A stretch of 64,000 nt of DNA from Candidatus Gottesmanbacteria bacterium RIFCSPHIGHO2_01_FULL_40_15 (GTDB taxonomy: Bacteria > Patescibacteriota > Microgenomatia > 2-02-FULL-39-11): assembly GCA_001779115.1 (NCBI GenBank), contig MFJF01000012.1, forward strand, positions 33,142 through 97,141, in the 5' to 3' direction. The notes under the pieces were generated by a model. The model did not search any database. It was not told the DNA's origin and saw nothing but the letters and a program-made list of their open reading frames with translations. Shown here piece after piece: positions 1-64,000 of the stretch (the first letter of the stretch is position 1; each line of letters starts with the position of its first letter). A program made the translations under genes and the position numbers.

Positions 1-1157
1 CTTTAACCGCCAATGAAGGAATACTTTACGGAATTAACGAACATGACGGAAGTTTGGTTATTTTTGACAGATTTTCACTGGAGAACGCCAACAGTGTTAT
101 ATTCGGTAAAAGCGGATCGGGAAAGAGCTTTATGGTAAAGCTGGAAGTGATGAGAACGCTTATGTTTGGAGCTGAAGTATTTGTAATAGATCCGGAGGGA
201 GAATACAAGGATTTAACCCGAGCGCTAGGAGGAGATTTGGTTGATTTTTCGTTCAACTCCCCGGTTAAAATTAATCCGTTTGATTTATCGGGAATATATG
301 AAGAGGGAGAAAATGAGCTCGGGCTTAAAATCCTGTCTCTTCACGGACTGATGAGGGTGGTCATGGGAGAAATGAGTCCGGGAGAGGACGCTTTGCTTGA
401 CCGCGCCCTGGTTCTTACCTATAAGCAGAAAGGAATTACGCCAGACCCATCAACCCAAAAAAGAGAACCGCCTTTGATTGAAGACCTTTATAAAGTACTG
501 TTAGGAATGGAAGAAGAAAATGCCAAAAGACTGGCCGAGCGGCTGGAAAAGTTTGTCAAAGGATCCCTCTCAGGAATTTTTAACCAGAAATCAAACCTAA
601 ACCTGAAAAACCCGCTGACGGTTTTTAATATCAAAGAACTGGAGGCGGAATTGCGGCCTTTAGCCATTTTCATTATTCTTGATTTTATCTGGACGAAAAT
701 AAAAAGAAGCATTAAAAAACGTTTGATGATTGTTGATGAGGCCTGGTATTTAATGAAACATCCGGATTCGGCGACATTTTTATACGGTATCGCCAAAAGG
801 GCAAGAAAATATTACCTGGGGGTGACAACCATCACGCAGGATGTTGAAGATTTCATTTCAACAGACCACGGCAAGGCAATTATTACCAATTCATCCCTGC
901 AGATTCTGCTGAAGCAATCAACAGCGGCTATTGATAAACTGGCTGAAGTGTTTTATCTTTCTTCGGGCGAAAAACATTTTCTTTTATCAGCAGGGGTAGG
1001 CGAAGGACTTTTCTTTGCCGGAGCCTCACACGCAGCTGTCCAGTTTATTGCTTCTCCACCGGAATATCAGCTGGCAACAAGCAAGCCTCAGGAAACTGCC
1101 GAAAAATCAGCATATCCTGAGGAAACACCGGTTCCGAACAGAACACCCAACATATAA
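1..1157 (+). CDS. VirB4/TrbE-like type IV secretion ATPase, C-terminal part (5' end runs off the window edge)
   Basis: The frame is open from nt 3 to the stop at 1157. A Walker A motif (GKSGSGKSF) is followed by VIDPEGEY and IVDEAWYLM, then a GVTTITQDVEDF block typical of the VirB4/TraC/CagE C-terminal domain. Confidence 0.6.
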   Translation, partial: LTANEGILYGINEHDGSLVIFDRFSLENANSVIFGKSGSGKSFMVKLEVMRTLMFGAEVFVIDPEGEYKDLTRALGGDLVDFSFNSPVKINPFDLSGIYEEGENELGLKILSLHGLMRVVMGEMSPGEDALLDRALVLTYKQKGITPDPSTQKREPPLIEDLYKVLLGMEEENAKRLAERLEKFVKGSLSGIFNQKSNLNLKNPLTVFNIKELEAELRPLAIFIILDFIWTKIKRSIKKRLMIVDEAWYLMKHPDSATFLYGIAKRARKYYLGVTTITQDVEDFISTDHGKAIITNSSLQILLKQSTAAIDKLAEVFYLSSGEKHFLLSAGVGEGLFFAGASHAAVQFIASPPEYQLATSKPQETAEKSAYPEETPVPNRTPNI

Positions 1158-1217
1158 TTACAACAATTAATTAGTACAATCCTCTTTCATACCCCTAATA
1201 AGCTATAATAAATTCAT

Positions 1218-2732
1218 ATGGCCCCAGATGCCCTGATTAAACAGCCAATACCGGATGAATTAAACGCTGAAAAGGAAAGCCAAAACCAGCAAACCGAGGC
1301 TTATGTTTCCGAAGTGCCGGAAGGGGAAATGACTACAATGTGGGCGGGGGTGCTGACATACATTGCCGCAAATCCATTAAACAAACAGGAAAGGGTTTTA
1401 GAAGCCTTAAAGCGCATTAACCGACCTAATTTTGAATATGAACTACTGAAAGTGCGTTACGGAGGAAGATTCCAGAGCCTTAAAGTGGACTTTGAATTGG
1501 TAAAAAAAGAAGTCGGAAAACAGCGGAAGTCAAAAAAAGGGCAACAACGGGGTTATGCCCAGGTCGGGATGGGGCCGTTTAAGAGATTTAAGGAAAAAAT
1601 TGATTTTGATGCGTTTGATCATAAGGAACAAGCATACCATGTGGCCGCCGCAGTTCAAAACAGAATAAACGCACAGGAACTTCGCGGGAAAATTGAAAAA
1701 ACCGCTGAAATCTATAACTTGAATCCGGAAAACAGTACCAAACTGGCTCGGGGAATTGCCGATTGGCAAAGAAAAAATCCGGGAAAACATATTGATGAAT
1801 ATTTCCAAAAGACAGGCCAACATATTCAATACACACAGCAACCCTCAAAAGACAACTTTTTTAAAAGAAGAAAAAAAGAAAAAGAAATAACCGGAGCACT
1901 TTATAGTGAATTAAACGGGGTCAGACTGGATACAATTAAAGCGAACCGGGAACAAATTATTTCAGCGCAGGCAGAAGTTAAAAAACTGCTTGAAGGACCG
2001 GTTGTATCCAGGGAAGAATTATACGCCAGAATCAAAAATACGCTTCACCCGATAGAACCAGTTTCAACACTACCTTTAAGTGAAGCGGCATTACCAGCGA
2101 CAAAAATGCCCGAAGCAGCAACAACCACCGGTGAAATACCAATTAAACAACAAGCTGATACCGGACCAAGGATACCTTTGACACTATCCGGGGGATTACC
2201 GCAACACGCAAGCCCCAGAATATCAATTCCCGCTTTAAAAGAATTGAATCTGCCGAAACTGGGGAATTTTTTAGGAAAAGCAAAAAACTTCACCAATTTG
2301 GGAGGTTCGCTTATTCAAAAAGGACTTTTTAAACTGGGCGGGAAACTAGCTTTGAAAGCCGGTCTCCAAGCAGGATTAGGAACAGCAACCGGAGGCATAT
2401 ATACAGCAGCGAGTATTATCGCCGGACTGATCGGGATTGACCTTGATAAATTTGCGCTAAAAGCGGCTTTATTTGCAGTATTTTTTCCGATAGGACTAGT
2501 ACTTATAATGTTGTTTGTTTTTATGAATTTCAAATCATTGAACAAATTCCCTTCGGGAGTTGACTTGGCTTATCCGGTTAAAGCAAAAATCAGTCCCGAA
2601 AATCAAGCGTATTCCTGGAACACTTTCGAAAAACAGATATTGGAAAAAGCCTTTGCCGACAATAAATTATGGGATAAATTTGAACGGGAAGTATTTTTAG
2701 ACGGAAAAGAATTTTTAAGCTCCAAGAAATAA
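1218..2732 (+). CDS. hypothetical protein with C-terminal transmembrane helices, immediately downstream of the VirB4-like ATPase
   Basis: 504-aa ORF. It has a glycine-rich segment (GGKLALKAGLQAGLGTATGG) and two hydrophobic helices near the C-terminus. No recognisable catalytic motif. Confidence 0.3.
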   Translation: MAPDALIKQPIPDELNAEKESQNQQTEAYVSEVPEGEMTTMWAGVLTYIAANPLNKQERVLEALKRINRPNFEYELLKVRYGGRFQSLKVDFELVKKEVGKQRKSKKGQQRGYAQVGMGPFKRFKEKIDFDAFDHKEQAYHVAAAVQNRINAQELRGKIEKTAEIYNLNPENSTKLARGIADWQRKNPGKHIDEYFQKTGQHIQYTQQPSKDNFFKRRKKEKEITGALYSELNGVRLDTIKANREQIISAQAEVKKLLEGPVVSREELYARIKNTLHPIEPVSTLPLSEAALPATKMPEAATTTGEIPIKQQADTGPRIPLTLSGGLPQHASPRISIPALKELNLPKLGNFLGKAKNFTNLGGSLIQKGLFKLGGKLALKAGLQAGLGTATGGIYTAASIIAGLIGIDLDKFALKAALFAVFFPIGLVLIMLFVFMNFKSLNKFPSGVDLAYPVKAKISPENQAYSWNTFEKQILEKAFADNKLWDKFEREVFLDGKEFLSSKK

Positions 2733-2736
2733 ACGG

Positions 2737-3846
2737 TCAGTTCTGAATGCGAACGGGCATGATTATATGGAGAAACTTGCTTTGAGCGGATTTAGGTTTA
2801 AAAACTCCCGGACTTAACGGACCCAATGATTCAAAAACGAGTTCCTTATCGGGAAAATTACTGAACAAATCAAGAAGAAAACGGAAATTGAATGAGATTT
2901 CAGTTTCGTCGCCTTCTACATCTGCCTCGACAAAATCTTCTTCACTGCCAACCTGGGGAGTAGCGGCTGATAAATTCAAACCGGCACTGCCGATTTTTAA
3001 TCTGACTATATTGGAGGTTCCCCGGGCAAAAATCGAGGTAGTTTTTACCGCTTGGTGAAAAAGATCCCGGTCAACAATTACTTTGGTTTTAAACCCGGCC
3101 GGAATAATTTTTTCGACATTGGGAAATTCACCGTCAATCAGGCGGGTGAATATCCTGGTGTTAGGGAGACTAAAAACCACCTGGTTTTTATTTTCAATAA
3201 TAGAGAGCTCCACGTCTTGTGCAGCCAGTTCGTCAGCGATCCTGATTGTTTCGGTTAAAGATTGAGCGGGTAAAATAACTTCCAGGGGCTCCATTTTTCC
3301 TGTCAGTTCAACCTGTTCTCTTGACAGACGATAACCGTCGGTTGCCGACAGGAAAAGAAAACCGTCAGAGATTGTTGTTTTGACACCGGTTAAAACGGGG
3401 CGACCTTCATCAGAAGAAGCGGCAAAAACCGTTCTCAAAACAGCGTCTTTAATTTTAGCCAGTGAAAGTTTTTTTCCGGTTTGAGGAACATCAGGAAACG
3501 GAGGAAAATCGGCCGGGACACCAATTGCCAGATGAGCTTGGGTTTTATTTGTTTTGATTTTCAGGTCTTTATCTCCGGTTTCCAATTCGATTTTATCGGT
3601 TAACAGGGAATTGATAAATTCCGTTAAAAGTTTTCCAGGAACGGCAACTTCACCTTCTCTCTCCACTTTGGCGGGAGAATTGTAGATAATTCCCAATTCC
3701 AAATTGGTAGAAAAAAATTCCAACCGGTTATTTTTAGCCTTAATAAGAATATGGGAAAGGATAGGAAGCTGCGGTTTTAAAGATAAACCTTTACCAACAA
3801 TTAACAAAGCTTTGGTTAAATTTTCTTTTAAAATTAAAACTTTCAT
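2737..3846 (-). CDS. dnaN: DNA polymerase III beta subunit (sliding clamp)
   Basis: 369 aa with a DnaN-like N-terminus (MKVLILKENLTKALLIVGKGLS...LSHILIKA) and clamp length. It lies directly downstream of dnaA on the same strand. Confidence 0.85.
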   Translation of the reverse strand: MKVLILKENLTKALLIVGKGLSLKPQLPILSHILIKAKNNRLEFFSTNLELGIIYNSPAKVEREGEVAVPGKLLTEFINSLLTDKIELETGDKDLKIKTNKTQAHLAIGVPADFPPFPDVPQTGKKLSLAKIKDAVLRTVFAASSDEGRPVLTGVKTTISDGFLFLSATDGYRLSREQVELTGKMEPLEVILPAQSLTETIRIADELAAQDVELSIIENKNQVVFSLPNTRIFTRLIDGEFPNVEKIIPAGFKTKVIVDRDLFHQAVKTTSIFARGTSNIVRLKIGSAGLNLSAATPQVGSEEDFVEADVEGDETEISFNFRFLLDLFSNFPDKELVFESLGPLSPGVFKPKSAQSKFLHIIMPVRIQN

Positions 3847-3960
3847 ATTTATTACAACATCTTTATATAATTCTTAAAGTAATAGTAGTATTAGAGATGT
3901 TGACAAGTGTATAGAATCCGGCTTTTCCAGTCAAGGAAAACATAAAACAAAAAATTACGA

Positions 3961-4025
3961 TGTGAATAAAAAGGATTGCTTTTTGGGGATAGAAATGTGG
4001 ATATCTTTTATTCATATGTGGATAA
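3961..4025. promoter_or_regulatory. DnaA-box cluster in the dnaA-dnaN intergenic region (candidate oriC element)
   Basis: TGTGGATAA at 4017-4025 is a perfect R-box reverse complement. TGTGGATAT at 3996-4004 and TGTGAATAA at 3961-3969 are near-matches. All lie in AT-rich intergenic DNA. Confidence 0.5.
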
Positions 4026-4042
4026 GTTGATAATCGGTTAAG

Positions 4043-5383
4043 TTATACAAAAAGCTCATTTTTTATCCCCATTACATCCCCGCGGAGATTGTTGTCTGTT
4101 GATAACAAATTACTTATTTTTCTTATTCCGTGAAGAATGGTAGTGTGATCACGGCCGCCTAAGAATTCACCGATATCTTTTAAATTAACTCCAGCTTCGG
4201 TTCTTAAAAGATAATACAAAATCTGACGGGGAAAAGAATAAACCTTATCTCTCTTGTCGCCTTTTAACTGAGAAATTTTCAGATTATAGAAACCGGCTAC
4301 CGCTTTTAATATTTCTTCAGGTAAGACTTTTTTTGAAGGAGGAATTTTTTTAAGTGTTTTTCCCAGAATATTTTTAATCAAATCATTATTCACAGGCAGA
4401 TTTTTGGTTTGCGATTCGCTGATTACCCTTGTCAATGTTCCTTCCAGTTTTCTGGTGTTTTCGATGTTGGCGGCAATTGTTTTGGCAGATTCCATGGACA
4501 ATTCATATCCCTTCTGTTTGGCTTTTATTAAAACTATGGCAGTTCTTAATTCGAAATCAGGATTGCCGATATCGATTGTTAAACCGCATTCAAAACGGGA
4601 GCGGAGTCTATCCTCAAGTTTATTGATTTCTTCAGGCGGTTTATCGCTGGTTATGATTATCTGTTTTTTTGCCTGGTAAACAGCGTTAAACGTATGGAAA
4701 AATTCTTCCTGTATTGAATATTTTCCGGCAATAAACTGAACATCATCAATTAACAGGAGATCGACAAGACGATATTTTTTTTTGAAGGTAACGGTTGTTT
4801 TGGTTGAGATGGCCTCAATAATTTCATTGGTGAATTCTTCTCCGGTACAATAAAGTATTTTTGTTTTTATATTTTTTTGACCGACAGCATGGCCGACCGC
4901 CTGCATTAAATGTGTTTTACCCACACCGACACCGCCATAGAGAACCAAAGGGTTATAAGCATGACCCAGATTATTAACAACTGCCGTTGCGGCGGCATAA
5001 GCCATCTGATTGGATGAGGAGACGGCAAAATTTTCAAAATTATAATCCCTGTTTAATTTAAGACCGGTACTGGGGGGCGAAAAATTATCAGGCAGCTTCA
5101 TAGTAAAGAGCGGACCGTCAATATGGTTTAAGTGTTTGTTTTTTCTGGCATTGAAAACCAGAGACACATCTTTTTTTGTATAATTTCGAAGAGTTGTTTT
5201 TATCAGATCATGATACCTTTTTTCAATAATATTAATCAGCATCGGATTATTGCAGCTAATAACCGCTTTACCGTCATCAAGAGATTCCAGACTGGTTTGG
5301 GAGATTAGAGTACGGAAGACTACTTCGCTAACCTGCAGTTCCAAATCGGCAAGAATCGTAGCCCAGAGGTGATGTTCATCCAT
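4043..5383 (-). CDS. dnaA: chromosomal replication initiator protein DnaA
   Basis: 446 aa. AAA+ Walker A (GGVGVGKTHL), LLIDDVQF box and a C-terminal DNA-binding helix-turn-helix region (ILYYLLRTEAGVNLKDIGEFLGGRDHTTILHGIRKI). Confidence 0.9.
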   Translation of the reverse strand: MDEHHLWATILADLELQVSEVVFRTLISQTSLESLDDGKAVISCNNPMLINIIEKRYHDLIKTTLRNYTKKDVSLVFNARKNKHLNHIDGPLFTMKLPDNFSPPSTGLKLNRDYNFENFAVSSSNQMAYAAATAVVNNLGHAYNPLVLYGGVGVGKTHLMQAVGHAVGQKNIKTKILYCTGEEFTNEIIEAISTKTTVTFKKKYRLVDLLLIDDVQFIAGKYSIQEEFFHTFNAVYQAKKQIIITSDKPPEEINKLEDRLRSRFECGLTIDIGNPDFELRTAIVLIKAKQKGYELSMESAKTIAANIENTRKLEGTLTRVISESQTKNLPVNNDLIKNILGKTLKKIPPSKKVLPEEILKAVAGFYNLKISQLKGDKRDKVYSFPRQILYYLLRTEAGVNLKDIGEFLGGRDHTTILHGIRKISNLLSTDNNLRGDVMGIKNELFV

Positions 5384-5556
5384 AAAGCTTCCACATAGTA
5401 AATAAAGATATCCACAACTGTCAATGTAGATAAAATGATATTATCTATAAACAATTAGACAAGTTTATAAAACTGGCGATATTTAATACAAATAAGTTTG
5501 GGAATACGGACATCACGTTATTGGCAGTTAGTGTCGGGATATGATAAGATCAGGCT
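5384..5556. promoter_or_regulatory. AT-rich dnaA-upstream / rpmH-upstream region with a DnaA-box-like site (candidate oriC flank and divergent promoters)
   Basis: ATATCCACA at about 5408-5416 matches TTATCCACA in 8 of 9 positions. The region sits between divergent dnaA and rpmH and is very AT-rich. Confidence 0.35.
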
Positions 5557-5694
5557 ATGCCGAAGAGAACATACCAACCTAAAAAGAAAAAAAGATTAAG
5601 AAAACACGGATATCTCAAAAGAAATAAAAACAAAAACGGGAGAAACGTAATCAAAAGAAGACAAAGAAAAGGGAGAAAGAAACTTACCGTATAA
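5557..5694 (+). CDS. rpmH: 50S ribosomal protein L34
   Basis: Hand-translated: [45 protein letters not shown]. The L34 signature is obvious. The ORF is too short for the ORF track. Confidence 0.8.
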
Positions 5695-5699
5695 AGCTT

Positions 5700-6032
5700 G
5701 TGCTTGCTAAACATTTCCGGATTAAACAATCCGATTTTTTCCGAAACAAATCACCGGTTAAAAAAAAATTTTCCGACCGATTTTCTTTATTGATTAAAAA
5801 AAAAGATGACAAAAAAAACGGATTTGTCATTAATGTTCCGGTGAAGCTTGACAAAAGGTCAGTATACAGAAACAGAACCAGAAGAATGATCGAACTGATT
5901 ATCAGGGAGCTGCCATTTGATTCCGGAAAAAACGCGATGATATTAATCAGAGCCAGAAAAATATTGAATAAAAACGAATTGGCGAAGGCGGCAGGAGATC
6001 TTAAAAAATTACTTCAAAATGAATTTTATTGA
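5700..6032 (+). CDS. rnpA: ribonuclease P protein component
   Basis: 110 aa, basic, with the RnpA-like RNRTRR motif ([15 protein letters not shown]). Canonical position after rpmH. GTG start. Confidence 0.75.
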
Positions 6033-6249
6033 CCGGGTATTATTAAAAACTATCAGAATTTATCAAAAAGTTAACTTAATTGTTCCTAAAGGAATATTTT
6101 TGAGGGGTTGCCGGTTTGATCCGACATGTTCGGAATATACTTATCAGGCAGTGAAGAGATATGGTACAATCAAAGGATTAAATTCCGGTTTAAAAAGAGT
6201 ATTCCGCTGCCATCCGTTTTCCACAGGCGGATATGATCCGGTGAAGTAA
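6019..6249 (+). CDS. yidD: membrane protein insertion efficiency factor YidD
   Basis: 76 aa. The conserved RFDPTCSEY...[12 protein letters not shown] motif matches the YidD family. It sits between rnpA and yidC. Confidence 0.8.
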
Positions 6250-6253
6250 GTTT

Positions 6254-7096
6254 ATGTTTAATCCGAACAACTGGTTCCATGCGTTTTTTATTATCCCCAT
6301 ATTAAACCTTTTAATGGTTTTTTATGTGGTTTTGACAAATCTTTCCATTCCCTTTGCTTTGGGATTTTCACTTATATTATTGACAGTCGCCATAAGACTG
6401 ATTTTGCATCCGTTAACAGCAAACCAATTGAAAAGTACCCAAAAACTAGGGAAATTAAAACCGGAGCTTGATAGAATCAGTAAACTATATAAGGATGATA
6501 AAACCAGGCTTCACCAGGAACAGTTAAAACTTTATCAACAGGCAGGTATTAATCCAGCGGCAGGTTGTTTGCCTTTAATTCTTCAGATGCCGATTCTTAT
6601 CGCCTTATACAATCTTTTTTTTCAACTTTTAAGTAACGGTAACGCGGTAAACGTCGTAAACGATATAAATAAGGCAGTATATTTTCCTTTTTTAAAAATT
6701 AAGTCGTTAGACTTGGCTTTTTTCGGGCTGAATTTGGCAAGTAAACCGTCCGACTGGCAGTCGAAGGGATTCTTTTTACTTCTCATTCCCGTAATTACCG
6801 GACTTTTGCAGTATTGGCAAACAAAAATGATGTCTCCGGTTCAAAACCCAAATCCGAAAATAAAAGAAATAAAAAAAGATGAGTCTGATCAAGGTAAGAA
6901 AGAAGGCGGGGAAGATATGGCGCAGGCAATGCAAAAACAGATGGGTGTAATGATGCCCCTGATGATCGGATTTTTCGCTTATTCTTTTCCTTTAGGACTG
7001 TCACTCTATTGGAACACATTTACGGCTTTTGGTATAATCCAACAATATAAAATTACTCAGACGGAAAACAAGAATGAAGAAAAAAGCAAAAAGTAA
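6254..7096 (+). CDS. yidC: membrane protein insertase YidC/Oxa1 family
   Basis: 280 aa and polytopic. LHPLTANQLKSTQKL...QQAGINPAAGCLPLILQMPILIALY matches the YidC conserved core. Gene order is conserved. Confidence 0.8.
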   Translation: MFNPNNWFHAFFIIPILNLLMVFYVVLTNLSIPFALGFSLILLTVAIRLILHPLTANQLKSTQKLGKLKPELDRISKLYKDDKTRLHQEQLKLYQQAGINPAAGCLPLILQMPILIALYNLFFQLLSNGNAVNVVNDINKAVYFPFLKIKSLDLAFFGLNLASKPSDWQSKGFFLLLIPVITGLLQYWQTKMMSPVQNPNPKIKEIKKDESDQGKKEGGEDMAQAMQKQMGVMMPLMIGFFAYSFPLGLSLYWNTFTAFGIIQQYKITQTENKNEEKSKK

Positions 7097-7565
7097 AAAT
7101 ATTAAAGAAGAGATTGAAGTCGTCGTCAATGAGCTTTTGGAAAAACTGCAGGTTGAAGGGAAAGTAAATGTAACGGAGGAGACAGGCGATACTGAGGGTG
7201 ATACAGCTTCCAGTTACCGGATAACAATTGAATCCGAAGAGAGCGGTCTTCTCATCGGCCACCATGGAGAAACCATCAACAGTCTCCAGCTTATTCTGGG
7301 TGTCATTCTTTATAAAAAATCTGGTAAATGGATGAGGGTGATTTTGGATGTCGGGGATTACCGGAAGATGCGGGAAGAAACGATTAAAGAAATGGTGAAC
7401 AGAATTGTTACCGAAGTTGAAGACAGCGGCAAACCGGTGGAATTGCCTTATTTATCACCGCTTGAGCGAAGAATAGTCCATATGATGCTTACGGATCATA
7501 AAAACGTCAGATCGGAATCAAGCGGAGAAGGCAAGGATAGACGGGTGACGATAAAACCCCGTTAA
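7074..7565 (+). CDS. Jag/KhpB-like RNA-binding protein (KH + R3H domains)
   Basis: 163 aa. R3H-like LSPLERRIVHMML is present. Its start overlaps the yidC end, the classic yidC-jag arrangement. Confidence 0.7.
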   Translation: MKKKAKSKNIKEEIEVVVNELLEKLQVEGKVNVTEETGDTEGDTASSYRITIESEESGLLIGHHGETINSLQLILGVILYKKSGKWMRVILDVGDYRKMREETIKEMVNRIVTEVEDSGKPVELPYLSPLERRIVHMMLTDHKNVRSESSGEGKDRRVTIKPR

Positions 7566-7580
7566 TTCCCCCATTTTTTA

Positions 7581-8888
7581 ATGAAGGGGATCACAAAAAT
7601 TGAAAATCTTCAAAAAAACCTTTTTTTTCTTCTTATTTTTCTGATTCCGGTACAGTTGGGCAGGCATTTTTTTTTCAATTTTTCACAAATTGCCGGAATT
7701 CCAAGCGACTATCTGACCCCGACTATTTATCTGACTGACATCATTATTTTCTTAATGGCATTTCTTGAGGCAATAATGATATTTTTCTTTCAGTCGAAGA
7801 AACGCCGTTTCGAGAACACTAAGGGTTCATATCTTTTTTTCGGGTATTTAATTTTTTCAACTGTTTTTATCGCCGTAAATAAATGGGCGAGTTTTTATAA
7901 ACTTATTAAAATCGCCGAGTTTTTTATTTTATTTAAAATTATACGTAAATTGCGGCCGGAGACGAGGAAGGTATTATTTTTTTATTGCCTGTCGGTTTTA
8001 TATACATCATATCTGGCCATTAAACAGTTTTTAGCGGGTGAGTCTTTAGGTGGATGGTGGTGGTATCTGGGGGAGAGAACTTTTCATGCATCATCACCGG
8101 GAATTGCCTTAAGTAAAATTTCGGGAAGATTGTTTTTAAGGCCATATGCCACATTCGCCCATCCTAATGTACTTGGCGGATTTTTAGCAGCGGGATTGCC
8201 CCTTGTATTATATTACCTTCTTAATGAAGGAAAAGACAAAAGGGTCATAAAGCTTTTATCGCTATCCGGATTTATTTGGGGAGCGATTGTCCTATTTCTG
8301 ACTTACAGCCGGGCGGCCTGGTTTATGTTTTTTACAGGAATAGCCATTATTTTTGTTGTTAATTTTAACAAACGAATTACTAAATATTTTTCCAATAAAA
8401 AACTTTATTTACCGATACTTTTGTTTTTATTCCTATTATCAATATATTTTCCGATAAAATTAAGCGAGTATAAAAACTCATCGGAGGGGAGTTTATTTGA
8501 AAGAAGCGAGCTGATTTACGCTTCACTTCTGACCTTTGTTGAAAAACCGATTTTCGGGACGGGGCTGAATAATTCCTTTTTGGAGCAGTATAAAATTTTA
8601 CCAAAGAGTTACGGATTATTCATATTACAACCCGTGCATAACAGCTATATGCTGCTACTTACCGAGCTAGGTTTAACCGGTTTTGCTTTTATACTTTTAA
8701 TACTCCGGAAAATATTGGCTTTGGTTAACCGCAATAATATCATAAGTTTTTTACCGTTGATTCTTATTCTTATGCTGGGATTTTTTGACCATTATCCGGT
8801 AAGCCTTCAGCAGGGTTTGTTGATTCTGACTGTTTTTGCCGGAATGGCCTTTTCCCAATCCAATAAGCTAAATGAAGAAACATCCTGA
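7581..8888 (+). CDS. O-antigen ligase / Wzy_C family polytopic membrane protein
   Basis: 435 aa with about 10 or more TM helices. YSRAAWF and HNSYMLLLTELGLTG motifs are typical of O-antigen ligase-like proteins. Confidence 0.55.
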   Translation: MKGITKIENLQKNLFFLLIFLIPVQLGRHFFFNFSQIAGIPSDYLTPTIYLTDIIIFLMAFLEAIMIFFFQSKKRRFENTKGSYLFFGYLIFSTVFIAVNKWASFYKLIKIAEFFILFKIIRKLRPETRKVLFFYCLSVLYTSYLAIKQFLAGESLGGWWWYLGERTFHASSPGIALSKISGRLFLRPYATFAHPNVLGGFLAAGLPLVLYYLLNEGKDKRVIKLLSLSGFIWGAIVLFLTYSRAAWFMFFTGIAIIFVVNFNKRITKYFSNKKLYLPILLFLFLLSIYFPIKLSEYKNSSEGSLFERSELIYASLLTFVEKPIFGTGLNNSFLEQYKILPKSYGLFILQPVHNSYMLLLTELGLTGFAFILLILRKILALVNRNNIISFLPLILILMLGFFDHYPVSLQQGLLILTVFAGMAFSQSNKLNEETS

Positions 8889-9191
8889 ACTTCTTAGGAT
8901 AAAAAGCTGTCAAAACAAATTTTTCCATTGAAGAATATTTCATGGTAATCTAATAACAGCTCCCAAAATGAGAAGAATTAAAAAATTATTATTATTTTTA
9001 TTCATATTACCGGTTACCGTATTTTTTGATTTTATCCTTTTTTCATTAACCCGGAATTGTCCTTCATGCGGCAGTTTTTCACAGTGGCTGGCCAGCGAAG
9101 CTGCTTTGTCATTTCCCCTGGTTGTCTCGCTTTCCGACTTTTTAAACACAATACTTACAGATTTACAAATAGTCAGGAATAAAAAATAAGG

Positions 9192-9752
9192 ATGAATATC
9201 GCCATTTTAGGCGGGAGATTCGACCCGCCGCATATTTGGCATTTCTGGACCGCCCAGCAGGTACTTGAAAATGTCAAAGATTTAGACCAAGTATGGTATA
9301 TGCCTGATTACCAGAATGCCTTTAAGCCGATTGAAGCAGGAGCAGGGGAAAGGCTTGAGATGTTGCAGTTTATGGAGACCGGGAAAATTAAGACTTCAAA
9401 TATGGCAATTTCCGAACCCGGAGTGACTTATACGGTAAAAACAGTGAATGAGCTGGTTAAAGACAAAAAGAACAGGTTTTTCTGGATTGTCGGGTCTGAT
9501 ATATTATCTGAATTTCATAAATGGCGCGATTACCAAAAATTGAGCCGGCTGATTACTTTTTTGGTTTTTCCCAGAAAGGATTTTCCGATAAAACACATAC
9601 CGGCAGGGTTTAGACGGATTGAGGGGCATTTAATGCTATCAAATGTATCTTCTTTTATAGTCCGGGATAGAATCAAACGCGGTTTAACAGTCAGCGGACT
9701 GGTTTTTCCGGCTGTTGAGGAATATATCAGGAAGAAAAACCTTTATAGATAA
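9192..9752 (+). CDS. nadD: nicotinate-nucleotide adenylyltransferase
   Basis: 186 aa. The N-terminal GGRFDPPHIWH motif corresponds to the (H/T)xGH nucleotidyltransferase signature of NadD. Confidence 0.7.
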   Translation: MNIAILGGRFDPPHIWHFWTAQQVLENVKDLDQVWYMPDYQNAFKPIEAGAGERLEMLQFMETGKIKTSNMAISEPGVTYTVKTVNELVKDKKNRFFWIVGSDILSEFHKWRDYQKLSRLITFLVFPRKDFPIKHIPAGFRRIEGHLMLSNVSSFIVRDRIKRGLTVSGLVFPAVEEYIRKKNLYR

Positions 9753-9810
9753 AAACTCAAATATCAGATGACTGATGCCCCGGCAAGCTGACAGGCAAAT
9801 CTAAAAATCC

Positions 9811-10605
9811 ATGAATCAGAATATTAATCTGACATTAAATCCTAAGAAAGAATCTGAAAAAATAGTTAAGTTTATCAGAGAAAGCGTTAACAAAGCCGGT
9901 TTTTCCAAAGCGGTGATCGGGTTATCCGGCGGAATTGATTCGGCCACCTCACTGGTTTTAGCGGTTAAAGCACTTGGAAGTCAAAACGTAATCGGAGCAA
10001 TTCTTCCATACGGTGACTGGCAGAAAGAAGCGCTTGACGATATTTTTGAGTTAACCGGCAATGTGAAATTACCCGAGAGAAATTTAATTAAAACAGATAT
10101 AAAAGGGGCAGTTGATGAGATTGTCGATCTTGATTCTTCAATAAATGAATTGAGAAAAGGGAATATTATAGTGAGGGTAAGAATGATAATTTTGTATGAC
10201 TTATCAAAAAAATACGGGGCATTAGTAATGGGCACTGAAAACAAGACAGAGTTTTTGCTTGGGTATTTTACCAGGTTCGGAGATGAAGCTTCCGATTTGG
10301 AACCGATCAGAGGGCTTTATAAAACTCAAGTACGGCGGTTGGCCGAATATTTAAAAGTGCCAACAAAAATAATCCGGAAAGCGCCTTCCGCCGGAATGTG
10401 GCCGGGACAAACGGATGAAGGGGAAATGGGATTCACTTATGAGAAAGCCGACAGCATATTATATTTATTTACCGATAAAAAATTAAGCAAAAATGAAATA
10501 ATATCCCGGGGATTTGACAGTGCAGTTGTTGAAAAAGTTTTAAAGAGATTGGAAGATAATGAATTCAAACATCAAATACCCTACATTATTGAGATTGAAA
10601 AATAG
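9811..10605 (+). CDS. nadE: NH3-dependent NAD+ synthetase
   Basis: 264 aa. It has the PP-loop SGGIDSA and conserved MGTENKTEFLLGYFTRFGD. Confidence 0.8.
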   Translation: MNQNINLTLNPKKESEKIVKFIRESVNKAGFSKAVIGLSGGIDSATSLVLAVKALGSQNVIGAILPYGDWQKEALDDIFELTGNVKLPERNLIKTDIKGAVDEIVDLDSSINELRKGNIIVRVRMIILYDLSKKYGALVMGTENKTEFLLGYFTRFGDEASDLEPIRGLYKTQVRRLAEYLKVPTKIIRKAPSAGMWPGQTDEGEMGFTYEKADSILYLFTDKKLSKNEIISRGFDSAVVEKVLKRLEDNEFKHQIPYIIEIEK

Positions 10606-10629
10606 AAAAACATCTATTAATATTGATAT

Positions 10630-12018
10630 ATGGCAGTACAGCTGAATTACATTGCACCTCCCGGCTGGAAGCCGGAAAATCCCGACCAGAATTTTGTCAT
10701 TGTCCAATATAAGATTGAACTTAATGATTTTGTTGACAAGAGCAAGTTTTTGGATGCGGCAGCATCGGTGGCGGCTGAATCATCGACCGGTACATGGACA
10801 AAAGTCGATGAAGGAGCGGATTCGGGAATTTTAAAGGCTGATTTGTATAAAGCGCTGGTTTTTGACATCGATGAGCCGAATTTCATCTTTAAAGTGGCGT
10901 ATAAAAAAGATCTGTTTGAGGAGGATAACATGTCCGGATTTCTGGCCGGTCCGGCGGGAAACATCGGCGGGATGAAGATGGTATCCGGTCTTCGGATGTT
11001 TGATATCCGCTTTCCTGAAGCAATGGTGAAAGCATTCCCAGGTCCGCGATATGGAATTGAGGGCGTAAGGGATCTTTTGGAACAGGATGAAAAATACAGG
11101 AAGATGCCGATTATGGGAACGGTTCCCAAGCCCAAAGTAGGCAGAAACTCACATGAGCAGGCAGAACTGGCCAGGAGGCTTTGGACTGCAGGGGACGGCA
11201 GTTATGACTTTATCAAAGATGATGAAAATTTAACCAGCCTTTCATTTAATAAATTTGAGGACAGGGCAAGACTGATACATGAAGTTCAGAGGGAACTTGA
11301 GGAAAAAGGGGGTAAAAAGAAATTATATTTGTGCAACTTAACCCATTCCAGTCTGGATATCATGATAGAGAGAGCAAATTTGATTAAGGAAACAGGCGGA
11401 AGATGCATGATGATTGACGTGGTAACGACCGGTCCGGCGGCTGTTCATACGATGAGACTGAAGAATCCGGAGCTGGTCATTCATGCACACCGGGCGATGC
11501 ATGCTTTTATCACCAGAGAGTCGGGTGAGGGCATTACCGGGAAGGGGAAACTTCAGGGTTTTTCCGTTTCCATGCTGACACTTTCTAAAATATTCAGACT
11601 TTTGGGTGTTGATTCGATTCACACAGGATCTCCCAAGGCGAAAATGGAGGATTACGGGGAGAGCGAGGAGATAGCCAAAGTATTGACACAGGATGAAGTT
11701 TCCCCAAATCCCAAGTTCCACAGTTTGGGACAGCGATGGTTCGGGACAAAAAGAGTGTGGCCGACAGCTTCGGGCGGGCTTCATCCAGGTGTAATAGATA
11801 CAGTGATCGGAAAGCTTGGGTCAGATTGTTACATACAGATGGGCGGGGGAGTTTTAGGGCATCCCCAGGGCATTCAAAGAGGTGTTGAAGCAGCCATTGA
11901 AGCGAGAGAAGCAGTCTATGAGGGTAAAAGCGTGAAGGAGTATGTTTCGGAAAATCCTGATTCGGCACTTGCTGTTGCGGTCGGTCTTTGGGGAACAGAA
12001 CCGAAGATTGTGTATTAG
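10630..12018 (+). CDS. ribulose-1,5-bisphosphate carboxylase/oxygenase large subunit, form II/III-like
   Basis: 462 aa. Motifs present: GTVPKPKVG (the KPK loop), DFIKDDENL (site of the carbamylated Lys), IHAHRAMHAF and GGGVLGHP. There is no small-subunit gene nearby. Confidence 0.85.
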   Translation: MAVQLNYIAPPGWKPENPDQNFVIVQYKIELNDFVDKSKFLDAAASVAAESSTGTWTKVDEGADSGILKADLYKALVFDIDEPNFIFKVAYKKDLFEEDNMSGFLAGPAGNIGGMKMVSGLRMFDIRFPEAMVKAFPGPRYGIEGVRDLLEQDEKYRKMPIMGTVPKPKVGRNSHEQAELARRLWTAGDGSYDFIKDDENLTSLSFNKFEDRARLIHEVQRELEEKGGKKKLYLCNLTHSSLDIMIERANLIKETGGRCMMIDVVTTGPAAVHTMRLKNPELVIHAHRAMHAFITRESGEGITGKGKLQGFSVSMLTLSKIFRLLGVDSIHTGSPKAKMEDYGESEEIAKVLTQDEVSPNPKFHSLGQRWFGTKRVWPTASGGLHPGVIDTVIGKLGSDCYIQMGGGVLGHPQGIQRGVEAAIEAREAVYEGKSVKEYVSENPDSALAVAVGLWGTEPKIVY

Positions 12019-12085
12019 TATTGAAATTTTAATAACAAACTAAATTCAATATCTTCAAATCAGAAATTCAGTAAATCTTAATAAT

Positions 12086-13231
12086 ATGCAGATTGAACAA
12101 GGTAATAAATTCCAAACAGAAGCAGATCAGTTTTCAGGGGATACGAAAGCAATTATGTTAATAACCCACACAGAACCAGTAAATGGAACAATAACTGCAT
12201 CTATGAAGAATACTGAGAAATCTAATACCTTATTAATTCCGGATAATATTCTTGTTACCGGAGGAGCCGGTTATATAGGCAGCATAGTAGTTGAGCAGTT
12301 GGCAAATGCGGGTAAGAAAGTTGTAGTTATTGACAACCTTTCAAACGGACACAGGGAAGCGATCATTCATCCTAATGTTGAGATGATTATGGCCGATATT
12401 TCAGATAAAGAGTTGTTGAAAAAAATAATGATAGAAAAAGGAACAGAAGCAGTGATGCATTTTGCCGCATTTATTGAAGCAGGCGAGAGCATGAAGAAGC
12501 CTGAAAAGTATTTCCGAAATAATACGGCGGGAAGTTTAAGTTTACTGGAAGCAATGAAAGAGACTGATGTAAGCACTATCGTATTTTCTTCAACAGCAGC
12601 GGTTTACGGCAATCCCCAACTGACACCCATTACTGAGGATATGCCATTAATGCCTATAAATGTATATGGAGAGTCAAAATTAATGGTGGAGAGATTATTG
12701 TCATGGTTTAATGAAATATACGGATTGAAATACGCAGCATTGAGATACTTTAATGCCTGCGGAGCAACCGAAAAATTAGGAGAAAGGCATCAGCCTGAAA
12801 CTCACCTAATTCCGCTGGCTATTGAGGCGGTGTTGGGTCAAAGACCGAAACTATTTCTTTACGGAACTGATTATCCTACACATGACGGGACCTGTATAAG
12901 AGACTATATTCATGTTTCCGATTTAGCTTCGGCTCATCTACTGGCACTGGAAAAGTTAAATCAGAGCAACGGGAGGCTTATTTATAATTTGGGCAACCAA
13001 ACCGGCTTTTCCAATCGAGAAGTTATAGATGCTGTAAGTAATATTGTCGGTAAGAAAGTGCCTATTGAAGAAACAGAAAGGAGACCGGGTGATCCGCCAA
13101 TCCTTATTGCCAGTTCGGAAAAGATTAAAAAAGAATTAGGGTGGAAACCGGCATATACAAGTCTTGAAGATATAATTCAATCCGCATATTTATGGAGGAT
13201 AAACCATCCCCATGGATATACCTCTGAATAA
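12086..13231 (+). CDS. galE: UDP-glucose 4-epimerase (the true start may be internal, near 12203)
   Basis: Rossmann VTGGAGYIGS motif, a YGESK catalytic Tyr-x3-Lys region, and overall GalE length after about 40 aa of N-terminal extension. Confidence 0.8.
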   Translation: MQIEQGNKFQTEADQFSGDTKAIMLITHTEPVNGTITASMKNTEKSNTLLIPDNILVTGGAGYIGSIVVEQLANAGKKVVVIDNLSNGHREAIIHPNVEMIMADISDKELLKKIMIEKGTEAVMHFAAFIEAGESMKKPEKYFRNNTAGSLSLLEAMKETDVSTIVFSSTAAVYGNPQLTPITEDMPLMPINVYGESKLMVERLLSWFNEIYGLKYAALRYFNACGATEKLGERHQPETHLIPLAIEAVLGQRPKLFLYGTDYPTHDGTCIRDYIHVSDLASAHLLALEKLNQSNGRLIYNLGNQTGFSNREVIDAVSNIVGKKVPIEETERRPGDPPILIASSEKIKKELGWKPAYTSLEDIIQSAYLWRINHPHGYTSE

Positions 13232-13264
13232 TTTCCGGAAGTCATACTGTTATAATTATCAGTC

Positions 13265-14065
13265 ATGGAGAATAACGAAAAACTGGTAAAATCGGCACGA
13301 AATTTTCTTCTGGACCTTCTTCCATCGGCCGGACAAATTGTCAGGAGATATCTGCATGCGGAAGAGTTACCCAGCAAGAAAAAAGGCGTGCATGATTTTG
13401 TTACGGCAGCAGATCTGGCTGTTGATAAATTTTTACAGGAACATTTGAATTATAATTTTTCAAAAATACCCATACTTTCGGAAGAAACTTTCGAGGACAA
13501 CTTGGAGGATTATAAAAATATGAATCTGCTTTTTATTATAGATCCGCTTGACGGAACATCCAATTTTGCCCGGGGCGATGATAACTTCTGTATCAGTGTA
13601 GCCTTAGCAGAAAGAGGCGAACCGCTTTTGGGGGTGATATTCCAGCCAATTTCCAGCCGGCTTTTTTGGACTACTTACCGGGATCAAAAAGCATTTTGGA
13701 ACGGCCGGAGTATAAGAGTTTCCGATATATCAGAACTAAATAAGGCTGTTGTCTGTACTGACTGGTCACATATCATGGAAACAAGAGAGGAGACAACGCA
13801 ATTTTTAAGAAAAATATTCGGAAAAGTAAGACAGATAAAAATTTTGGGTAGCGCGGCATCAGATATAACTTTATTGGCAAGGGGAGGAGTTGATATATAC
13901 CACCATGTTAGACTTTTTCCCTGGGATGTGGCGGCAGCGGGACTTATAGCCCAAAAAGCAGGAGCTTTAGTTACTGAAATTGACGGAAGCAAGTGGAACG
14001 TGTTTTCGGAAAGCATTCTGGCGGCAAACCCGGAGTTGCATAAGAAAACATTGAAGATCTTATGA
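13265..14065 (+). CDS. inositol monophosphatase / FBPase family protein
   Basis: 266 aa. The IIDPLDGTSNF and WDVAAAGLI motifs match the IMPase metal-binding signatures. Confidence 0.7.
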   Translation: MENNEKLVKSARNFLLDLLPSAGQIVRRYLHAEELPSKKKGVHDFVTAADLAVDKFLQEHLNYNFSKIPILSEETFEDNLEDYKNMNLLFIIDPLDGTSNFARGDDNFCISVALAERGEPLLGVIFQPISSRLFWTTYRDQKAFWNGRSIRVSDISELNKAVVCTDWSHIMETREETTQFLRKIFGKVRQIKILGSAASDITLLARGGVDIYHHVRLFPWDVAAAGLIAQKAGALVTEIDGSKWNVFSESILAANPELHKKTLKIL

Positions 14066-15106
14066 TTTTATATACTTTCTTAATTCTGAAGCAGCTTGTT
14101 CCGGAGTAATATCCCTTTGGGGTTGAGCCAGCATTTCATATCCGACCATAAATTTTTTTACCGTTGCAGAACGAAGCAAGGGCGGATAATAATGAGCATG
14201 AAGCTGCCAATACCCATTATTTTTAACATTAAAAGGGGCAAAATGCCAACCCATAGAGTAGGGCATGGATATATTAAACAAGCGATCATAGGAAAGTAAA
14301 AGATTTTTTGTTATTTCCGCTAACTCTCTTTTTTCCTCAGCAGATATTAAAGTAAATTGGCTCCGATTAGTTTTCGGAAGAAGAAGAGTTTCGTAAGGCC
14401 AAATTGCCCAGAACGGAACAACAACTATCCAAGAATAATTTTCAGTCACAACCCGCTCTTTTTTATCCAGTTCCTTTTTTACATAGTCCACTAGAAGGAC
14501 TGAATCATTTTTTTCAAAATATTTTTTCTGCTGAATATCTTCTTTTGAAACTTCATTGGGAATAAAATTACTTGCCCAGATTTGACAATGCGGATGAGGA
14601 TTGGAACAACCCATAAGCTCTCCTTTATTTTCGAAGATCTGTACCCAATTATATTTATGTTTAAATTCCTCTATTTGACTGATCCAGGTCAATATCACAT
14701 CCTGAATTTGATCATCAGTCATTTCGGAGAGGGTCAGATCATGACGGGGTGAAAAGCAGACTACCCGGCATTCTCCTTTTATCGCGGCAGCTTGCAATAT
14801 GCCTGAATTATTAATTATTGATTCTTTTTGTCCGGTATCGACAATCGGAGGAAAATCATTTCGGAAGACAAAAGTGTTTTTATAGCGGGGATTTTTTTCT
14901 CTATTGGCTCTTATATTTCCGGGGCACATATAACAAGAAGGATCGTATATCAGTTTTTTTTCTTTTTGAATTTTTTCATACTTGCCCTGCCAGGGTCGTT
15001 TTGTCCTTTGGGGAGAGACAAGAACCCACTCGTTAATCAAAGGATTATAGCGCCGGTGGGGTTGGGATAGAAACATAAGGTAATTGTATACTATTACGGA
15101 TTTCAA
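14060..15106 (-). CDS. galT: galactose-1-phosphate uridylyltransferase
   Basis: 348 aa. CYMCPGN zinc site and the HPHCQIW active-site motif of the HIT-like GalT family. Confidence 0.8.
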   Translation of the reverse strand: MKSVIVYNYLMFLSQPHRRYNPLINEWVLVSPQRTKRPWQGKYEKIQKEKKLIYDPSCYMCPGNIRANREKNPRYKNTFVFRNDFPPIVDTGQKESIINNSGILQAAAIKGECRVVCFSPRHDLTLSEMTDDQIQDVILTWISQIEEFKHKYNWVQIFENKGELMGCSNPHPHCQIWASNFIPNEVSKEDIQQKKYFEKNDSVLLVDYVKKELDKKERVVTENYSWIVVVPFWAIWPYETLLLPKTNRSQFTLISAEEKRELAEITKNLLLSYDRLFNISMPYSMGWHFAPFNVKNNGYWQLHAHYYPPLLRSATVKKFMVGYEMLAQPQRDITPEQAASELRKYIKS

Positions 15107-15143
15107 TAAAGAATTTGAAAATTAAGTTTAGATTAAAGAGTAT

Positions 15144-16376
15144 TTATTTATTAGGAATTATTTTGAAAAGCTCTGTCCAGAAGTTATTATTTTTCCAAAA
15201 ATCTTCAAAAACTTGGGTGGTTTTTTGGGATATGTTTTGAAAATTTTGTTTATCATTAACATAATGTTGCAGTTTGTCCATATAATTAGGATCATCATAT
15301 GGGATTTGGAAACAGATACCCATTTTTTCTGCCTGTTGAGCGGCATTATCTTCATCCATGTAATTTCGGGGAACTACAGAAGTAATTGCAGGTTCACCAA
15401 TTAATGACAAATCTGCCTGATTGTCGCAGTTGGTGGCACGACAGATATTGACATCAGCAGCTTTTTTAATTAAAGGATCAAGAGTGAGGTCCAGACCGTT
15501 GGCGGCAATTGTTTTTACTTTTTTACACATTTTAGTGATCGGATCAGAAATAAATTTAGTTTTTTGCTGCATTAAATATAGAAGAACTTTTCCCGGATAA
15601 TTAGTTTCAAAGGCAGCTATTAGTTTAAAAAGGAAGAAAAGAGATGGCTCAATTTCATTTTGGGCCATATAATCCGCCATTTGATGACCCCAGGGATCGG
15701 TATATCCTATGTTATTCGGACCGAAATTAAACGGATCAATATAAGCATCTGACAAATTCAGATAAACCATCAAATCATATTCGTGATCTTCGATATCGGG
15801 ATATTTTTCGGCAATAATTTTACGAAAATACTCCTTAGGTTTATTTCTCACTTTTCTCATCTCCTTAACTCTTTTGTAAGGATACGGTTGGGTGACGACC
15901 TTAATATTTGGAAGTATTTCGTTTTTGGGGGCTTTCCAGTTAAACCACGTAGTCATCAAGAATAACTTTGAATTGGCGTAAACTTCTTTTATAAACGGAG
16001 CAGGGTAACTGTCATAGTGGATAGGTATGCCTCCGTCTACCATAATATATGGAGTTTTTCTTTTATAAGCTACATACGGCCAATATGTACGCCAGCCCAT
16101 AGAAACCATAATGTCAAATTTGACATCTTTTAATCCCTGTTCACATTTACGGTAAATTTCTTCTTTGCTATCAAAAGGATTTAAATTAATGGTAATATCA
16201 GTTTTAAGACGGAGCTCATTAAGCTTATACTTATACATGCTGTTTGTGGCAACTATGACAGGAAAGCCACGAGCAGTCATCTCATCATAAAACCAGGAAC
16301 ACATTTTAGAACCTCCCCGACCGTCTACGAAACCGGAAGCTAAGAGTACCGTAGGTTTATTCATCAATTTATACAA
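15144..16376 (-). CDS. GT-B fold glycosyltransferase-like protein (MurG/GT28-like C-terminal domain)
   Basis: 410 aa. The C-terminal segment KKAADVNICRATNCDNQADLSLIGEPAITSVVP...NAAQQAEKMG resembles the MurG/GT28 donor-binding domain. The N-terminal half is not assignable. Confidence 0.4.
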   Translation of the reverse strand: MYKLMNKPTVLLASGFVDGRGGSKMCSWFYDEMTARGFPVIVATNSMYKYKLNELRLKTDITINLNPFDSKEEIYRKCEQGLKDVKFDIMVSMGWRTYWPYVAYKRKTPYIMVDGGIPIHYDSYPAPFIKEVYANSKLFLMTTWFNWKAPKNEILPNIKVVTQPYPYKRVKEMRKVRNKPKEYFRKIIAEKYPDIEDHEYDLMVYLNLSDAYIDPFNFGPNNIGYTDPWGHQMADYMAQNEIEPSLFFLFKLIAAFETNYPGKVLLYLMQQKTKFISDPITKMCKKVKTIAANGLDLTLDPLIKKAADVNICRATNCDNQADLSLIGEPAITSVVPRNYMDEDNAAQQAEKMGICFQIPYDDPNYMDKLQHYVNDKQNFQNISQKTTQVFEDFWKNNNFWTELFKIIPNK

Positions 16377-16464
16377 TATCTGTTAAACAATCAATCATAC
16401 ATTATCATACGAAAATTGGTTTTGTCAATTCAATAATAAGTGATTTTTTGACTTCAACAATGAT

Positions 16465-18081
16465 TTATTTTGAGTGATTACTTTTGAAGACTGTATTTTC
16501 ATTAGGAAAGCCGGGAATGGGAATTCCAGAAATGTGTCCGACAACAGAAAAGAAATTAGTTCCCGGATTCATATGTTCCTGAAGGAAATAAGTATCGGCA
16601 AGGTCAACAAGAGATGCTGACTCACCGGGATCATTGATAATTCCGGTGATCCGATCGGCCAGTTTTTCAGGAGATACACCGACTTCATATTGACGAAGGC
16701 CTCTAATATACGCACCTTTATCCATTTTTTGAGTATCCATATATCCATTACCTGGCATTGTAAGAATAATTTGGGGAACACCAGCTATTACACCTTCAGC
16801 AGATGTATTTGCCTGAGTAGTGCGATGAATGCTTACATCAGCAGCCCTGTGATACAATCCGTATTCCGATTGAGGGAAACGGGGAGCCCGTACAAGTAAT
16901 ACTTTTCCAGAATTTTTATGATCACCTAATTCTTCAACGTAAGGAATTCTTAATGAGTTTATATAATTAACAAAATTCTCCACACCGGATAGTATGATCG
17001 GTCTTTTTACCTTATCTGAAGTTAATAAAAGAGAATTTACCAGAGTACGACTACCAGTAATAACATCATTAAATTGATCTTCAGTCATCCACTTGCCGAT
17101 ACTATCAGGATTGAAATATCCAGAACTGGCAATTAAAGGAATAAAGACAGCATCTTCTGTTAATAAACCTTGAGCAAATTGAGGATTTTTCGATGCTGTG
17201 AGTGCGATTAATTTTTCTCGTGCTTCTTCTTTACTGACCTGTCTCCATTGTTGCCATCTCCTGATATATTCCGGTGTAAAGGGGAATGAACTAGATGCAC
17301 TTAATGTACCTTTAGGCGCTCTATTTCTTACCCATTTGATATTAAAATCAAGCCAATTATTGGTTATAAGCCAAACTTCAAGATTTTCATCACTTTCATA
17401 ACTTTTGGGATAAAACCGATCGATCGGATGACCATTTATTTTATCTAATATCTCACTCGGTTTATCCGTATCAGGAAGTGAACTGTCTTGTATTATTAGC
17501 TTGGCATTAATATTAAAGCCATTTTTATTAGCAATTACCAATGCTTCTTTAAAACCATAAGGAACAAATCCTGTATATCCTGTGCTGACAGCAATAATTT
17601 TTTTTACTCCTTTTTGACCTAATATATTGACAGTTTCAATTAATCCGTTTGTAACGTCATCGTATTTTTCTTGAATAGAAGCAGAATTTGAGGGTATGGA
17701 TGTTAGTTGATCAGGCAGCGAGCCTGTCCAATCACTTTCAGCAATATCAGATCCGTTATAATCCGGTCCTACGTAGTAAATTGGTTTACCTAAATATTGA
17801 GCGATTCTTTTAAGACCCTCAGAAGCTTGAAGTGCCTGAGTAGTTGGACCGTCACCAGCAACGCTTGAAGCATTTATATAGAGAAAAACATCAGGTGGTT
17901 CACCGCTAAAACCCGATTCAACCCTGCCTATACGAAAATCAGAAGGACGAATTACAGTAGGCTTGTCTTTTGAGAGTGTAATATATTCAAAATTTTGCGG
18001 AACCGGTTTCGGTATTAATTCCCCTTTTTGACCAATAAGTTGAGGTGTGATAGAGATATCTTCTTTTCCAGCTAATTTCAT
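16465..18081 (-). CDS. hypothetical protein with a GT-B-like C-terminal Rossmann domain
   Basis: 538 aa. The C-terminal KVLLVRAP...LYHRAADVSIHRTT...SAEGVIAGVPQIIL resembles the GT1/GT4 sugar-donor domain. The N-terminal region is unassigned. Confidence 0.3.
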   Translation of the reverse strand: MKLAGKEDISITPQLIGQKGELIPKPVPQNFEYITLSKDKPTVIRPSDFRIGRVESGFSGEPPDVFLYINASSVAGDGPTTQALQASEGLKRIAQYLGKPIYYVGPDYNGSDIAESDWTGSLPDQLTSIPSNSASIQEKYDDVTNGLIETVNILGQKGVKKIIAVSTGYTGFVPYGFKEALVIANKNGFNINAKLIIQDSSLPDTDKPSEILDKINGHPIDRFYPKSYESDENLEVWLITNNWLDFNIKWVRNRAPKGTLSASSSFPFTPEYIRRWQQWRQVSKEEAREKLIALTASKNPQFAQGLLTEDAVFIPLIASSGYFNPDSIGKWMTEDQFNDVITGSRTLVNSLLLTSDKVKRPIILSGVENFVNYINSLRIPYVEELGDHKNSGKVLLVRAPRFPQSEYGLYHRAADVSIHRTTQANTSAEGVIAGVPQIILTMPGNGYMDTQKMDKGAYIRGLRQYEVGVSPEKLADRITGIINDPGESASLVDLADTYFLQEHMNPGTNFFSVVGHISGIPIPGFPNENTVFKSNHSK

Positions 18082-18178
18082 ATTTAAACAGGTTTATTAT
18101 CCCAGCTTATAATGAAATAATAAAAAGCATGGTTTTATCCACGCTTAATTATCATACTTTATCATACTATGTATAATA

Positions 18179-19432
18179 ATGTCAATGAAGGGAAAAAAGT
18201 TTAGCCAGCATACTTCTAATAGTTTTTTTGAAACTAAAATGGATTTCCTAATTCCAATTATTCCCAATAATAAATTAGAAATATTTTCAAAAATATTCAG
18301 AAATGAAATAATCGCTGCTTTACATAACCAACCTACATCGTTACCAGTTATTTTGAACCCGATACATAAAATGATATCAAGACCCGGTTTAGGTGTTGCA
18401 GTTTCAGTCGGTGGTACGAACGGTTATGCATCAGCTTTCAGAATCACACAAAAAGGGATAATTACATTTATAAACCGAAAAAAATTCTCCATTCCGAAAA
18501 TAATTGATAAAAACAAGTTATTTCATCTTATTTCTGAAAACATTCTGTCAGTTATCGGTAAAGAAAAAAATTTCACCATTGGCATCGGTTTAGCATATCC
18601 TCTGAAGCCGCATTTATATCAGGGTTTTATTGACGGTGAACTGCTTTATATGACTAAAGGAAGAAACATTAAAAATCTGGCAGGTAAAAGAGTCGGACAG
18701 GAATTCCATAAATTTATACTCAAAGAGTACAACTTGGATAATAAGGTAGCTGTAGCTAATGATGTAATTTGCCTTTTATTAGGAGGTGAAAATATTGAAA
18801 TTGCCGGTATAGTCGGTACAGGATTAAATTTTGCATATTGGGAAAAGCGGGCAAATATTGCTCCTTTGAAACTTAATCATCTTCCCGGATTCGGTCAGAG
18901 GGAGGTGGCGGTTAATATCGAATCCCAAAATTTTAATAAACTGCCTGAAACTAAATTAAGAAGAACAGTTGATAAGTATAGCAGTGATCCCGGAAAGTCT
19001 TTGGCTGAGAAAGAAGCTGCCGGGGCATATTTATACCAGATTTTTAATGCGGGAAAGGATAAATTATTGGGTACTGACTTTCCGAAACTGACTTCAACTG
19101 ACCAGTTGAACGACATTATAAGAGGAGCCTTTAGGAATGAAAATCCAAATTTTAAAATCCAAATTCCAAAAGCTAGAGCATTTGCGGAAAGAATACTTCA
19201 CCGGAGTGCGCAGATTACGGCGATAGAACTTTGCGGAATCATGATGAAACTGGGCAAAACTAAAGGTGCAGTGCCTGTTGTGATGGAGGGCGGAATTTTT
19301 TGGAAAGCGCATAATTATCATGCCCTGGTTAACCTTTATGTAAACATGATTCTTCCCGAGGTAATTCCATCATTTGCCCGACTGTTCGGATCTTCAAGAA
19401 GAGGTATTGCCATTTTGGCAAGAGGAATGTGA
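18179..19432 (+). CDS. hexokinase-family sugar kinase
   Basis: 417 aa with the following matches to hexokinase signatures:
- VSVGGTNGYASAF (hexokinase LDLGGTNFRV)
- GIGLAYPLK (LGFTFSFP)
- VAVANDVICLL (VAxVNDTVGTL)
- GIVGTGLNFAYWE (GxIVGTGxNACYME)
- The C-terminal VVMEGGIFWKAHNYH (VDGSLYKxHP). Confidence 0.55.
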   Translation: MSMKGKKFSQHTSNSFFETKMDFLIPIIPNNKLEIFSKIFRNEIIAALHNQPTSLPVILNPIHKMISRPGLGVAVSVGGTNGYASAFRITQKGIITFINRKKFSIPKIIDKNKLFHLISENILSVIGKEKNFTIGIGLAYPLKPHLYQGFIDGELLYMTKGRNIKNLAGKRVGQEFHKFILKEYNLDNKVAVANDVICLLLGGENIEIAGIVGTGLNFAYWEKRANIAPLKLNHLPGFGQREVAVNIESQNFNKLPETKLRRTVDKYSSDPGKSLAEKEAAGAYLYQIFNAGKDKLLGTDFPKLTSTDQLNDIIRGAFRNENPNFKIQIPKARAFAERILHRSAQITAIELCGIMMKLGKTKGAVPVVMEGGIFWKAHNYHALVNLYVNMILPEVIPSFARLFGSSRRGIAILARGM

Positions 19433-19492
19433 TAGGCCAACCAGCGGATTGGGTTGACCATACAACCTTTTTCCCCGTAATATAGATATAGC

Positions 19493-22400
19493 ATGATAAA
19501 TCCAGAAGCAGGTCCTCCAAGAAGGAATCTTATGGAAGTACTTAAAGAAATCCTGAAACAATTATTGGGGAAAAAACAGGAGGAAAAATTAAGAAAGGAA
19601 GAAGCAGAAAGAAAATCAAGAGAAAAAAATGAAACCGCCAGAAAAGAAAAAAACGAACAAATCCGGCAGCAAAGAGAGAAAGAGAAAAAGAAAAAAGAAG
19701 AAAGAGAAGCGGAGAAAGCTTATCATGAGAGAAGATCGGCCCAGAAAAGAGTTGAAGAGGAGGATTTGGAGAAAGCAAGAGAAGCTATCCATAAAAAAAG
19801 CACAGAAAAGATAAAAGAACAGATTAAGAACGTAATTGAACAACCGGAACCGGAAAAAGGGAAGATCACATCAGGTTATGAAACAGCTTATTATCTTTTT
19901 CCGGAAAGTTTACGCAATGATCCACAAAAGCTAAACCAACTTTACAGATTAATTGAGGAAAATCCAAGAGCCGCTTCGGTTCTGGAAGCGTTAACCGAGA
20001 AAGACGCTGTAATTCACAGCGATCCGGGAAGACTTCTTGAAGCCGGAAAACTTCTTTATATCAGTACTCCTGATGAGTTAAAACCTGTTGCTGAGGAAAT
20101 CATCTCGGTTATAAACCGGAGGATTAAAGAACTGATTCCCATAAAAGCCGTCGAATTACAACAGAGAGGGAGGCAACAAATTAATGAAGAAACAGCCCGG
20201 CAAGCAACATTAAATGACGTTTTAAGACAGGTAGATCCATATGTAACTCCGGAACAAAGGGAACTTTTAGCAAACTGGAGGACATATGAGCAAGCGGTTG
20301 ATCAAATCTTATCAAGTCCCGGGTTTGAAGGCGAAGTCAGAAAGGTTGATATACCGGCAATACCGGGAACATTGCCGGAAACGGCGATAAAGAGCATCGA
20401 TAAAGTGTGGGAGAAGGTGGAACAGGTACAAAAGGGAAAAAGGTCACTAACAACTGAAGAACTGGACAAAATACGAAGAGAATTATATGAAGCTGAATCA
20501 GATGCGTTTCCCAAAGATGTAATACCCGGATCTGAGGAGTATAACAGAGAAGTACAAGCAATATACAGACATTCCGAGGAGAGGCTTAATCAGCTGGCCG
20601 AGATGTTCCGGGAAAGATTGAGAAGCGAGACCCCACCGGTAAAAACGGGAATTACCGATCCGGAGGAATTCCTGTTCAGAATGTCAGAGCGGTCGGGAAT
20701 TTTGGGAGATTTGTTATTGAGAAATCCGGAAATGCTTAAACTTTTTACCGGAACCGGTAAAGATGCGTACTGGTTCAGAAACCAGATTTTTTTAAGAATT
20801 CACGGATCGGTCTTAACCCAAAAAAGGGAATCTTCCGGGGAAAATTTCAGCCTATATGAAAGGTCCGATTTTACCTCATTTATAAGTTTATTAAGAGGAG
20901 GATTATCGGGCATTATTGTCCCTGATACAGGAAAAAGCGTCGGACAGACCTGGTCTGACTGGTATACATCGCTGTCTACAACAATAAGATTATCAAGGGA
21001 TATAGATTTTTGGGTGTCGCAGCCGGCAGCTTCAATTGACAACTTCAATAAATCCCTGGCTTTATTCCAAAACGAGTATTCGGTCCAGGCAATGACCATG
21101 CCGGCAGTCGAGCAAGCCTACCGGGCGTATGAGACTGCTTTGATGACAATCAGGGATACCAATGACGGCTATATTCCTCCGGCACTTATTGAGTATGATG
21201 CGGTTCACAATACCATCTATTGGGACCAATGGGCTCAGGATTTGCTTTCCAATAAAATGATTCCCCAGGGAGTTGTCAGGGACAGCGCCCGGGATTTTGA
21301 AAGAATGGGAGGGTTGCCATTAGTAAATCCCGACGGGATAACTACCCAAATCGGAGACGTGATTACCGAGGATGATTTGAAAAAAGACCCGCAGAAGCTG
21401 GAAATCCAGATGTACATGACACTGGCTAAGGGATTCGGAATGGCCAGTATGAGATTTTTGGAAATTGTAGCCAATTCCAAAGTTCCGATGGTTGGAATGC
21501 CCGGATTCCACAGCCCGGTTTATGAGGGCGCGGCTATTGCATTGAACTATTGGAATCTGTTTATGAAGAAATGGGGTCAGGGAGCATATAAATATTTCCA
21601 TATGATGAATACGGTATTGCCTTATGAAAAGCGATTACCGGTTGATTCCAAAGGAGCGGAGAAAGCTTATCTGGCTCATCTGAACGGTACATTTAAAGAG
21701 AAATATGGTGAGGAAGCAAAAAGACTTTTAGATGTATTGAATTTTGACCGTGCAAGCGGAGCATTTACGGAATTTACTCCCTGGAGGTATTTTGATGACA
21801 CAATCGGCTGGACGGATAGGCAAAAACAGTTAATGGGGGGTCCGACCAGGCATATTTTTGCCGAAAGATTTGCTAGTGAAAAAGTAAAGGAATATCTGGT
21901 TGAGGAAAGATATAAAGAGATATTCAGGAAGAGGAAAAGGGAAGCAGGTCAGCCGGATTCAGGTCCGGAATTTGACACTTTATGGTTGAATGAAGGGATA
22001 TCTATATATGAAAGTGCAATAGATAAAGACTGGAGAGAATTAAATCACCATCATAAGAAGCGTGTTGATGAGTTAATTTATAATTATACCAAAGCATTCC
22101 GATCCCGGGTGTGGGTTGAAACAGCTATGCGCAGTCCGGTGACAATGGCACATATTATTGACGTGAAAATGCCCATACCGGGATACGGAAAAGAAAAAAA
22201 ATCAAGAAAACTGCATAGTTATATTATTGAACAGGTGTTAGGAATAACTCCGGAGGATATCGAATACGGTTCGGTTGAAGGAGATGAAGGACAATATAAA
22301 ATATACGCGGCGAAATATGCTTCACCAACTGAAGCTCAAAGGATAAAGTTAAAGGAGATATTCGACCTTGAGGGGGATTTAATGTCGGTCAGGGAAATTG

Positions 22401-23347
22401 CCATGTCGGAAAACAGAGAGTTAAGAGTTAGCGATTTTGAGATAATTAAGGATACAGTCAGACAGGAACATGCCAGAAAGTATTGGAATATTGTTAAAAG
22501 ATATGTGATCGGGGACGAAAATCCCGACAGTAACAGAATTTATCAAAATTTAGGCATAGAGCTTCATTTTGACAATTATGACATTGACTGGCATAAGATT
22601 GAGCGGATTGATGAGCAAATGCGAAATTATAAGAATATTGTTGTTTTGCCGGCAACGGCCGGAACAGAAATGTCAGTGTTACCGCAAGCTTTTGAGGAGG
22701 AGTGGCTTAACAAAGAATTTGAATGGGTGGAATCAACCGATGATACGGCTTTCCGGGAGATGGATCTTCTTAATTTGGGATCAAGACAATGGGTAAGAAG
22801 GGGCGGAGATGTTGCCTCGCACTTTCAAGGATCGCAGTTAACAGCTGAATATTTTGACGTGGAATTAACACCCAATCCTGATCCGAGTAAGCTAGCTGAA
22901 GCACTTTTGAAGATAAGAAAAGCGTACCAGGGGGATGATATCGGGGTAGGATACCGGCTGGCGGGAGCTTTGGGGCAGCTGACCAGCAAGTTATACGAAT
23001 TTGATTATAAAAGACTGGGGTCTGCCGCCCAAATGGAGGTTTGGAATACAAGAAGAGGGGTAGCAGCCTGGAATGCCAACGGCAGGCGGGCTTTTTGGGA
23101 TGCAGTTGAGCATATGGATGTAATCCCTCCCCATGCAGAATTTGAATTTCCGAATCCATTTTTGCAAGGGCCACCAATAAGAGACGTCAAATACATGAAT
23201 ATTCATGAGTTGAGACACCTGAATCATGCCGATAATGCCGATGTCTGGGTGGAAATACTTACTTTGGGAATTTTGCTGGCAACAGCAATTACCGTTTGGA
23301 GGGCGTTCACGGCCAAAAGCGAAGAGGAAGAAGCAGGGGGACATTAA
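19493..23347 (+). CDS. large hypothetical protein (1284 aa) with a K/E-rich coiled-coil N-terminus and a C-terminal membrane anchor
   Basis: An uninterrupted 3855-nt ORF. The first ~110 aa are a low-complexity Lys/Glu/Arg run. One hydrophobic helix (ILTLGILLATAITVW) sits 20 aa from the C-terminus. No catalytic motif recognised. Confidence 0.5.
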   Translation: MINPEAGPPRRNLMEVLKEILKQLLGKKQEEKLRKEEAERKSREKNETARKEKNEQIRQQREKEKKKKEEREAEKAYHERRSAQKRVEEEDLEKAREAIHKKSTEKIKEQIKNVIEQPEPEKGKITSGYETAYYLFPESLRNDPQKLNQLYRLIEENPRAASVLEALTEKDAVIHSDPGRLLEAGKLLYISTPDELKPVAEEIISVINRRIKELIPIKAVELQQRGRQQINEETARQATLNDVLRQVDPYVTPEQRELLANWRTYEQAVDQILSSPGFEGEVRKVDIPAIPGTLPETAIKSIDKVWEKVEQVQKGKRSLTTEELDKIRRELYEAESDAFPKDVIPGSEEYNREVQAIYRHSEERLNQLAEMFRERLRSETPPVKTGITDPEEFLFRMSERSGILGDLLLRNPEMLKLFTGTGKDAYWFRNQIFLRIHGSVLTQKRESSGENFSLYERSDFTSFISLLRGGLSGIIVPDTGKSVGQTWSDWYTSLSTTIRLSRDIDFWVSQPAASIDNFNKSLALFQNEYSVQAMTMPAVEQAYRAYETALMTIRDTNDGYIPPALIEYDAVHNTIYWDQWAQDLLSNKMIPQGVVRDSARDFERMGGLPLVNPDGITTQIGDVITEDDLKKDPQKLEIQMYMTLAKGFGMASMRFLEIVANSKVPMVGMPGFHSPVYEGAAIALNYWNLFMKKWGQGAYKYFHMMNTVLPYEKRLPVDSKGAEKAYLAHLNGTFKEKYGEEAKRLLDVLNFDRASGAFTEFTPWRYFDDTIGWTDRQKQLMGGPTRHIFAERFASEKVKEYLVEERYKEIFRKRKREAGQPDSGPEFDTLWLNEGISIYESAIDKDWRELNHHHKKRVDELIYNYTKAFRSRVWVETAMRSPVTMAHIIDVKMPIPGYGKEKKSRKLHSYIIEQVLGITPEDIEYGSVEGDEGQYKIYAAKYASPTEAQRIKLKEIFDLEGDLMSVREIAMSENRELRVSDFEIIKDTVRQEHARKYWNIVKRYVIGDENPDSNRIYQNLGIELHFDNYDIDWHKIERIDEQMRNYKNIVVLPATAGTEMSVLPQAFEEEWLNKEFEWVESTDDTAFREMDLLNLGSRQWVRRGGDVASHFQGSQLTAEYFDVELTPNPDPSKLAEALLKIRKAYQGDDIGVGYRLAGALGQLTSKLYEFDYKRLGSAAQMEVWNTRRGVAAWNANGRRAFWDAVEHMDVIPPHAEFEFPNPFLQGPPIRDVKYMNIHELRHLNHADNADVWVEILTLGILLATAITVWRAFTAKSEEEEAGGH

Positions 23348-24852
23348 TTTCCCCTATGGGTAGGTTTCTGGCCGCCGCCGAATATGCCTTTGAGAGGACC
23401 GGGAAGGTTCTGCATGGTTGACTGCAAATAATAGAACTGGCTGGCAGCACCCATTGTAGTTTGGGTAGCTCCGGTCAGGGGAGCAAAAGCCGTTCCGGCA
23501 GTAATCGGCAGGAGCGGTTTGGGATGGAAAGCTTTTTTAACCGTAGCAATTAGCGTGGGAGCGAGAAAGAGAACTCCCAGTCCCAGAAAGGCGGTAAAAG
23601 ATCCTTTACCGGGCATGGAGATAAAGGGCGGTGAGAAAAGGCTCCCTGTATCAGTATTGATTTGGGCCAGATATTGGGCAAACATCAGTATGGCCACAGT
23701 TGTCGGGAAAACGACCAGGTTGGCAATAACATTCATAATCCACTGGGAAAAAGCCGAGCGGCCGGGGACAGCTTCAAGAAGGAGCTGGAGAGGACCAATT
23801 ACCAGGGCAATAAGGAGTTGAATATAGGAATTTAAAAGCAGAAGAAAAATCCTGATAAAAGTAAAAAGCAGTCCCAGGAAAAGAATCAGAATAAATAATG
23901 CTCCGATGGCACCGCCGCCGATTAAAACCGCCCACCAGCCGGCCTGCAATATCAGCGCGATTATTCCAACAGCAGTTCCGGATCCCAGATAAGCGGTGAA
24001 ATTCCTTTTGAAAAAATCATCCAGCGTTGAGAAACCGCCGGAAAAAACGGTTTTAAAAAGATCGCCAAAATCAGCCGTTAGAAAATATGTCTGAAATTCA
24101 GCAACCCTTGATGATTGTTCAAAACCATTGGCCAAAAGACTGACTATTATGGCCGTAGACAAATACATGAGATCAACCAGAAAACCGATAATCGGGTATG
24201 AAAGAGTGATAAGAATCAGAGTAATAACAATCTTGGGAAGAGCAGCCTGGACGGAAATAACTGTTTTGGGATCGATTTTCATACGGAAGATGACCATAAA
24301 TCCTATGGCAATCATGATGACAATCATGACAGAGTAGGAGATATTGCGGGTAACTTTCCAGAGAGGCAGAAGAGGGGAAAGTCCGGCAAAACCGATACCC
24401 TGGGCATAGGCCGGTTTAACAAGAATACCTGAATTTTCCAGCATATCATACGCGTAATAGATACCCGAGGCAGGCGGATTAGCGTAGATCGTTCCGATTG
24501 CCCGAGCGAGCGCGCCCATCATAGTATATTTTTCATTACAATATTTTTGATCGATACAACCAATCTGACTGGCAAGAGCATAGGGCATAACTCCGGCAAA
24601 TCTGATCATGACATCACGATCAAAAACCTGGGTTGCTCCCTCTTGTTGCGCTGTTATCCGGGCCTGTTCTCCCTGTTGATTTAATGTATCAACACTGGTG
24701 TCGAGCAGAATATCCTGGGGATTGGCAGCGGAAGTGAAATGTAATTTTATAAATAAGGATAAGACCAGGAAGACAATAGAAAAGAATAAAATTCTCCGGG
24801 GCAGTTTAGGCATGTCTAATTTCATTATTTCCGCTTGTGAGGGAAGTGTCAA
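23344..24852 (-). CDS. polytopic membrane protein, VirB6/TrbL-like candidate
   Basis: 502 aa. Signal/TM start, then a ~150 aa extracytoplasmic segment, then at least 7 TM helices rich in G/A/L. Last gene of the pilin-like operon. Confidence 0.35.
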   Translation of the reverse strand: MTLPSQAEIMKLDMPKLPRRILFFSIVFLVLSLFIKLHFTSAANPQDILLDTSVDTLNQQGEQARITAQQEGATQVFDRDVMIRFAGVMPYALASQIGCIDQKYCNEKYTMMGALARAIGTIYANPPASGIYYAYDMLENSGILVKPAYAQGIGFAGLSPLLPLWKVTRNISYSVMIVIMIAIGFMVIFRMKIDPKTVISVQAALPKIVITLILITLSYPIIGFLVDLMYLSTAIIVSLLANGFEQSSRVAEFQTYFLTADFGDLFKTVFSGGFSTLDDFFKRNFTAYLGSGTAVGIIALILQAGWWAVLIGGGAIGALFILILFLGLLFTFIRIFLLLLNSYIQLLIALVIGPLQLLLEAVPGRSAFSQWIMNVIANLVVFPTTVAILMFAQYLAQINTDTGSLFSPPFISMPGKGSFTAFLGLGVLFLAPTLIATVKKAFHPKPLLPITAGTAFAPLTGATQTTMGAASQFYYLQSTMQNLPGPLKGIFGGGQKPTHRGN

Positions 24853-24868
24853 GTTTTGATAGGGAATT

Positions 24869-25192
24869 TCAGGTTCCGGGGACGGTAAAGATGGTAATTT
24901 TTACTCCGGTGTAAAATTCAATAATCCTGAATATCAAAAAAGCAATTGCCATAAGAGCAATTCCCATGACGGCATAAGTCATAGTCTGTTTGGCTGAGGC
25001 TGCAGCTTTTGGGTCGCCGGCGGCCGTTAACAATTTAAATCCGCCGACAATGAGCATGATAAACAGTGCCAAAAGTCCAAGACTTATGGCAATATTGAGA
25101 ATTTGTTTGTAGACAGCTTCGAGGCATTTGAGAGTCGGCACGTCAACACCGCCGATTGTTTTTATACAAGGAACTCCGGCCCAAGGTTTCAT
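24869..25192 (-). CDS. VirB2/TrbC-like T4SS pilin-family small membrane protein (paralog B)
   Basis: 107 aa with two hydrophobic helices flanking a GGF...AAGDPKAAASAKQ core. Clearly paralogous to the upstream 128-aa gene. Confidence 0.5.
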   Translation of the reverse strand: MKPWAGVPCIKTIGGVDVPTLKCLEAVYKQILNIAISLGLLALFIMLIVGGFKLLTAAGDPKAAASAKQTMTYAVMGIALMAIAFLIFRIIEFYTGVKITIFTVPGT

Positions 25193-25207
25193 GAAGTATC
25201 AGTAAGA

Positions 25208-25594
25208 TCAGACTCCGCTCGGAATTACTAAGTTAAAGATATTTTGAATTCCGAAGAACCGGCCGACCAGAATCATGATCGCCCAGGCGGCAAAGACAAC
25301 AAAAAGACCGATAATGGCAGCCTGAATTCTTTTCTGGGCAGCTTCAACACCGGCTTTATCTCCGCCTGATGTTATCCATTGGAATCCGCCAAGCAATAAG
25401 TAAATAAAGGCAGCAAGAGTGGCGACAACCAGAATTGCGCCTATCGCTCCGCTTATCAACCTTCCCAAATCAGTTACCCTAAGATTTGGCGGTGCCGGAA
25501 TATTTAACGGAACTCCCTGAGCGTAAACGGCTGTTGACAAAAGATGAAAGGAAAATGGAAGCGACCCGATGAACAATTTCTTAAATGCGGTCAT
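25208..25594 (-). CDS. VirB2/TrbC-like T4SS pilin-family small membrane protein (paralog A, signal peptide)
   Basis: 128 aa. Signal peptide (…STAVYAQG), then a helix, GGFQWITSGGDKAGVEAAQKRIQAAIIG, then a second helix. This architecture is typical of TrbC/VirB2 pilins. Confidence 0.5.
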   Translation of the reverse strand: MTAFKKLFIGSLPFSFHLLSTAVYAQGVPLNIPAPPNLRVTDLGRLISGAIGAILVVATLAAFIYLLLGGFQWITSGGDKAGVEAAQKRIQAAIIGLFVVFAAWAIMILVGRFFGIQNIFNLVIPSGV

Positions 25595-25647
25595 TTTATT
25601 GTATTATGAACATACTTAAACATGCTTGTCAAGTAGGGATAAAAAAA

Positions 25648-26001
25648 ATGAAAAAAATAATTAATCTAAGATTGAAAGAATTTCTTTTGCTATTCCTGAT
25701 GTTAGTACTGTTTGTCAACCTGATTAATTCCTGGATGAAGCTTAAAGAAAGGATTAACTTAATCAAAGAAACTGAAAATAAAGTAATTGAAGAAGAGAAA
25801 TTCCAGGAGAATCTGGAAAGGGAGCTGGCCCAAGCGGAAAGCGATGTATATATCGAAAAACAGGCACGCGAGAAACTTAATATGGGGAAAGACGGGGAAA
25901 TAGTAGTACTTTTACCCACTCCGGTTTTATCTCCCAGTCCGACAGCGGTTCCAGACGATAGAAGTGCCAACTGGCAGAAATGGATGCGGCTGTTTTGGTA
26001 G
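25648..26001 (+). CDS. septum formation initiator FtsB/DivIC-like protein
   Basis: MKKIINLRLKEF, a single TM, then a coiled coil (ERINLIKETENKVIEEEKFQENLERELAQAESDVYIEKQAREKLNM), typical of the FtsB/DivIC family. The ORF-track start at 25585 is probably too long. Confidence 0.6.
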   Translation: MKKIINLRLKEFLLLFLMLVLFVNLINSWMKLKERINLIKETENKVIEEEKFQENLERELAQAESDVYIEKQAREKLNMGKDGEIVVLLPTPVLSPSPTAVPDDRSANWQKWMRLFW

Positions 26002-26010
26002 GGGATGTTG

Positions 26011-26082
26011 TACCAGGGGAGAGGATTGAACTCTCGACCGCCGGTTTATGAATCCGGTGCTCTACCACTGAGCTACCCTGGC
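26011..26082 (-). tRNA. tRNA-Met (anticodon CAT), elongator type or tRNA-Ile2 precursor
   Basis: Reverse complement: GCCAGGG-TA-GCTCAGTGGTAGAGC-A-CCGGA-TTCATAA-ACCGG-CGGTC-GAGAGTTCAATCCTCTC-CCCTGGT-A. The cloverleaf is complete, with a GTTCAATCC T-arm. Anticodon loop is TT-CAT-AA. Confidence 0.8.
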
Positions 26083-26179
26083 TAAATACCCTCTGATTTT
26101 AGCATAATTTTAAAAATCTTATAAGAACCTCAACGAATATAAAAGTTTCTTATAATTAATATTATTTATAATTTGTAAA

Positions 26180-26509
26180 ATGACTGATTTAACAAAAAAG
26201 AAATGCGTTCCTTGTGAAGGCGGAGAGCCGCCGCTTGAGAAGGAAAAAGTTAATATATTGTTGAAAGAAGTGTCCGGTTGGGAGCTTGTTGAGGGAATGG
26301 TTGTCCGAAAATTTAAGTTTAAGGATTTCCGGGAGGCAGTTGATTTTGTTAACCGGGTGGCTGATTTGTCTGAAGAGGAAAATCATCATCCCAATATATC
26401 AATTTACGGCTGGAATAAGGTAAAGCTGACTTTTTATACGCATAAAATAAACGGGTTGTCGGAGAATGATTTTATTATGGCCGCTAAAGTTAATAAAATT
26501 CTTTCCTGA
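26180..26509 (+). CDS. pterin-4a-carbinolamine dehydratase (PCD/DCoH)
   Basis: 109 aa. The signature EEENHHPNI ([E]-x-HHP) and the length fit PhhB/DCoH. Confidence 0.8.
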   Translation: MTDLTKKKCVPCEGGEPPLEKEKVNILLKEVSGWELVEGMVVRKFKFKDFREAVDFVNRVADLSEEENHHPNISIYGWNKVKLTFYTHKINGLSENDFIMAAKVNKILS

Positions 26510-26572
26510 TATTAGCGTATCTTTTTTGCCTTGAACCCGAAGTCAAATTCAGCTATAATAGCAATCTGTAAC

Positions 26573-26642
26573 CGCGGAGTAGTGTAAAGTTGCACAGGAG
26601 GCTCATAATCTCCTAGGCTGGGTGCGATTCCCAGCTCCGCAA
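26573..26642 (+). tRNA. atypical initiator-like tRNA (anticodon CAT), possibly degenerate
   Basis: Parsed as CGCGGAG-TA-GTGT-AAAGTT-GCAC-A-GGAGG-CTCATAA-TCTCC-TAGG-CTGGG-TGCGATT-CCCAG-CTCCGCA-A. There is a C1xA72 mismatch plus A73. The CTCATAA loop and the CGCGG...CCGCAA ends resemble bacterial tRNA-fMet. The T-loop has G55 and the anticodon stem lacks the 3 GC pairs. Confidence 0.4.
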
Positions 26643-26650
26643 CACATTCG

Positions 26651-26703
26651 ACTCGCTTACGCTCGCTCAGTGCAAGCACTGGATAAGGTAAGCGAGTTTT
26701 TTT
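26651..26703 (+). terminator. hairpin plus U-run, candidate intrinsic terminator after the tRNA-like gene
   Basis: ACTCGCTTAC (26651-60) pairs perfectly with GTAAGCGAGT (26688-97). It encloses an inner CAGTGC-AA-GCACTG hairpin and is followed by TTTTTTT. Confidence 0.5.
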
Positions 26704-26769
26704 ATTGAAAGAATATATTGAACCAAAGTCGAATGTGCCCTGTGCCTGTCGAAAGGGTAAAATAAAATC

Positions 26770-27015
26770 ATGTGGTTTGTTTATCTTTTATTATGTAAAG
26801 ACGGGAGTTTCTATACAGGTGTTTCCAACAATCCACAACAGCGATTTTTGGAACATAAGAATGGTAAAGGAGGGAGATATACCAGGTCTCACGGAGCAGT
26901 TAAGATAATTTATACAGAAAAATGCGAATCAAAGAGCGAAGCCTTTAAGAGAGAAAGTCAAATTAAAGGATGGAGCAGAGAGGAAAAAATTAGGACATTG
27001 AATTTAGAATTTTAA
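26770..27015 (+). CDS. GIY-YIG nuclease superfamily protein (UPF0213/YhbQ-like)
   Basis: 81 aa. VYLLLCKDGSFYTGVSNNPQQRFLEH is the GIY-YIG signature. Confidence 0.75.
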   Translation: MWFVYLLLCKDGSFYTGVSNNPQQRFLEHKNGKGGRYTRSHGAVKIIYTEKCESKSEAFKRESQIKGWSREEKIRTLNLEF

Positions 27016-27148
27016 CCTTATCGGTTACAGAGACAGCATAAACCCGGATAACGATATAAAACTTGAAATATTCCGGAAAGAGAAGTAAAGTAATTATTTA
27101 AAATATAGATTCAGATAAATACAACATTTCCGGAATTACCAATTCTTA

Positions 27149-27958
27149 ATGCTACCCGCTTTTTTAATTACTTTCAGGGAAGTTATCGAAGCTTCACTTA
27201 TTGTAGCGACAATATTGGGGATTCTGGTTAAATTAAATCAGAAGAAAGGGATTAAAACAGTCTGGTCGGCAACAGGGGCAGCCACCGGAGTGAGCATTCT
27301 CCTTCTGGGGCTGGGGAGCGTATTGGGGATAAGAATACAGAAAATATACAGCGGAAAAACGGAAGAATTGATTGAAGGAGTTCTGATGGTGATTTCCGCG
27401 ATATTTATCACCTGGGCAGTATTTTTTCTTCATAATTATTTCGGCAAATATAAAACCCGATTACTTTCAAAAATTAAATCTTCAATTGAGAATAAAGAAC
27501 AAAAAGGATTATTTATACTTACTTTTACGGCGGTTTTCAGAGAAGGATTTGAGATAGTACTTTTTCTGTCAACGATCTATTTTACATCCGATCCTGAGAG
27601 AATTTTTGTCGGTTTTCTGGCCGGGAGTGCAGGGGCGCTTTTGGTTTCATTCGGATTGTTTGCAGTAACATTAAGACTACCGGTTTATTACGCTTTCAAA
27701 ATTTCCAGCCTACTTCTGATACTTTTTGCGGGGGGACTTTTAGCCCGCGGAATACACGAGTTTTCGGAATTCGGACTTTTACCGGAAATTTATAAAATAA
27801 CATTTACGTTTATACCGGAGAAAGCCACTTTTTCAGGAGAAATGATTAAGGCAGTTTTCGGGATAACCCAAAAAATGGATCTGATTCAATTATCAATCTA
27901 CGGAGTTTACGTACTATTAATGAGCCGGATTTGTTTCTCTGGAAAAGCGACAAAGTAA
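27149..27958 (+). CDS. FTR1-family high-affinity iron permease
   Basis: 269 aa with 7 TM helices. Two RExxE motifs (FREVIEAS and FREGFEIVLF) are diagnostic of FTR1/EfeU. Confidence 0.7.
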   Translation: MLPAFLITFREVIEASLIVATILGILVKLNQKKGIKTVWSATGAATGVSILLLGLGSVLGIRIQKIYSGKTEELIEGVLMVISAIFITWAVFFLHNYFGKYKTRLLSKIKSSIENKEQKGLFILTFTAVFREGFEIVLFLSTIYFTSDPERIFVGFLAGSAGALLVSFGLFAVTLRLPVYYAFKISSLLLILFAGGLLARGIHEFSEFGLLPEIYKITFTFIPEKATFSGEMIKAVFGITQKMDLIQLSIYGVYVLLMSRICFSGKATK

Positions 27959-27979
27959 ATCCGGTAAAATTTACAACAA

Positions 27980-28771
27980 ATGGAGGAAAAAATATATTTC
28001 AAAACAAGCGACAATTTAAAACTGTGCGGAATTTGGACAAAATCGGATGGAAGAGCCAAGACAGCAGTAATTCTGGCGCACGGAATTTCGGTTGATAAAG
28101 AAGAGGACGGAATGTTTTGTGCACTGGCCGAAATGCTGGCGGAAAGCGGTATGGTATCTTTGCGGTTTGATTTTAGAGGACACGGAGAAAGCGGGGGCAA
28201 ACAGGAGGAGATGACTCTACCGGGAGAGATGAAAGATCTGTCGGCTGTTTATAAAAAGGTACAGGAGAGAGGATTTAGGAAGATAGGTATAGTAGGATCA
28301 AGCTTAGGAGGAGGCATTACGGTTCTGGCGGCAAATATATTCCAGGACGATGTGAAAGCTTTATGTCTTTGGAACCCGGTTCTTAATTATAACGAGACTT
28401 TTATCAACCCATTCCTTCCCTGGCTTAGGGATGATATTAATCGGATGAAGGAGGAATTAAAAAGAACCGGCCGGACAAATTTGCCCGGAGAACAACCTTT
28501 TAAAATAGGCCGGCAACTTTTTGAAGAGATGAAGAAAATTGAGCCTTATAAGAGGCTGGACAGGATAAAAATTCCGGTACTTATTATCCACGGGGATAAG
28601 GATAATTACGTGCCTTTTAAACATTCTGAAGCCGCATTGGGAAGTTTGAAAGGTTGGAAGAAGCTTATTAAAATTAAAGGATCAGACCACGGTTTCAGCG
28701 GTGAAAAGGGGGATGAATACAAAAAGACAGCTTATCAGGCTACGTTAGAATTTTTCCTTAAGTTTTTATGA
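27980..28771 (+). CDS. alpha/beta hydrolase fold protein
   Basis: 263 aa. HG-containing oxyanion region (ILAHGIS) and a GxSxG nucleophile elbow (GSSLGG). Confidence 0.6.
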   Translation: MEEKIYFKTSDNLKLCGIWTKSDGRAKTAVILAHGISVDKEEDGMFCALAEMLAESGMVSLRFDFRGHGESGGKQEEMTLPGEMKDLSAVYKKVQERGFRKIGIVGSSLGGGITVLAANIFQDDVKALCLWNPVLNYNETFINPFLPWLRDDINRMKEELKRTGRTNLPGEQPFKIGRQLFEEMKKIEPYKRLDRIKIPVLIIHGDKDNYVPFKHSEAALGSLKGWKKLIKIKGSDHGFSGEKGDEYKKTAYQATLEFFLKFL

Positions 28772-29550
28772 AAATGATACCTTTGGGAACCAACGGGTTT
28801 TTCTCAAGTTTTGACCGGCAGACTGCCTGTTTCGTGCTTCCTTATAAGGACCGGCTTTTAATTTTTGATGCAGGGTCGGGACTTTTCCGGTTGGGAGAGC
28901 CTGAGGGAAAAAAATTATTAAGAAATGCCAAATACATCGATATATTTTTATCCCATTACCATTTTGACCATACCTTCGGTTTTTATGCCGCATTCAACCT
29001 TTTTGAAAAGAAAAATGTAACCGTTTATGCCCGATCAGACAGAAAAGTATTTTCAGATTTTTCTTTTCTTGAATATTTTCCGATTAATTATGATAAAGAA
29101 TTTATCAATTTCAGCTGGAAAGCCGTTGATAAAGGCACATATTCTTTAAGCGGATACAAAATGAGGATAAGGAGGCAGAACCACCGGGGCGAGGTCAGTT
29201 TAGCGTTTACAATTGAGTTTCCCGGGGGAAAAACAATTGCATATGTAACTGACGGCGAGCCGATACAGGAAAGCGTTGAATTTGTCAGAGGTGTTAATCT
29301 TCTTTTACATGAGCATGAACCCGGCAGCAAAGAAGCCAAAAGTAAAAAACTAGAAGATCATATCCGGGACGGGCATGTGACAACGGAAGGCGCGGCTTTG
29401 ATCGCCAGGGAAGCGGCAGTGAAAAGATTATATTTAATCCATCATAACCCCTTTCTTGATAATGAAAAGTTGGAAAAAGAATTGACGAAGATAAAACCGA
29501 TTTTTAAAGAAAGTAAACTTGCAAAAGATTTGGAAGTGATTGAGTTTTAA
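28768..29550 (+). CDS. MBL-fold metallo-hydrolase
   Basis: 260 aa. The HYHFDH (HxHxDH) zinc-binding motif is present. Confidence 0.7.
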   Translation: MKMIPLGTNGFFSSFDRQTACFVLPYKDRLLIFDAGSGLFRLGEPEGKKLLRNAKYIDIFLSHYHFDHTFGFYAAFNLFEKKNVTVYARSDRKVFSDFSFLEYFPINYDKEFINFSWKAVDKGTYSLSGYKMRIRRQNHRGEVSLAFTIEFPGGKTIAYVTDGEPIQESVEFVRGVNLLLHEHEPGSKEAKSKKLEDHIRDGHVTTEGAALIAREAAVKRLYLIHHNPFLDNEKLEKELTKIKPIFKESKLAKDLEVIEF

Positions 29551-30098
29551 AAAAAGCGGGGAACTCTTTTTTTGTAGGCCAAATACTCATTGCCAAAATA
29601 TTTTTCCAGAAGTATTTCTTCGATTAAGACGGCTTTTTTTATAAGAGTGAATAAGGGAATAACCAGAAGAACCAGATAACTAGACAGTGAAATTTCGATT
29701 CCGGCAAAGAAAAGCATAAGACCCAAATAAATAGGATTTCTGGTGTATGAAAAAGGACCGAAAGTCACCAACTTTTTTTGTTTTTTTACATCGTGCTGTG
29801 CCGGCGGACCCCAATTTACTTTCATGGTTAATTTAGCCCAGACGCAAAGAATCAATCCGGAAATATTAATGAGCAGTCCGCCAATTGAAAGATAAGTTAA
29901 ACGGACGGCAGGTAAATATGTCGAATTGATAATTGTGAAGATTTGGAGGTATAAAAGAAGACCGAGGGACCAAATAAAAAAAGTTCTGATTTTTTTCAGA
30001 TTATTCAAGTAATCTCTGAAGGATAAGGAAGAGGTAATCAACCAGATAAGCTGGAGTATAAGAAAATTTATAAGCAAGATAACTTTTATTCCGTTCAT
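29547..30098 (-). CDS. isoprenylcysteine carboxyl methyltransferase / phospholipid methyltransferase family membrane protein (start revised to the internal ATG at 30098)
   Basis: Beginning at MNGIKVILL, the product is a 4-5 TM protein ending YTRNPIYLGLMLFFAGIEIS...EEILLEKYFGNEYLAYKKRVPRF, an ICMT/PEMT signature. The 86 codons upstream of that ATG in the ORF track overlap a structured RNA on the opposite strand and look non-protein-like. Confidence 0.55.
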   Translation of the reverse strand: MNGIKVILLINFLILQLIWLITSSLSFRDYLNNLKKIRTFFIWSLGLLLYLQIFTIINSTYLPAVRLTYLSIGGLLINISGLILCVWAKLTMKVNWGPPAQHDVKKQKKLVTFGPFSYTRNPIYLGLMLFFAGIEISLSSYLVLLVIPLFTLIKKAVLIEEILLEKYFGNEYLAYKKRVPRFF

Positions 30099-30158
30099 GT
30101 TAAGATCATTATAACAATCTGTTTTGACATTTGTGGTATGATATACGGAATTTAATAA

Positions 30159-30428
30159 AGGCGATGATCCGGAGGGTTGGAACCGGGGAGCTGCCCCTTT
30201 AAAATCGGGGACGGAGGCGAAACCGTATCCTCCTTCGCTTAAGCGTCGGAGGACAAAGAAAGTCAGCAACGAGTGTTGCTTCTCAAAGTTCAGTACAAGC
30301 GCGAAGATAAAGCTCGTCAAGAATAAGCCCTGTACCGTCCGGAACGGGGGAAACAAGGTGGCACAGCGAAATGATATTTCGCCCTTGAATGTTCAGTTTT
30401 TATTTCTGAATATTTGAGGGCTTTTTTT
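30159..30428 (+). promoter_or_regulatory. T-box riboswitch leader (probable tRNA-Trp specificity) ending in an intrinsic terminator
   Basis: The T-box sequence AAACAAGGTGGCACAGCG sits at 30351-30368 (consensus AANNNGGGUGGNACCGCG). In the antiterminator, CAAGG (30354-58) pairs with CCUUG (30383-87) and flanks a 7-nt UGGCACA bulge and a GCGAAAU-GAU-AUUUCGC hairpin. A competing terminator pairs CCCUUGAAUGUUCAG (30382-96) with CUGAAUAUUUGAGGG (30406-20), followed by C-UUUUUUU. There is a GCGAUGA start and a Stem III-like CCGUCCGGAACGG. The only leader UGG outside the T-box is at 30178-80, followed by A. A TTGACA -35-like hexamer sits at 30124-29. Downstream genes are trpB2 and trpS. Confidence 0.6.
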
Positions 30429-30540
30429 ATGAAGAAAAAACTTAATCATTTTTTATGGGGAGTAGTTTATCCGAGAAGCGGATGGCGTTTTTGTTGGCGG
30501 CAAACAGTTTAACAGTTATTAAGTTTTAAAAATTTTAACT

Positions 30541-31851
30541 ATGAGAGCAAAAATAATATTGGAAGAAAATGAATTACCGGAAAATTTTATAAACATTAAT
30601 TATTACCTGAAAAAATTTTTGGGAAAATTACCCGATCCACCGCTAAATCCGGAAACGCATAAACCGGTTGGAGCAGCTGACCTGGAGGCTATTTTTGCCA
30701 AAGAATTAATAAAACAGGAAGCAACACTCAAGGAGGTTGTCGGTATTCCTGAGGAGGTCAGAAAGAAAATGTCGGGTTACCGGCCAACACCTTTGTTCCG
30801 GGCCGGGTCTTTGGAGAAAATTCTGGATACTCCGGCCCATATTTATTACAAATATGAAGGTGCAAGTCCGGTAGGCAGTCATAAAATGAATACAGCTCTG
30901 GTGCAGGCATATTATAACCGGAAGCAAGGAATAAAAACTCTGATAACCGAAACAGGTGCCGGACAATGGGGGTCGGCGTTAAGTTTGGCCTGTTTTTACT
31001 TCGGGCTTAAGTGTCTGGTATTTATGGTGAGGATTTCATATGACCAAAAACCTTACAGAAAGACTGTTATGAATATTTACGGAGCCGAAGTAAGACCGAG
31101 TCCGTCAGCGACAACCGAATACGGAAAATTGTTATTAAAAGATAATAAAAATCACGCGGGCAGCCTGGGAATTGCCATAAGCGAAGCTCTGGAATCGGTT
31201 GTCAAAGGAAGGGAAGCGAGATATTCTTTAGGAAGCGTTTTGAATCATGTCCTTTTACATCAGACAGTAATCGGACAGGAAGCAAAAAAGCAGATGGAGA
31301 AGACAGGCGAATATCCGGATATTATTATCGGTTGTTGCGGCGGAGGAAGCAATTTTGCCGGTATCGCCTTTCCTTTCCTGGCAGACGGATTGAAAGGAGA
31401 ACGGGAAAATACAAAATTCATCGCGGTAGAACCGGAAAGTTGTCCATCGTTAACCCACGGAGCATACCGGTATGATTTTGGTGATTCAGCACAAATGACA
31501 CCGCTTCTCAAAATGAAAACACTGGGAAGCGATTTCATTCCGTCACCGATTCATGCGGGAGGATTAAGATATCACGGAGTGGCACCTCAAGTTGCCTTTT
31601 TACATGAGGAAGGATTAATTGATTCCAAGACTTACGGACAGCCGGAAGTATTTAAGGCGGCAATAATATTTGCCAGAAGTGAGGGTATTATTCCCGCTCC
31701 CGAATCGGCACATGCCATTAAAGCGGCAATCGATGAGGCGATTAGAGCCAGAGATGAAGGAAGGAAAAAAGTTATCCTTTTTAATCTCTCCGGACACGGA
31801 TTGCTGGATTTGGGTGGATATGAAGGCTATCTGGCGGGACATTTAAAATAA
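30541..31851 (+). CDS. trpB: tryptophan synthase beta chain-like PLP enzyme, TrpB2 type
   Basis: 436 aa. PLP-lysine region PVGSHKMN (TrpB has GGAHKxN). It is TrpB2-length rather than the ~400 aa of TrpB1 and carries a glycine-rich CGGGSNFAG PLP phosphate loop. Confidence 0.75.
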   Translation: MRAKIILEENELPENFININYYLKKFLGKLPDPPLNPETHKPVGAADLEAIFAKELIKQEATLKEVVGIPEEVRKKMSGYRPTPLFRAGSLEKILDTPAHIYYKYEGASPVGSHKMNTALVQAYYNRKQGIKTLITETGAGQWGSALSLACFYFGLKCLVFMVRISYDQKPYRKTVMNIYGAEVRPSPSATTEYGKLLLKDNKNHAGSLGIAISEALESVVKGREARYSLGSVLNHVLLHQTVIGQEAKKQMEKTGEYPDIIIGCCGGGSNFAGIAFPFLADGLKGERENTKFIAVEPESCPSLTHGAYRYDFGDSAQMTPLLKMKTLGSDFIPSPIHAGGLRYHGVAPQVAFLHEEGLIDSKTYGQPEVFKAAIIFARSEGIIPAPESAHAIKAAIDEAIRARDEGRKKVILFNLSGHGLLDLGGYEGYLAGHLK

Positions 31852-31934
31852 TGTAAATACAGAAGATAGTTCACCCCGGAAGAGGAGAATGTTACTTCCG
31901 GGGTGGAATTTATATAATATAAGCAGGAGAAAAA

Positions 31935-32954
31935 ATGAACACAGTTAAAAAGAGAATTTTATCCGGAATAACGCCGTCGGGAGACGGTTCGCTACATATC
32001 GGAAATTATTTGGGAGCAGTCAGGCAATTTGTCGAGCTTTCTAAAAATAATGAATGTTTTTTGTTTGTAGCTGATATACATGCTCTGACGACAATTCAAC
32101 GAAAAGATGAATTGAGGGCAAATATTGAAACTCTAATTTTGAATGAGCTAGCTCTTTTGGGAGACCTGTCGAACATCATTTTTTTCAGACAGTCGGATGT
32201 GCCGATGCATACCGAACTTCAGACAATACTGAATAATATCACTCCTTTGGGACTTATTAAAAGAGCACATGCCTATAAGGATAAACTTGAGAAGGGAGTC
32301 GAAGAGGAAGAGGTTAACATGGGTCTTTTTTCTTATCCGGTACTGATGGCGGCTGATATTTTAATGTATAAACCTGATTTGGTACCGGTCGGCCGAGACC
32401 AGAAGCAGCATATTGAGATAACCCGGGATATAGCCGAGAGATTTAACAGGACATTTAAATCTAAAATCTTTCCATTGCCTGAGCCGTATATTCCGGAAGA
32501 GGCGGCGGTTATCATGGGAACGGACGGCAAAAGGAAGATGAGCAAGTCTTTGGGTAACTTTATCAGCATTTTTGAAGATGAGGCTGTTATAAAAAAACAG
32601 GTAATGTCAACATATACAGATCCAACCAGAAAGCACGTAACCGACCCCGGACATATTGAAGGGAATATGGTATTTAATTATCTGGATTTTTTCACAGAGA
32701 AGGAAGAGGTAATGATGTATAAGGAAAAATACCGCCAGGGGAAAGTGGCCGATGTGGAAGTTAAAAACTATTTGTTTGAATCCCTGATGAAATATTTTGC
32801 CCCGGCCAGAATGCGATATGAGGAGTTGAAGAATAGCCCGGATTCTGTCAAAAAGATTATACAAACCGGAGCGGAAAGAGCGAGGGAAGTGGCGGAAAAG
32901 ACAATAAATGAAGTAAGAGCAACAATCGGATTAACCAATAAATATTCTTTTTAA
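31935..32954 (+). CDS. trpS: tryptophan--tRNA ligase
   Basis: 339 aa class I aaRS. HIGN (HIGH) and KMSKS motifs. The N-terminal SGITPSGDGSLHIGNYLGA is typical of TrpS. Confidence 0.85.
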   Translation: MNTVKKRILSGITPSGDGSLHIGNYLGAVRQFVELSKNNECFLFVADIHALTTIQRKDELRANIETLILNELALLGDLSNIIFFRQSDVPMHTELQTILNNITPLGLIKRAHAYKDKLEKGVEEEEVNMGLFSYPVLMAADILMYKPDLVPVGRDQKQHIEITRDIAERFNRTFKSKIFPLPEPYIPEEAAVIMGTDGKRKMSKSLGNFISIFEDEAVIKKQVMSTYTDPTRKHVTDPGHIEGNMVFNYLDFFTEKEEVMMYKEKYRQGKVADVEVKNYLFESLMKYFAPARMRYEELKNSPDSVKKIIQTGAERAREVAEKTINEVRATIGLTNKYSF

Positions 32955-33126
32955 AGGGGTTAACCTTTTCTTCCTTAAACAGAAATGCAAGCGGGAGACG
33001 GATACAGAGTTTTACGGGAAGAGATTTTTTACAGAATTGTTATATTAATGCAGCTCTAATTTAATATAGGGTTGTTAGCCTGATTAGTTCCTCTGCCTCC
33101 CTGTTTAGTTCCGGATAAAATTTATT

Positions 33127-34038
33127 ATGCCCAGAAAAGAAGAATTTCAGCAAGCTGATATATTTGTGGAAGAAAAAATTCAACCGGTTAATGACGGGAA
33201 GATCGGCAGTCCCTTTAACGGTGCAGTTGATGCGGTTGTCAGTCAACCGGGAGAAAAAACCATAAATGAACCGGATGGGACAGTTAGGACAAACAACGGA
33301 AGCGGTGTTAATAACAAGCCAAATGAAATAACAATAAACAGTGGAAACGGACATCAACCGGATGAATTAAGAGGTGAAATAAATTTTCCACCGCCTGATG
33401 AAATAAATGGCAGGGATGAGGGAAAAAATGATGAGATAATATTCCATCAAGCTAAAAACAAGAGTATTGTTCCAAACGGAAGAGGAGATAACGGTAAAAA
33501 GCAGGCAATTACCAAGGGAGAAATTGATTTTAATAAGCTATCAAAATTATATGAAAAAAACAAAGTATTAGTTACAGGATATTTATACAACCATCTTAAA
33601 AACCGATCTACTGCCGAAGAATTAGCTTCCGAGGTGTGGTTAAGAGTGATCACAAATATCGGGAGATTCAGGGCAGAAAATGACGGCAGTTTTAAAGCAT
33701 GGTTAATGAGGATTACCTCGAATTTACTCGTTGACCATTACAGGACATCCGTGCACCGGAATCATGTTGAATTGGAGGATTATAAAGTTACCGATAATAA
33801 AATTGAGGATATCGAAGAAAAAATTGACAGAAGTGAGTTATTTGAACTAATCGATTCTATTGTCAGAAATTTATCCGGTGATGATGTAGAAATATTTCAA
33901 TTGATGAGAAAAAACTTATCCTCTTCAGAAATAGGGGTGATTATCAATAAAAAACCCGGGGCGGTAAGAGTGTGGAAACACAGATTATTGGGTAAAATAC
34001 GAGAAAGATTAGATGAACTGGGGATTTATGATTATTAA
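33127..34038 (+). CDS. sigma-70 family (ECF-like) RNA polymerase sigma factor with an N/G-rich N-terminal extension
   Basis: Region 2 (ELASEVWLRVITNIGRFRAENDGSFKAWLMRITSNLLVDHYR) and a region-4 HTH (LSSSEIGVIINKKPGAVRVWKHRLLGKIRERL) are present. The first ~150 aa are low-complexity (NGSGVNNKPNEITINSGNG...). Confidence 0.6.
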   Translation: MPRKEEFQQADIFVEEKIQPVNDGKIGSPFNGAVDAVVSQPGEKTINEPDGTVRTNNGSGVNNKPNEITINSGNGHQPDELRGEINFPPPDEINGRDEGKNDEIIFHQAKNKSIVPNGRGDNGKKQAITKGEIDFNKLSKLYEKNKVLVTGYLYNHLKNRSTAEELASEVWLRVITNIGRFRAENDGSFKAWLMRITSNLLVDHYRTSVHRNHVELEDYKVTDNKIEDIEEKIDRSELFELIDSIVRNLSGDDVEIFQLMRKNLSSSEIGVIINKKPGAVRVWKHRLLGKIRERLDELGIYDY

Positions 34039-34094
34039 TATTAATCTTTAACTTACCTTGTTTGAGCTTCTGTTTTAGGCTATAATTTAACTTC

Positions 34095-34433
34095 ATGAAA
34101 AAGGACGAGCTGATACTTGCCGATTTCCAAAAAACTGACTTGCGGGTCGGCAAAGTGGTTGAGGCTGAAGCCGTTGAAGGATCGAAAAATCTGTTACGAC
34201 TTAAGGTTAACCTCGGCTATGACTACGGAGTAAGACAAATAATTTCAGGAATTGCCCGCTGGTATAAACCTGAAGAATTAAGAGATAAAAAATTCATATT
34301 TGTAGCTAATTTGGAAGGGAAGAAACTGATGGGTGAAGAGAGTAAAGGGATGATAGTATGCGCTGATTATGACCATACGGCAGTACTGGTGCCTGTTGAT
34401 GATAACATTCCCGAAGGGACAATATTGAGATAA
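34095..34433 (+). CDS. tRNA-binding domain protein (CsaA/Trbp111/MetG C-terminal-like OB fold)
   Basis: 112 aa. DLRVGKVVEAE...EGSKNLLRLKVNLG is the canonical tRNA-binding OB-fold start. Confidence 0.7.
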   Translation: MKKDELILADFQKTDLRVGKVVEAEAVEGSKNLLRLKVNLGYDYGVRQIISGIARWYKPEELRDKKFIFVANLEGKKLMGEESKGMIVCADYDHTAVLVPVDDNIPEGTILR

Positions 34434-34441
34434 AAAAAATA

Positions 34442-36322
34442 ATGGCAACAAACAACAATAATAATAAAAAGAAAAAAAGTAAAAAACTATTTGAATTCCG
34501 GCTTAATTTTACCCCGAAAAATATTTTTCTGTGGTCGATAATATTTCTTATCATGCTTTTCATATTTATGTCGGCAAGGGATTTATCAAACCTTTTTCCG
34601 GAAAAACCACTGTCGGGATTAATTACGGATGTGAGAAATGGCAAAGTTGATAAAATAGAAGTAGTCGGAGACAAGTTGCTGGCAACTTATACCGACGGAA
34701 AAGTATACACATCAATAAAAGAAAGCCAGGATTCTTTATACAATATTTTAACCGATGCCCAAATAGATCCGAATAAAGTTGAAGTTGAGATAAAAGACAC
34801 TTCAGGAGGAACGGTCTGGTTTAATATACTATCCAATGTTTTACCGCTTCTTCTTATGGTCGGGTTTTTTCTCTTTCTTATAAGACAGGCAAGAGGAGCC
34901 CAGGATTCAATATTTTCCTTCGGGCAATCTAAAGCAAAACTTTTCTCCAAAGACCATCCGAAAATAACTTTTGCTGATGTAGCGGGAGTAGACGAAGCTA
35001 AGGAGGAACTTGAGGAAGTAGTTGATTTCCTGAAACACCCCCAGAAATACAGGGCACTGGGAGCCAGAACTCCGAAAGGTGTAATACTGGTGGGACCTTC
35101 CGGAACGGGAAAAACACTGTTGGCCAGGGCATTGGCCGGTGAAGCAGGAGTGCCATTTTTTTCCATGGCAGGAAGTGAATTTATGGAAATGCTGGTCGGA
35201 GTCGGAGCCAGCCGTGTCCGTGATTTGTTCAATACGGCCAAGAAGAATTCTCCGGCAATTGTGTTTATTGATGAAGTTGATGCCATCGGCCGGATGAGAT
35301 CAATCGGAGTTGTCGGCGGACATGATGAGAGAGAGCAGACTTTAAACCAGATTCTGGTGGAAATGGACGGATTTACACCCAATGAACATGTAGTCATAGT
35401 TGCAGCGACAAACCGGGGAGATTTATTGGATCCGGCCCTTTTGAGACCGGGAAGATTTGACAGGAGAGTTGTTTTGGATTTGCCTGATTTGGAAGGCAGG
35501 AGAGCAATATTGAAGATTCATGCCAAAGGAAAACCGATGGTTCGCGATATTGATTGGGATAAGGCAGCCAAAAGAACCGTCGGATTTTCAGGAGCTGATT
35601 TGGAAAACATGCTGAATGAGGCAGCTATTCAGGCAGCCAGAAAAAATAAAACAGAGATAGAATTTTCCGATATCGAAGAAGCAGCAACAAAAGTCAAACT
35701 CGGGCCTGAGAAAAAGCGGTTGCAGACTGATCTGGATAGAAAAATGACAGCTTATCATGAAGCAGGACATGCCATTGTCACTTACGCTTTACCAAATATG
35801 GACCCGGTTCACCGGATATCGATTGTTTCCAGAGGAATGGCGCTGGGATTCACTTTAATTCCACCACAAAGAGACAGAATACATGAGACAAAAACACATT
35901 TACTGGAACAGATTACTTCCATGATGGGCGGAAGAGCGGCAGAGGCACTTATTTTTTCAGAGATGACTTCGGGGGCGGCCAATGATATAGATAAGGCGAC
36001 AATGCTGGCTAAAAACATGGTGGTTGAATACGGTATGTCCGATCTTGGTCCGATTAATTTCGGTCCGACTGTTGATACGACTGAATGGGGAGGCAGATAT
36101 ATGATGGACTCCAAAATTTCTCCGGATATGCAGAGTAAAATAGACAGCGAAGTGAAAAAAATAATCGATAAAAGTTACCAAAAGGCTACGTCTATTCTTA
36201 GTAAAATGAAGGATAAACTTGACAGGGTAGCTGAGGAACTAATTAAGAAAGAAACTTTGGAAGGCGAAGAATTTGAGAAAATTGTCGGTACGAAACCGGC
36301 TTTGGCGAAAATTAATTCCTGA
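34442..36322 (+). CDS. ftsH: ATP-dependent zinc metalloprotease FtsH
   Basis: 626 aa. N-terminal TM helices. AAA module with Walker A (GPSGTGKTLLA), Walker B (IVFIDEVDA) and SRH. HEAGHAIV zinc-protease motif. Confidence 0.9.
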   Translation: MATNNNNNKKKKSKKLFEFRLNFTPKNIFLWSIIFLIMLFIFMSARDLSNLFPEKPLSGLITDVRNGKVDKIEVVGDKLLATYTDGKVYTSIKESQDSLYNILTDAQIDPNKVEVEIKDTSGGTVWFNILSNVLPLLLMVGFFLFLIRQARGAQDSIFSFGQSKAKLFSKDHPKITFADVAGVDEAKEELEEVVDFLKHPQKYRALGARTPKGVILVGPSGTGKTLLARALAGEAGVPFFSMAGSEFMEMLVGVGASRVRDLFNTAKKNSPAIVFIDEVDAIGRMRSIGVVGGHDEREQTLNQILVEMDGFTPNEHVVIVAATNRGDLLDPALLRPGRFDRRVVLDLPDLEGRRAILKIHAKGKPMVRDIDWDKAAKRTVGFSGADLENMLNEAAIQAARKNKTEIEFSDIEEAATKVKLGPEKKRLQTDLDRKMTAYHEAGHAIVTYALPNMDPVHRISIVSRGMALGFTLIPPQRDRIHETKTHLLEQITSMMGGRAAEALIFSEMTSGAANDIDKATMLAKNMVVEYGMSDLGPINFGPTVDTTEWGGRYMMDSKISPDMQSKIDSEVKKIIDKSYQKATSILSKMKDKLDRVAEELIKKETLEGEEFEKIVGTKPALAKINS

Positions 36323-36377
36323 GCGGGTGAAAGAATATTACTGAAAGTTAAGTTACCTTCATGCTAAAATAAGCCCC

Positions 36378-37355
36378 ATGCAGAAACTGGTCTTAATTGA
36401 CGGGCATGCAATTCTTCACCGGGCATACCATGCTTTACCTGCATTAACAACCAGCTCGGGACAACCGATTAATGCCATTTACGGCTTTTTGTTGATGCTT
36501 TTGAGGACAATTGCCGATTTGAAGCCAACCCATATGGCAATAACTTTTGACAGGCCCAAGCCGACTTTCAGGAAAAAACTTTATAAGGAATATCAGTCAC
36601 AAAGGCCGGAAATGGAAAAAGAACTGATTGATCAGGTGGAGTTAATTCACAAAGTCATTAAAACCATCGGATTGCCGATTTATGAACTGGACGGATTTGA
36701 GGCGGATGATATTATCGGTACTATCAGCGATCAGGTTTATAGAGGAGAAATCAAGAAAGAAATAGGATCAGAGGATGAAAAACCAGAAGTGGTGATTGTG
36801 ACCGGAGACAGGGATATTTTGCAGTTGGCCCGTGACAGCGTAAAAGTTTATATGCCGGTTAAAGGAATTTCCGAAGCAAAACTTTACTCTAAAGAGGACG
36901 TTTTCGAAAAATACGGTATTTCACCCGATCAAATAGCAGATTATAAAGGACTTATTGGGGACGCTTCGGATAATTATTCCGGTGTTTCAGGAATCGGGCC
37001 TAAAACGGCAGTTTCACTTCTTTCCAAATTCGGATCAGTTGAGAAGATATATACTAATTTGGACAGTTTAGATGGAAAGGTAAAAGAGAAATTGGAGAAA
37101 GGGAAGGATGCCGCTTATTTATCAAAAAAACTGGCCACCATTGTGACAGATGTTCCCATTGAATTTGATTGGAAAAGCAGTAAGATCCCCAGTCTTGACA
37201 GGCCTGACATACGGGCGATATTTGAGGAGCTGGAGTTTAGAAGTTTGATTCCAAGACTGTCAGGACAGGATATAAAAGAGACAAAAAAAATTAATAAAAA
37301 AGAAGCAATTAAAAAAGATGAAAATAAAAAAGTGGAGCAAAAAACTTTATTTTAA
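36378..37355 (+). CDS. 5'-3' exonuclease (stand-alone Pol I N-terminal / FEN-like domain)
   Basis: 325 aa. LVLIDGHAILHRAYHA start, acidic metal-binding blocks (FEADDII, VTGDRDILQL) and an H3TH region (GVSGIGPKTA). Confidence 0.75.
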   Translation: MQKLVLIDGHAILHRAYHALPALTTSSGQPINAIYGFLLMLLRTIADLKPTHMAITFDRPKPTFRKKLYKEYQSQRPEMEKELIDQVELIHKVIKTIGLPIYELDGFEADDIIGTISDQVYRGEIKKEIGSEDEKPEVVIVTGDRDILQLARDSVKVYMPVKGISEAKLYSKEDVFEKYGISPDQIADYKGLIGDASDNYSGVSGIGPKTAVSLLSKFGSVEKIYTNLDSLDGKVKEKLEKGKDAAYLSKKLATIVTDVPIEFDWKSSKIPSLDRPDIRAIFEELEFRSLIPRLSGQDIKETKKINKKEAIKKDENKKVEQKTLF

Positions 37356-37358
37356 AGC

Positions 37359-38528
37359 ATGCAGGTAGCGATAGTTCATGATTATATCAAAGAGTATGGC
37401 GGAGCTGAACGGGTACTTGAAGCTTTGCATGAAATTTGGCCAGAGGCACCTGTTTACACCTCAATTTACCTTCCGGATAATTTAGGTCCGCACAGGCAAA
37501 GATTTAAGGATTGGAATATAATTCCATCTTTTTTCCAGTTGATTCCTTTTAAGAGTAAAATTGTCAGCCCGATGAGGATTTTCAGTTCAATAATTTTTGA
37601 ATCTTGGGATTTTAGTAAATATGATCTGGTTATTGTATCGGCAACCGGAGCTTATAATCCCAATCTGATAAATAAAAAAACCGGAAGTCTGCATATATGT
37701 TACTGCCATACTCCTCCCAGATATTTATACGGTTATCCGACAGCAAGAAACTGGAGAAAAACATTCTTTGGCCGATTAATGGGAGAAATCATTAACCACA
37801 GACTCAGACAGACGGATTATACTTCTTCGCAAAAACCTGATTTTTTTATAGCCAATTCCAATGAAGTTAAGGCACGCATAAGAAAATTCTACCGGCGCGA
37901 AGCTACAGTTATTTATCCTCCCGCCGGTAACGGATATATTGAAAGTACTGCGGGCAGTCCGAATAAAACCGACGAAATCCCCGCTTCGCCGGCAGGCAGG
38001 CGAAATCCGGAATTTCAAAATGAATTTTTTTTAACGGGAGGGAGGCTAGCCAGAGCAAAACACATTGATTTAGCAATTCAGGCAGCCAATCAATTAAAAT
38101 TACATCTGAAAATATTCGGAAAAGCATTCGCCGGGTATGAGAATGAATTAAAAAAAACTGCCGGGCCGACAGTTGAATTTACCGGTGAAGTAGATGAGGC
38201 CGGTTTAGCTTTACTATACCGGAATTGCCGGGCTCTTTTATATCCTTCGGAATATGAAGATTTCGGAATTATTCCGGTAGAAGCACAGGCCTTCGGAAAA
38301 CCGGTGATCGCATACAGAAAGAGCGGAGTTACGGAAAGCGTTGTTGAGGATAAAACCGGAGTTTTTTTTAATGAGTTAACTGCCGGGAGTTTAATTTCCG
38401 CGATTAATAAACTAAAGAACATAAATATTTCAGAAAAAGATTGCATAAAAAACGCTCAAAAATTCAATAAAGAAAGATTTAAGAAAGAGATTACCGATTT
38501 TATAAAAGGAAAGATGAAGGATGCCTGA
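37359..38528 (+). CDS. glycosyltransferase family 4 (GT-B)
   Basis: 389 aa. IVHDYIKEYGGAERV start and the GT4 C-terminal EYEDFGIIPVEAQAFGKPVIA motif. Confidence 0.7.
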   Translation: MQVAIVHDYIKEYGGAERVLEALHEIWPEAPVYTSIYLPDNLGPHRQRFKDWNIIPSFFQLIPFKSKIVSPMRIFSSIIFESWDFSKYDLVIVSATGAYNPNLINKKTGSLHICYCHTPPRYLYGYPTARNWRKTFFGRLMGEIINHRLRQTDYTSSQKPDFFIANSNEVKARIRKFYRREATVIYPPAGNGYIESTAGSPNKTDEIPASPAGRRNPEFQNEFFLTGGRLARAKHIDLAIQAANQLKLHLKIFGKAFAGYENELKKTAGPTVEFTGEVDEAGLALLYRNCRALLYPSEYEDFGIIPVEAQAFGKPVIAYRKSGVTESVVEDKTGVFFNELTAGSLISAINKLKNINISEKDCIKNAQKFNKERFKKEITDFIKGKMKDA

Positions 38529-39387
38529 ACTCCCGGAAGTAGAAACGATCAAGCTACAACTGTCAGACGCAATAACAGGATTAGTAATCAGCCAAATAAA
38601 AATCCCTTCAGAAAAATCTTTTAAGGGTGATAAAAAACTTCTCCACGGCTGCAAAATCACATCACTTACCAGATCCGGCAAGATTCTGATTATTAATACA
38701 AATAAGGGTTTGTCTTTGGCGGTTCATCTTAAAATGACAGGACAATTAATATATGAAAGCAAAAAACAAACGGTAAATAATAAACAGAAGGGAGGATTTG
38801 CCTCAAAATATACCCGGGTTATTGTCTGTTTTACTGACCAAAGCCGCTTGATTTTTAATGATTTAAGAAAATTCGGCTGGATGAGACTGAACGTTCTCGA
38901 TAAGGGAAAAAGGATACCCTTAAAGTTTAAAGGTTTACCTTTTTTAACAGATATAACTGATAAAACGGGACCGGATCCTTTTAAAATCAGTTTCGAACAA
39001 TTTTTCATGATCATAAATTCTTCCGGACGGCCTATAAAATTGATTCTTACGGATCAGGAAAAACTTTCGGGAACGGGCAATATTTACGCAAATGAGGCTT
39101 TATTTCTTTCAAAAATAAATCCGAATACCAAAGCGAACGAATTAACAAAAAACAAGGCTAAATCCCTTTTTAACTGTTTGAGAAAAACCCTGAAAAGAGG
39201 AATAAAATACGGGGGAGCTTCTGATAATGATTATTTAAACGCTTACGGTGAAAAAGGGGCAATGCAGGAACATTTTCAGGTTTACGGAAGAGAAGGAGAG
39301 CCCTGTCTTAGTAAATGCGGCGGAGTTGTCAATCGAATAAAGCAGGGCGGAAGGAGCAGTTTTTACTGTCCAAAATGCCAAAAATAA
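38521..39387 (+). CDS. mutM: formamidopyrimidine-DNA glycosylase (Fpg/Nei family)
   Basis: 288 aa. The N-terminus is MPELPEVE, with catalytic Pro2 and Glu3. H2TH region. C-terminal zinc finger CPKCQ. Confidence 0.85.
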   Translation: MPELPEVETIKLQLSDAITGLVISQIKIPSEKSFKGDKKLLHGCKITSLTRSGKILIINTNKGLSLAVHLKMTGQLIYESKKQTVNNKQKGGFASKYTRVIVCFTDQSRLIFNDLRKFGWMRLNVLDKGKRIPLKFKGLPFLTDITDKTGPDPFKISFEQFFMIINSSGRPIKLILTDQEKLSGTGNIYANEALFLSKINPNTKANELTKNKAKSLFNCLRKTLKRGIKYGGASDNDYLNAYGEKGAMQEHFQVYGREGEPCLSKCGGVVNRIKQGGRSSFYCPKCQK

Positions 39388-39426
39388 TACTAATAATGTT
39401 ATTTTCTGCTATAATTTGCTCCTATA

Positions 39427-40122
39427 ATGGATAAGGAAAAACCAGTCGTTATTTCATTAGGAGGATCTTTGGTTGTGCCCAACGGGGGAATTGATACAGA
39501 ATATATCAATAAGTTCAGCAAATTCATCAGAAAAAAAATCGCCGATAAATGGCGATTTTTTATAGTTATTGGAGGAGGTGCTACAGCACGCCATTATATT
39601 GCCGCGGCCAGAAAAATTACCGGTAAAATTACCGATTGGGATCTTGATTGGCTTGGTATTCACTCTACCCAATTAAATGCGCATTTTATAAGGACAGTTT
39701 TTAAAGATACGGCACATCCGAGGGTCATTCTAAATTATGAAAAGAAAATAGTTAATTTAAGAGAACCCCTGGTTATTGCAGCCGGATGGAAGCCGGGATG
39801 TTCGACAGATTATGACGCCATGCTTTTAGTCCGGGATTACAACGCCAAATCTTTGATCAATATATCCAATATTGAGTGGGTCCATAACAAAGACCCGAAG
39901 AAATTTCCAGATGCCAAGCCGATCGAAAAGATATCCTGGGAAGACTATGAGAAATTAACCAGCCAGGAATGGACTCCGGGAATTAATTCTCCGTTTGACC
40001 CGGTAGCAACAAAATTAGCCAAGGAGCTGAACTGTACTGTTTATATTATCGGAAGCAATATTGACAATTTGGATAATCTTTTAAGCGGAAGGGATTTTAA
40101 AGGAACGATAATTTCTTCTTAA
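39427..40122 (+). CDS. pyrH: UMP kinase, archaeal-type (amino acid kinase family)
   Basis: 231 aa. PVVISLGGSLVVP...FFIVIGGGATARHYI resembles archaeal PyrH (GGSVLVP...VVVGGGKLARKYI). Confidence 0.55.
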   Translation: MDKEKPVVISLGGSLVVPNGGIDTEYINKFSKFIRKKIADKWRFFIVIGGGATARHYIAAARKITGKITDWDLDWLGIHSTQLNAHFIRTVFKDTAHPRVILNYEKKIVNLREPLVIAAGWKPGCSTDYDAMLLVRDYNAKSLINISNIEWVHNKDPKKFPDAKPIEKISWEDYEKLTSQEWTPGINSPFDPVATKLAKELNCTVYIIGSNIDNLDNLLSGRDFKGTIISS

Positions 40123-41249
40123 TGATTATTTCTCAAATAACTCTTCTTAATTTCCGCAATCACAAAAAGCGGAATTTTTCATTTTCACCTGATTTGACTA
40201 TTGTTGTCGGAAAAAATACTTCCGGTAAAACTAACCTGATGGAAGCGGTCTATCTTTTATCAACGGCCAGAAGCTTCAGGCACGGAAGGGATTATCAGAC
40301 AATTACATTTAACAGGGAAATGGCCAGGATTAAAGGATTAGTCGGGACTGACGATGAAACTAAGGAGCTGGAAATTACATTAACCCGGGGTGAAGTAACA
40401 GGAATAAAAACGCCTTTAAAAAAATTCACAATAAACGGTGTTTCTAAAAGAAGCATAGATTTTGTGGGAATATTACCAAGCGTGCTGTTTTGGCCGGAAG
40501 ACATGGAACTTGTTACAGGTTCACCAACAATCCGGAGACATTACCTTGATTCAGTTTTGATTCAGATTGACCGGGAATACCGAAGGACACTTAATTCATA
40601 TGAGAGAGCTTTAAGACAGAGAAATAAGCTTCTGGAAGCTATCAGAGAAAATCAGGCAGACAGGCAACAGTTGCTTTTTTGGGACCAGTTACTTATTAAA
40701 CAGGGGAATTACCTGACGGGAAAGAGGGAAGAATTCATATCTTCCGTTAATGAAACGGAGCTTCCGGCGCTTTTAAAAACGGGTGCCAAATACATGCTGT
40801 ATTACGATAAGAGCATAATATCGCATCTCAGGTTTGACCAGTTAAGACCAGCGGAAATTGCTAGCGCCGTAACACTGGTCGGTCCCCACCGTGATGACAT
40901 GATTTTTAAAATAAGAAATCCTGATATTAAAAGCGAAGAGAATGAAACAGAATTCGAAAACCAAAATAATTATAAAGATTTATCTTTATACGGAAGCAGG
41001 GGAGAACAAAGACTGGCTGTTTTATGGCTGAAACTTTCAGAGTTACGATACATGCAGAAAGAAACAGGGGAGAGAGCGGTTCTTCTTCTCGATGACATAT
41101 TTTCAGAACTTGACCATGAACACAGGGAAATTATTTTTAAGATACTTCCGGATCAGCAGAGTATTTTAACGGTTACCGACAAGCATTTGATTCCCGAAGA
41201 GCGGTTCAGACAGGCAAAAGTGATAGAATTAAGCGGTGAATATGAATGA
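40122..41249 (+). CDS. recF: DNA replication and repair protein RecF
   Basis: 375 aa. NFRNHKK...IVVGKNTSGKTNLMEAVYLL Walker A, and a C-terminal signature/Walker B (LLLDDIFSELD). Confidence 0.8.
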   Translation: MIISQITLLNFRNHKKRNFSFSPDLTIVVGKNTSGKTNLMEAVYLLSTARSFRHGRDYQTITFNREMARIKGLVGTDDETKELEITLTRGEVTGIKTPLKKFTINGVSKRSIDFVGILPSVLFWPEDMELVTGSPTIRRHYLDSVLIQIDREYRRTLNSYERALRQRNKLLEAIRENQADRQQLLFWDQLLIKQGNYLTGKREEFISSVNETELPALLKTGAKYMLYYDKSIISHLRFDQLRPAEIASAVTLVGPHRDDMIFKIRNPDIKSEENETEFENQNNYKDLSLYGSRGEQRLAVLWLKLSELRYMQKETGERAVLLLDDIFSELDHEHREIIFKILPDQQSILTVTDKHLIPEERFRQAKVIELSGEYE

Positions 41250-42210
41250 TAATGAATTCAAGAAAGTTTTAAAAAAGTTATATTTGCCGCCCCCCGATTC
41301 ACACAAGGGGCAAAACGGAAGACTTTTAATTATCGGCGGATCGCACCTATTTCATGCGGCATCTTTATGGGCGCTAAAAGTTGCCAGCAGGATTGTTGAT
41401 CTGGTTCATTATTCATCCGTTAAGGAAAATAATGAGATAGTTATGAGAGTGAAATCGGAATTCCGCAATGGGATAGTCGTGCAAAGAAAAAATATTGAAG
41501 AATATATTGAGGAGGATGACTGCATCCTGATAGGACCGGGAATGGTTCGGGCGGAAAAATCAAAAATCAATAATTCCGCCTTCGCCGCGCCGCCGGCAAA
41601 GCCTATGGCGACGCACGGCAAGGCTTCGACGGACAAGCAAATGACAAATATAAAAGATATTGAGAAAATTAAAAATGAGGGGACGGAGACTTATTTTTTA
41701 ACAAATTATCTGCTTAGAAAATATCCGCACAAGAAGTGGGTGATTGATGCGGGGGCGCTGCAAATGACAGAACCGGAGTGGATACCTGAAGGAGCAATAT
41801 TAACTCCTCATACCAGAGAAATGGAGTCACTGATAATAAAAATTAAAAACGAAAAAATTAAGAAGGAAATTGAAAAATCCAAAACAAAAGAACAGATAAC
41901 AATCTTTGCCCGGGAATATAACTGCACGGTATTGCTTAAAGGCAGAACCGATTATATTGTTTCCGGAAATAAAGCGATAGAAATAACCGGGGGAAATGCC
42001 GGAATGACAAAAGGAGGGACAGGTGATGTTCTGGCGGGACTGGTGGCGGCATTATTTTGTAAGAATGAAGCTTACAGTTGTGCAGTGGCGGGTTCATATA
42101 TAAACAAGAAAGCGGGAGACTGGCTGTTTAAAAAGACCGGCTATTGGTTTAATGCTTCAGACCTGGCCGACCAGATCCCCCAGACGATGAAGCGACTACT
42201 ACTTTCCTGA
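41236..42210 (+). CDS. ADP-dependent NAD(P)H-hydrate dehydratase (YjeF C-terminal / Nnr2 family)
   Basis: 324 aa. HKGQNGRLLIIGGS and GGNAGMTKGGTGDVLAGLVAA motifs of the carbohydrate-kinase-like YjeF-C domain. Confidence 0.75.
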   Translation: MNMNDNEFKKVLKKLYLPPPDSHKGQNGRLLIIGGSHLFHAASLWALKVASRIVDLVHYSSVKENNEIVMRVKSEFRNGIVVQRKNIEEYIEEDDCILIGPGMVRAEKSKINNSAFAAPPAKPMATHGKASTDKQMTNIKDIEKIKNEGTETYFLTNYLLRKYPHKKWVIDAGALQMTEPEWIPEGAILTPHTREMESLIIKIKNEKIKKEIEKSKTKEQITIFAREYNCTVLLKGRTDYIVSGNKAIEITGGNAGMTKGGTGDVLAGLVAALFCKNEAYSCAVAGSYINKKAGDWLFKKTGYWFNASDLADQIPQTMKRLLLS

Positions 42211-42442
42211 TATATTTATGGTTTTATGGAGGCGGTAAATCCGTTCAAATAAACTATATATATTCTTTTACAATACACAACCATTTGAACAAAGTACAAA
42301 TTCCGAGACAGAATAACAAAAGACATTTAAAGCTAACAATATCACAGGGATTGTTGTATTGCCTGTTTCGGGAATTATGCGATAATTAAGTAACCTGTTA
42401 GTTTTCCCAACAGACGGTAACGACTGGAATCCAATTAAAATA

Positions 42443-43492
42443 ATGTATTCACCGAAATATTCGATTACCAATAAAATTCTGAAAAATATCGGGGTAATTG
42501 AAGCCTGCCGGGAGGTGATCATTAACGCGCCTTTGGTTCCGGCTTATGAGAAAAAATTCCGGGAAGAGGCAATTATAAGAACTGTTCATCATGGAACACA
42601 TATAGAGGGAAATGAACTTAACATGACAGAGGCAGCCCAAGTATTGAAAGGCAATCCGGTGACAGCAAGAGACCGCGACATACAGGAAGTGATGAATTAC
42701 CGAAATGTTTTAAATTACCTTGACTACATGGGAAAAGATGATGAGTCAAAAGGCATAATTACCGAAGATATAATTAAAAAAATCCACAGTTTGACGGTTG
42801 AGAAGATTATGCCCTCTGATCAGTGCGGGGCTTTCCGAAAAACACAGGTGGTTGTTAAAAATTCTTTAACCGGAGAGATAACTTTCAGGCCTCCGCCGGC
42901 CATTGAAATACCATACCTTATATCGGATTTTGTGGAATGGTTGGGGAAAGCAGACAAAGACGATATCCATTCGGTTCTTAAAGCCGGTATTGTCCATTAT
43001 GAATTGGTAAGAATACATCCGTTTGTGGACGGTAACGGAAGACTGGCGAGATCGGTGGCGACACTTGTCCTATTCCTGGAGAATTACGATATCAAGAAGT
43101 TTTTTTCTCTTGAGGAATATTTTGACCGTGACGCCGCCCATTATTATGATTCACTGCGAAGCGCGGCTGACGGAGAATTAACAAATTGGCTAGAATATTT
43201 TACCGAAGGGTTAGCTATTGAGCTGACCCGAATTAAGGAAAAAGTCCAGAAAATGTCAACAGATCTGCATTTGAAACAGAAATTAGGGGGGGAACAGGTT
43301 TTTCTTTCGGAAAGACAAATTGAGATCATGGAATATATTCAGCGGGTGGGTTATTTGAGTAATAAAGCATTTATTGATCTGTTTCCGAAAATATCGGAAG
43401 ATACAATACTGAGGGATCTTCATGATCTTATAAAAAAAGGGATTATTAAAAAAGAAGGGAAAACTAAAGCAGCGAAATATCTTCTTAGATAA
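42443..43492 (+). CDS. Fic/DOC family protein (AMPylator) with a C-terminal wHTH
   Basis: 349 aa. Canonical Fic motif HPFVDGNGRLAR. The C-terminal region matches a winged-helix DNA-binding domain. Confidence 0.85.
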   Translation: MYSPKYSITNKILKNIGVIEACREVIINAPLVPAYEKKFREEAIIRTVHHGTHIEGNELNMTEAAQVLKGNPVTARDRDIQEVMNYRNVLNYLDYMGKDDESKGIITEDIIKKIHSLTVEKIMPSDQCGAFRKTQVVVKNSLTGEITFRPPPAIEIPYLISDFVEWLGKADKDDIHSVLKAGIVHYELVRIHPFVDGNGRLARSVATLVLFLENYDIKKFFSLEEYFDRDAAHYYDSLRSAADGELTNWLEYFTEGLAIELTRIKEKVQKMSTDLHLKQKLGGEQVFLSERQIEIMEYIQRVGYLSNKAFIDLFPKISEDTILRDLHDLIKKGIIKKEGKTKAAKYLLR

Positions 43493-43550
43493 ATTTCCCC
43501 CCGATATAATCGGGTATCCCGTTGAGGCGGGATAATTTTCAAATTTAAAT

Positions 43551-45341
43551 ATGACTTTTAGACGTTTGGCTGAATATCTGCAACGGCTTGAGGAAACTCC
43601 GCTCCGTAATAAAATGACACAGATTCTCTCTGAGCTTTTTGGGGAGGCAAAAAACCGGGAAATCGGAAAGATATGTTATCTCCTTTTAGGGAGACTTGCG
43701 CCTTTATATCAAACAATTGAGTTCGGATTGGGTGAAAGAATGATTATCCGGGCAATTGCCGATGGACTTTATAAGGAAGCGGCAACAGTTACTAAAAAGT
43801 TTAAAAAATCAGGTGATCTGGGGATTACCGTTGAGCAGATTAAGAACATATCCGGTTTTAATAAAGGAAAAGCATTAAGTTTAAATGATGTTTATGAAGC
43901 ATTGATGACGATTGCAATCGCCTCAGGCACAGGTTCACAGGAACAAAAGATTAAAAAACTGGGAGAACTGATACAAGAAGTTGATTCATTATCCGCCCGG
44001 TATATCGTCCGGATTCCGATCGGAAAATTAAGATTGGGATTTTCGGACATGACTATTCTGGACAGCTTATCTTTTTTAATCAACGGAACAAAAAAACATA
44101 GACCGGTTATTGAGAGAGCTTATAATCTCCGGGCAGATATCGGATTTATCGCTTCAGTTGTCAAAGGAGAAGGTATTGAGAAATTGGAAGGCATACAACC
44201 GCAGGTGGGGACGCCCATTCTTATGGCCAGAGCTGAAAGAATGAGCAGCAGCAAGGAGATAATTGACAAGATAGGAAAAGGAGCAATTGAGGCCAAGTAC
44301 GACGGATTCAGGATACAAGCACACCTGAAAAGAAACAAAAAAAAAGGATCAAATGAATTTATTAAACTTTATTCCAGAAATTTAGAAGATGTGACCCTTA
44401 TGTATCCGGATATTGTTGAAGGTTTGAAACAACAGATAAAAGCGGATGAGGCGATTATTGAAGGAGAGGCTGTGGCATATAATCCCAATACAGGCGAGTA
44501 TTTACCGTTTCAGGAAACGGTACAAAGAAAACGCAAATATGACATAGAAGCAAAAGCTAAAGAAATTCCGCTGAAACTATTTGTTTTTGAGCTTCTTTTT
44601 AAAAACAGGAAAAGTTATATCAATGACTGGTATGAAATCAGAAAAAAAGAACTTAAGAAGACTGTCGGAAGAGGAGAGACAATACTTTTTGCTCCTGAGG
44701 AAGTGACGGATAATCCGAAAAGACTGGAAGAGATATTTCAGGATGCCGTCAGCCGCGGTCTTGAAGGTGTCATGGCGAAAAAACTGGACGGAGTTTACCG
44801 GGCGGGAGCACGTGATTTTTCCTGGATTAAATTTAAAAGGAGCTATGCCGGAAAATTGACAGACACCATTGATGCGGTTGTCATGGGTTATGATTTCGGA
44901 CAGGGTAAAAGAGCGGGTTTTGGGATCGGTGATTTTCTGATCGGCGTGTATGATAATCAATCAGATATGTTTCTGACAATTGCCAAAATAGGAACAGGAC
45001 TGACAGATGAGGAATGGAGAGCAATAAAGGTGAGAAGTGATAAGTTAAAAGTAAACGGTAAACCGTTGAATTATGAGGTTGATAAAATTATGGATTGTGA
45101 TATTTGGATAGCACCTGAGATTGTAGTTGAGATCAGAGCGGATGAGATTACCAGATCACCGGTTCATACTGCAGGAAGAATCATGGGGCCTTCCAAAAGC
45201 GGATCGGCAATTGAAGTGAAAGAGGCAGGACTGGCTTTGCGGTTTCCGAGACTGGAGAAATTCCGTGATGATAAGACACCAACTGATGCGACTACCTTAA
45301 AGGAACTTAAAGAGATGTTAAAAAAGCAGAAGAAGTTATAA
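43551..45341 (+). CDS. ATP-dependent DNA ligase, archaeal/eukaryotic Lig1-like three-domain type
   Basis: 596 aa. Motif I is AIEAKYDGFR (KxDG). DBD + adenylation + OB architecture at the ~600 aa typical of replicative ATP ligases. Confidence 0.8.
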   Translation: MTFRRLAEYLQRLEETPLRNKMTQILSELFGEAKNREIGKICYLLLGRLAPLYQTIEFGLGERMIIRAIADGLYKEAATVTKKFKKSGDLGITVEQIKNISGFNKGKALSLNDVYEALMTIAIASGTGSQEQKIKKLGELIQEVDSLSARYIVRIPIGKLRLGFSDMTILDSLSFLINGTKKHRPVIERAYNLRADIGFIASVVKGEGIEKLEGIQPQVGTPILMARAERMSSSKEIIDKIGKGAIEAKYDGFRIQAHLKRNKKKGSNEFIKLYSRNLEDVTLMYPDIVEGLKQQIKADEAIIEGEAVAYNPNTGEYLPFQETVQRKRKYDIEAKAKEIPLKLFVFELLFKNRKSYINDWYEIRKKELKKTVGRGETILFAPEEVTDNPKRLEEIFQDAVSRGLEGVMAKKLDGVYRAGARDFSWIKFKRSYAGKLTDTIDAVVMGYDFGQGKRAGFGIGDFLIGVYDNQSDMFLTIAKIGTGLTDEEWRAIKVRSDKLKVNGKPLNYEVDKIMDCDIWIAPEIVVEIRADEITRSPVHTAGRIMGPSKSGSAIEVKEAGLALRFPRLEKFRDDKTPTDATTLKELKEMLKKQKKL

Positions 45342-45362
45342 ATTAATATAATAGACAGTAGT

Positions 45363-46064
45363 ATGAAAATTTCCGTAGTTATACCGGCCTATAATGAGGA
45401 GAAATTTGTTAGTAAGACACTGGAATCAATAGAGAAAACCGATAAAAAAAATTGGGATGTTGAAATCGTTGTTGTCGATGGAGGATCAACGGACAGGACC
45501 GCTTCTGTTGCCAAAGAAAAAGGAGCCCGAGTCATACATGAACCGCATAAAGGAATAGGTTTTGCCAGACAACACGGCCTTCTTCACGCAACGGGGGAAA
45601 TCGTTATATATACTGATGCCGATACTGTAGTACCCCGGGACTGGCTTACCAAATATATGAAAGCCTTTGAAAATGAAGAAATTGTCTGCACGTACGGGAC
45701 ATACAGAGTGTCGGACGGTAAATTCCCATATTTTCAAGCTACAAACTATCTGCAACCATGGGCAGTTTCCTTATATTACCGATTCGGAATATATTTTGCG
45801 GGAGGACAAAATATTGCTGCCCGGAGGGATGCGGCAATTGATGCGGGCGGATTTGATGAGAAGTTAGAACAGATGGAAGACGCTGATTTTGTCAAGAGAA
45901 TGAGTAAAGCAGGAAAAATTGCATTTTTACCTGATAATATTGTCATATCATCTGGCAGGCGGAGCAAAGAAGGAATTTCCTATTTCCTCAGAGCGGGAAT
46001 ATCGGATTTTAAATTTTTTATTCTGGGAAAGAGAGATTTTCTTAAATTTCCGGATTACAGATAA
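45363..46064 (+). CDS. glycosyltransferase family 2
   Basis: 233 aa. ISVVIPAYNEEKFV start, and DAD (TDADTV) within a GT-A fold. Confidence 0.65.
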   Translation: MKISVVIPAYNEEKFVSKTLESIEKTDKKNWDVEIVVVDGGSTDRTASVAKEKGARVIHEPHKGIGFARQHGLLHATGEIVIYTDADTVVPRDWLTKYMKAFENEEIVCTYGTYRVSDGKFPYFQATNYLQPWAVSLYYRFGIYFAGGQNIAARRDAAIDAGGFDEKLEQMEDADFVKRMSKAGKIAFLPDNIVISSGRRSKEGISYFLRAGISDFKFFILGKRDFLKFPDYR

Positions 46065-46094
46065 AAGCAAAGAGAAAAGACGGAAGTAATAAGA

Positions 46095-46823
46095 TTATCT
46101 GACCGGTTTGGCTTTAATGAGGGATTTGTGGAAATACCGGGCAAGGAAATAATTAAGACTATAGTAGAACAGAGCATGTTTAAACAGAAAGGTGAAGAAG
46201 CCGACTTTATACCGGCGGCCATCCGTTCGCGGGCACAAGTTTTCCGAAAAAGCTATTTTGCCAACACGTTTTAATCTTCTGGTGACATCAAGTTCATCAC
46301 CTCCAAAATCAAGTTCAGTATCATAACCGCCGAGCTCCAATAATTTTTCCCTGCGATAAGATAAATTGTATGCCGGCGCGTAGAGGACTTTCCCGGTCAA
46401 GCGGTAAAAAAGTGCGATAATTTTATAGGTCCAGTCCCAGATAAGCACTCCCCACCAAGGCCCATTGACCATTTTTGCGGCGCCGGTAAGAGCGACAATT
46501 TCCCCGTCACTCTCATATTTTTTGAAAATTGTTGCCAGATGATTGGGAGGATAGAATGTATCGGCATCAGCTCCGACCAGTATTTCACCCCGGGCTGCTT
46601 TTAAACCGGCATCACGGGCGCGGACGACATTCGAATTTTTTACCGTAATAAATTTAGCGTTATATTTTTGGGTAATTTTTTCAGTTCGGTCCGTTGATCC
46701 GCCATCAGCGATAATCAGCTCAAAATCCTTAAAAGTCTGATTTTTGAAACTGTCAAGAGCCACCGTCAGATACTTTTCTTCATTGTAAGCCGGAATAACT
46801 ACCGATATTTTCGGAGAGGGCAT
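46095..46823 (-). CDS. glycosyltransferase family 2 (start revised to MPSPKISVV)
   Basis: KISVVIPAYNEEKYL and ADADTF motifs. The longer track ORF would overlap the divergent 46837 gene. Confidence 0.6.
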   Translation of the reverse strand: MPSPKISVVIPAYNEEKYLTVALDSFKNQTFKDFELIIADGGSTDRTEKITQKYNAKFITVKNSNVVRARDAGLKAARGEILVGADADTFYPPNHLATIFKKYESDGEIVALTGAAKMVNGPWWGVLIWDWTYKIIALFYRLTGKVLYAPAYNLSYRREKLLELGGYDTELDFGGDELDVTRRLKRVGKIAFSENLCPRTDGRRYKVGFFTFLFKHALFYYSLNYFLARYFHKSLIKAKPVR

Positions 46824-46836
46824 AGTTTCTTTTTCA

Positions 46837-48126
46837 GTGTACTTCGTGATATTATTTTCCGCAACCATGAGAAAAAAAGTGTTATGTTTACCAATCGGAG
46901 TAGGACTGGCACATACAGGAAGGCTTATTATGGTTGCCAGGGAACTCCGAGAATCCGGTATTGACGTTATATTCGGAGCCGGAGCTGACGCTATCAAGCT
47001 TATGAGGAAAGAAAAACTGCCTTATGTGGAAATTCTCGATTTTTCCAGAGAAACTTATGACAAGAAAGTAAAAAAAAATAATTTTTTTGTTTATAACAGG
47101 CATAATTTTGCGGATTTTGTCAAAGATGAATTACGAGCATATGACATTATTAAGCCTGATTTAGTTGTTTACGATACCAGAATTACAGCTAAAATATCCG
47201 CCTCAATCGCAGGAATTCCGACTGTTTCCATAACCAATGCTGACGCAACGGCTTTTTATGATTACGAGAAAATCGAATTTCCGGTCCAGACAACTTTCGG
47301 AAGATTTTTACCGATGGAAGTTGTTTCGCTACTTAACAGGGAATACGGGCAGAGATTCTTAAAGAAAATAAGTAAAAGGGCAGTGTCGGCAATGCTGATT
47401 GCGGCAATGATTAAGGTTTTTCCGGCACTTATAAAACTCGGATATAAACCTTCAAAAGATCCATTCCAGTATTTCATGGGAGATTTAACGCTGATTGCCG
47501 ATATTTCAGAGTTCAGGCCGATAAGGAATTTACCGGAAAAAGTAAAGCAGATCGGTCCGATTTTTTGGGACGGGGGCAATAAACTACCCTCCTGGAGCAA
47601 AAACATTGAGGATAAAAAAAATCTGATATATGTCAGCGCCTCGGGCACAGGAGATAAAAATACTTTCATTAAAATACTGGAATTTTTATCAACCACTGAT
47701 TATACAGTGGCGGCAACAACGGGAAATACTTTAAAACCAAGCGAGGTAATTTTAAAAAGCGCGACTATTTATAAAACCGATTTTTTACCCGGTGATTTTA
47801 TTATGCCCCGGGCAGATCTTATTATTTTTCCAGGAGGAAACGCAACCTGTTATCAGGCTTTGACATACGGCGTGCCTCAAATTTGCACTCCGTTTCATAT
47901 TGATCAGGAAGATAACGCTAATCAACTTGAGCGGCTTGGTACGGGTATAATAGTCAATCCTTACAATAAATTTAATGAAAACAAATTACTTAATGCCGTT
48001 GAGAGAGTCCTTGCGGATAGGTCATTTAAAGCTAATTCTTTAAAGATGAGATCGATACTGTGCGAATTTAACGGGAAGAAAAATGCGGCAGTCCATATAA
48101 AAAATTTTCTAAACACCAAAATCTGA
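46837..48126 (+). CDS. glycosyltransferase family 1 (UDP-glycosyltransferase/MGT-like GT-B)
   Basis: The C-terminal signature FPGGNATCYQALTYGVPQICTPFHIDQEDNANQLERLGTG matches the GT1 donor-binding motif. The true start may be MRKKVL at 46867. Confidence 0.6.
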   Translation: MYFVILFSATMRKKVLCLPIGVGLAHTGRLIMVARELRESGIDVIFGAGADAIKLMRKEKLPYVEILDFSRETYDKKVKKNNFFVYNRHNFADFVKDELRAYDIIKPDLVVYDTRITAKISASIAGIPTVSITNADATAFYDYEKIEFPVQTTFGRFLPMEVVSLLNREYGQRFLKKISKRAVSAMLIAAMIKVFPALIKLGYKPSKDPFQYFMGDLTLIADISEFRPIRNLPEKVKQIGPIFWDGGNKLPSWSKNIEDKKNLIYVSASGTGDKNTFIKILEFLSTTDYTVAATTGNTLKPSEVILKSATIYKTDFLPGDFIMPRADLIIFPGGNATCYQALTYGVPQICTPFHIDQEDNANQLERLGTGIIVNPYNKFNENKLLNAVERVLADRSFKANSLKMRSILCEFNGKKNAAVHIKNFLNTKI

Positions 48127-48173
48127 TATACCTCAATAAACTTCATGAATAAGGCATGTTAAACTTTCCTTAA

Positions 48174-48893
48174 TTGTGCTTTGATACAATTCTTACTGTG
48201 CTTAATCAACTGCAAAAAGATTTATATAAACTGAAAAATCCGGACAAAGCAAAAATTCTTTCACGTTTTTTTAAGACAGGGAAAGGACAATACGGTGAAG
48301 GAGATATATTTTTAGGCATAACAGTTCCGGTTCAGCGCAAAGTTGCCGGGAAGTACATTAATTTAACCCTGAAAGAAACACAACGATTAATAGAGAGTAA
48401 AATTCACGAGCACAGGCTGGTCGCCATTTTGATATTAGTTGAGAAATATAAAAAAGCCGGACCGGGTAAAAAGAAAGAAATTGTTGATTTTTATCTTAAA
48501 AATACAAAAAATATAAATAATTGGGATCTGGTTGATTTATCAGCGGAAAAAATATTAGGAGAGTTTTTATTGGATAAAAATAAAAATTTACTTTACAGAC
48601 TTTCTAAATCAGAAAATCTTTGGGAAAGAAGGATTGCTATTCTGGCAACCTTCCAATTTATTAAAAATAAAAATTTTACGGATGCGTTAAAGATTTATAA
48701 ACTCGCTCTTAAAGATAAACATGATTTAATTCAAAAAGCCGTTGGTTGGATGCTAAGGGAAATCGGTAAAAGAAACCCAGAGGCAGAGACAGAGTTTTTA
48801 AACAAGCATTATAAAAATATGGCAAGAACAACTTTAAGGTATGCTATTGAGAGACTGGATGAAAAGAAAAAGAAATACTACATGAGAAAATAA
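48174..48893 (+). CDS. DNA alkylation repair protein (AlkD/AlkC-like HEAT-repeat glycosylase family)
   Basis: 239 aa. NNWDLVDLSA...WERRIAILATFQFIK...WMLREIGKRN matches the DNA_alkylation family pattern. Confidence 0.6.
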   Translation: MCFDTILTVLNQLQKDLYKLKNPDKAKILSRFFKTGKGQYGEGDIFLGITVPVQRKVAGKYINLTLKETQRLIESKIHEHRLVAILILVEKYKKAGPGKKKEIVDFYLKNTKNINNWDLVDLSAEKILGEFLLDKNKNLLYRLSKSENLWERRIAILATFQFIKNKNFTDALKIYKLALKDKHDLIQKAVGWMLREIGKRNPEAETEFLNKHYKNMARTTLRYAIERLDEKKKKYYMRK

Positions 48894-48927
48894 AGTTTCA
48901 CACCTGCTATAATATATTTTTCCTTTT

Positions 48928-49761
48928 ATGGAAAGCCCTTATTTTTCGATAATAATTCCCGCACTAAATGAAGAAAAATATATTTCCGGACTTCTTAAGT
49001 CACTTATTAATCAGACCTACAAAGAATTTGAAGTGATATTAGTTGACGGTATGTCCGCAGATAAGACCGTTTCAGTTTTTAAAAAATTTCAAAATAAACT
49101 TCCCCGTTCGCAGTATCTTGTTGCAGATAAAAAAAACGTTTCATATCAAAGAAATTTAGGGGGGAAAAAAGCCACCGGAAAATACCTTATTTTTTTTGAT
49201 GCGGATGTAAAAGTTAATCCTACTTTTCTAGAAGAAGTCCACTTGGCTTCGTTAAAACAAAAATTTTCACTAGCAACCACATGGATTGAACCCGATTCGG
49301 AAAAGACAGCTGATAGGATAATGTTACTTTTAGCCAATATCGGCCAGGAAGTTTATAAAATAGTAAACAGGCCTTTTAGCGGGGGCTATAATACAATAGT
49401 TACGAAGAAAGTTTTTTTAAGGTTGAACGGATTCCGTGAAATGAACATTAATGAAGATCATGATTTTGCCATCAGGGCATTCAAAAAAAAGATTGAAACA
49501 ATCATTCTACCTGAGCCGAAAGTGATCTTCTCTCTGAGAAGATTCAGGTCGGAGGGAACGTTAAATGTTTTAAGGAAATACGCTCATGCCGCCATATATG
49601 CCATGCTGAAAGGTCCGGTAATATATGAAATGTTTGAATACAGGATGGGCGGGCACGTGCATAAAAGAAGACGGAAAAAAATAAATTTTGTTAAGATTAA
49701 TACTTATATCAAAACAATCGAAAAACTGGAAAATAATCTGAATAAATTATTGAGAGTGTAA
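48928..49761 (+). CDS. glycosyltransferase family 2
   Basis: 277 aa. FSIIIPALNEEKYI and FFDADVKV (DxD). Confidence 0.65.
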   Translation: MESPYFSIIIPALNEEKYISGLLKSLINQTYKEFEVILVDGMSADKTVSVFKKFQNKLPRSQYLVADKKNVSYQRNLGGKKATGKYLIFFDADVKVNPTFLEEVHLASLKQKFSLATTWIEPDSEKTADRIMLLLANIGQEVYKIVNRPFSGGYNTIVTKKVFLRLNGFREMNINEDHDFAIRAFKKKIETIILPEPKVIFSLRRFRSEGTLNVLRKYAHAAIYAMLKGPVIYEMFEYRMGGHVHKRRRKKINFVKINTYIKTIEKLENNLNKLLRV

Positions 49762-49797
49762 TATAATCAGGCGCTTTATGAAAGGATAATCAGATAA

Positions 49798-51171
49798 ATG
49801 AAGATAATATCAGACCTGCAGTTGCATTCAAAATATGCCAGAGCCGTATCCAAAGATATGGTGATTCCCAAGATATGGGAGTGGGCGAAAATTAAAGGAA
49901 TAAACCTCATAGCCACGGGCGACTGGACCCATCCTCTATGGCTTAGGGAAATTAAAAGCCATACGGAGGAAACGGGAAGCGGATTACTTAAGTTAAAAAA
50001 CACCGGCAACGGACAGGGGAGCACCGGACCCCAGTTTTTACTGGAAACAGAGGTTTCATGTATTTATTCCCAAGGAGGCAAATTAAGAAGAATTCATATT
50101 CTAATTTGGGTTCCGACCATAAGTTCTGCCGAGAAAATCAATAAGAAACTGATGTCGATGGGGGCAAATCTCATGTCGGACGGCCGGCCGATAATGGGAT
50201 TGACCAGTAAACAGATTGCCGATACGGCATTATCAATTGATCCCAAAAGCCTGATAATACCAGCCCATATTTGGACACCATGGTTTTCTTTATTCGGCTC
50301 ACAATCCGGTTTTGATTCAATTGAAGAATGTTTCGGGGATTACGCCCGGTATATATACGGGGTTGAGACAGGTTTATCAAGCAATCCGTTAATGAATTGG
50401 CGGATTAAAGAACTTGACAGCCGGTCAATAGTGTCCTTTTCCGATGCCCATTCAGGACCAAAGCTGGGGAGAGAAGCGACAGTATTTGAAGTTTCAGAGC
50501 TGACATTTGACAACATCCGCCGGGCAATTATGGAACCTTTTCAAAAAGCACAAGGCAGTAGTAAAAAGTCAGAATTATCAAAAAACAGGATTGATTATAC
50601 AATTGAATTTTATCCGGAAGAAGGCAAATACCATTATACCGGGCACAGAAATTGCAATATTAAGCAAACTCCGGAAGAAACAAAAAATAAAGGAACAATT
50701 TGTCCGGTTTGCGGACGAAAACTGACAGTCGGGGTAATGCACAGAGTAGAACAACTTTCCGGCAGAAAAGAAGAAATATTAAAAATAAACTTTAAAGAAA
50801 TTGAAGGAATACGTCCAAAAATCTATTTTTCTGAAAGTTTTAAGGAAAGACCTCCTTATATGATGCTGGTTCCTTTACATGAAATATTGGCACAAGCAAT
50901 AGGAGGTTTACCAACCAGTAAAAATATCCAGAATGAGTATAAAAAGTTAACAGATTTTTTTAATTGCGAATTTAATGTTACGTTGTCAGCTGACACAAAG
51001 GATATAGCCAGAATTTCAGGAGAAAAAACAGCTGAAGCCATTTATAAGGTCAGACAAGGAGATATATATGTTGATCCGGGTTATGACGGAGTTTTCGGCA
51101 AAGTAAAAATTTGGCATGAAAAAAAAACTCAAGAGAAATCGGATAAAAAAGACCAAATGAGTCTTTTTTAA
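49798..51171 (+). CDS. PHP-domain protein, endonuclease Q (EndoQ)-like with a C-terminal zinc ribbon
   Basis: 457 aa. The N-terminal SDLQLHSKYARAVSKDM...GINLIATGDWTHP matches the PHP/EndoQ-type metal-binding start. C-terminal CPVCGRKLTVG zinc ribbon. Confidence 0.4.
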   Translation: MKIISDLQLHSKYARAVSKDMVIPKIWEWAKIKGINLIATGDWTHPLWLREIKSHTEETGSGLLKLKNTGNGQGSTGPQFLLETEVSCIYSQGGKLRRIHILIWVPTISSAEKINKKLMSMGANLMSDGRPIMGLTSKQIADTALSIDPKSLIIPAHIWTPWFSLFGSQSGFDSIEECFGDYARYIYGVETGLSSNPLMNWRIKELDSRSIVSFSDAHSGPKLGREATVFEVSELTFDNIRRAIMEPFQKAQGSSKKSELSKNRIDYTIEFYPEEGKYHYTGHRNCNIKQTPEETKNKGTICPVCGRKLTVGVMHRVEQLSGRKEEILKINFKEIEGIRPKIYFSESFKERPPYMMLVPLHEILAQAIGGLPTSKNIQNEYKKLTDFFNCEFNVTLSADTKDIARISGEKTAEAIYKVRQGDIYVDPGYDGVFGKVKIWHEKKTQEKSDKKDQMSLF

Positions 51172-51180
51172 TAAACAGGC

Positions 51181-51912
51181 ATGAAGACAAAAAAACTTCT
51201 GGTTGTTGTTGCCCATCCTGACGATGAAGTTTTCGGACCCGGAGGAAGCATTGCCAAATATTCTTCATTAGGGGTTGAGATTCATCTTTTGTGCGCAACC
51301 CACGGAGAAAGCGGACAATCAGTTAAAAACAATCAAAAAGAATACAAAAGCGGTAAAACAATCCATCTAATCCGCGAAAAGGAACTCCTGAAGTCAGCGG
51401 AAATATTAGGAATTAAAAAAGTTGAGTTTTTGGATTTTATTGACGGTTATTTGAGTAATGCAATATATCATAAATTAGCCGGTAAGATTATAAGGAAAAT
51501 AAAATCTTTTAAACCGCAGGTAATTATGACAATGGACAGATCAGGAATATCGGGACATCTTGATCATATAGCAGTGTCATTGGTGACAACATATTCATAT
51601 TTAAAAACCGCGGAAGCGCAAAAACTTTACTATTTGTGCCTGCCGAAAGCCTGGTATGATGAGCGCAAGCTTGATTATTTCATTTATTTTCCTGAAGGGG
51701 TTGATGACGATAAAATAACAACCAGGATTCAATTTCCGGATTTTTGGGAAATTAAAAAAAAAGCCATGAAAGCACATAAAAGTCAAATAAAGGACGTGAG
51801 AAATCTACTTCAAAGTTTTGAGAACTGGCCAAAAATTGATAATTATATTTTGCAGTATCACAGAAGAGCAAAAGTAGAAATACCGGAGAATGATTTATTT
51901 TCAGGAATTTAA
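51181..51912 (+). CDS. PIG-L/LmbE family N-acetylglucosaminyl deacetylase
   Basis: 243 aa. VVVAHPDDEVFGPGGS is the zinc-binding signature of the family. Confidence 0.75.
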   Translation: MKTKKLLVVVAHPDDEVFGPGGSIAKYSSLGVEIHLLCATHGESGQSVKNNQKEYKSGKTIHLIREKELLKSAEILGIKKVEFLDFIDGYLSNAIYHKLAGKIIRKIKSFKPQVIMTMDRSGISGHLDHIAVSLVTTYSYLKTAEAQKLYYLCLPKAWYDERKLDYFIYFPEGVDDDKITTRIQFPDFWEIKKKAMKAHKSQIKDVRNLLQSFENWPKIDNYILQYHRRAKVEIPENDLFSGI

Positions 51913-51924
51913 ATATTTGTCTTA

Positions 51925-52341
51925 TTGACGCAAAATCAGACAGGATGTTATGCTGAATGGGAGGTTAATTTAACCTTTTCCAAAGGAGGTGATCAGATGG
52001 CTGAACAAAATACTTCAAATGAAAAAATGATGGGTGCCGTATCCTATTTATTAGGTCCTATTACCGGAATAATAATTCTTTTAACTGAAAAAAATAATGC
52101 AAATATCAGATTTCACGCAATGCAATCAACGCTTTTATTCGGAGCAATATTTCTTTTCAACATAGTTTTGGGAATTATTCCTGTTTTAGGCTGGCTGGTT
52201 GCTCTGGTATTATCTCCTCTTATCGGTATTGTTTCCCTGGTTTTATGGCTTTTATTAATGTGGAAAGCATATAACGGAGAAAAATTCAAACTGCCATATT
52301 TCGGTGATTTAGCGGAAAAACAATTAGCAAAGATGAAGTAA
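51925..52341 (+). CDS. small DUF4870-like membrane protein
   Basis: GAVSYLLGPITGIIILLTEK...RFHAMQS...three TM helices, the typical DUF4870 pattern. The real start is probably MAEQ at about 51985. Confidence 0.45.
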   Translation: MTQNQTGCYAEWEVNLTFSKGGDQMAEQNTSNEKMMGAVSYLLGPITGIIILLTEKNNANIRFHAMQSTLLFGAIFLFNIVLGIIPVLGWLVALVLSPLIGIVSLVLWLLLMWKAYNGEKFKLPYFGDLAEKQLAKMK

Positions 52342-52344
52342 CTG

Positions 52345-53076
52345 GTGGAACGGAATTTTTTGAAAAGGGTATTAAAAATTTCTGTCCGGAGCGGGCGGAT
52401 TTTTTTACTTTGGTATATTACAATGATTTTTGAGAGCAGACAAGCGGCAGGAAAAATGCTGGCTAAGAAGCTTTTTGAGTATAAAAGTAATAATGAGATG
52501 TGTGTTATGGCAATCCCGCGGGGAGGAGTGGTAACAGGAGCTGAAATAGCAGAACAATTAAATCTTCCACTTGAAGCAATATCCATAAAAAAACTGGGGG
52601 CTCCTTTCAATCCAGAATTGGCTATCGGAGCAGTGGCACAAAATAATACAAAATACATAGATCGGGATTTAATTGCGAAACTGGCAGTCACAGAAGAATA
52701 TCTTGAGAGGGAAACAGAGGAAAAAATGAAAGAAGTGGAAGAGAGAGTATTTAAATATAAAATTAATTTAAATTCCCTAACAAAACACGCAAAATTCATC
52801 TTAACCGATGACGGAATTGCCACAGGAGCAACAGTCAGAGCAGCCTTAACGTTTATTCAAAATTTATCCAAATTAACGGGAGTAAAAAGATGGGCTATAC
52901 TGGCGATACCGGTGGCTGCCAAAGATACGGCGGCCTTATTCAAGAATGAAGCTGATAAAATAATTATTTTACACGAATCCGAAGATTTCGGAGCCGTAGG
53001 TCAATTTTACCGTAATTTTTCCCAAGTTGAAGATGAAGAAGTTATAAATATTCTTGAAAAATACAGGAGGAAATAA
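52345..53076 (+). CDS. type I phosphoribosyltransferase domain protein
   Basis: PRPP-binding motif FILTDDGIATGATV. Confidence 0.6.
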   Translation: MERNFLKRVLKISVRSGRIFLLWYITMIFESRQAAGKMLAKKLFEYKSNNEMCVMAIPRGGVVTGAEIAEQLNLPLEAISIKKLGAPFNPELAIGAVAQNNTKYIDRDLIAKLAVTEEYLERETEEKMKEVEERVFKYKINLNSLTKHAKFILTDDGIATGATVRAALTFIQNLSKLTGVKRWAILAIPVAAKDTAALFKNEADKIIILHESEDFGAVGQFYRNFSQVEDEEVINILEKYRRK

Positions 53077-53675
53077 TGAAAATGATTGTCGGTTTGGGAA
53101 ATCCTGATGAGAAATTCAGATATACCAGGCATAATGTCGGTTTTATGGTTATTGAAAAATTAGCCAAAGAGATTTTGCCATTTGATAAATCGGAAAAAGC
53201 GTGGAGAAAAGAGGATAAATTTTTATCTTTCTTATGCAAGGCAGGAAGCAATCTTCTTATTAAACCGAAAACATATATGAACAGGATAGGAACGGCAATC
53301 AAGCTTTTAGTTGATTTTTATAAAATTAAACCGGAGGATTTATGGGTTGTTCATGATGATATCGACTTACCGTTGGGAAAGATCAGGATTAGACTCGGAG
53401 GCAGTTCAGGCGGGCATAACGGCATTGAGTCAATTATTAATTCACTCACCAATGCCAATTTTTACCGATTCAGATTAGGAATAGGCAGGGGAAAACTTGA
53501 TTTAAAAAAGACAACCGATATTAATTTATCAAGAAGAATGATAGAAAAATTCGTATTATCTCCATTTAAAGACAGTGAGGGCGGAGCGGCGAAGAAAATG
53601 ATCAAAAATACCGTTAAAGCACTAGAAATTGCCCTTGATAAAGATATTGATTCGGCAATGAACAGGTTTAACTAG
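53076..53675 (+). CDS. pth: peptidyl-tRNA hydrolase
   Basis: 199 aa. MIVGLGNPDEKFRYTRHNVGF is the Pth signature, including the catalytic His. Confidence 0.85.
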   Translation: MKMIVGLGNPDEKFRYTRHNVGFMVIEKLAKEILPFDKSEKAWRKEDKFLSFLCKAGSNLLIKPKTYMNRIGTAIKLLVDFYKIKPEDLWVVHDDIDLPLGKIRIRLGGSSGGHNGIESIINSLTNANFYRFRLGIGRGKLDLKKTTDINLSRRMIEKFVLSPFKDSEGGAAKKMIKNTVKALEIALDKDIDSAMNRFN

Positions 53676-54321
53676 CGGTGAAAGCCTTATGGAGGATAAT
53701 TTTTTTAGATTTTAGAAAGCTTAAAACATTGACGAGAGAATAATAAGATACAGAAATTCCTCCGGCCATTAAAAGTCTCTCCATTAAAGATTGCGGAATT
53801 AAAGCCAGCCAAATTTCACGGCTTAATCCGAATGCCCAAACCCAAAGAACCCCTCCTACAGCGTGAGCCGTATAAGTGGCAGCCAAGCTTCTTACAAAAA
53901 GATTTTTACGGAAATAGTGGCCTATAACAGGTATAAACCACATAAGAGAATATTGCCAAGCGGACCGGCCGATCGGATGGAGGTTAAATAAAAGTATTGA
54001 GAGCAGAGGAATTACGAGATTAATATTCCTTTTTTTACCAAATATGATAAGAGCAAACAGAACAGGAAAAAGCCTGATAACGGCAGCAAGTCCGCTGAGT
54101 TTTTCAGGGTGAAGAAGAAAATTTACCAACTGGATGAGAAAAACAGTCAGAATACCGGGTAAAGTGGCTATAAAAACTCCAAATGAAGGAGCCATAAAAT
54201 CATATAGGGTGAAGTTAACACCTGAACCTAAAAGGCGGGTAAAAGGGATTTGAAGGGCAATAAGTCCCAAAAGAAAGAAAAGTGGTGTAATAATAATTTT
54301 TGAGGTGACTGTCCGCTTCAC
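53668..54321 (-). CDS. polytopic membrane protein, possibly an ECF-transporter S component
   Basis: 217 aa, 5-6 TM. Weak resemblance to ECF substrate-capture subunits. No diagnostic motif. Confidence 0.3.
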   Translation of the reverse strand: MKRTVTSKIIITPLFFLLGLIALQIPFTRLLGSGVNFTLYDFMAPSFGVFIATLPGILTVFLIQLVNFLLHPEKLSGLAAVIRLFPVLFALIIFGKKRNINLVIPLLSILLFNLHPIGRSAWQYSLMWFIPVIGHYFRKNLFVRSLAATYTAHAVGGVLWVWAFGLSREIWLALIPQSLMERLLMAGGISVSYYSLVNVLSFLKSKKIILHKAFTAS

Positions 54322-54410
54322 AAGATTTTATTTTATCATCACGGATTTTTGTGTCAAGACCGTTTTTTTGAACAAGCCTGAAAAACCTGAGATAAGATAT
54401 AATTTGAAGA

Positions 54411-55748
54411 ATGATTAAAACTTATGAAGAAGCCGTTAAATATCTGGAAAAATTTATTCCAACTGCCGATAAAAGACATCCGGGAGAATTGGGAATTGTA
54501 CGAATGAGATTATTAGCTGCACTTTTAGACAATCCTCAAAATAAATTCAAAACAATTCATGTGGCAGGAACTTCCGGCAAAGGATCTACAGCAACAATTC
54601 TGGCAAATATACTTGCCAGGAAATACAGAGTCGGTCTGCATACATCCCCGCATTTGGAGAGATTGAATGAGAGGATTGCGATATCAGACAACAGAAAAAT
54701 ATTCAGAGAAGTAACTAATAAAGAATTTGTTGAACTTACAAATGAAATTAAACCAAAAATTGAGAAGATGGAGAAGGATCTTTTAGCTCCAAGTTATTTT
54801 GAGATCGTAACAGCGTCGGCATTTAATTTTTTCATGAAAGAGAGGGTTGATGTAGCGGTTATTGAGGCCGGACTTGGCGGGAAGGTAGACGCAACAAATA
54901 TTATAAATCCGGTTATTTCAATTATAACCAATATCGGGCTTGATCATACGGATGTTTTAGGCGAAACGGTCGAAGAGATAGCCAAAGATAAAGCCAAAAT
55001 AATAAAAAAGGGTATAACCCTGGTAACAGGAGTCCGTCAGACCAGAGTCGTTAACATAGTTAAAGCAGAAAGCCGGAAGCTGCGGGCTAAATCACTTTTT
55101 TTAAATAAAGATTTTAGCGTAAACATCAGAAAAATCACTGAGAAAGGTACATATTTTGATTATGCAGGAGAAAAAAATTATAAAAATCTTTTTATACCGC
55201 TTCCGGGAAAACATCAGGCTGAGAATGCAACTTTAGCAATAAGAGCTGCGGAGGTGATGGGTAAATACGGATTTGAAGCAGATGAAAACAGCATAAGAAG
55301 AACTTTAAAGACAGTGACTATTCCAGGAAGGATGGAGATTATCAGGGAAAAGCCGTATGTTATTCTCGACGGTGCTCATAATCCGGATAAGATCAGAGCA
55401 TTGGTAAATGCTTTTAATGATATTTGGGCGAACAGAAAAGCAACAGTAGTTCTTGCCATAAAAGAGGGGAAAAATGCATTTGAAATGATTTATAATCTTT
55501 TACCCATTTCACAAAAAATAATAATAACACAATATAAAATAATGACTGAACAGGGGGAGATAACATCATATAATACAGGTATAATTGAAGAGAAGATCAG
55601 AAAAATTAACAAGAAAATTCCAATAATTTCAATTACCGATACTGAAAAAGCGGTGAAGTCAGCTATTAAAAAAGCAGAAAGAAGAGATATTATTCTTATA
55701 ACGGGATCACTTTATCTGGTTGGTTTAGTAAGACCAATATTCAAATAA
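54411..55748 (+). CDS. folC: folylpolyglutamate synthase / dihydrofolate synthase (Mur ligase family)
   Basis: 445 aa. HVAGTSGKGST P-loop. Conserved Mur-ligase blocks (VIEAGLGG, ITNIGLDH). Confidence 0.75.
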   Translation: MIKTYEEAVKYLEKFIPTADKRHPGELGIVRMRLLAALLDNPQNKFKTIHVAGTSGKGSTATILANILARKYRVGLHTSPHLERLNERIAISDNRKIFREVTNKEFVELTNEIKPKIEKMEKDLLAPSYFEIVTASAFNFFMKERVDVAVIEAGLGGKVDATNIINPVISIITNIGLDHTDVLGETVEEIAKDKAKIIKKGITLVTGVRQTRVVNIVKAESRKLRAKSLFLNKDFSVNIRKITEKGTYFDYAGEKNYKNLFIPLPGKHQAENATLAIRAAEVMGKYGFEADENSIRRTLKTVTIPGRMEIIREKPYVILDGAHNPDKIRALVNAFNDIWANRKATVVLAIKEGKNAFEMIYNLLPISQKIIITQYKIMTEQGEITSYNTGIIEEKIRKINKKIPIISITDTEKAVKSAIKKAERRDIILITGSLYLVGLVRPIFK

Positions 55749-56086
55749 TGAAAGATAAGAGTTCAAAAATACTTTCAATCGGAGATATTTTATCAAAGTT
55801 TAATCCCCTTGAAGATAAATATATATCCCGCGAATTTCAATCATACGGTTATTACCTGGCTGAAGAATTAAACGACTTTAAGCATAAGTCACTTTATATC
55901 AAGCTGGCAAAAACCGTTTCACGGCCGCTTTTAGAAAAAGCACTGGAATTTTCAGCTGATGCCAAAGCAAAAAATAAAGGCGCACTGTTTATGTGGAAGT
56001 TAAAAGAATTGGGAGCGTGGAATCAGGAGAAGATAAAAAACACGGGAAAGAAAATCAAAGCGAAAATAAAGGATATACCCTTTTAA
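55748..56086 (+). CDS. hypothetical protein
   Basis: 112-aa ORF translationally coupled to folC. Lys-rich C-terminus. No motif. Confidence 0.3.
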   Translation: MKDKSSKILSIGDILSKFNPLEDKYISREFQSYGYYLAEELNDFKHKSLYIKLAKTVSRPLLEKALEFSADAKAKNKGALFMWKLKELGAWNQEKIKNTGKKIKAKIKDIPF

Positions 56087-56102
56087 CACTTAATAAACCC
56101 CG

Positions 56103-56675
56103 ATGAAAAAAAATAAAAGAGAAGAAAAGCCAATTCCGATAACTGACAGTTTATTTTTCCGGGCAGTAATTTTGTCAATTTCATTGATACTATTACTGAT
56201 AATCCTTATTTACCGGGATGAATTGAAAAGCCTGTCAAGGTACGGATACTTCGGAATTTTTGTAGTTAATTTCATATCTTCAGCAACTATTTTTTTGCCG
56301 GTTCCAGGGATAGCTACAGTATTTATCGGAGGAGCCGTCTGGAATCCAATACTGGTAGGATTAATTTCAGGAGCGGCATCATCTATCGGAGAATTGTTCG
56401 GTTATTTTCTTGGTTTTGGCGGAAGGGGCTTTTTAAAAACCATCGAGCATGAAGGTAAATGGGTTAAAAGACTGGAAAACACTTTTCTTAAATCCGGATT
56501 TAACACAACACTGATTTTTTCCCTAATTCCGCTGCCTATTTTTGACGCAATCGGTATTATCGCCGGCGCGGTAAGTTATCCGGTTGAAAAGTTTTTTTTA
56601 GCAACGATATTGGGAAGAACTGTCAGAAATATTGTTTTAGCCTGGACGGCATCACAACTATTACCGTTGAATTAA
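56103..56675 (+). CDS. DedA/VTT (TVP38/TMEM64) family membrane protein
   Basis: 190 aa. The VTT core is FISSATIFLPVPGIATVFIGGAVWNP...SSIGELFGYFLG. Confidence 0.65.
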   Translation: MKKNKREEKPIPITDSLFFRAVILSISLILLLIILIYRDELKSLSRYGYFGIFVVNFISSATIFLPVPGIATVFIGGAVWNPILVGLISGAASSIGELFGYFLGFGGRGFLKTIEHEGKWVKRLENTFLKSGFNTTLIFSLIPLPIFDAIGIIAGAVSYPVEKFFLATILGRTVRNIVLAWTASQLLPLN

Positions 56676-57638
56676 TATTACCTGCATAATAAGAATTGCC
56701 ACGTAGCTAAAAAAAAGAACAAACCCTTCTTTTCTGGAAACACCTCTTCCTGAAGACATAAAAATAAACAACAGAAAACTGATCCACATCATTATAGGGA
56801 TATCAAAGGCGATCCAATTAGGTTCAAGGTTAACGGGGGATAAAATGGCTATTATACCGGTGGTAACAAGAAGTGTAAAAACATTTGACCCAATTGTTTC
56901 AGATACGGCAACTTCAGTTAGTCCTTTTTTAGTAGCTTTGTAGGCGGCAGCGATATTGGGAATTGACGGAACGAATGCTCCCAGAGTCATGCCAATAAAA
57001 AGAGGATCAAGATTGAACAGTTTGACCATGGTAACAAGCTGACCGGAAAAAAAATAAGCTCCGGCCAGAAGAAGACTTAACCCGGAAATAAAAGAAAGCC
57101 AACCGGCTTTTATATGACCGAAATCAAAACCGATCATTTCCAGTTCTATATCAATATCCCTTGTAAGAGCCTCTTCATTATATTCAGTATGCTTTTCCTG
57201 AAGAAATACATTGGTGAGATACGGGATAAATAAAAGCAAGAGAGCAATTCCATGGAGCCTGTTGATTTGCCCGCCGCTGGAGATAGCAAAGATAAGAATA
57301 GGTATAACGATAGAGAAAATACCATCCCTTAAAATCATATTTTTGGATACGGTTAATGGTCTTATTATGGCCGGAAAACCAACCATTAGGCCGATATTGC
57401 AGATAATTGATCCAAAGATCACTCCAAGACTTATTGCCTGAAATCCTCGCAGACTACTGTCAACTGCAACCAAAATTTCAGGCAAGCTGACAACAACAGA
57501 AACCAGGATAAGAGCGACCGATATACTTGATGTTTTCAGTTTACGGGCAATAGGAACGAGAGAATCGGTCAACCAGTCAGAACCTTTGGCTATAAGCAGA
57601 ATACTTACTATAATTGAAACGGGTAAAAGAATCGGCAT
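56661..57638 (-). CDS. Ca2+/cation antiporter (CaCA family, YrbG-like)
   Basis: 325 aa. Two alpha-repeats carry GS..PE(L/I) motifs (GSDWLTDS...SLPEILVAV and GSNVFTLL). Confidence 0.7.
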   Translation of the reverse strand: MPILLPVSIIVSILLIAKGSDWLTDSLVPIARKLKTSSISVALILVSVVVSLPEILVAVDSSLRGFQAISLGVIFGSIICNIGLMVGFPAIIRPLTVSKNMILRDGIFSIVIPILIFAISSGGQINRLHGIALLLLFIPYLTNVFLQEKHTEYNEEALTRDIDIELEMIGFDFGHIKAGWLSFISGLSLLLAGAYFFSGQLVTMVKLFNLDPLFIGMTLGAFVPSIPNIAAAYKATKKGLTEVAVSETIGSNVFTLLVTTGIIAILSPVNLEPNWIAFDIPIMMWISFLLFIFMSSGRGVSRKEGFVLFFSYVAILIMQVILIQR

Positions 57639-57705
57639 GCGGAAAATAAAAAAATCTATTATTTATGAGTTTACATTAAATTTTCAGCTATTAAAATAAT
57701 AAATA

Positions 57706-57984
57706 ATGAAAAAGGTCAGGGTACATTTATTAATATCGGGAGACGTAACCGGGGTAGGATTCCGATATTGGACTAAAGTAATAGCGCAGAGTCTTAATTT
57801 AACGGGATATGTCAGAAATGCTGACCGGGGTTTGGTTGAGGCTGTATTTGAGGGTAATGAGGATAACGTGAAGCAGATGATTGAAAAATGCCGAAAAGGT
57901 CCTCAAGTTTCACAGGTTAATGGGTTACAAATCCAATGGGAGGAGGCAAACGGCGGAAATATAGGATTTGAAATCAGACAATAA
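57706..57984 (+). CDS. acyP: acylphosphatase
   Basis: 92 aa. VxGxVQGVxFR-like signature (ISGDVTGVGFRYW) and GYVRNADRGLVEAVFEG. Confidence 0.8.
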   Translation: MKKVRVHLLISGDVTGVGFRYWTKVIAQSLNLTGYVRNADRGLVEAVFEGNEDNVKQMIEKCRKGPQVSQVNGLQIQWEEANGGNIGFEIRQ

Positions 57985-58022
57985 GACTTGATAGTTATAC
58001 GGGGACTTCATACAATGGAATT

Positions 58023-58670
58023 ATGAAACACCAGACGTTTTTAATGTGGTTTTTCATTTTTCTTGTTTGGGCTTTTTACCGGGCTAATTTTCAATTACCG
58101 GAATCCGTTGACGAATTCATTGTTAAACCACTGGTTTTTGTAATGCCGATTGTTTATCTGGTATGGGTAAAGGAGAATAAATCGTTAAAAGAAATCGGTT
58201 TAGGGATTAAACTAAAAGGATTGGTTATTGATCTTTACATCGGGGTTGTTTTGGGGATACTTCTGGCGGTTGAAGGGTTACTGGCCAATTATCTGAAATA
58301 CGGAAAATTTTCCTTTCTACCTATTGAAGCGCTGTTTATTGCCGGCGGAATAGGCAGTTTTTTACTCATTAACATAGCAGCTTCGGTTTCTGAAGAAATT
58401 TTCGGACGCGGCTATTTATATAACAGACTTTTTAAAACGTCCAAAGAACAGGCAGCTTGTGCGGTTGTTTCAAGTTTTCTTTTTATGCTTATTCATATTC
58501 CGATAATGTTCACCAGGCTTCATTTAACCGGTAACGCACTGATTTTTTATCCTTTGTCAATTTTTACGATGGGAGTAGTGAACAGTTATGTTTTTACAAT
58601 GCGGAAAAATCTTGTTTTACCGGTGTTGATTCATACCTTCTGGAATATGACGGTCAGTCTTTATCTTTAA
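58023..58670 (+). CDS. CPBP (CAAX protease / Abi) family intramembrane metalloprotease
   Basis: 215 aa. EEIFGRG (EExxxR), FMLIHIP (HxxxH-like) and HTFWN motifs. Confidence 0.7.
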   Translation: MKHQTFLMWFFIFLVWAFYRANFQLPESVDEFIVKPLVFVMPIVYLVWVKENKSLKEIGLGIKLKGLVIDLYIGVVLGILLAVEGLLANYLKYGKFSFLPIEALFIAGGIGSFLLINIAASVSEEIFGRGYLYNRLFKTSKEQAACAVVSSFLFMLIHIPIMFTRLHLTGNALIFYPLSIFTMGVVNSYVFTMRKNLVLPVLIHTFWNMTVSLYL

Positions 58671-58888
58671 TCTTTATAAACAGAGGAAATGTAGCCGGCG
58701 TTTTTTATCACTGAAATAATTATTTCCTCGGTTACTTTTTCCGGATCAAATTCAACAAAACAGAGTGCTTTAGCGTAGTTGGTATTTGATTTTTTAACTC
58801 CAGCAGTATCCTCCAGTTCAAAATCAATATTTAAAGCGCAGGAAGTACAATGCATATCATGTATTTTAAAAAGAGTTTTTTTTGTCAT
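58667..58888 (-). CDS. heavy-metal-associated (HMA) domain protein / copper chaperone CopZ-like
   Basis: 73 aa. MHCTSCA (MxCxxC) metal-binding motif in a ferredoxin-like fold. Confidence 0.75.
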   Translation of the reverse strand: MTKKTLFKIHDMHCTSCALNIDFELEDTAGVKKSNTNYAKALCFVEFDPEKVTEEIIISVIKNAGYISSVYKD

Positions 58889-58908
58889 AACAAGTTATTT
58901 TTATAAAT

Positions 58909-59937
58909 TCAGATTACCCGGATTACACCACCGTACATTCCCATACTGCAGGAAAAACTTATATCCCCAGCCGTATTCGGAGTTTTTATTTCAACAGTAT
59001 CATTTGAACCCGTTCTTATTATTTTTTGCACGTTAAGTTTGGGTATGGAAAATGCCTGGATGCAGCCGTAACCGTCATTATTTACCAGATTTAATTTCAC
59101 CAGTGAATTCTTTGGGACAGTAATTGAACGGGGAGAATAGCCGTTTGACCGGAAATAAATTGTTGCTTCAGTTACGGGAACGTCAGAGGCGGCCAGAATC
59201 TGATGAGGACAAATACTTAGCGCTGTACAGGAAAAGTCCAACCAAGCTGATTTTATCAAAACGCGGCCGCCGGAGAGAGAAAGAGCATTGTTAATATTAA
59301 AAACAGCCAGAATCAGGATGGCAAAAGCAGCTACTCTCATAAATCTATTTTGAAAAACATTATTTAATTTTCCGGCCAGGAAACCGAAAATAAAAAATAA
59401 CGGAGAAGTTCCGAGAATAAAGGAAAACATAATCAGGGCAGAATAAAAAGGATCAGCCGTGGCCAGGGCTAAGGCCATAATTGCCTGAGTAGTACCGCAG
59501 GGAATAAAAACCGTCAGAGCGCCAAGAACACCCGGCGCGAAAATGTCGTTGCTTTTGCTTTGATTTTTCAGAAGCCGGAAGAGAAATTTCGGGGGAGTTA
59601 TAACAAAATACCGAAAAACGGGATGAATATTGAGAATATTTAAAGCCGTGCCGATCATAAAGACAGCAACTGCAGATTGGATAAATGCCTGAGTGATGAC
59701 GGAAAAGCGAAAGTATGAACCTAGGAAGCCTAATAAGAATCCGAGAACAGTATAAGCGACAAGCTTTGAGATGAGAAATGATAAAACAGGGAAGAGACTG
59801 CCGGATTTTTTCATTTTTGACATGAGCCGTTTATTTTCGCGTTGCGCCAATACAGCTGCCAGCAGACCACCCTGGACAGCCATACAGGTGAGTCCGCCGG
59901 TTAACAACCCTGTCAGAAAAACGGTATAGATTTCCAT
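58909..59937 (-). CDS. DsbD_2/TauE-like permease fused to a C-terminal cupredoxin-like extracytoplasmic domain
   Basis: 342 aa. The N-terminal ~230 aa have 6 TM helices with LTGGLTCMAVQGG and FIPCGTTQA motifs. The C-terminal ~110 aa are a beta-rich soluble domain with Cys/Met/His (SFSCSMGMYGG). Adjacent to the HMA chaperone gene. Confidence 0.4.
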   Translation of the reverse strand: MEIYTVFLTGLLTGGLTCMAVQGGLLAAVLAQRENKRLMSKMKKSGSLFPVLSFLISKLVAYTVLGFLLGFLGSYFRFSVITQAFIQSAVAVFMIGTALNILNIHPVFRYFVITPPKFLFRLLKNQSKSNDIFAPGVLGALTVFIPCGTTQAIMALALATADPFYSALIMFSFILGTSPLFFIFGFLAGKLNNVFQNRFMRVAAFAILILAVFNINNALSLSGGRVLIKSAWLDFSCTALSICPHQILAASDVPVTEATIYFRSNGYSPRSITVPKNSLVKLNLVNNDGYGCIQAFSIPKLNVQKIIRTGSNDTVEIKTPNTAGDISFSCSMGMYGGVIRVI

Positions 59938-59978
59938 GAATATTAAGATTTTAGCATATAGCGGGCAATTAAGAAGTG

Positions 59979-61409
59979 TTACCGATTCAATTGATAGATT
60001 ACAAAAGGTTGGTTGTCATAAATAACTGAATATTTATTTACAGTTTCTCTTCTTACAATATCGGCAAAATCACCAGTCAAACCATTATTAAAAAGAATAT
60101 AGGTGAAATACCCGTCCGAAATAGCTTTCCGGAAGCCTTCATAGCTTGACAGACCCTGATAGTTAATTTCAAAAGGACCGGTAAGCGCTTCTTGTGGAAT
60201 TTCCGGTAAGGCCAGATCGGTGACATTGCCTTCACTTGAGAGAATTTTGTCTCCTGTTGAGACAACTGATTTCAAACCAGTCATAGCATTTTCAGAATTA
60301 GGCCATGATGTTTCCAAGTCTTTTTTTTGAGAGAAAGAGTAGAGAAAAACCATAATTAGGAAAATAAAAGACAAACCTGCTCTTATGGCCATGTTTTTCT
60401 TACTTATATTACTTATGAGGAAGCCGGCAGAAGGGAGGAGAAAGACAAGGGACAGGAAGACATGCTGGTGTGCAGCATCGAGATTATTGGTTAAAAGGTG
60501 AGCCAATGGAACAGTCAGAGCTCCAAACAGCAAAAAAAAGGCGATACCTTTTGCTTTTAGAAAAAGGAAGAAAAATCCGACAAGGGCGAAAGGCAATACA
60601 GGCAGAGAAAAGACATAAAACTCGTTAATTATTTCAGAATAGTGTCTTTGCGGGTCGGGAATCTGATTGATGACAAATTCGCGAAGATCAGGAAAATAAA
60701 TTACCAGATAAGAAATTATTGCCAGTGACAAAGGGAAAATAAAATACTTAAGGGTCAGATTCAAAGATAACCGGTCTTGTTTCAAACTTTTATAAATTGC
60801 CCAAACAGCAATAAGCGGGAAAAGGATCAGGGTCGTATATTTAGCCAAAAAGGAGAGAAATAAAGACAGCGCCGACAGAAAATAAAAATTTTCCTTCTGC
60901 CAGAGTCCGTGTTTTTTAACAGCCAATCCAGAAAGCAGGAAAAAAAGGCCAGCTAAGAAAAAGGTAAATGAAAGCATGTCGTAAATTGCCAGACGGCTCA
61001 GATAGACCGGAATACTCATTACAGCCAGAAGAAAAGCGGATATACCGGCAATAAATTCATTATTATCAGATATATCGGATAAATGAAGTTTGAACGTGAA
61101 ACCGTAAAGCAAATAGACTGACAAAGTACCCAGAAGGACGTTTAAGAGACGGGAACCCAATAAACCCCCGATGTTATAAAAGAGAGCTGAAAGGGACGGA
61201 TAAAACAGAGGCATACCGCCGATCCAGGAAAAGGGTGATTCTTCCTGCCAATGACCTTCAAGGACTTTTTCCCCCAATTTAATATAAATAGCCTCATCCA
61301 GAAAAGGAGTGTTGTAGTTGAGGTTAATTACCCTGAATAGAAATGCCGCCAAAATAATTAAAACCAGCGGATTATAAAAAAGCCATTTAAAAACAGATTT
61401 GTTATTCAT
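59979..61409 (-). CDS. GT-C fold glycosyltransferase (GT39/ArnT/PMT-like)
   Basis: 476 aa with about 11 TM. FLDEAIY near the N-terminus matches the DE motif of GT-C dolichyl/undecaprenyl-phosphate-sugar transferases. Confidence 0.55.
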   Translation of the reverse strand: MNNKSVFKWLFYNPLVLIILAAFLFRVINLNYNTPFLDEAIYIKLGEKVLEGHWQEESPFSWIGGMPLFYPSLSALFYNIGGLLGSRLLNVLLGTLSVYLLYGFTFKLHLSDISDNNEFIAGISAFLLAVMSIPVYLSRLAIYDMLSFTFFLAGLFFLLSGLAVKKHGLWQKENFYFLSALSLFLSFLAKYTTLILFPLIAVWAIYKSLKQDRLSLNLTLKYFIFPLSLAIISYLVIYFPDLREFVINQIPDPQRHYSEIINEFYVFSLPVLPFALVGFFFLFLKAKGIAFFLLFGALTVPLAHLLTNNLDAAHQHVFLSLVFLLPSAGFLISNISKKNMAIRAGLSFIFLIMVFLYSFSQKKDLETSWPNSENAMTGLKSVVSTGDKILSSEGNVTDLALPEIPQEALTGPFEINYQGLSSYEGFRKAISDGYFTYILFNNGLTGDFADIVRRETVNKYSVIYDNQPFVIYQLNR

Positions 61410-61527
61410 TTATAATGAGTATCCCTTGTCAAACCAACCCGACAATATTTATCCGGTTTAACAATTTATTAATAAAAATCACATTAAATTTCATAAGATT
61501 TATGTCAGAAAGAGAAAAAATTGAATT

Positions 61528-61953
61528 TCAGGCGGAAATTAATTTTTGTCTTAATCCAAGGAGGTAAATAATACTCAAGATATTGGAAATTATGGCTATT
61601 ATCAGAATTAATACCTGATATTGAATAATAAAGAAGGTTAAGAAAGAGAGACCAATTAAAGGCAGAATGTCGGTTAAATGATGAGCGCAACAGGCAATCA
61701 TACCAACGGTTGATACTGCCGAGTTGGCGGCAGCCAATTTTCCGGAACTGTCTGTGAGATTTTTCAGGGAAACGTAGAGACCTATTTGGACTCCAAATCC
61801 CAGCGATAACGGAATCATATAAAACCACAGTTTTTTAAATTGTATCAGGGTTGTTTCAAAAGAACCGGCAAGGTAAGTCATGGTGATAAAATAAAAAAGC
61901 AGAAGAAATGATCCGGCGGTGATACCTGAAGCTATCGGTTTATATTTATTCAT
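61528..61953 (-). CDS. small polytopic membrane protein with a vicinal-cysteine motif (ACCAHH)
   Basis: 141 aa, 4 TM. CC pair followed by HH in a loop. Last gene of a four-gene operon. Confidence 0.3.
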   Translation of the reverse strand: MNKYKPIASGITAGSFLLLFYFITMTYLAGSFETTLIQFKKLWFYMIPLSLGFGVQIGLYVSLKNLTDSSGKLAAANSAVSTVGMIACCAHHLTDILPLIGLSFLTFFIIQYQVLILIIAIISNILSIIYLLGLRQKLISA

Positions 61954-62396
61954 TAAAATTCAAATTCCCTCCTTGTTATCCCGGCCAGGTCTTTGATAAT
62001 GATTTTATAAGGTGGGGGAACTTGCGGAAAACTTAATTCCGCCTGACGGTGATGACCCCCACCGTAAAGAGTTATATCACGGGGTTTTCCGGATGAATTT
62101 TGATACTCCAGCAGAACGTTTTTTCCAAAATTGAACTGATCGAGATCGACTGAATGGGTATCCAATGAAACGGAGAAAAAGAGCGTGTCTTGAGATGATT
62201 TTTCCGATAGAAATTTTATACTTACCGAAACATTTCCTTGCTCCTGAAATTGAGAATTTTTATTAAGATTAGTGTCAAGCGGATTAATTTTTTGTATTTC
62301 CCTTTCTTCTTTTGCCAAACTGATAAGAGAAATAAAAACTATCAGAAAAATTACAATTATTAATGTTTTATATTCCCAGGACAGTTTTTTTATCAT
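61953..62396 (-). CDS. hypothetical secreted/anchored protein (signal peptide, GGGHH motif)
   Basis: 147 aa. N-terminal signal/anchor, then a soluble domain. Start and stop are coupled to the neighbours. Confidence 0.3.
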   Translation of the reverse strand: MIKKLSWEYKTLIIVIFLIVFISLISLAKEEREIQKINPLDTNLNKNSQFQEQGNVSVSIKFLSEKSSQDTLFFSVSLDTHSVDLDQFNFGKNVLLEYQNSSGKPRDITLYGGGHHRQAELSFPQVPPPYKIIIKDLAGITRREFEF

Positions 62397-63496
62397 CAGA
62401 CACCGCAGCCTCCTCCGCCTTCCACTTTGGGCAGCAGACCTTCCGTCTGGAGTTGTTTGTTAATGGCAGAATATCCCTGACCGCTAGAATAGTCGGCACC
62501 AAGAACTACTTGTGGATCGACCTTATTCCAATCCTGACCATTTTTTGACTTAAAATACATTGCCAGCTCGACATAAGTCTGCGGAAACCAATATGAATTA
62601 AGAACTAAAGCATTTTTATAAATTTCTTCTTCGGGCATATTTTGACTTACGGCTAATTCAATAAAACCAAGCATGGCAGCGCCGTGGTTGCAATCAGGGA
62701 AAAAAGTGGAATTACCGCAACACGGCCGGTAGATTTTTTGGGATATTTTGGTGACAAGAGTTTCCTGTTTTTCAGTTAAAAGGAGTATGGGGAAGCGGTT
62801 AAACAGGGAACCGCCATCTTCCTTACCCAAAGTCCAACCTCCGGTTGAGGCAAAACTACCGGCATCGTATTCCGACTTCGTGCCCATGGGACCCTGGGAT
62901 AATGTTTTGGTTTTATTGGCGATTCCCAATGGCCAAAGAAGATTTAGAATAATTTGAGAGTTATCATTGGTGACAATGATATCCTGATCCGATTTATTAT
63001 CCAGCAGAAGGCTTATTTCGTCAGGCAGACCACCACGGCTTTCATAAAGGGCGAGGAATTTCTGTTTGTCTATAGCGCCAACCTCAACTAATTTTTTAAC
63101 GGTTGAACCGAAAGAAACGCCCAAATTATGTTTTTCCGGCAAGACTTCTTTGGTTATCTGATCAGTATCAGCAGTTTGCGGGGGAGTCGGAGATAAATTG
63201 TTATTAAATGTTGAAGAAAGGTTCAGGCCGGCGAATGGTGATTTGTTATAAATTTTCGGAACCAGAATAAAAAGCAGAAAACCGGCTAAAAGTCCGGTAA
63301 TCAAACCGGTTACATATGATTTCCGGGGTTTATATTGCAGCGGATTAAAATCAGCAGATTTAAGCAAATCTTCTGAATCTTTCCCCGTAATGCAACAACA
63401 ACTTTTGTGTTGGTGTTCTTTTTTTAAATTTTTTACCGGGGTGTCTAAACTTTCCGGATTTTCAATTACTGCTTTTTTATTTTTTCTGACTGCCAT
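62396..63496 (-). CDS. hypothetical single-pass membrane protein with cysteine clusters (SCCC, PCCGNSTFFPDCNHG, C-terminal GGGGCGV)
   Basis: 366 aa. One TM near residue 75. Extracytoplasmic Cys-rich motifs. Confidence 0.3.
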   Translation of the reverse strand: MAVRKNKKAVIENPESLDTPVKNLKKEHQHKSCCCITGKDSEDLLKSADFNPLQYKPRKSYVTGLITGLLAGFLLFILVPKIYNKSPFAGLNLSSTFNNNLSPTPPQTADTDQITKEVLPEKHNLGVSFGSTVKKLVEVGAIDKQKFLALYESRGGLPDEISLLLDNKSDQDIIVTNDNSQIILNLLWPLGIANKTKTLSQGPMGTKSEYDAGSFASTGGWTLGKEDGGSLFNRFPILLLTEKQETLVTKISQKIYRPCCGNSTFFPDCNHGAAMLGFIELAVSQNMPEEEIYKNALVLNSYWFPQTYVELAMYFKSKNGQDWNKVDPQVVLGADYSSGQGYSAINKQLQTEGLLPKVEGGGGCGV

Positions 63497-63992
63497 AACG
63501 GGCCTCCTTAATGAAAATTTTAAATAACAGGATAAGAGCCAAAAGAACTAAAGCATCAAGAAGAGGATTTTTCAAAACACCTGATATCCGGAAAATAAAA
63601 TTTCTCAAAGCATCACCATAGGCCATATTTTGTTCCATCTGAATTTTTCCGGTTAAAGCAAGATAGGCTATTATGATTGAGGAAATCATGAAGGTTATAG
63701 ACGAGATTAATTTTAATGGTTTATCGGCTTTACTTTTTATTTTATACAGATAGCGACCGGTCAGTTTTTCATAAAAAACCGAGAGAAAAAAGAGCGGAAA
63801 AACGATTCCCAAGACGTAGACTAATGATACAATGAGTGATGTTATAAGAGTCGGGGAAAGAGAAGAGAGAGTAATGGCGGCAAATAAGACAGGCGCACAG
63901 CAGGATGAGGTTATTCCGGAAAAGACTCCTAATATAAACGTTGAAAGAACAGTTGTTTGGCGAGGCATGGTGTAACGGGGGAGGGGCAACAT
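63477..63992 (-). CDS. small membrane protein with a vicinal-cysteine motif (SSCCAPVL)
   Basis: 171 aa, 4 TM. CC pair in the first helix. First gene of the minus-strand operon. Start is near the window edge. Confidence 0.3.
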   Translation of the reverse strand: MLPLPRYTMPRQTTVLSTFILGVFSGITSSCCAPVLFAAITLSSLSPTLITSLIVSLVYVLGIVFPLFFLSVFYEKLTGRYLYKIKSKADKPLKLISSITFMISSIIIAYLALTGKIQMEQNMAYGDALRNFIFRISGVLKNPLLDALVLLALILLFKIFIKEARYGSQKK

Positions 63993-64000
63993 AAGTTTAA

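Follow-up and report, generated by a model that had tools for sequence, protein, structure and literature searches.

Gene content and layout of the locus

The window analysed here, a 64,000-nt stretch of a Candidatus Gottesmanbacteria contig, carries at its end four co-directional minus-strand ORFs, referred to as genes 1–4 (Table 1; gene 1 as an ORF at 63477-63992). The preliminary description had proposed four translationally coupled genes, and the overlaps at 63477-63496, 62396 and 61953 are indeed present: genes 1 and 2 share 20 nt, with AAGGAGG ahead of the overlap, and the gene 2/gene 3 and gene 3/gene 4 junctions are one-base overlaps reading TGATG and TAATG, respectively. The motifs ascribed to the products—SSCCAPVL, SCCC, PCCGNSTFFPDCNHG, GGGGCGV, GHH and ACCAHH—were all recovered at their translated coordinates. 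Given the low cysteine frequency across the window (0.54%), the occurrence of CC in only 4 of 62 non-overlapping ORFs (≥100 aa), three of them genes of this operon, and a chance expectation of 0.4–1% per protein, the CC motifs are not fortuitous.

Table 1 Features of the operon and its downstream neighbourhood (window coordinates)
Feature	Coordinates	Strand	Assignment or basis
Gene 1 (3' two-thirds in window)	63477..64000	minus	CC-type CcdA/DsbD-superfamily membrane protein
Gene 2, 366 aa	62396..63496	minus	Anchored ectodomain, large uncharacterised family
Gene 3, 147 aa	61953..62396	minus	N-terminally anchored, extracytoplasmic
Gene 4, 141 aa	61528..61953	minus	4-helix membrane protein
Polytopic membrane protein, 476 aa, possibly GT-C-like	59979..61409	minus	Sub-threshold NCBIfam match
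DsbD_2 + C-terminal cupredoxin-like fusion, 342 aa	58909..59937	minus	Pfam
CopZ-like HMA metallochaperone, 73 aa, MHCTSC	58667..58888	minus	Pfam
Rce1-like (CPBP) intramembrane protease homologue	58023..58670	plus	Pfam

Downstream, a permease–cupredoxin fusion and a copper chaperone had been proposed, and both were borne out by Pfam (DsbD_2, E 6.6e-31, with Cupredoxin_1, E 3.2e-12; HMA, E 5.7e-11). The best NCBIfam matches of the HMA protein, to the MerTP, CopZ and MerP families, all fall under their own cut-offs. In many Gottesmanbacteria-type loci the two genes recur together on the downstream side of the module. The neighbouring gene labelled a GT-C glycosyltransferase exists, but the only support for its label is a sub-threshold match to NCBIfam TIGR03663 (Agl23; E 1.5e-8; score 34 bits, cut-off 126), and searches of Pfam and of PDB sequences returned no match. 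This 476-aa protein was found in seven loci, six of which are near-identical copies of the source locus; the GT-C-like gene is lineage-specific and lies outside the conserved module. Convergent with the HMA gene is an Rce1-like gene (Pfam E 7.5e-17) that holds the same place in nine Gottesmanbacteria-type loci, its link to the module being uncertain.

On the source contig, genes 1–4 make up the distal portion of a copper-responsive resistance cluster that spans about 13 kb from CsoR to CopZ. The order on the operon strand is CsoR, cupredoxin, CopA, a heavy-metal response regulator and histidine kinase (cztR/cztS-like), DUF1573 (CxC), CC-type CcdA, genes 2, 3 and 4, the lineage-specific membrane protein, the DsbD_2–cupredoxin fusion and CopZ. 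CsoR displays the ligand pattern C…H-x3-C (C-H-x3-C), and CopA is of the CPC type (ACPCALG; TIGR01511, 566 bits against a cut-off of 397). Selenoprotein forms of DUF1573, in which UGC occupies the CxC site, have been described (PMC9312934). Thioredoxin and thioredoxin reductase genes lie a little further off, and a rhodanese gene sits in the contig's island. The reported lack of CopA and thioredoxin therefore applies within the window but not to the contig, where CopA is directly upstream. Of the two metals initially considered, copper is the one retained, because of the upstream CsoR, cupredoxin, CPC-type CopA and heavy-metal two-component system; mercury is not favoured, since MerA and MerR (as well as MerB) are absent from CPR loci.

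Gene 1 resembles CcdA with doubled cysteines

The reading frame of gene 1 is open up to the window end, with no in-frame stop upstream, and is thus truncated by the window edge. The full gene on the source contig (L002:9196-10020) encodes 274 aa with ~6–8 hydrophobic segments, in place of the four TM segments of the initial account. Besides SSCCAPVL (63885-63908), the full-length protein has a second CC motif, FAPCCITF. Comparison with Thermus thermophilus CcdA (PDB 5VKV) by phmmer gave an alignment over residues 9-185 (E 1.9e-8), in which both catalytic cysteines of 5VKV align with the first cysteine of each CC; FAPCCIT and (S/T)xCCAPVL are invariant across about 30 orthologues. No Pfam or NCBIfam model scores on the full-length protein. 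By homology, then, gene 1 is assigned to the CcdA/DsbD superfamily as a distinct CC/CC variant in which both active-site cysteines are doubled. The preliminary description had assigned none of the four proteins to a known family, and had set a match to CcdA against its proposal; the former holds for genes 2, 3 and 4 but not for gene 1, and the match was found in part, the superfamily being that of CcdA but the CC/CC variant falling outside the Pfam and NCBIfam models. Electron transfer does not require the doubled cysteine found in both CcdA repeats, which would fit a metal–thiolate site equally well.

Gene 2 represents a large cysteine-containing family

Gene 2 encodes an N-terminal anchor followed by an ectodomain of roughly 260 aa; the positive-inside rule places the ectodomains of genes 2 and 3, and of the gene numbered before gene 1 (gene 0), in an N-in/C-out orientation. 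The core motif PCCGNSTFFPDCNHG (62681-62725) and the C-terminal GGGGCGV (62399-62419) belong to a pattern that is invariant in the family, PCC…DCNHG plus a C-terminal GG-C-x-x tail: the core motif was present in 146/149 representatives and the C-terminal cysteine in 136 of the 137 complete ones. More than 6285 homologues, forming 614 clusters at 50% identity, were retrieved. SCCC (63392-63403), by comparison, is not conserved but lineage-specific; it sits in a cytoplasmic insertion of roughly 45 aa at the N terminus, absent even from the closest homologues.

Sequence searches of gene 2 against Pfam, NCBIfam and PDB returned no match, and neither a CxxC motif nor a thioredoxin fold was seen. 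The AF2 model (pLDDT 79; core >90) has a mostly helical core, of which the motif loop is the lowest-confidence part, and a Foldseek comparison with PDB found no match. An archaeal neighbour family with the pattern C-x-Y-CCG…C-x-C-x-H…FFP…GGC (cluster 36) has ~68 core columns in common with gene 2 (probability 92.8% and E 3.9e-7 by hhalign), and repeats both its CCG…C-x-H-xx-AM-x-G pattern and its Gly-rich Cys tail at the C terminus. At about 200 aa, this family is missing the N-terminal half of the gene-2 ectodomain, and it too is uncharacterised. Pfam PF13798 (PCYCGC motif domain), likewise extracytoplasmic and Cys-rich, recurs as a gene 2 neighbour in Chloroflexota and archaeal loci, and its P-C-x-C-G…D-C superficially resembles gene 2; profile comparison showed no kinship (probability 0.5%).

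Genes 3 and 4 travel together

The product of gene 3 contains no cysteine and exactly three histidines—H81 (DTH, 62151-62162), H115 and H116 (GHH, 62049-62057)—all invariant in 10 homologues. Its sequence pattern suggests a beta-rich protein, and the gene evolves fast; a search of a large database gave only two matches, and three of the ten members weakly matched Pfam DUF5643. Gene 4 has 89 homologues and carries the invariant MIACCAHHLTD (ACCAHH at 61678-61695), with C88, C89 and H91 invariant and H92 nearly so. Its AF2 model (pLDDT 83, low at the motif) had no fold match in PDB. By sequence it is not a member of the MerT family (merT_RC607, 15 bits against a cut-off of 130). One gene 4 homologue (P0180) is fused to HMA and another (P0275) to the gene-2 domain, and distant homologues adjoin genes for P-type ATPase, YHS, cupredoxin, multicopper oxidase and DUF411. 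Genes 3 and 4 are a pair travelling together in copper contexts. The CC and His motifs of the operon are invariant within their families, SCCC of gene 2 excepted; judged by these searches, genes 2, 3 and 4 belong to uncharacterised families, that of gene 2 being very large.

Vicinal cysteines within membrane segments might mean that the CC-CcdA and the CC-HH protein of gene 4 are themselves transporters of thiophilic Cu(I), Ag(I) or Hg(II) ions in the manner of MerT/MerC/MerF, with gene 2, DUF1573 and gene 3 as outside donors or acceptors. The four invariant cysteines centred in the CcdA fold, the HMA fusion in P0180, a weak MerT or MerE resemblance of gene 4, an adjacent mer operon in Trinickia and the downstream DsbD_2–cupredoxin and CopZ pair would agree with such a conduit. 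We nevertheless regard it as distinctly unlikely: the MerT-type matches are far under cut-off, the mercury genes MerA and MerR are missing from CPR loci, and the classical adjacency of CcdA and TlpA, seen in 10 loci, fits electron transfer.

The module recurs beside copper pumps

Among 81 non-redundant gene-2 loci, neighbours included CopA/HMA (44), CC-CcdA (35), DUF1573 (28), CsoR (20), DUF5676 (19), TlpA-like proteins (10) and Met-rich proteins (5), and module genes recurred with CopA and CsoR or CueR among the 80+ loci surveyed. A reciprocal survey of metagenomes starting from CC-CcdA, its sample biased towards CPR relatives of the query, yielded 31 loci flanked on both sides by no less than 2.5 kb, of which 28 contained DUF1573, 26 gene 2 and 20 CopA. 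DUF1573, CC-CcdA and gene 2 make up the conserved core, a tight trio beside CopA. Synteny is pronounced in both directions, but the four genes are not one indivisible unit: genes 3 and 4, as a pair, can be parted from the core. Many archaeal and proteobacterial gene-2 homologues have neither CC-CcdA nor DUF1573 nearby.

A TlpA-like gene that overlaps or directly adjoins CC-CcdA was present in 10 loci. Woesebacteria-type CPR loci contain DUF2933, CC-CcdA, TlpA-like redoxin, ICMT-family gene, gene 2 and CopA; a plasmid of the cultured Burkholderia contaminans, with much of this gene set in common, has the similar order cueR, DUF2933, CcdA(CC), redoxin, thioredoxin, ICMT, peroxiredoxin, P-type ATPase and gene 2. 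Three uncharacterised families adjoin copper pumps from tiny uncultured bacteria to culturable Burkholderia plasmids.

The gene-2 domain is also found fused to gene 4 (P0275; E 3e-19 and 2e-61), HMA (P0240), a type-1-Cu cupredoxin (P0333), a CPxCG 4-TM domain and, in three representative clusters (P0246, P0256 and P0280), rhodanese. The rhodanese fusions, together with three DsrE-family genes near gene 2 in P. fungorum, point to an alternative sulfur chemistry, in which the envelope Cys motifs would carry sulfane sulfur or persulfides, for instance so that copper is precipitated or detoxified as sulfide, or polysulfide is handled. A rhodanese gene in the source island and another in a Woesearchaeota gene-4 locus would be in keeping with this, and the CsoR family includes persulfide sensors. 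The CsoR here, however, has the Cu(I) ligand pattern and stands before cupredoxin and CopA, most loci are without rhodanese, and the CPR loci showed no enzymes of sulfur oxidation or reduction; we deem persulfide traffic very unlikely.

The cupredoxin genes and fusions of the cluster raise a further option, namely that gene 2 acts as a Sco/PCuAC-like chaperone that loads neighbouring cupredoxin-domain proteins rather than serving defence. Such a role would follow the CcdA–TlpA–Sco logic (PMC9145763), and a SCO–TlpA–CcdA set lies next door in B. contaminans. Yet control of the cluster by CsoR or CueR, combined with an efflux pump, typically points to detoxification, and the gene-2 family is far wider spread than any one cupredoxin partner, leaving cuproprotein maturation highly improbable.

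A candidate thiol-based Cu(I)-handling module

A thiol/metal-handling or disulfide-relay system of unrecognised families, as first suggested, is supported in general outline by the copper-cluster context and the motif invariance. Gene content, motif invariance, synteny, fusions, copper context and CcdA homology can be read directly from the loci; metal binding by genes 2, 3 and 4, the direction in which electrons or metal would flow, and the pairing of each protein with its reductant are inferred. Our best reading, with about an even chance of being right, is an extracytoplasmic thiol-based Cu(I)-handling module that would be reduced via the CcdA variant, by analogy with Scs or CcdA–TlpA–Sco. 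CopA would expel Cu(I), and the anchored gene-2 protein may capture or relay it outside the membrane at its Cys-Cys…Cys-x-His site, aided by the flexible Gly-rich C-terminal Cys arm. The CcdA variant would draw on cytoplasmic reducing equivalents and pass them to a partner outside the membrane—putatively DUF1573 in the source lineage and a TlpA-like redoxin in others—which would keep the gene 2 thiols reduced and able to bind metal. Gene 3, with its three-His ectodomain, and gene 4, with its membrane CC-HH, may form a second metal-binding pair resembling a periplasmic binder plus small membrane transporter, as in MerP/MerT or CopC/CopD. Weighing against this reading are the handling of Ag(I) too by CopA-type pumps, the mer operon in Trinickia, the rhodanese fusions and DsrE neighbours, the gene-2 homologues that stand apart from CC-CcdA and DUF1573, and the doubled CcdA cysteines, which suit a metal–thiolate site just as well.

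Copper could instead be the stress and not the ligand: electrons passing from CC-CcdA via DUF1573 or TlpA-like proteins to gene 2 would undo copper-catalysed mis-oxidation of envelope thiols, with the proteins acting as reductases or isomerases, as in Scs and DsbC. The CcdA homology of gene 1, the TlpA-like, thioredoxin, peroxiredoxin and DsbA-like neighbours, the selenocysteine form of DUF1573 and the Scs precedent favour such thiol repair, and the Cys arm that ends gene 2 is reminiscent of the redox-active tails at the C terminus of large thioredoxin reductases. It appears rather unlikely all the same, in that gene 2 has no CxxC and a mostly helical core in place of a thioredoxin fold, with no PDB match; a combination of vicinal CC and His is more usual in metal sites; the gene-2 fusions with HMA and cupredoxin argue for direct metal handling; and genes 3 and 4 have no redox-type motif.

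Comparison with known systems

Like CcdA/DsbD-beta (Pfam DsbD_TM; 5VKV), gene 1 has both repeat motifs and the catalytic Cys positions (P-C…P); a TlpA-like redoxin gene comes next after CC-CcdA in other lineages, and RefSeq names the Burkholderia orthologue CcdA. Gene 1 differs in its invariant Cys-Cys pairs at both catalytic positions, in about 90 further C-terminal residues with extra hydrophobic segments, and in its neighbours, which are usually DUF1573 and gene 2 rather than cytochrome c maturation genes.

With Mer transport (MerT/MerC/MerF) the module has in common the vicinal cysteines in a transmembrane helix of genes 4 and 1, and with MerP the small HMA protein nearby, the gene 4–HMA fusion of one homologue being like MerTP. 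The flexible Cys arm of gene 2 also recalls MerA, whose C-terminal Cys-Cys tail hands metal to a buried site. Unlike in Mer, the context is CopA/CsoR copper and not mercury.

In Scs, Cu+-binding thiol oxidoreductases are supplied by a DsbD-type protein (PMC10907172; PMC3322552). Gene 1 lacks the alpha and gamma domains of ScsB, and no ScsC, ScsD or Sco of thioredoxin fold occurs in the window; DUF1573 and gene 2, as the presumed clients, are of unrelated folds and carry CxC or CC…C-x-H rather than CxxC or CxxxC. What the locus would share with Salmonella ScsABCD and with CcdA–TlpA–Sco is the plan of a copper-linked envelope module in which a DsbD-superfamily protein reduces extracytoplasmic Cys proteins.

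Operon architecture and genomic context

The four minus-strand open reading frames (ORFs) assigned to an operon in the preliminary description, here genes 1 to 4, are all present, as is the translational coupling claimed for them. Genes 1 and 2 share 20 nt, with an AAGGAGG Shine-Dalgarno sequence 5′ of the gene-2 ATG, and the gene 2/gene 3 and gene 3/gene 4 junctions read TGATG and TAATG, with a GGAGG-like sequence before each. Gene 1 exists but is incomplete here, its frame running open as far as the window end; the full gene encodes 274 aa. A promoter and terminator scan returned nothing exceeding shuffled expectation. Hydropathy and the positive-inside rule predict the products of gene 2, gene 3 and gene 0—a DUF1573 protein gene upstream of gene 1—to span the membrane once, N-in, and to display their domains on the outer side of the cell.

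Every quoted Cys/His motif was recovered by translation at the expected coordinates. At a Cys frequency of 0.54% in the window, the chance of a CC per protein is 0.4–1%; the motif occurs far above this chance, in 4 of the 62 non-overlapping window ORFs of ≥100 aa, three of which are neighbouring genes of the module. The sole other such ORF encodes 436 aa and carries its CC at residue 265. The SCCC of gene 2, one of the motifs quoted, lies within a ~45-aa N-terminal cytoplasmic insertion that is missing from all other gene-2 homologues, and was rejected as a conserved element.

Coordinates of the operon, its neighbours and related features at other loci (L, numbered loci or contigs)
Feature	Locus	Position	Strand
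Gene 1 (cut by window end)	window	63477-64000	-
Gene 2	window	62396-63496	-
Gene 3	window	61953-62396	-
Gene 4	window	61528-61953	-
476-aa gene	window	59979-61409	-
DsbD_2-cupredoxin fusion	window	58909-59937	-
HMA/CopZ-like gene	window	58667-58888	-
Rce1-like (CPBP) gene	window	58023-58670	+
Further CC-containing ORF	window	30541-31851	+
YibE_F/rhodanese/YHS insertion	L002	7083-8546	
DUF5676 gene	L002	6690-6956	-
DUF5676 gene	L019	11779-12045	
Uncalled 476-aa gene	L004	12088-13518	
ICMT/PEMT-family gene	L019	5033-5683	
ICMT/PEMT-family gene	L022	1366-2037	
ICMT/PEMT-family gene	L021	9242-9907	
ICMT/PEMT-family gene	L087	4730-5389	
Gene-2 homologue, twin-arginine-like	L077	9857-10810	
Gene-2 homologue, twin-arginine-like	L087	9001-9951	
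Gene-2 homologue, twin-arginine-like	L088	7869-8786	

The operon is the tail of a copper island

The gene-2 protein is identical in six assemblies. We read full-length gene 1 on L002 (GCA_001779255.1, MFJO01000001.1, Candidatus Gottesmanbacteria), where the window ends at position 9497. Following the operon strand, the locus encodes the copper regulator CsoR, a cupredoxin of 121 aa, a P-type ATPase and a two-component system of response regulator and histidine kinase; then, in L002 only, an insertion of YibE_F, rhodanese and YHS genes; then the DUF1573 protein and genes 1, 2, 3 and 4; and lastly the 476-aa protein, the DsbD_2-cupredoxin fusion and the HMA protein. With 566 bits, the ATPase clears the cut-off of 397 set for the copper-ATPase model TIGR01511, and it carries ACPCALG and an N-terminal MHCASC, the CsoR homologue has the Cu(I) ligand pattern C…H-x3-C, and the two-component system is nearest to the cztR/cztS-silRS-copRS models, with scores slightly below their cut-offs. 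The ATPase model, the CsoR ligands and the similarity of the regulators together identify the four genes as the tail of a copper island. The initial remark that neither CopA, the Cu(I) P-type ATPase, nor thioredoxin is present holds inside the window but fails beyond its end. The insertion, which sits past the window end between the histidine kinase and DUF1573 genes, has no counterpart in the sibling assemblies L001, L003, L005 and L006, implying that the island varies at strain level.

Downstream of the operon, the 73-aa gene is an HMA/CopZ-type gene (Pfam HMA, E 5.7e-11, above cut-off), its MxCxxC reading MHCTSC, and the 342-aa gene is a fusion of DsbD_2 (108 bits) and Cupredoxin_1 (46.8 bits), both above threshold. 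The GT-C label given to the 476-aa gene has as its basis a single sub-threshold match, to the Agl23-like GT-C model TIGR03663 (E 1.5e-8, 34 bits against a cut-off of 126); Pfam and PDB sequence searches returned no match. This gene occurs in 7 of the 86 loci examined, six of the seven being near-identical copies of the window locus. No gene is called at its position in the sibling assembly GCA_001779385.1 (L004), where homology still finds the ORF; a frameshift or a gene-calling difference may account for this.

Gene 1 and its CC-type CcdA orthologues

The gene-1 fragment in the window scores below the Pfam DsbD_TM/CcdA threshold (21.4 bits against a cut-off of 27.1), and the full-length protein has neither a Pfam match at E ≤ 1 nor an NCBIfam match. 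Residues 9–185 of the full-length protein nevertheless match Thermus CcdA (PDB 5VKV; phmmer, E 1.9e-8). The full protein also reveals a second CC motif, FAPCCITF, and the two repeats, FAPCCITFLFP and SSCCAPVL, align to SPCVLPLVP and TPCIGPIL, such that in each repeat the catalytic Cys of CcdA falls on the first Cys of the CC pair. Both pairs are invariant in ~30 orthologues, including those of Burkholderiaceae and one archaeon. Judged from these alignments, gene 1 is a new variant within the known CcdA/DsbD_TM superfamily; we refer to it and its doubled-Cys orthologues as CC-CcdA. A TlpA-like redoxin gene lies directly 3′ of CC-CcdA in 10 loci, a context that would suit a putative transfer of electrons from cytoplasmic thioredoxin to an extracytoplasmic thioredoxin-like partner.

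Gene 2 represents a very large, uncharacterised family

Among the candidates scored, more than 6285 gene-2 homologues were found at E ≤ 1e-3; at 50% identity the family has 614 representative clusters. Pfam, NCBIfam and PDB sequence searches with gene 2 gave no match, and PDB sequence and profile searches with genes 2, 3 and 4 gave only noise: gene 2 is the member of a very large uncharacterised family that has neither a Pfam/NCBIfam model nor a PDB match. The AF2 model places 195 residues at pLDDT ≥90 in a mostly helical core, with a less confident Cys loop and a disordered C-terminal tail; Foldseek with this model returned no PDB analogue. The mature ectodomain (approximately residues 105–366) contains exactly four Cys (259, 260, 269 and 364), each invariant, as is H271. 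The pattern PCC-x-[NS]…DCNHG is kept in 146 of 149 diverse representatives.

Two neighbouring families were compared with gene 2. A short archaeal family has the core and tail in common with it (hhalign 92.8%, E 3.9e-7), and for the ‘GPCCCKCWRW’ family the relation is weak (14%). PCYCGC (PF13798), raised as a relative by motif and neighbourhood, was rejected for want of an hmmscan match and at an hhalign probability of 0.5%. Three proteobacterial homologues (L077, L087 and L088) carry a twin-arginine-like signal, FTRRRFL or FTRRDFI, in place of the N-terminal anchor; ~8 of the 149 family representatives start similarly. In Burkholderiaceae, a class I SAM methyltransferase gene always adjoins the gene-2 homologue.

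The gene-2 domain also occurs in fusions. It is joined to a gene-4 domain in the cluster representative P0275 (identities of 37% at E 3e-19 and 40% at E 2e-61), to HMA in P0240, to a cupredoxin with H/C/H/M ligands in P0333, and to rhodanese, with a lipoprotein signal, in P0246, P0256 and P0280. Some 14 representatives join it to a 4-TM domain with an invariant CPxCG; although the alignment of this domain with gene 4 is collinear, CC falling on CPxC, it is not significant (probability 18%), and we did not equate the two. Gene 4 is itself fused to HMA in P0180.

Nearly every member of the gene-2 family closes with Gly-Gly-x-Cys-x-x-COOH. Of 137 representatives with a complete C-terminus, 136 retain a Cys close to it, usually as GG-x-C-(G/S)-(V/A/I)-COOH. 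It is a long shot, and topologically awkward, that this Cys arm undergoes a prokaryotic CaaX-like maturation by trimming and/or carboxyl-methylation, perhaps lipidation; if so, copper defence would possess a modified thiol arm of its own.

The two CaaX-processing enzymes both have homologues flanking gene 2, in different lineages. In two Woesebacteria-type loci only 4 nt separate an upstream ICMT/PEMT-family methyltransferase gene from the gene-2 homologue, and in a third the distance is 25 nt; another such gene lies inside the Burkholderia plasmid cluster. An Rce1-like gene is convergent to the HMA gene in nine Gottesmanbacteria-type loci, the window among them.

Gene 3, gene 4 and DUF1573

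Genes 3 and 4 are uncharacterised families. Gene 3 lacks Cys and has exactly three His (H81, H115 and H116), all invariant; it evolves fast, a large database search yielding only 2 proteins, and weak DUF5643 matches in its family added little. Two motifs mark gene 4, an invariant MIACCAHHLTD on helix 3 and GFGxQIGLY on helix 2; it obtained neither a family assignment nor a fold match. It scored far below the cut-off of the MerT-type mercury transporter model (NCBIfam merT_RC607, E 0.022, 15 bits against 130); MerE matched 1 of 26 family members (E 0.022). The loci of candidate phyla radiation (CPR)-type bacteria hold no mer operon context (MerR, MerA, MerP), and Mer genes occur only beside the Trinickia gene-2 homologue. 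We judged a mercury system less likely than a copper system. Neither the gene-3 and gene-4 proteins nor their family members match CopC or CopD models of Pfam or NCBIfam; the likeness to a CopC/CopD-type pair is architectural only. The DUF1573 protein has a conserved (S/T)SC-x-CT motif, and selenoprotein forms with UGC have been reported in its family (PMC9312934).

The set recurs beside copper pumps

We compared neighbours within 6 kb of gene 2 across 80 species-level genomes and the window locus (81 non-redundant loci). A CC-CcdA search of metagenome contigs gave at least 566 matches; neighbours were counted in the 31 loci whose flanks each extend for 2.5 kb or more, a sample skewed towards CPR relatives of the query.

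Genes neighbouring gene 2 and CC-CcdA
Neighbour	Gene-2 loci (of 81)	CC-CcdA loci (of 31; CPR-biased sample)
CopA (gene 2: CopA/HMA)	44	20
CC-CcdA	35	
Gene 2		26
DUF1573	28	28
CsoR	20	
DUF5676	19	13
Genes 3/4	14	
Response regulator	12	
TlpA-like redoxin	10	
Histidine kinase	9	
Rce1-like	8	
Fer4_5	7	
PCYCGC	6	
DsbA-like	6	
Met-rich membrane protein	5	

Two gene orders were recurrent. Type A, that of the window, runs CsoR, cupredoxin, CopA, an optional two-component system, DUF1573, CC-CcdA, gene 2, gene 3, optional DUF2933 or DUF5676, gene 4, DsbD_2-cupredoxin and CopZ. Type B, of Woesebacteria-type CPR, runs DUF2933, CC-CcdA, TlpA-like, ICMT, gene 2, CsoR, CopA, gene 4, gene 3 and DUF5676. Plasmids of cultured Burkholderia contaminans closely resemble type B (cueR, DUF2933, CcdA(CC), redoxin, thioredoxin, ICMT, peroxiredoxin, P-type ATPase, gene 2); their gene-2 orthologue is annotated ‘hypothetical protein’. 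Distant gene-4 homologues, found without gene 2, adjoin P-type ATPase, YHS, cupredoxin, ArsR, multicopper oxidase, DUF411 and rhodanese genes. These arrangements delineate a conserved copper-island-associated set of Cys/His-motif envelope proteins that has DUF1573, CC-CcdA and gene 2 at its centre and genes 3 and 4 as a linked second pair.

DUF5676, which has two TM helices and a conserved W-(F/M)-H-G, occurs in L002, L019 and 17 further loci, and DUF2933 in ~20. Literature searches returned no publication that mentions DUF5676, and no functional study for the protein accessions or for PCYCGC. DPANN/Parcubacteria gene-2 loci hold more unnamed Cys-motif families: clusters 16 and 26 (L037, L048, L057, L069, L076, L083, L084), 17 (L049-L081) and 32 (L009, L024, L038, L048, L069). 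Among them are a membrane protein with an AHCPLC start paired with a helical protein ending in DCCKE, a secreted protein ‘GPCCCKCWRW…DGCGGEGH’, and, immediately next to gene 2, a Met-rich protein whose C-terminus carries a TM helix. A number of TPA MAG contigs bear the title ‘uncultured Gammaproteobacteria bacterium’ (L009, L018, L019, L021, L026, L030, L033) but encode a gene 2 that is 50–61% identical to that of Gottesmanbacteria, and several, e.g. L018, L030 and L033, show CPR-type synteny; these taxonomic labels are probably wrong.

A proposed role in envelope copper handling

A few model Gram-negatives have well-characterised copper defences of the envelope (Cue, Cus, Pco, Scs); to our knowledge, little is known about the fate of Cu(I) after CopA export in most other prokaryotes. 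In the mechanism we propose, Cu(I) exported by CopA would be captured or relayed by gene 2 at a predicted Cys3-His site, with the flexible C-terminal Cys arm assisting. CC-CcdA would deliver reducing equivalents via DUF1573 or a TlpA-like protein, such that gene-2 thiols stay reduced, and genes 3 and 4 may act as a binder and a membrane site. Three other readings stay alive on account of the Cys pairs of CC-CcdA, the rhodanese fusions together with DsrE neighbours, and the mer genes adjoining in Trinickia. That the module serves thiol repair only, and not metal handling, is unlikely; a metal-thiolate conduit is slightly less probable again, and sulfur trafficking is improbable.

The set is found repeatedly beside the copper pumps of CPR bacteria, DPANN archaea, Chloroflexota and Proteobacteria, and Cu(I) handling by it would add something solid and testable to the field of copper homeostasis. 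The module adds the gene-2 family, a CC/CC CcdA variant and two small companion families (genes 3 and 4) to the picture of copper defence, and may reveal whether the DsbD fold can switch from an electron conduit to a metal-thiolate site. Burkholderia and Paraburkholderia that can be grown in culture carry orthologous clusters on plasmids, under a CueR gene, which opens the hypothesis to direct genetics and metal-binding biochemistry—a rare prospect for genes first met in CPR genomes. Plasmid hosts of this kind are B. contaminans, B. thailandensis and Paraburkholderia fungorum, and the gene-2 orthologues include WP_027810704.1 and WP_028197075.1.

The overall logic of the module resembles known copper and thiol envelope systems. 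Scs comprises Cu+-binding thiol oxidoreductases fed by a DsbD-type protein (PMC10907172, PMC3322552), an arrangement that the proposed CC-CcdA-fed, Cu(I)-handling gene 2 would parallel. However, no thioredoxin-fold (ScsC-like) domain was found in genes 0–4, and gene 1 corresponds to the membrane domain only, lacking the alpha and gamma periplasmic domains of ScsB, which sets the module apart from Scs proper. The proposed module would follow a logic parallel to that of CcdA-TlpA-Sco as well.
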